From an uncultured Clostridia bacterium (GTDB taxonomy: Bacteria; Bacillota; Clostridia; TANB77; CAG-508), in NCBI GenBank assembly GCA_944388675.1, contig CALXJR010000013.1:1-20546 (forward strand): a DNA stretch of 20,546 nt, given 5' to 3'. Positions 1-20,546 of this stretch are shown here, in pieces; the stretch's first letter is position 1; the number at the start of each line of letters is the position of its first letter. A program made the translations under genes and the position numbers. The notes beneath the pieces were generated by a model that saw only the letters and a list, made by a program, of their open reading frames with translations, ran no database searches and had not been told where the DNA came from.

Positions 1-1223
1 GAAGGTGAATTTACAATTATTCTTCCAGCTTTTACTCTTTCAGAGAATTTTTGAATTGTATCTCTATCTTCTGAATGAATTACAGCTGAATGTCCAAGTC
101 CACCAAATTCAATTAATTTTTCTGCTAAATCAATTCCTTCATCAGAATTTTTTACAACATAATAAGCTAATACAGGACTTAATTTTTCCTTAGAGAATGG
201 ATATTCAATTCCTACTCCATTTTCTTTTAATACTAATACTTTTGTTTCCTTTGGTACTTCTATATCTGCACTTTTTGCAATATTATATGGACTTTGTCCA
301 ACAATTGCAGAATTTAGACTTCCACCTTTTTCTTTTATAAACATACTTTCACGTAATTTATTTGTCTCTTCTTCATTTAAGAAATAGCATCCAGCTTCTT
401 TCATTAGTTTTTCAAATTCTTTATGTATTTCTTTATCCACTATTACAGATTGTTCAGATGCACAAATCATTCCATTATCAAATGATTTTGAAAGCACTAG
501 GTCATTTACAGATGTTTTTAATTTAGCTGTTTTATCTATATAACATGGAACATTTCCTGGTCCAACACCTAAAGCTGGTTTTCCACAAGAATAAGCACTT
601 TGTACCATTCCCTTTCCACCAGTTGCTAATATTAAATTTACATCTGGATGATTCATAAGCATTGTAGTAGCAGTTATTGATGGTTCTTCAATCCATAATA
701 TACAATCTTTTGGAGCACCTGCTTGTACTGCAGCATCTCTTAAGATTGTAGCAGCTGCAACACTACATTTTTGTGCACTTGGATGGAATCCAAATATTAT
801 TACATTTCTTGTTTTAGCAGATATTATAGATTTAAACATAGTTGTAGATGTTGGGTTTGTAACAGGTGTAACTCCTGCAATTATTCCAACAGGCTCTGCA
901 ATTTCTTCATAGCCTTCTTCCTCATTTTCATTAATAACACCAACTGTTTTATCATATTTTATACTATGATAAATGTATTCTGTAGCAAACATATTTTTTG
1001 TAATTTTATCTTCATAAATACCACGCTTTGTTTCTTCTACTGCCATTTTAGCAAGTTCCATATGATGTTCTAGTCCTGCCATAGCCATAGCTTTAACAAT
1101 TTTGTCTACTTGGTCTTGTGAAAGTTTCATATATTCCTCTGATGCTTTTTTTGCTCTTGCAACTAAACCATCTATCATATCTTTAATATGATTCTTTTGT
1201 TCCTCTGTAAGTTCTGTTGCCAT
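1..1223 (-). CDS. adhE: Bifunctional acetaldehyde-CoA/alcohol dehydrogenase AdhE, N-terminal (aldehyde dehydrogenase) part; the 3' end lies beyond the window start
   Basis: Not in the ORF track, presumably because there is no stop in the window. The reverse strand from ATG at 1223-1221 stays open to position 1. It reads MATELTEEQKNHIKDMIDGLVARAKKASEEYMKLSQDQVDKIVKAMAMAGLEHHMELAKMAVEETKRGIYEDKITKNMFATEYIYHS...IAEPVGIIAGVTPVTNPTSTTMFKSIISAKTRNVIIFGFHP...ILATGGKGMVQSAYSCGKPALGVGPGNVP...FDNGMICASEQSVIV. This is collinear with the E. coli AdhE N-terminus as I remember it. AAGGAGG lies 7 nt upstream of the ATG. Confidence 0.9.
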   Translation of the reverse strand, partial: MATELTEEQKNHIKDMIDGLVARAKKASEEYMKLSQDQVDKIVKAMAMAGLEHHMELAKMAVEETKRGIYEDKITKNMFATEYIYHSIKYDKTVGVINENEEEGYEEIAEPVGIIAGVTPVTNPTSTTMFKSIISAKTRNVIIFGFHPSAQKCSVAAATILRDAAVQAGAPKDCILWIEEPSITATTMLMNHPDVNLILATGGKGMVQSAYSCGKPALGVGPGNVPCYIDKTAKLKTSVNDLVLSKSFDNGMICASEQSVIVDKEIHKEFEKLMKEAGCYFLNEEETNKLRESMFIKEKGGSLNSAIVGQSPYNIAKSADIEVPKETKVLVLKENGVGIEYPFSKEKLSPVLAYYVVKNSDEGIDLAEKLIEFGGLGHSAVIHSEDRDTIQKFSERVKAGRIIVNSP

Positions 1224-1277
1224 AAATTTACCTCCTTATTATACTTTTAGAAATAACCCCTTTTGTCCATTGGCTTT

Positions 1278-1305
1278 ATTATATATTACCTAGTTTTTTT
1301 GTCAA
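1278..1305 (-). promoter_or_regulatory. Sigma-70-type promoter for adhE
   Basis: On the minus strand, TTGACA (1305-1300), a 16-nt spacer, then TATAAT (1283-1278). This gives a leader of about 50 nt before the adhE ATG. Confidence 0.55.
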
Positions 1306-1426
1306 TGATTTTTTATAGATTTTATTTTTATAAATTTTACAATTTTCTTACTAAATCTACAATTAATAAGTTTTATTAATTATTAACTAAGCTACTTTTA
1401 TGAATTATAATTAGAATAAAATCCAT

Positions 1427-1454
1427 TTGACAAATGTAAAATATATGATATAAT
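1427..1454 (+). promoter_or_regulatory. Near-consensus promoter with extended -10, driving a short plus-strand transcript
   Basis: TTGACA (1427-1432), a 16-nt spacer ending in TGa, then TATAAT (1449-1454), so TGnTATAAT is present. No protein gene lies downstream before a terminator about 90 nt away. Confidence 0.6.
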
Positions 1455-1460
1455 AAAAAT

Positions 1461-1548
1461 AGAAATAAGGAGCCACAAAAGTGGTCGCCGTTTTATATGT
1501 ATTTTAAATACACACTCTAACAGCGCAGCAGAGTGTGTATTTTTTTAT
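1461..1548 (+). ncRNA. Candidate small RNA of about 85-90 nt, antisense to the 3' end of the small hydrophobic ORF (putative type I antitoxin RNA)
   Basis: It is bounded by the promoter at 1427-1454 and the hairpin plus T-run at 1508-1553. It contains a 5' hairpin, CCAC-aaaa-GTGG (1473-1484). It is fully complementary, because it is on the opposite strand, to the terminator stem and last codons of the minus-strand ORF 1545-1658. Ends are predicted, not measured. Confidence 0.45.
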
Positions 1549-1553
1549 TTTTT
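1508..1553. terminator. Bidirectional rho-independent terminator shared by the plus-strand sRNA and the minus-strand small ORF
   Basis: A 10-bp perfect stem, ATACACACTC (1508-1517) with GAGTGTGTAT (1531-1540), encloses a 13-nt loop. On the plus strand it is followed by TTTTTTATTTTTT. On the minus strand the tail is weaker (ATTTAAAAT). Confidence 0.7.
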
Positions 1554-1658
1554 GCTTAATATATGTATAATTACAACTATTAAGGCAATAGTTATGATAG
1601 TTACTGATACTAGACCAGCAAAAAGAAATATAATAAATTGAAATAAAAATTCTATCAT
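1545..1658 (-). CDS. 37-aa hydrophobic single-TM peptide with a C-terminal KK (candidate type I toxin)
   Basis: My own translation gives MIEFLFQFIIFLFAGLVSVTIITIALIVVIIHILSKK, then TAA at 1547-1545. GGAGG (1671-1667) lies 8 nt upstream of the ATG at 1658. An in-frame ATG two codons further up (1664) sits only 2 nt from the SD. The track ORF 1504..1689 is a different frame over the same DNA. Confidence 0.6.
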   Translation of the reverse strand: MIEFLFQFIIFLFAGLVSVTIITIALIVVIIHILSKK

Positions 1659-1662
1659 ACTC

Positions 1663-1685
1663 ATCACCTCCTTTGTGGAGGCGAC
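1663..1685 (-). promoter_or_regulatory. 5' UTR hairpin that sequesters the Shine-Dalgarno sequence of the small ORF
   Basis: The minus-strand RNA reads GUCGCCUCC-acaaa-GGAGGUGAU. That is a 9-bp stem (5 G-C/C-G core pairs plus U-A, C-G and two G-U pairs) with a 5-nt loop. The 3' arm is the SD itself. Confidence 0.5.
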
Positions 1686-1716
1686 ACACTTCTGCTTTTC
1701 CTTACTTCTGAGTAAA

Positions 1717-1745
1717 ATTATACAAATTATTTAATTATAAGTCAA
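1717..1745 (-). promoter_or_regulatory. Near-consensus promoter for the small hydrophobic ORF
   Basis: On the minus strand, TTGACT (1745-1740), a 17-nt spacer, then TATAAT (1722-1717). The predicted 5' UTR is about 45-50 nt. Confidence 0.6.
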
Positions 1746-1785
1746 TATAAAACTTAAAATTAATAGGAAAAAAATGTAAAAACTA

Positions 1786-1813
1786 TTGATTTTGAAAAGT
1801 AATATAGTATAAT
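1786..1813 (+). promoter_or_regulatory. Promoter for a second short plus-strand transcript
   Basis: TTGATT (1786-1791), a 16-nt spacer, then TATAAT (1808-1813). It is divergent from the small-ORF promoter. Confidence 0.55.
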
Positions 1814-1819
1814 AATGTT

Positions 1820-1930
1820 ACAGAAATTAACGAAACAAAATTCATAGCTATAAATTTCTGTAACGAGTTTTATTATTGTCTAAGTAAAGGACCCAAGAAA
1901 AGACTAGAGGTGCATGCTCTAGTCTTTTTC
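1820..1930 (+). ncRNA. Candidate small RNA or leader of about 110 nt, function unknown
   Basis: It runs from the promoter at 1786-1813 to a strong intrinsic terminator at 1897-1930. It has a 12-bp perfect inverted repeat, GTTACAGAAATT (1817-1828) with AATTTCTGTAAC (1853-1864), around a 24-nt loop. No credible ORF lies inside. Confidence 0.4.
1897..1930 (+). terminator. Rho-independent terminator
   Basis: Stem GACTAGAG (1902-1909) with CTCTAGTC (1917-1924), extendable by A-T pairs. The loop is 7 nt (GTGCATG) and is followed by TTTTT (1925-1929). Confidence 0.7.
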
Positions 1931-2048
1931 TGTACTAGTCAAACATCTTAAGAAGAAGATAATTAAGGACGAAATGGAAAAAAAATTGAAATATATTTAA
2001 ATTTTGCAAATGCATCGGACACAAAATATTATAATGGTGCAGTTTTAC

Positions 2049-2077
2049 TTGACTTTTTACCTTTATTTTTATATAAT
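2049..2077 (+). promoter_or_regulatory. Promoter for leuS
   Basis: TTGACT (2049-2054), a 17-nt spacer, then TATAAT (2072-2077). This leaves only about 30 nt of leader before the leuS ATG. Confidence 0.65.
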
Positions 2078-2113
2078 TTTTGCATATATATATTCAAAAA
2101 AGGGGCGATTTAT

Positions 2114-4504
2114 ATGTCATATAACTTTAGAGAAATTGAACCTAAATGGCAAAAATATTGGGACGAACATAAAACATTCTATACTGATGTATGGGATTTT
2201 TCAAAGCCTAAATATTATGCTCTAGACATGTTTCCTTACCCATCAGGACAAGGCTTACATGTTGGACATCCAGAAGGTTATACAGCAACAGATATTATGT
2301 CTAGAATGAGAAGAATGCAAGGCTATAATGTATTACATCCAATGGGATGGGATGCTTTTGGTCTTCCAGCTGAACAATATGCTATTAAAACTGGAAACCA
2401 TCCAGAAGGATTTACAAAAGCAAATATTGCTACTTTTAAAAGACAATTAAAAATGCTTGGTTTTTCTTTTGATTGGGATAAAGAAATATCAACATGTGAT
2501 CCATCTTTTTATAAATGGACTCAATGGATTTTTAAACAACTTTATAATGATGGTTTAGCAAAATTAATAGATATGCCAGTAAATTGGTGTGAAGAATTAG
2601 GAACAGTTCTTTCAAATGATGAAGTAATTAACGGAAAAAGTGAAAGAGGTGGCTTCCCTGTTGTAAGAAAGAATATGAAACAATGGGTTATGGATATTCC
2701 AAAATATGCTGAAATATTGCTAGAAGGATTAAATCATATTGATTGGCCAGAATCTACTAAAGAAATTGAAAGAAACTGGATTGGAAAATCTGTTGGTGCA
2801 GAAGTTACATTTAAAGTTGCAGATTCAGATTATGAATTTACTGTATTTACAACAAGACCAGATACATTATTTGGTGCAACTTATTGTGTACTTTCACCAG
2901 AGCACCCATTAGTTGATAAAATTACAACTAAAGAACATTCTAATGAAGTTAAAAAATATAAAGAAGAATCTGCTACTAAATCAGACTTAGAAAGAACAGA
3001 TTTAAATAAAAATAAAACAGGAGCATTTACAGGTAGTTATGCAATAAATCCTGTAAATGGTAAAAAGATTCCTATTTGGATTTCAGACTATGTTTTAATG
3101 ACATATGGAACAGGAGCAATTATGGCTGTTCCTGCTCATGACCAAAGAGATTATGATTTTGCAACTAAATTTGGACTAGATATTATTCCTGTTCTTGAAG
3201 GTGGAGACGTTTCTAAAGAAGCCTTCACAGGTGATGGAATTCATATTAATTCTGATTTTTTAAATGGTCTTGATAAACAAGAAGCAATAGACAAAATGAT
3301 TGAATGGCTTGAAGAAAAAGGTATAGGCGACAAAAAAGTAAATTATAAATTACGTGAATGGATTTTTGCAAGACAACGTTATTGGGGTGAGCCAATTCCT
3401 ATTGTATATACTGAAGATAATGAAATTCATGTATTAGCAGATGAAGATTTACCTTTAGTATTACCAGAGCTTGAGGATTACAAACCATCTAAAGATGGAG
3501 CTTCTCCTCTAGATAAAGCAAAAGATTGGGTAAATACTACATTTGAGGGTAAAAAAGCAAGAAGAGAAACTAGTACAATGCCTGGTTCTGCAGGATCTAG
3601 CTGGTATTTCTTAAGATATATAGACCCACATAATGATAAAGAATTTGCAAATCAAGAACTTCTAAAACACTGGATGCCAGTTGACCTATATGTTGGTGGA
3701 CCTGAACATGCAGTAGGCCACTTACTATATGCAAGATTCTGGAATAACTTCTTATATAATAAAGGATTATCACCTGTTAAAGAACCATTTGCTAAACTTT
3801 GTCATCAAGGTATGATTCTTGGTACAAATGGTGAAAAAATGAGTAAATCTAAAGGAAATGTTATAAATCCAGATGACATGGTAAAAGAATTTGGAGCAGA
3901 TGCTCTAAGAGTATATGAAATGTTTATGGGACCATTAAGTGCTGATAAACCTTGGGACCCAAATGGAATATCAGGTTCTAAGAACTTTCTAGATAGAGTT
4001 TGGAGATTATTCGCAGAATCTGATAAAGTAAAAGATGAAGAAAATAAAAACTTAGAAAGAGAATATCATTACACAGTAAAAAAAGTTACTAATGATTATG
4101 AAGCGATGAGCTTTAATACAGCAATAGCTCAAATGATGATATTTATTAATCAAGCTTATAAAGAAGATGTATTACCTAAAAAATATGCAGAAGGATTTTT
4201 ACAATTACTAAACCCAATTGCTCCACACATTACAGAAGAACTATGGAACAAATTAGGTCATACAGAAACAATTGCATATGAACCTTGGCCTACTTATGAT
4301 GAAGAAAAAACAAAGAGCAATACAATAAACCTTCCAATACAAATAAATGGAAAGTTACGTGCTACAATCGATATTCCAGTAGATGAAGATGAAGGAAAAA
4401 TTAAAGAATTAGCACATGAAGCAGTAAAAGAAAAATTAGAAGGTAAAACAATTGTAAAAGAAATATATGTAAAAAATAGAATTTACAATATTGTTTTAAA
4501 GTAA
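2114..4504 (+). CDS. leuS: Leucyl-tRNA synthetase
   Basis: A 796-aa ORF with class I signatures: HVGHPEGY (the HIGH motif) near the N-terminus and KMSKSKGN (the KMSKS motif). The overall sequence is typical of bacterial LeuRS ([16 protein letters not shown]...). A purine-rich AAAAGGGG lies upstream of the ATG. Confidence 0.98.
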
Positions 4505-4512
4505 ATTTTCCA

Positions 4513-4574
4513 ATATGGACGGTCCTTTTTTGGTGAAAACAAATATTTGTGTACTAAAAAAGGACCGTCTATAT
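4513..4574 (+). terminator. Long hairpin downstream of leuS (probable terminator)
   Basis: A 19-bp stem, ATATGGACGGTCCTTTTTT (4513-4531) with AAAAAAGGACCGTCTATAT (4556-4574), containing one G-U pair, around a 24-nt loop. The downstream U-tract is poor, so termination efficiency is uncertain. Confidence 0.5.
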
Positions 4575-4685
4575 TGTGCGATTTTAAAATTATCTAATGT
4601 AACATATTTGTAATATTTTTTTAACCTTTCTGTTATACTTTTTTAGCGAATTTTGTTGTATAATAATTTTAAACTAAGGAGAATT

Positions 4686-5783
4686 ATGCAAAAAATGAGT
4701 ATAGAGTCAGATTTAAAAAAAGATGGAATAACTGTTATTTCCGAATTAGATAAATCAAGTATTAATACTATAGCTAAAAATGTAAGCCAAAATATTATTT
4801 CTACATTTCCTAATATTGGCTTTTCTTTTGATGAACTTTACAATAGATTTTCCAATTTACCTATGTATATTGCACACATTCCAGAAGGTCTATCTGAAGC
4901 AAGTTATTTCTACAAAAATTCTGCAATTTATTTTAGAGATGGAATGGGACTTTCCGATTTGGAAAAATATGCTGTTCATGAATTAATTCATAATTTGCAA
5001 GAAGTCAAAGATGAAAAAGGAAATCTTAAAAGATTAGGCTTATGCATTTTTCATGGTTCTAAAGCATCTGGTATGGGCTTAAATGAAGCAGCGGTGCAAT
5101 GGATTACATCAAATATATGGGGAGAAACTTTTGAAAATGTAACATATTACAATATACAATTTTCTACAATAAGCCCTAATTGTTACCCTCTTTTATGCAA
5201 TATAATATATCAAATGACATATGTAACAGGAGAAGAAGTTTTAATAGACAGCACAATTAATAGTAATGATCATTTTAAAAACAAATTTTCAGCTTTATGT
5301 GGAGAATTAGCATATAGAACAGTTTCTGATTCTTTTGACAATATTTTAAATTGCGAAGAAAAAATTATTAAATTAAGCAATAAATTAGCAAATTCTGATG
5401 TGTCAACAGAGAAATATCATAAATTATCAGAAAAGATTGAAAATTTAAAAAAACAAATAAGACAGCAATATTTCCTTGCACAGGAAACCATTATAAAAAC
5501 TTATTTTGCAACAGTTTATAAATCTTTATTAAGTTCTGATGATATAGAAAGATTTAGAAAAAAACTATATAGTTTTAAAGATTTAATAGGAACTACTGAT
5601 GGTTATCATTTCTTTAACGACTATTACATATATATGATGGAAAATCTTGATAAGAAATTTGATAGTTTACCAGAAATTGAAAACAGTACTTATCTAATTG
5701 AAAGAAAAGAAAATACATTTTTAAAGATTATTAATTTTATAAAGAAAATTTTATTAAAAAGAGAATTTGAAAATGATAAATAA
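4686..5783 (+). CDS. Hypothetical protein with an HExxH zinc-metallopeptidase-like motif and a coiled-coil-like C-terminal half
   Basis: The track ORF starts at a TTG at 4653. I prefer the ATG at 4686 because AAGGAGA (4676-4682) precedes it. The motif is YAVHELIHNLQ, with GLNEAAVQ about 40 aa downstream as a possible third ligand. The C-terminal roughly 150 aa are K/E/L-rich. The pattern HELxHxxQ preceded by AIYFRDG resembles the DUF4157-type peptidase-like domain, but only from memory. Confidence 0.75.
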   Translation: MQKMSIESDLKKDGITVISELDKSSINTIAKNVSQNIISTFPNIGFSFDELYNRFSNLPMYIAHIPEGLSEASYFYKNSAIYFRDGMGLSDLEKYAVHELIHNLQEVKDEKGNLKRLGLCIFHGSKASGMGLNEAAVQWITSNIWGETFENVTYYNIQFSTISPNCYPLLCNIIYQMTYVTGEEVLIDSTINSNDHFKNKFSALCGELAYRTVSDSFDNILNCEEKIIKLSNKLANSDVSTEKYHKLSEKIENLKKQIRQQYFLAQETIIKTYFATVYKSLLSSDDIERFRKKLYSFKDLIGTTDGYHFFNDYYIYMMENLDKKFDSLPEIENSTYLIERKENTFLKIINFIKKILLKREFENDK

Positions 5784-5786
5784 ATT

Positions 5787-5921
5787 AAGCTGTTTTTGGG
5801 GACACCTTCCGAAAACAGCTTTTAGCTTGTCATTTTTTAATAAATCTATTTGCAGATTGCTAAAATACACTTAATTATTTTTAATAAAGCTGTTTTCGGA
5901 AGGTGTCCCTAAAAACAGCTT
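5787..5921. repeat. 135-bp element: two 35-bp inverted arms (34/35 identical) around a 65-bp AT-rich core. Each arm is itself a hairpin
   Basis: Arm A (5787-5821) is AAGCTGTTTTTGGGGACACCTTCCGAAAACAGCTT. Arm A' (5887-5921) is AAGCTGTTTTCGGAAGGTGTCCCTAAAAACAGCTT, the reverse complement with one mismatch. In each arm, AGCTGTTTT pairs with AAAACAGCT. The arms sit at the 3' ends of two convergent genes, and A' supplies the last codons and stop of the 5909..7141 gene. Confidence 0.8.
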
Positions 5922-7141
5922 ATTATATTTTCTGCTGCATTTCTGCCACTCCTTGCTGCCCATGCAACAGTTTGTTTTTCTCCTGCTATATCTCCGCCTG
6001 CATAAACATTTTTTAATGATGTTTGCATTTTCTCATTTATATTAATATAGCCCCATTTGTTTTTTTCAAAGTTTTCTATTACTTTTTCTTCAGGTTTAGA
6101 ACCTGTTGCCATTACTACATAATCCATATCCATTATGTAATTACTACCTTCTATATTTACAGGTGATAAACGTGTTTCACCTTCTTTTTTAACAAGTTGC
6201 GTTTTTATACATTCTATTTTTTCTACATGTGTTTTTCCAAGTACTTTTAATATATTATTCTGAAATAAAAATTCCACACCTTCTTCTTTTGCAGATTTTA
6301 TTTCTTTTTTTTCTGCAGGCATTTGTTCTTCTGCCCTTCTATATATAACATACACCTTTTTTGCTCCAAGTCTTTTTATTGTTCTTGCAGAGTCCATTGC
6401 AACATTTCCACCACCGATTACTGCTACAACCTTTCCTTCATATGATGGATGTATTCCTGTTTCTAATAAAGTATTTCCTCCATATACTCCTTCTAATTCT
6501 TCACCAGGAATATTCATTTTACTAGGAATATTAGCTCCTACAGATACAAATATTGCATCATATTGATTTTGTAAATCTTCTATATGTAAATTTCTACCTA
6601 ATTCTTTATTTAATTCTACTTTAATACCTAATTCTAATATTTTATCTATTGTATTTTTTACAACATCTTTTGGTAATCTAAAATCAGGTATTCCATGAAC
6701 TAAAATTCCACCAAGTTCATTATACTTCTCATATATTGTAACCTGTACCCCTTTCTTAGCTAAAAATGCAGAACAAGTAAGTCCTGCAGGACCTCCTCCA
6801 ATTACTGCAACTTTCTTATTAACTAATTTTTCATCTATTTCTTTTGGAATTTTATACCCATTTTTTATACTAATATCTCCTATTATGCTTTCCATTTCAC
6901 CTATTTGAACAGGATTTGATTTTATTCCTCTTACGCAACTTCCCTGACATTGTTTTTCATGTGGACATATTCTTCCACAAATAGCTGGTAATACTGTTGT
7001 ATTACTTAATATATTAAATGCTTTTTCATAATCTTCTTCATGTATAAAACTTGGTATATCATTATTTAATGGACATCCATTATTACTACAAGGTTTTACT
7101 TTACAATTTAAACAATATTCTCTAATTTCTTTCTCTTCCAT
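5909..7141 (-). CDS. NAD(P)H-dependent FAD/Fe-S oxidoreductase, glutamate synthase small-subunit-like (GltD/PreT/NfnB family)
   Basis: 410 aa. The N-terminal Cys clusters (CLNCKVKPC...GCP and CGRICPHEKQCQGSC) are typical of the GltD-type Fe-S domain. Two Rossmann motifs follow, VAVIGGGPAGL and VAVIGGGNVAMD. AAGGAAGGA lies upstream of the ATG. Confidence 0.85.
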   Translation of the reverse strand: MEEKEIREYCLNCKVKPCSNNGCPLNNDIPSFIHEEDYEKAFNILSNTTVLPAICGRICPHEKQCQGSCVRGIKSNPVQIGEMESIIGDISIKNGYKIPKEIDEKLVNKKVAVIGGGPAGLTCSAFLAKKGVQVTIYEKYNELGGILVHGIPDFRLPKDVVKNTIDKILELGIKVELNKELGRNLHIEDLQNQYDAIFVSVGANIPSKMNIPGEELEGVYGGNTLLETGIHPSYEGKVVAVIGGGNVAMDSARTIKRLGAKKVYVIYRRAEEQMPAEKKEIKSAKEEGVEFLFQNNILKVLGKTHVEKIECIKTQLVKKEGETRLSPVNIEGSNYIMDMDYVVMATGSKPEEKVIENFEKNKWGYININEKMQTSLKNVYAGGDIAGEKQTVAWAARSGRNAAENIISCF

Positions 7142-7215
7142 TTTTAGTCCTTCCTTATTATAAATTATTCTATTTAAAAATTAATCTTAATAATATTTGA
7201 AATCTTACAGAAAAT

Positions 7216-7785
7216 TTAATTTTTTGCATTTAATTCTTGCATCTTATGCTTTACTTGTTTTAAATCTCTCCAAAATTCTATTTTCTTTGTCTCATCTCTT
7301 AGTAATGCTGCTGGATGCCATGTTGGCATATATAAAATTCCTTTCTTTTCAATCCATTTTCCTCTTGATGCTGTTATTCCATATTCTTGTCCGCAAATAT
7401 TTTTAAGAGCTGTACTTCCTAATAGAACAATTATTTTTGGTTTTACTAGAATTACTTGATTTCTTAAATAATCTAAACATGCCTCTGCTTCATCTTGTTC
7501 TGGCACTCTATTTTGAGGTGGCCTACATTTTACTATATTTGTAATATATAGCTTATTTCTATCTATTCCCAATGCCTGCAAAGCTTTATTCATAAGCTGA
7601 CCAGCCTTGCCAACAAAAGGTATACCTTGCCTATCTTCATCTGCACCTGGACCTTCACCTATAAACATTATATCTGCTTGTTTATTTCCAGTTCCAAATA
7701 CTATATTGGTTCTATTCATACACAATTTACATTTTTTACAGCCTATTACTGATTTCTCTAAATCTTCCCAATTATGATACATCAT
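7216..7785 (-). CDS. udg: Uracil-DNA glycosylase, family 4 (4Fe-4S type)
   Basis: 189 aa. It has CKKCKLC near the N-terminus, the GEGPGADED active-site motif, KCRPP, a further Cys in the EAEACLDYL segment, and WHPAALLR near the C-terminus. Confidence 0.9.
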
Positions 7786-7820
7786 TTGCCTCTTTTCATT
7801 TTATTATTACATTTATTAAG

Positions 7821-8738
7821 TTATAACAATATATTTTCTACTAATTCTATTTTTACATCTTTTGTTGTATCTATTTTAGCCTTTGCTCCTATTGGGATTA
7901 CTGTCTTTTTATCAATATGACCAAAACTATTAGATTTTATTATAGGAAAATTATAGGCATCTTTTAAAACATTCATAAAAATATTTTCTAAACTTATTTT
8001 ACTTGGATGCTCATAATTTCCAATCCATAATCCAGAAATTCTGTCAAATACACCATTTTGCTTTAAATAATACAAATTACTGTTTACTATATCTGGAGAT
8101 GATTCAAACCCTAACTCTTCCAAAAATAAGATTTTTCCATCTATGTTTACTTTATACTTACCACAAACTAGTTTTGTAAATAATTCTAAATTTCCTCCAA
8201 TTAATACACCTTCTACTTCACCATCTTGAATTGTTTTAAATTCATCTTCTTTATCCCCAATTTCATTTGTATTTTCAACAAATGCTTTCATAAATTGTTT
8301 ATATGCTGTAATTGTACCCCAAGATGTTAGCGATTTAAAAGTTGGTCCATGGAATGTAATTAAACCCGTTTTATCATTTATTACATCCAATATACTTGTA
8401 TTATCACTAAACCCACAAATAATTTTAGGATTATTTTTAATTAGTTCAAAATCCAAATAATCAAAACACGAGTTAGAGTCTTCCCCACCTTTTACACACA
8501 TAATCGCATTAACATCTTTATCTTTGAACATCATATTTATGTCTTTGGCTCTTTTTTCAGGATCTGTACCATAGCCATAAGTATCCTCAAATGCATACTT
8601 CCCAAATTTTACTTTAAATCCAGCACTTTCCATTAGTGCAATTGATGCATTTATATATTCTAAATCATCTTCTTTTATACAGCTTGATGGAGCAACAACT
8701 CCAATTGTATCACCTTTTTTTAATTTTTGTGGTTTCAT
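7821..8738 (-). CDS. LD-carboxypeptidase (peptidase S66, LdcA/MccF-like)
   Basis: 305 aa. The N-terminus is LKKGDTIGVVAPSS. A GFSDNT serine-nucleophile motif is present, with E and H toward the C-terminus (FLEE.., SFGH). GGAGG lies upstream of the ATG. Confidence 0.85.
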   Translation of the reverse strand: MKPQKLKKGDTIGVVAPSSCIKEDDLEYINASIALMESAGFKVKFGKYAFEDTYGYGTDPEKRAKDINMMFKDKDVNAIMCVKGGEDSNSCFDYLDFELIKNNPKIICGFSDNTSILDVINDKTGLITFHGPTFKSLTSWGTITAYKQFMKAFVENTNEIGDKEDEFKTIQDGEVEGVLIGGNLELFTKLVCGKYKVNIDGKILFLEELGFESSPDIVNSNLYYLKQNGVFDRISGLWIGNYEHPSKISLENIFMNVLKDAYNFPIIKSNSFGHIDKKTVIPIGAKAKIDTTKDVKIELVENILL

Positions 8739-8789
8739 ATTTCCTCCATTTTTCCCTGTTTTTTATAATAAACACTTTCTAACTGTAAA

Positions 8790-11700
8790 TTATAAAATCT
8801 TTTGCTCTTTTATTAATTCTAAAATAGCATCTTTATTTAGCTCACTAATATAATTATAATCACTTGTCCCACTATTTTCATCAAATCTACAAATAGACTT
8901 ATACTTACAATAAGAACATGGTGTTTTTTTATTTTTTACATTATAATACGGTTTTACTTCAATATTTCCTGCTAAAATGCTTTCTGAAATTTGTTTTATT
9001 AGTTTATCCATATATTTTTGTAAATAATCAAATTGTTCTTTAGTTATTGCATTTGTTGTTTTACTACTAAGTTCTCCATCTTTTTTAATACCTGCTGGAA
9101 TAATGGTACTTGTACCAGTTTCCTCAATTTTAGTGTCCATTTTTTTAATAATATTAACATCTGCTAAAATTAAGCCCTTCATTTTAAATTCTTGCTTAAT
9201 CTTATTTTCAATTTCTTCATCTGTCATATTTTTATCTGCAGATATATTAGGATTTGTTAAATTAAAATACAAAACTCCTGCTGGTAAAAAGTCTTCTACT
9301 TTGCATGTTTCATTTAAATATGTTAATAATTGAAGTTGAAGTCCAGATACTACTTGATTTAAATCTATATTTTTTATCGAAGATTTGTAATCAATTATTC
9401 TTACATAAGTTCCATCAGGATTTTTTAATATATCTACCCTATCAATTTTTCCAATTATCTCTACTCTTTTTCCATCATCTGTTTTTACTGTAATTGGCTT
9501 ATACTTACCATTTGTACCAAATTCTATTTCATGCCCGAAAACTTCAAACTCACTCTGTCTTATACTTTGCACAATATATTTCATTGAAGTTGAAATAACT
9601 TTTTTTAGTCTTTCTGCTAATATTTTATATTTGGCCGAAACAGTATAAATATAATTTTTATTTAAGTTTAATTTATCCTGTATAATTTCTGATACAATTT
9701 TTTCTAATTCTTCATCTGTAATTTTCTTTATATTAATTTCGTCTTCATCTAATCTTGTAAAAAAACTATCTATTACATCATGCATAAATGTTCCTGTATC
9801 TACAGATTCCAAATTAAAGGTCTCTTTATCATTTAATTTTAAGCCATATTTTAAATAATAAGAAAAAGGACAACTACTATATTGTTCTAACCTAGAAACA
9901 CTAGTCTTTAAAACATCGCCATACATTTTATCAATATTTTCTTTAGTAATTTTCTCGGTATTATTTGAGTATCTTAAAGCTTTAACAGCATAATCTAGCT
10001 TTTCCTTCCAATCTGGATTAGACTCGTAAATATTATATATTCTAAACCATACAGGGTCAATTTCTTTTCCATCTCTGAAATTTCGCAAGTTTATTAAAAG
10101 TTCTTCAAAAGTGTTTTCTTTAGTACAAATTTCTGATTTTCTATGTATTATATCACTCTCTTCATTAATTTCAGGAAATATTTTTTTAATTCTAGAAATT
10201 AGAATAGATTGTCTTAATGATTTTCCTTCCATATCTGATGATGAATATGATAAATACATTTTTTTCTCTGCTGTTGTAAATGCCTTATAGATATTAAAAT
10301 TATCCTCATATATTCTATCTACTGTTCCTTTTGCAAGCTCTATTCCCTTTTCCTGTATTTTTTGTCTATCTGCATCATTTAAAAATCCCTCAGCCTTTGT
10401 AACTCCTGGGAACATTCCATCATTTAACCCTATTATAAATACTATTTTTATTTTATGACTCCTTGATCTATCTACATCACCAACAGTTACTTCATCTTGA
10501 GCCATTGGAATTGTTCCAAGTTTACTTTCTCCAAGTCCAGTTTTTAAAATTTGCATATAATTTTCAAATGTTATATTTTCATCACCAAAAACTAAAACTA
10601 TTTCGTCCAAAACTTGCATTATAATCTTCCAGCTTGTTTCATACTCTGCTGAAATATTTACCTTTTGCAATTCATTCAACTTATTTATTTTTTCTTTAAG
10701 AATTTCATCAATTTTATTCTCTATAAAAAACTTATATAAATTTTCTGAAATTTGTTTTGCGCTTTTTCTACCTGACAAATTATTTTTTAGATTAACTAAT
10801 GGATTAACTATCATTCTTCGTAATTCATTAATATGTTCCTTTTGCTCTTTACCTATTTCATCTTCATCATGAAAATTCCAATCTTGTTTATACCACATAT
10901 TACCACGAATATTCCATTTTAAAGCATAATTTTCTATTATATAAGTATCATCTAATGATATATCTATAAAGCCAGATTTTATATAGTTAATTACACTATC
11001 ATATGACCAATTTTTGCTAAATATATCTAATATAGATATTAGATATTTAACTAAAATATTTTGGCTTAGATCCCTTTTCTCGTCGATATAAACAGGAATA
11101 TTATATTCATTAAAAATAGCTTTACATAGATTTGAATATGTATCTATATTTTTTGTTATTATTGCTATATCTCTATATCTATATTTTTCATCTCTTACTA
11201 ATTTTACAATAGTTTTCGCCACATTTTCCATTTCTGAGTACTGATTATTTGCTAAAAATAGTCTTACATTTTCTATTTTATTTTCATATTTTTTATATGG
11301 AAAATTATACAGATTTTCTTCTATATGATTTAACTCTCTATTATTAAATCTATATATTTTATCTTTTTTGATTGGTTCTTCTATTTTTATATTATTAGAT
11401 TTGGCGATTTTTAATATTTTGCTTATTGTTTCTTTATTTGTATAGAAAATATCATTACTTGCTTCCTTTGTTTTATATAATTCATCAGAGGTAATTGTAA
11501 TTGTCACTTTATAAGCTTTTTGCAAAAGTTTTTCTATTATATCATATTCTTGCTTTGTAAAACCAACAAATTCGTCAAGATATATTTCTGTATTTTCAAA
11601 CATATTAGTACTATTTAATTGCTCTTTTAAAATTGTTAATGAATCATTTTCATCTATATAATTATTTTGTATTTTATTTTGAAATTCAGAATAAACTTTA

Positions 11701-12173
11701 TATATATCATCCAGCTTATTTTCTAAATATGCATCATCTATATTTTCTTTTAATGTTTCTAAATTTTCTAAGCTTACCCCATGTTTTTTTAGCTCTGTAA
11801 TTTGTGTCATTATCATATCTATATTGTTTTCTGATTTTCCTAAAAATTTTAAATTATTATTTTTATTTGATAATATACTGTAAATTAGCATAGCCTTTCC
11901 ACAATTTGTAAGCACAGTGTTGATACTTCCACCAACGTCTCCAGCCACTCTATGCGCCATACGAGCAAATGTTAAAACTTCTGCATTTATAACTGCAGTT
12001 TCATTATTATTTTTTGTTATAGTATTTAGCAATTCTTTTTCTGCTGAAAAAGAAAACTGTTCTGGGGTTATTATATATTTTTTTCTATTATTTTCTATAT
12101 TTTTACTTATTTCTTCAAAAATATAACTTGTTTTACCACTACCGCTTCTACCATATATTATCTGTAAGCTCAT
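8790..12173 (-). CDS. addB: ATP-dependent helicase/nuclease AddAB, subunit B
   Basis: 1127 aa from the ATG at 12173. The track start at 12188 is a TTG inside the RBS AAAGGAAG. Features are a Walker A motif (GRSGSGKT), a RecB-type nuclease motif (GKIDRVD ... RIIDYKS), and four Fe-S cluster cysteines (SSCPFSY and CSYCKYKSIC). Confidence 0.93.
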   Translation of the reverse strand: MSLQIIYGRSGSGKTSYIFEEISKNIENNRKKYIITPEQFSFSAEKELLNTITKNNNETAVINAEVLTFARMAHRVAGDVGGSINTVLTNCGKAMLIYSILSNKNNNLKFLGKSENNIDMIMTQITELKKHGVSLENLETLKENIDDAYLENKLDDIYKVYSEFQNKIQNNYIDENDSLTILKEQLNSTNMFENTEIYLDEFVGFTKQEYDIIEKLLQKAYKVTITITSDELYKTKEASNDIFYTNKETISKILKIAKSNNIKIEEPIKKDKIYRFNNRELNHIEENLYNFPYKKYENKIENVRLFLANNQYSEMENVAKTIVKLVRDEKYRYRDIAIITKNIDTYSNLCKAIFNEYNIPVYIDEKRDLSQNILVKYLISILDIFSKNWSYDSVINYIKSGFIDISLDDTYIIENYALKWNIRGNMWYKQDWNFHDEDEIGKEQKEHINELRRMIVNPLVNLKNNLSGRKSAKQISENLYKFFIENKIDEILKEKINKLNELQKVNISAEYETSWKIIMQVLDEIVLVFGDENITFENYMQILKTGLGESKLGTIPMAQDEVTVGDVDRSRSHKIKIVFIIGLNDGMFPGVTKAEGFLNDADRQKIQEKGIELAKGTVDRIYEDNFNIYKAFTTAEKKMYLSYSSSDMEGKSLRQSILISRIKKIFPEINEESDIIHRKSEICTKENTFEELLINLRNFRDGKEIDPVWFRIYNIYESNPDWKEKLDYAVKALRYSNNTEKITKENIDKMYGDVLKTSVSRLEQYSSCPFSYYLKYGLKLNDKETFNLESVDTGTFMHDVIDSFFTRLDEDEINIKKITDEELEKIVSEIIQDKLNLNKNYIYTVSAKYKILAERLKKVISTSMKYIVQSIRQSEFEVFGHEIEFGTNGKYKPITVKTDDGKRVEIIGKIDRVDILKNPDGTYVRIIDYKSSIKNIDLNQVVSGLQLQLLTYLNETCKVEDFLPAGVLYFNLTNPNISADKNMTDEEIENKIKQEFKMKGLILADVNIIKKMDTKIEETGTSTIIPAGIKKDGELSSKTTNAITKEQFDYLQKYMDKLIKQISESILAGNIEVKPYYNVKNKKTPCSYCKYKSICRFDENSGTSDYNYISELNKDAILELIKEQKIL

Positions 12174-12224
12174 GATTCTTCCTTTCAAAAAATTTTATTT
12201 TCGGAAAATTTATATATTTTAGGT

Positions 12225-13091
12225 TTAATTGTTTTCTCTCTTCCAATAGAATAAATATTGTTGTGCAATTCCTTCTAAGTCTCCATATTTTTCTCTTGCC
12301 AATTTTTCAATTTCTTTTTTATTTACTTTACTTTCCTCACTATTATGTATGTATAAATCATTCATAACACGTCTCACCCATACATCAATTGGAAAAACAT
12401 CAAATCTTTTTAATGTTGAAAATAATAATATACAATCAGCAACTTTTGGTCCTACTCCTGACAATGTTAATAATTCATTTCTCATTTGTTTTGTATCATT
12501 TTCATGTTTCATATGCTCTAAATTAATATCGCCATTTTTTATTTTCTTAGTTGTTTCATATATATATTTATCTCTAAATCCTAGCCCTAAAGCTCTTAAA
12601 TCTTCAACAGATGCTGTAGATAGAGCTTCTATTGTTGGGAAAGTAAAATAATCCTTACCATGAAATTCTATCTTATTACCATATTTTTGTGACATTCTAT
12701 TAATTATTCCTTTAATTCTTGGAATATTGTTATTTGCAGACACAATAAAAGAAATTATCATCTCCCATAAATCTTGGTTTAGTATTCTAATTCCCTCTCC
12801 GTATTTTATACTTTCTTTTAAATAATCATCAACTTGTGAAAGTTTTTCTTTAATTTTTTCATAATCTCTATCTAAATCAAAATATTTATTGCATACTTCT
12901 TTTATATCTCCATCACATATTCCTGAGATTGTTATTTTATTTGGCTCTTGTTTTACATTTAATACATTATTTCCAAATATTCCTGTATAACTTCCATCTT
13001 CGCCTTCATCCCATCTAAAACATTGACCACAATCAAAAATATCTCTTACCTTAAATGATTTTAAGTTTTCTAGTACATATGTTTGTTCCAA
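12225..13091 (-). CDS. ogg: 8-oxoguanine DNA glycosylase/AP lyase (Ogg1-type, HhH-GPD superfamily)
   Basis: 288 aa. The N-terminal domain carries CGQCFRW (compare SGQSFRW in human OGG1). The HhH-GPD motif is LSGVGPKVADCILLF, with a lysine in the catalytic position, and the downstream Asp lies in FPIDVWV. Only a TTG start is available in frame. Confidence 0.8.
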   Translation of the reverse strand: MEQTYVLENLKSFKVRDIFDCGQCFRWDEGEDGSYTGIFGNNVLNVKQEPNKITISGICDGDIKEVCNKYFDLDRDYEKIKEKLSQVDDYLKESIKYGEGIRILNQDLWEMIISFIVSANNNIPRIKGIINRMSQKYGNKIEFHGKDYFTFPTIEALSTASVEDLRALGLGFRDKYIYETTKKIKNGDINLEHMKHENDTKQMRNELLTLSGVGPKVADCILLFSTLKRFDVFPIDVWVRRVMNDLYIHNSEESKVNKKEIEKLAREKYGDLEGIAQQYLFYWKRENN

Positions 13092-13149
13092 TTAAAATCC
13101 GTTCCTTTCTATATTTAATAAAAAATATAAATTTTTTATTAATAGTGAA

Positions 13150-13662
13150 TTATATAACATATATTATTGCATTTTTATTTAAACTTTTCAATAATTTTAT
13201 CATGTAATTAGTATTAATTGCAATACACCCAGCGGTCGGTTTTTGATTACTGCAATGTAAAAATATAGCACTACCTTTACCTTTTTCACATTTTGGATTA
13301 GTTTTTATTTCTAAAGCATATTCATATTCTATTGGATAGTCTATTAAATGTTCTGCACTATTCCAATCTTTATCTACTTTTGTAATATCCACTAGCTTAT
13401 TGTAATACTTTGAAATTACATCATCAACCCAATATAAATTTGGATTAATTTGTATATATTCTAACTTTGTATCTATTTTTTTGTGAATTCCAAAACAAAT
13501 ACCTACATTAAATTTACCTAAAGGAGTTTTTCCATCTCCTTCCTTCTTATTTTTAGTCACTCCATTTTTTCCAATAAAGCCTTCTGTAATAAATTCATTA
13601 TTAAAATTTACTACAGCTTTATTTTTATCTTTAACTTTAACTAAAATAAATGGATTATTCAT
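13150..13662 (-). CDS. L,D-transpeptidase-fold (YkuD/YafK-like) protein with no obvious signal peptide
   Basis: 170 aa. It has EGDGKTPLGKF and a catalytic-type motif, FLHCSNQKPTAGCIAI (His ... Thr-Ala-Gly-Cys). Confidence 0.75.
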   Translation of the reverse strand: MNNPFILVKVKDKNKAVVNFNNEFITEGFIGKNGVTKNKKEGDGKTPLGKFNVGICFGIHKKIDTKLEYIQINPNLYWVDDVISKYYNKLVDITKVDKDWNSAEHLIDYPIEYEYALEIKTNPKCEKGKGSAIFLHCSNQKPTAGCIAINTNYMIKLLKSLNKNAIIYVI

Positions 13663-13695
13663 AAAACACCAACTTTATAATATTCCTAATAAAAT

Positions 13696-14556
13696 TTATT
13701 GTTTAAATCCTCTGCCTAATACCTCTCTAGAATTAAGGACAATAATAAAAGCGCTTTTATCTATCTTTTTTGCAATTCTTTCAATTCTATAAGATTCCTG
13801 TCTTGAGCCAACACATAATAATGTCATCTTATCATCATTTGTATACATTCCTTTTGAATATATACCAGTACTTCCTCTATTTACTTTGTCTCCTACTACT
13901 TTTGCAATTTCTTTATATTTTGGTGATATTATCAGTAAAACTTTGGCAAAATTTACACCTTCAAATATTATATCTATCATTTTACCCATCAAATAAATTG
14001 CTATTGCTGAATATAAACCTACTTCAATTGTTCTAAAAACAATAACATTTAAAGTTATAATGATTGTATCCACTGCCAAAATAAGTGTTCCAGATCTATA
14101 TTGAGGTTTAAAACTTCTTATTACATATGATAATAAATCCGATCCTCCTGTAGAAGCATTGTATCTTAAAATTATAGCCGTTCCTATTCCTGAAAGTATT
14201 CCTCCATAAATACATCCTAAAAACTTATCTTGAGTTAATGGTGTTATTCTATCGAATAAATCAACAAAAAAGGATAGAGCGACAGTTCCATAAATTGACC
14301 TAATTAAAAGTTTTTTTCCTACTTTAAAATATGCAAGTATCAATAAAGGTATGTTTAAAACAAACATAGTTACCCCCAATGGAACTTTAAATAAATAGTA
14401 AAATATTGTTGAAATACCCGCAAATCCTCCTGTAGACAATTCATTTGGAAGTAAAAATAGTGATACTCCTGCAGCCATTAAAATTGTGCCAATTGTTAAT
14501 ATAGTGTACACTTTAATTTTCGTAATAATTTTTATTTTTAATCTCTTTCTATTCAT
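13696..14556 (-). CDS. YitT-family integral membrane protein (DUF161 repeats plus a C-terminal DUF2179-like domain)
   Basis: There are multiple TM segments with GGFAGIS and STGGSDL motifs, then a soluble C-terminal domain. I prefer the ATG at 14556 (MNRKRLKIK...) over the track's TTG at 14574, which lies 21 nt from the only SD. Confidence 0.8.
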   Translation of the reverse strand: MNRKRLKIKIITKIKVYTILTIGTILMAAGVSLFLLPNELSTGGFAGISTIFYYLFKVPLGVTMFVLNIPLLILAYFKVGKKLLIRSIYGTVALSFFVDLFDRITPLTQDKFLGCIYGGILSGIGTAIILRYNASTGGSDLLSYVIRSFKPQYRSGTLILAVDTIIITLNVIVFRTIEVGLYSAIAIYLMGKMIDIIFEGVNFAKVLLIISPKYKEIAKVVGDKVNRGSTGIYSKGMYTNDDKMTLLCVGSRQESYRIERIAKKIDKSAFIIVLNSREVLGRGFKQ

Positions 14557-14591
14557 ACTTTTTCTACATACCAATTTAATGGTTGTAACAT
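14553..14591 (-). CDS. Possible 12-codon upstream ORF translationally coupled to the yitT-family gene
   Basis: GGGAGGGGG is followed by ATG (14591) and then MLQPLNWYVEKV. Its TGA overlaps the downstream ATG as gtATGa (14556-14553). The downstream ATG has no SD of its own. Confidence 0.3.
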   Translation of the reverse strand: MLQPLNWYVEKV

Positions 14592-14757
14592 TCCCCCTCC
14601 CATCTTTTAATTTTATATCTAATAAATTTATATCAAAAAAATAATTAACTGTATATAGACTTTGAAAAATTTTTGATTAAAATTATAAATCTCGTTACAG
14701 TTTACAGCTAGCTAAGACTTATATTATATAAATAAAAAGTTTTTGAATTTCAACTAC

Positions 14758-14799
14758 AAAAATACCTATATTACCATTATTGGCAATTATAGGTATTTT
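14758..14799 (-). terminator. Terminator after the rnc-radical SAM unit
   Basis: Stem AAAATACCTATA (14758-14770) with TATAGGTATTTT (14788-14799) and a 17-nt loop. On the minus strand the 3' arm runs into a U-tract. Confidence 0.6.
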
Positions 14800-14806
14800 A
14801 TTCATT

Positions 14807-15841
14807 TTATGCTGTTTCTAGCACTTTTAACTTAAATTTACCAGGTTTAATTGAATTATTTACTTTTATTTTAGTAATTACTGCATATGTGTCTCTTAAT
14901 TTATTGATGTTTTCTCTTTTGTGACCTATTATGTTGTTAACATCTTTGCTATTTGCTTCTATTTCTACTTTAATAACTTTTGCATTTACTTTCTTTATTT
15001 CATATACAACTTTATCATACCATATTGCATCTTCAACTAATTGTCCAAATGCTGGATGATATGGGCCTGCTACAACTTCACTTTCTTTATCTTTTGGATT
15101 AGTTATAGTATCTGTATTTTGAAGCCCTATTCTAATAACTGTAATGTGCTTTTTATTAAATAATTTTAAAATCTCTTTACTTCTTTCTACTGCTTGTCCA
15201 ACAGTAAGAGGTGTATATTCTTTATTTTTATATTCTCTAGCAAGTTCTGTACCTTTTATAACAAGAACTGGATAAATTCTTATTAATTTAGGTTTTAATT
15301 TAATTAAATCTTCTGCTGTTTTAATATCGTCTTTTTCTGTACTATCTGGCAGACCTACCATCATCTGATGACCCAATGTAAATCTATATTTTCTTATTAA
15401 TTTAGAAGCCTTTTTAACATCTTCAAATGTATGACCCCTTTTACATCTTTCCAGTATAAAATTATTTGTAGATTGCACACCTAATTCAATTGTTTTTACA
15501 TGATATTTTTTTAGCATTTTTAAAATTTTCTTATCTATTGCATCAGGTCTGGTTGATAATCGAATACTATTTACTTTTTTGTCTTTAATATATGGCTGTA
15601 CAGCCTTTAACAATTCCTCTTGTGTCTCTACTGGAATTGCTGTAAAACTTCCTCCAAAAAAAGCAACTTCAACATAATTGCCTTTTTTAAAATTTTTTAA
15701 GTAATATTCTATAGTATTTCTTACATCTTCTGCAGTTACTTGTTTAGTCTCTCCACTTATAGTTTTTTGATTGCAAAATGTGCAGCATTGAGGGCACCCT
15801 AAATGTGGTACAAATATTGGAATAATATACTCTTTTTTCAA
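14807..15841 (-). CDS. Radical SAM protein, ELP3-like family (the type found downstream of rnc in clostridia)
   Basis: 344 aa. The CPQCCTFCNQ cluster motif (CxxxCxxC) is near the N-terminus and a FGGSFTA motif follows. The TTG start lies 8 nt after GGGAGG. Confidence 0.85.
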   Translation of the reverse strand: MKKEYIIPIFVPHLGCPQCCTFCNQKTISGETKQVTAEDVRNTIEYYLKNFKKGNYVEVAFFGGSFTAIPVETQEELLKAVQPYIKDKKVNSIRLSTRPDAIDKKILKMLKKYHVKTIELGVQSTNNFILERCKRGHTFEDVKKASKLIRKYRFTLGHQMMVGLPDSTEKDDIKTAEDLIKLKPKLIRIYPVLVIKGTELAREYKNKEYTPLTVGQAVERSKEILKLFNKKHITVIRIGLQNTDTITNPKDKESEVVAGPYHPAFGQLVEDAIWYDKVVYEIKKVNAKVIKVEIEANSKDVNNIIGHKRENINKLRDTYAVITKIKVNNSIKPGKFKLKVLETA

Positions 15842-15871
15842 TACCGTTTCCTCCCTTATATTAATTCCTAT

Positions 15872-16549
15872 TTATATATTCTTTAGTGCTTTATCTGCTG
15901 CGTCCATTTCAGCTTGTTTTTTTGTCTTACCAACACCTTGAGCTAAAATCTTTCCATTTAGTTTAACTTGAGCTGTAAAGGTTTTATCATGGTCTGGACC
16001 TGTTTCATTTATTATTTCATATTTAATATCTACATTTCCATGAACTTGCAACTTTTCCTGTAAAACAGTTTTGTGATCCTTCATTCCTACATTTTTACTT
16101 GCAATTTCAATTTCATCCTTTAGATTACTTATTATAAACTTTTCTGCTTCTTCTAATCCAGAATCAAAATAAATTGCAGCAATTAATGCTTCAACACTAT
16201 CAGCCATAATTGCAACTTTTCTATTGCCTTGATGAATCTGTTCACTTTTTCCAACATACAAGAAATCACTAAAATTATGCTTACTTGCAATCTTATATAA
16301 ACTATCTTCGCACACTACTGTAGCTCTAACTTTAGTCATTTCTCCTTCCTTCAATTTTGGATAATTATTATATAGGTATTTACTCGAAATAAATTCTAAA
16401 ATGCTATCTCCTAAAAATTCTAACTTTTCATTACTTTTTACCCTGTGCTCATATGCATATGAAGTATGAGTTAATGCGTTTTTTAAAAGTTCTTTATTTT
16501 TAAAAGTATATCCAATGCTCTGCTCTAATTTAGATAAATCTTGTTCCAT
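15872..16549 (-). CDS. rnc: Ribonuclease III
   Basis: 225 aa. It has the RNase III signature EKLEFLGDSILEF and a C-terminal dsRBD (GPDHDKTFTAQV...GKTKKQAEMDAA). GGAGG precedes the ATG. Confidence 0.95.
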   Translation of the reverse strand: MEQDLSKLEQSIGYTFKNKELLKNALTHTSYAYEHRVKSNEKLEFLGDSILEFISSKYLYNNYPKLKEGEMTKVRATVVCEDSLYKIASKHNFSDFLYVGKSEQIHQGNRKVAIMADSVEALIAAIYFDSGLEEAEKFIISNLKDEIEIASKNVGMKDHKTVLQEKLQVHGNVDIKYEIINETGPDHDKTFTAQVKLNGKILAQGVGKTKKQAEMDAADKALKNI

Positions 16550-16652
16550 CTTACTCCTCCTTTCAAATAATTATTAATCTATAGCTATACATTTATATAT
16601 TACTCCATTTGCCTTATTTTGTAAATAGTTTTTTGTTATTTTGCCCATTTGC

Positions 16653-16670
16653 GACAGTCCTTTTGGGGTC
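16653..16670. repeat. Solitary degenerate copy of the GTCCCCAAAA repeat core
   Basis: GACAGTCCTTTTGGGGTC lies in the acpP-rnc spacer. TTTTGGGGTC differs by one base from the core TTTTGGGGAC. Confidence 0.4.
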
Positions 16671-16724
16671 AAATAAATAAAGAGCAAAATCAAATTTTAT
16701 TTTCAAAGAGCCGTTACAGATTAG

Positions 16725-16754
16725 AAAAAAAAAGAAAGGTCTATTAAACCTTTC
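16725..16754 (-). terminator. Rho-independent terminator after acpP
   Basis: Stem GAAAGGT with ACCTTTC (16734-16740 and 16748-16754) and a 7-nt loop. On the minus strand it is followed by a 9-U tract (the A-run at 16725-16733). Confidence 0.75.
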
Positions 16755-16765
16755 AAATTTTTTTC

Positions 16766-17008
16766 TTAAGCAACATGCTCTTTTATATAGTCAACAACGT
16801 CACCTACTGTAACTATTTTTTCAGCATCAGCATCAGGAATTTCTGTATCAAATTCTTCTTCTAATGCCATTATTAATTCAACTATATCTAATGAATCAGC
16901 TCCTAAATCATCTATAAAAGATGCTTCTAGTGTAACAGCTGTATCAGCAACGCCTAATTGCTCAACAATTATTGATTTTACTTTTTCAAATATATCGTCC
17001 GAACTCAT
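16766..17008 (-). CDS. acpP: Acyl carrier protein
   Basis: 80 aa from the ATG at 17008 ([20 protein letters not shown]...). The phosphopantetheine attachment motif is [10 protein letters not shown]. The track start at 17032 is a TTG overlapping the SD GAGGGGGTGA. Confidence 0.95.
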
Positions 17009-17208
17009 TGTGTAAAGTTCACCCCCTCTCAAATTTCTATAATTTTATAAATACAATAATACAAGTTTCATTAATTGTCAAGCAAAATACAAAAAAGTTT
17101 TTGTTTTTCTTGTAATCCTTGATTTCTAAGCATTTGAACAAGTATTCAAATAATTATTATTTTTTAATTCTACTTAATATGAATTTTAAAGCTTATTTTA
17201 GGTATGTA

Positions 17209-17335
17209 TCTTCAAAAACATTTAAAAGATATTTTAGTGACCTGTCCCCAAAAGCATCCAAAAGCTGTTTTTGTGAAACGTCCCCAAAAGCACCCAAAAG
17301 ATGTTTTAGTGAAACGTCCCCAAAAACACCTTGCC
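17209..17335 (+). repeat. Tandem array of about 3.5 units of a 36-bp repeat
   Basis: Unit 17245-17280 is TCCCCAAAAGCATCCAAAAGCTGTTTTTGTGAAACG. Unit 17281-17316 is TCCCCAAAAGCACCCAAAAGATGTTTTAGTGAAACG. The partial unit 17317-17335 is TCCCCAAAAACACCTTGCC. A degenerate, mostly C-to-T diverged unit lies at 17209-17244. Track ORF 17119..17349 is just a translation of this array. Confidence 0.85.

Positions 17336-20546: not shown

Follow-up and report, generated by a model that had tools for sequence, protein, structure and literature searches.

A conserved cassette of uncultured gut Clostridia, probably a type I toxin-antitoxin module with bsrG/SR4-like organisation

[quoted passage not shown] The terminator loop of the antitoxin SR4 makes its first contact with the bsrG loop located at the stop codon; the 3′ strand of P1 comes next. 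Upon SR4 binding, the helix holding the bsrG SD lengthens from 4 to 8 bp, translation is reduced, and RNase III drives the decay of the mRNA (PMC3834814; PMC6562991). Another system of related layout is par, which is characterised by convergent promoters, a shared hairpin and a stem-loop over the SD, and whose Fst toxins are defined by a PXXXG motif (PMC7472228).

The window analysed here is a stretch of 20,546 nucleotides from an uncultured Clostridia bacterium. The initial annotation had pointed to a region between adhE and leuS, at 1427-1745, and had listed five elements in it: a 37-aa minus-strand ORF, a near-consensus promoter in front of it, a 9-bp hairpin sequestering its SD, a convergent plus-strand unit of about 88 nt without ORF, and a terminator hairpin shared by both transcripts. 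All five were found there and recur in relatives, and their features are reported in Table 1. We think it quite probable, judging from sequence comparisons and predicted folds, that this 319-bp cassette is a type I toxin-antitoxin module with an undescribed toxin family and an organisation like that of bsrG/SR4. Every in-silico test that had been proposed for a type I interpretation gave it support.

Table 1. Features of the cassette, in coordinates of the window
Feature	Position	Strand	Basis or remark
Whole cassette	1427..1745	.	limits of conservation are the two convergent -35 boxes
Small-RNA promoter, TTGACA-16-TGaTATAAT	1427..1454	+	12/12 positions, extended -10 TG
Predicted antitoxin small RNA, about 88 nt	1461..~1548	+	promoter, fold z-score -4.0
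Tail, GGCGACCACUUUUGUGGCUCCUUAUUUCU	1461..1489	-	3′ strand of P1-like helix
Central hairpin, 13 bp	1506..1542	.	directly downstream of the toxin stop codon
Putative toxin ORF (37 codons and stop), single hydrophobic helix	1545..1658	-	purifying selection, 35 clusters, structure prediction
Intra-ORF hairpin, UGCUGGU-CUAGU-AUCAGUA	1602..1620	-	present in folds
Anti-SD/SD hairpin, GUCGCCUCC-ACAAA-GGAGGUGAU	1663..1685	-	9 pairs including two G.U
Leader of toxin mRNA, AGAAGUAAGGAAAAGCAGAAGUGUGUCGCC	1680..1709	-	5′ strand of P1-like helix
Toxin promoter, TTGACT-17-TATAAT	1717..1745	-	11/12 consensus positions

Cassettes of about 315 bp were found at more than 40 fetched loci in genomes and metagenomes of gut Clostridia, and fall into at least seven sequence lineages; all members known come from uncultured genomes or metagenomes. 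In alignments of 15 loci, and then of more, the flanks were unrelated past TTGACT... on one side and ...TTGTCAA on the other. Comparison of these copies shows that the cassette is a unit, that its ORF is coding, and that the predicted SD hairpin, central hairpin and leader-tail helix are conserved. ORF, SD hairpin and antisense promoter occurred together in all relatives, a co-occurrence that had been proposed as a check. The complete arrangement was kept in at least 17 distinct cassette sequences outside the window, and it is for this reason that we place it above chance; the 18 promoter-like sites of the region, against 8.9 +/- 3.3 expected, are weak evidence when taken alone.

The genes next to the cassette vary from locus to locus: a resolvase with DnaB and DUF3846, IS110, ParE, SMC with an amidohydrolase, RNase HII with a nucleoside phosphorylase, era with recO, an rve integrase, cmk with spoIVA, or rplM-rpsI with yunB. 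Some copies thus adjoin mobile-element genes (resolvase, integrase, ParE, IS), and many are chromosomal and lie between housekeeping genes. The window has a single copy, also in a chromosomal setting. No partner gene constantly accompanied the cassette across the neighbourhoods examined. We count the unrelated contexts in favour of the type I reading. An origin on plasmids or phages was considered and rejected: an IMG/VR scan revealed no relative, and tblastn and blastn against PLSDB and INPHARED returned only AT-rich promoter-like fragments, with the restriction that the low-complexity filter of tblastn may mask the toxin peptide. This lack of copies on reference plasmids and phages counts against the type I reading. 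At one locus, L002, an insertion of IS110 into the leader was envisaged; the missing left part of the cassette was absent on the other side of the element, and L002 is therefore regarded as a variant with a replaced leader.

On the toxin side, the promoter was conserved in lineage A and weaker in lineage B (TTGTTT-16-TATAGT). Over 12 nt, the SD AAAGGAGGUGAU matches the 3′ end of 16S rRNA. Its predicted hairpin was contained in the minimum-free-energy fold (fold z-score -6.0) and present in 14 of 14 aligned leaders, and the segment GUCGCC is common to this hairpin and to the leader helix described below.

On the opposite strand, nearly all lineages examined had a TTGAC[AT] -35 box and a TATAAT or TAAAAT -10 box in front of the small RNA; TTAACT was read at the aligned -35 position in L006, L010, L011 and L014. 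The unit was kept in every lineage examined. As far as can be told from sequence, the antisense RNA has a promoter and a terminator of its own, as in type I systems generally, and its predicted layout begins with the 5′ hairpin GCCAC-AAAA-GUGGU (1472-1485), followed by a linker that varies and by the terminator hairpin. It carries no plus-strand ORF of 25 aa or more. A coding role was rejected, since only an 8-codon GTG ORF lies there in the window and it is not conserved. A third transcript, antisense to the leader, was rejected as well, given that the internal plus-strand promoter which might produce it (ATTACA-17-TATGAT, 9/12) is not conserved in relatives.

The central hairpin, shared by both strands as annotated, was longer than the 10 bp first stated: its arms (1506-1518 and 1530-1542) form 13 perfect pairs, in a stem kept among lineages with a loop that varies in sequence. 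In the window, 7 U follow the stem on the plus strand, and only AUUUAAAAU on the toxin strand, so that termination in both directions is doubtful there. On the small-RNA strand, at least four U were present after the hairpin in 15 of 17 lineages. The hairpin is a reliable terminator for the small RNA only. The bidirectional terminator of the initial annotation thus stands for the small RNA, and probably does not for the toxin mRNA of most lineages. For the latter, the hairpin is likely to be a complementary stem-loop offering a kissing site. Cofolding of the small RNA with the 3′ end of the toxin mRNA gave a perfect duplex of about 45 bp (ddG -40 to -45 kcal/mol).

A link to helix P1 of bsrG came from the two ends of the predicted toxin transcript. 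The leader, which makes up the first 30 nt of the mRNA, is an imperfect same-sense copy of the 5′ domain of the small RNA, and is consequently complementary to the mRNA strand downstream of the hairpin, where the tail is the exact complement of that 5′ domain. The leader x tail duplex was computed at -37 to -38 kcal/mol, against -16 +/- 3 for shuffles, and at -24 to -43 kcal/mol, end to end, across lineages. No shuffle matched the real energy in 8 of the 9 lineages tested, and 0.3% did so in L022. The same duplex test applied to true BsrG loci as a control yielded -36.5 kcal/mol, compared to -19 for shuffles, and the energy of the cassette helix equals that of the control.

Covariation was analysed on leader-plus-tail constructs; the full-length MAFFT alignment was dropped because it misaligned lineages A and B at both ends. 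RNAalifold returned 23 leader-tail pairs, 10 of them with compensatory changes, and 93% of leader-tail cells were pairing, against 43-55% when the partners were slid. Formally, concerted evolution of an inverted DNA repeat would give the same signal as this covariation, and it is the G.U bias alone that speaks for RNA pairing. Of 17 sequences, 16 kept one G.U pair and 13 another, and these conserved pairs locate the helix on the toxin strand; among transitions between leader and small RNA 36 were wobble-compatible and 9 incompatible. The likeness to bsrG/SR4 asserted from the layout goes deeper than was claimed, with a covarying 5′-3′ helix like P1 and a 12-nt SD. The bsrG/SR4-type geometry would reside in the 23-pair helix, and it presupposes that the toxin mRNA reads through the central hairpin.

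We hold it possible, if rather unlikely, that the cassette is a simpler type I module, in which both RNAs end at the central hairpin, overlap by about 45 nt, and the small RNA solely promotes decay of the 3′ end. The likeness of leader and small RNA would then come from an inverted duplication, or from a 5′ element that both RNAs have in common, for instance a purine-rich stabiliser or the context of the start site, rather than from an RNA helix. The central hairpin is indeed strong, with A- and U-rich tracts on the flanks of its 13 bp, and in 4 of 17 lineages at least four U follow it on the toxin strand, so that part of the mRNA may stop there, without the tail. Such a terminated mRNA has a stable predicted fold in which the SD is fully sequestered, the 3′-end duplex by itself is worth -40 kcal/mol, and a terminator for the longer, read-through mRNA was not found in the conserved cassette. 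Against this reading, the U-tract of the toxin strand is absent in 13 of the 17 lineages, and the two conserved G.U pairs and the 36:9 wobble bias fit a helix on the toxin strand and not mere identity of the arms. Identical runs between the arms do not exceed 12 nt, and runs of that size are too short for gene conversion to keep the arms alike. Finally, an equal geometry was probed experimentally in bsrG (PMC3834814).

Under the preferred reading, a type I module with bsrG/SR4-like organisation, the sequence of contacts between the RNAs, the switching of the SD and the part played by RNase III are inferred by analogy, as follows. The near-consensus promoter would give an mRNA for a 37-aa, single-helix putative membrane toxin, with its 12-nt SD locked in the 9-bp hairpin, and the stronger convergent promoter would give the small RNA of about 88 nt, whose terminator hairpin exactly complements the post-stop hairpin of the toxin mRNA. 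Most toxin transcripts would not stop at the central hairpin but extend over the small-RNA gene. The first 30 nt would then pair with the 3′ tail, and the resulting P1-like helix would close the molecule and draw GUCGCC, one half of the anti-SD, off the SD, so that what is left of the SD helix would be short enough for ribosomes to open; the pairing of both mRNA ends in this helix may also be a structural hint on mRNA stability. In the predicted folds of the read-through form, SD accessibility rose from 0.00 to 0.03-0.36, a modest gain, and the minimum-free-energy fold computed for the window's copy retained 7 of the SD-helix pairs. The small RNA would touch the complementary hairpin loop first and then zip along the perfectly complementary tail, the displaced leader would complete the 9-bp anti-SD helix and block translation, and the long duplex of small RNA and mRNA would be a substrate for RNase III, leading to decay. 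Once synthesis of the small RNA ends, for example through loss of the DNA, the tail would re-pair with the leader and the putative toxin would be made, insert in the membrane and stop growth.

The 5′ arm of the central hairpin is matched by a complementary segment of the leader, GCAGAAGUGUGU, as well. We tentatively propose, as one joint reading which may well turn out otherwise, that the leader is a built-in imperfect copy of the antitoxin, acting as a two-position switch with antitermination and leading to a panhandle mRNA. During transcription, the leader sequence GCAGA..GUGUG would pair with this arm of the hairpin and prevent termination, and the mRNA would thereby run over the small-RNA gene. 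The leader would next shift to the newly made tail by way of the conserved G.U wobbles, forming a panhandle mRNA, with a looser anti-SD helix and no terminator of its own. The antitoxin would capture the tail solely by being the perfect version of the leader's sequence. If true, this would be a case of a target mimicking its own antitoxin, combined with long-range antitermination, in a mobile unit of 315 bp.

The translation of the ORF is MIEFLFQFIIFLFAGLVSVTIITIALIVVIIHILSKK. The ORF was in frame at every locus, and changes were mostly at third positions (10, 2 and 19 variable sites at first, second and third codon positions; pN/pS 0.29): it is a real gene under purifying selection. The intra-ORF hairpin is touched by paired synonymous changes, GGT/GTA to GGC/GTG, which preserve its closing pair in L006, L010, L011 and L014. 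The peptide family comprises 35 clusters (50% identity, E<1e-3) with the consensus M[IV][ED]..LL.LI.LLF.[GA]LV.V[TS]II..ALII.LV.I[LI]SK, and this consensus survives to 46-60% identity while the DNA of leader and hairpin is replaced. AlphaFold2 predicted a single helix over residues 2-36 (pLDDT 95.8), and no proline was found in the helix in any aligned member. With 37 aa and this predicted helix, the peptide falls among the small hydrophobic membrane-type peptides of 20-60 aa that are generic for type I systems. As had been suspected, it could be assigned to no named toxin family: Pfam, NCBIfam and PHROGs gave nothing meaningful, known protein families were rejected on this basis, and the family carries no name.

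It seems unlikely to us that the peptide is instead a harmless small membrane protein, such as a regulatory or accessory subunit, merely tuned by a cis-antisense RNA. The location of many copies between chromosomal housekeeping genes would suit such a protein, as would the weakly charged C-terminus, which carries only one or two lysines and is less charged than in most type I toxins. The ORF, however, travels together with two promoters of its own, as one unit, among unrelated neighbours with no constant partner gene, and some copies adjoin resolvase, integrase, ParE or IS genes. A near-consensus promoter and a 12-nt SD placed under two layers of RNA structure and a still stronger antisense promoter moreover look like the signature of a product to be kept off.

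That the cassette is a non-coding mobile element, for example a miniature inverted-repeat element with promoter-like terminal repeats and the ORF as a by-product, is very improbable: its ends form an imperfect inverted repeat, with arms of about 60 nt that span the respective promoter and about 30 nt more, and it occupies many genomic sites, but the repeat is better conserved in its transcribed part than at its termini, each locus has one copy with no second one elsewhere in the window, no obvious target-site duplications were seen in flanks read by eye, and the ORF, intact in all copies and changing mostly at third positions, keeps its peptide where the surrounding DNA does not.

The peptide family, which has no name in any source searched, appears widespread in uncultured gut Clostridia. 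At cassette loci, gene callers produce wrong, N-terminally extended or read-through ORFs, and over-long calls reveal the SD hairpin as an N-terminal 'CVAS...KEEV' or 'WFAS...KEV'. The many lineages amount to a natural series of compensatory mutations for a bsrG/SR4-type mechanism, and the 315-bp cassette is a compact object for studies of long-range RNA switching and antitermination. It could also become a portable regulatory or counter-selection device for Clostridia.

Membership in a known RNA family was rejected, as no Rfam gathering score was reached within the window; weak matches to LhrC, ctRNA and Bacteroid-trp reflected only a hairpin followed by a U-tract. The cassette does share with par (fst/RNA II of Enterococcus faecalis pAD1, Fst/Ldr family) a size of about 300-400 bp, convergent promoters, a shared hairpin with complementary loops that possibly kiss, and a 5′ stem-loop over the SD with a sequestered mRNA 5′ end, the features listed for par in PMC7472228; the toxin-side U-tract is weak in most lineages. 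That it is a divergent member of this family is nevertheless hardly credible. In par, the direct repeats DRa and DRb make both 5′ ends complementary across the start codon. The 5′ repeats of the cassette are inverted, so that both RNA 5′ ends are of the same sense and not complementary, and no direct repeats of the DRa/DRb type lie over the initiation region, the only direct repeat of the region being the 9-nt TATATGTAT, which lies elsewhere. Nor does the peptide have the PXXXG motif, the acidic tail or a match to the family models of Pfam and NCBIfam. Pairing of the small RNA 5′ domain with the ribosome-binding region, as in par and SprA1AS, was rejected, since it was matched or bettered by 15-69% of shuffles in RNAduplex and the predicted site is not conserved.

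In sprA1/SprA1AS of Staphylococcus aureus, as in the cassette, the antisense RNA overlaps the 3′ end of the toxin mRNA and has a 5′ domain beyond the overlap that is functional; that of SprA1AS covers the ribosome-binding site in trans, whereas the equivalent pairing in the cassette is at chance level. With hok/sok and aapA1/isoA1 the cassette shares a 5′-3′ pairing of the toxin mRNA coupled to SD access (for hok, see PMC3834814). In these Gram-negative systems, whose toxins are unrelated to the cassette peptide, it is the 5′ or initiation region that the antisense RNA overlaps, and activation proceeds by 3′ trimming, whereas the long-range helix itself, by its 3′ strand, is the predicted target of the cassette antisense. 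The cassette also resembles CD0956.2/RCd10, CD2517.1/RCd8, CD0977.1/RCd11 and other modules of Clostridioides difficile, which have clostridial hosts, convergent overlapping antisense RNAs and toxins of 34-53 aa with hydrophobic N-terminal and basic C-terminal parts, and often lie on mobile elements. Going by their descriptions, the C. difficile toxins differ by their lysine-rich tails and, for some, by sigma-B promoters. In the phage collection expected to hold C. difficile phages, no DNA or protein similarity was found, the tblastn filter possibly masking the peptide.

The closest parallel is thus bsrG/SR4, to which the toxin peptide itself bears no detectable homology. None of 29 cassette peptides matched PF16935 at E<=10, compared to 5.5e-15 for a BsrG-like control, and hhalign gave a probability of 1% between the cassette family and Hol_Tox. 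With the RF01412 model, the window scored 18.4 bits and L004 15.4, for a threshold of 55 and scores of 214-221 at true loci, and the partial match covered model positions 35-131 only, that is the SD hairpin plus the first part of the ORF. The cassette also differs by its small RNA, about 88 nt long (about 180 nt for SR4) and starting precisely where the P1-like helix ends, by lacking a separate toxin terminator such as SL4 of bsrG, and by a leader that in addition complements the 5′ arm of the central hairpin. The likenesses lie in the toxin length (37 and 38 aa), in an SD of 12 nt that lies in a hairpin and is spaced identically from the start codon (GGUGAUG-NNN-AUG), in a long helix adjoining the SD hairpin and made by the first 30-35 nt and a 3′ segment of the mRNA, and in a convergent antitoxin that overlaps the 3′ end of the toxin mRNA, whose terminator loop complements the stem-loop at the stop codon, and which would pair next with the 3′ strand of that long helix. 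The shared design is that of a 5′-3′ helix coupled to an SD hairpin, with an antitoxin capturing the 3′ strand. Reproduced with an unrelated peptide, this RNA logic would be a case of convergent design, and suggests a general solution rather than a peculiarity of Bacillus.

The initial annotation had read the 319 bp at window positions 1427-1745 as a candidate type I toxin-antitoxin module, and the elements it described (ORF, two promoters, Shine-Dalgarno (SD) hairpin and inverted repeat) were all located. Both promoters rank among the region's top matches in the promoter scan. The 212-nt toxin RNA has a fold z-score of -6.0, with the SD sequestered as proposed, and the convergent plus-strand unit, predicted to yield a small RNA of ~88 nt ending at the central hairpin, has one of -4.0.

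Features of the cassette and of the genes on either side (window coordinates)
Feature	Position	Strand	Basis
Toxin ORF, 37 codons	1658..1545	-	sequence
Toxin promoter TTGACT-17-TATAAT	1745..1717	-	promoter scan
Small-RNA promoter TTGACA-16-TGaTATAAT	1427-1454	+	promoter scan
SD hairpin, 9 pairs, GUCGCCUCC-ACAAA-GGAGGUGAU	toxin 5' UTR	-	fold; SD buried
Central hairpin, perfect 13-bp inverted repeat	1506-1518 + 1530-1542	both	repeat search
AdhE-type aldehyde dehydrogenase gene	3-1223	-	window gene content
leuS	2114-4504	+	window gene content

The setting is chromosomal (~27% G+C, with addB, udg and ogg among the other housekeeping genes), and the window holds one copy of the cassette, its toxin gene pointing towards adhE. 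The adhE-like gene is preceded by a promoter matching the consensus at 12/12 positions, TTGACA-16-TATAAT, ~120 bp outside the cassette (1278-1305, minus strand). As the two are co-oriented, a toxin transcript exiting the cassette would enter this promoter and adhE. Upstream of leuS, all on the plus strand, a promoter-like site (TTGATT-16-TATAAT, 1786-1813) is followed by a 9-bp hairpin, ACAGAAAUU...AAUUUCUGU, a strong terminator-like hairpin with U-tract, AAGACUAGAG...CUCUAGUCUUUUU (~1900-1930), and a second promoter, TTGACT-17-TATAAT, directly before the gene (2049-2077). Region 1786-1932 matched no T-box or other Rfam family, even at E<=10, and could be an unrecognised leader or small RNA. 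Downstream of leuS, a 376-aa ORF (4653-5783, plus strand) had no Pfam match at E<=1e-5.

Searching with the peptide retrieved four relatives, all unnamed and 36-49 aa long. Together with 8 loci from genomes, 20 from metagenomes and additional look-ups, the contigs of these four provided more than 40 loci. These align as a single unit of ~315 bp, conserved from the toxin -35 box to the small-RNA -35 box, with flanks unrelated to one another, an arrangement that exceeds chance. Neighbouring genes vary by locus. At some sites they are resolvase with DnaB_C and DUF3846, IS110 transposase, ParE or an rve integrase; at others, SMC and an amidohydrolase, RNase HII and pyrimidine-nucleoside phosphorylase, era and recO, cmk and spoIVA, or rplM-rpsI and yunB. 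Where genome records carrying the cassette are named, they belong to gut Clostridia, among them Clostridium sp. CAG:508 and MAGs from human and mouse gut. In two loci, L002 (1640-1784, downstream of an IS110 transposase gene) and L016 (~1200-1327), the SD, ORF, hairpin and small-RNA gene are kept with a different promoter and leader, that of L016 being a third type, GAUAAAGGAAUAAGCAGAGCGGUUAGCCUCU; by this comparison, the cassette's left half is evidently exchangeable. Partial tRNA genes found directly beyond the small-RNA side in L004 (1551-1610, minus strand) and L034 (1415-1455, minus strand) may hint at insertion beside tRNA genes.

At least seven lineages were told apart by the sequences of the leader (the first ~30 nt of the toxin mRNA, 1680..1709), the hairpin and the tail (toxin strand, 1461..1489): A (the window, L001-L021, L042, L043), B (L023-L034), C (L022), D (L035), E (L038), F (L041) and G (L044). 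All seven have two convergent sigma-A-type promoters, a AAAGGAGGUGAU-type SD within an anti-SD hairpin, the toxin ORF, then a hairpin at or just past its stop codon, and, within the small RNA's 5' domain, a small CCAC-loop-GUGG hairpin. The ORF, SD hairpin and antisense promoter thus do co-occur, the point that the initial annotation had suggested checking. The central hairpin keeps its stem while its loop varies freely among lineages, the pattern that would be expected if loops make the first, specificity-determining contact.

The ORF is conserved in frame. It is intact at every locus examined, and the variable sites among nine distinct lineage-A sequences fall mostly in third codon positions (10/2/19; pN/pS 0.29), a pattern by which it is to be taken as a genuine gene. 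Searched with a profile, 1.84 billion cluster representatives gave 35 clusters at E<1e-3, named 'hypothetical protein' or not at all, with the consensus M[IV][ED]..LL.LI.LLF.[GA]LV.V[TS]II..ALII.LV.I[LI]SK. AlphaFold2 predicts one helix (residues 2-36, pLDDT 95.8), and no family member has a meaningful match in Pfam, NCBIfam or PHROGs, in line with the early impression that the peptide does not obviously match a named toxin family. Public gene calls for the family are often wrong (P0002, P0005, P0006, P0009, P0012, P0013, P0022 and others), some carrying an N-terminal extension translated from the 5' UTR ('CVASKEEVMCM', 'MWFASYKKEVRRM') and some running beyond the stop codon across the hairpin ('NTHSACRLECV'). 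Inside the ORF, a hairpin, U[G/A]CUGGU-loop-AUCAGUA (1602-1620, minus strand), occurs at the same position in L006, L010, L011 and L014 and is retained through paired synonymous changes (GGT...GTA to GGC...GTG). In all lineages, the DNA sequence of the codons TCA GTA ACT ATC is unchanged, which points to constraint beyond coding.

A 10-bp terminator common to both transcripts had also been claimed. The inverted repeat is there, with 13 bp rather than 10, but its reliable sharing is not borne out: at least four U follow the hairpin on the small-RNA strand in 15/17 lineages and on the toxin strand in 4/17, the window having AUUUAAAAU only. The central hairpin is the terminator of the small RNA, not one reliably common to both. 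The toxin mRNA's leader repeats the 5' domain of the small RNA imperfectly and in the same sense (AGAAGUAAGGAAAAGCAGAAGUGUGUCGCC and AGAAAUAAGGAGCCACAAAAGUG-GUCGCC in the window, ACAGGAAAUGAGAAUAAGCAGAUGUGGUUUGCC and ACAGGAAAUGGAGAAACCACAAAAGUGGUUUGCC in lineage B). This similarity is high inside one cassette and low between lineages, hence both cassette ends co-evolve. The leader is complementary to the tail, 3' of the central hairpin, and the duplex runs end to end with -24 to -43 kcal/mol, against -12 to -16 for dinucleotide shuffles (observed energy matched by 0/300 in eight lineages and by 0.3% in L022). For leader-plus-tail constructs of 17 cassettes, RNAalifold gave 23 pairs, 10 with compensatory changes; 93.3% of cells pair in register versus 43-55% with partners slid 1-3 columns, and 0-1 of 500 shuffles match the helix pairing values. 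Two pairs are G.U in 16/17 and 13/17 sequences and would be A.C mismatches on the opposite strand, which favours a toxin-strand helix, and leader versus small-RNA transitions are wobble-compatible rather than incompatible by 36:9. These patterns argue that the helix is selected on the toxin strand, and hence that toxin transcription continues through the central hairpin. The scarcity of toxin-strand U-tracts fits such read-through, as does a segment of the leader (lineage A, GCAGAAGUGUGU; lineages B, C and E, CAGAUGUG) complementary to the hairpin's 5' arm and first loop bases, which shifts along with the hairpin across lineages (-15 to -21 kcal/mol, equalled by 0-8% of shuffles). This segment overlaps the tail-pairing part of the leader, so the two pairings are mutually exclusive.

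We propose that the leader-tail helix joins the two ends of the toxin mRNA (~1709 towards ~1461); it would withdraw GUCGCC from the 9-bp anti-SD helix and leave ~5 bp. The small RNA would meet the complementary hairpin loop, then zip along the tail as the perfect partner; the released leader would re-form the full anti-SD helix and the RNA duplex would be cleaved. In thermodynamic modelling, the SD has, for most lineages, an unpaired probability of 0.00 in terminated or 3'-blocked mRNA and of 0.03-0.36 in free read-through mRNA; L005 and L009 stay at 0.00, L001 is at ~0.4 in all three forms, and 7 SD-helix pairs persist in the window's own minimum-free-energy fold. The modelling agrees with the proposal in direction only. 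The alignments show the elements to be conserved and covarying; we infer the sequence of the steps, the involvement of RNase III, where the toxin mRNA ends and that the peptide is toxic. That the cassette is a toxin/antisense-antitoxin module is quite probable, while the specific switch of P1 type (see below) has slightly less than an even chance.

T1TAdb lists 24 families; in Rfam, 13 families are antitoxins (PMC8594479), and none of the Rfam models matches the cassette. The par/Fst system has convergent promoters, a shared hairpin and an SD stem-loop in common with it (PMC7472228), but requires direct repeats giving complementary 5' ends and a PXXXG peptide, and both are lacking here. C. difficile modules, compared through their published descriptions rather than peptide sequences, resemble it in host class and general layout (PMC6563280; PMC7699646).

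Helix P1 of bsrG mRNA joins nt 1-35 to nt 232-262, and the SD, of 12 bp, lies in an adjoining 4-bp helix (PMC3834814). SR4 overlaps the bsrG 3' end. First contact is between its terminator loop and the stop-codon loop of bsrG, and pairing then spreads along P1's 3' strand; the SD helix lengthens to 8 bp, translation falls and RNase III degrades the duplex (PMC3834814; PMC6562991). True BsrG loci of SPbeta-like phages (214-221 bits on RF01412), used as controls, gave -36.5 kcal/mol for the P1 duplex versus -19 for shuffles, the same size as leader x tail. Of the phage loci, that of Bacillus phage BUCT082 (L040, 411-524) is annotated in the wrong frame (UAW07872.1, MKGGDANV...), its Hol_Tox peptide MSTFQALILMLAFGSFIIALLTYINKK being unannotated in a different frame, and that of SPbetaL1 (L039) is wholly unannotated. 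No homology between the cassette and bsrG could be detected: on the window, the Rfam BsrG model reaches 18.4 bits (gathering score 55), spanning only the SD hairpin and ORF start with the same GGUGAUG-NNN-AUG spacing, 0/29 family members tested match Pfam Hol_Tox (BsrG-like control peptide, 5e-15), and hhalign against Hol_Tox gives a probability of 1%. The cassette also differs in its small RNA, ~88 nt long and with a start that coincides exactly with the end of the P1-like helix, in having no separate toxin terminator, and in the additional complementarity of leader and hairpin arm. With a leader-tail helix resembling P1 now added to the likeness first remarked on, bsrG/SR4 is nevertheless the closest known match, and the sequence comparisons support a candidate type I toxin-antitoxin system of a new family like bsrG/SR4.
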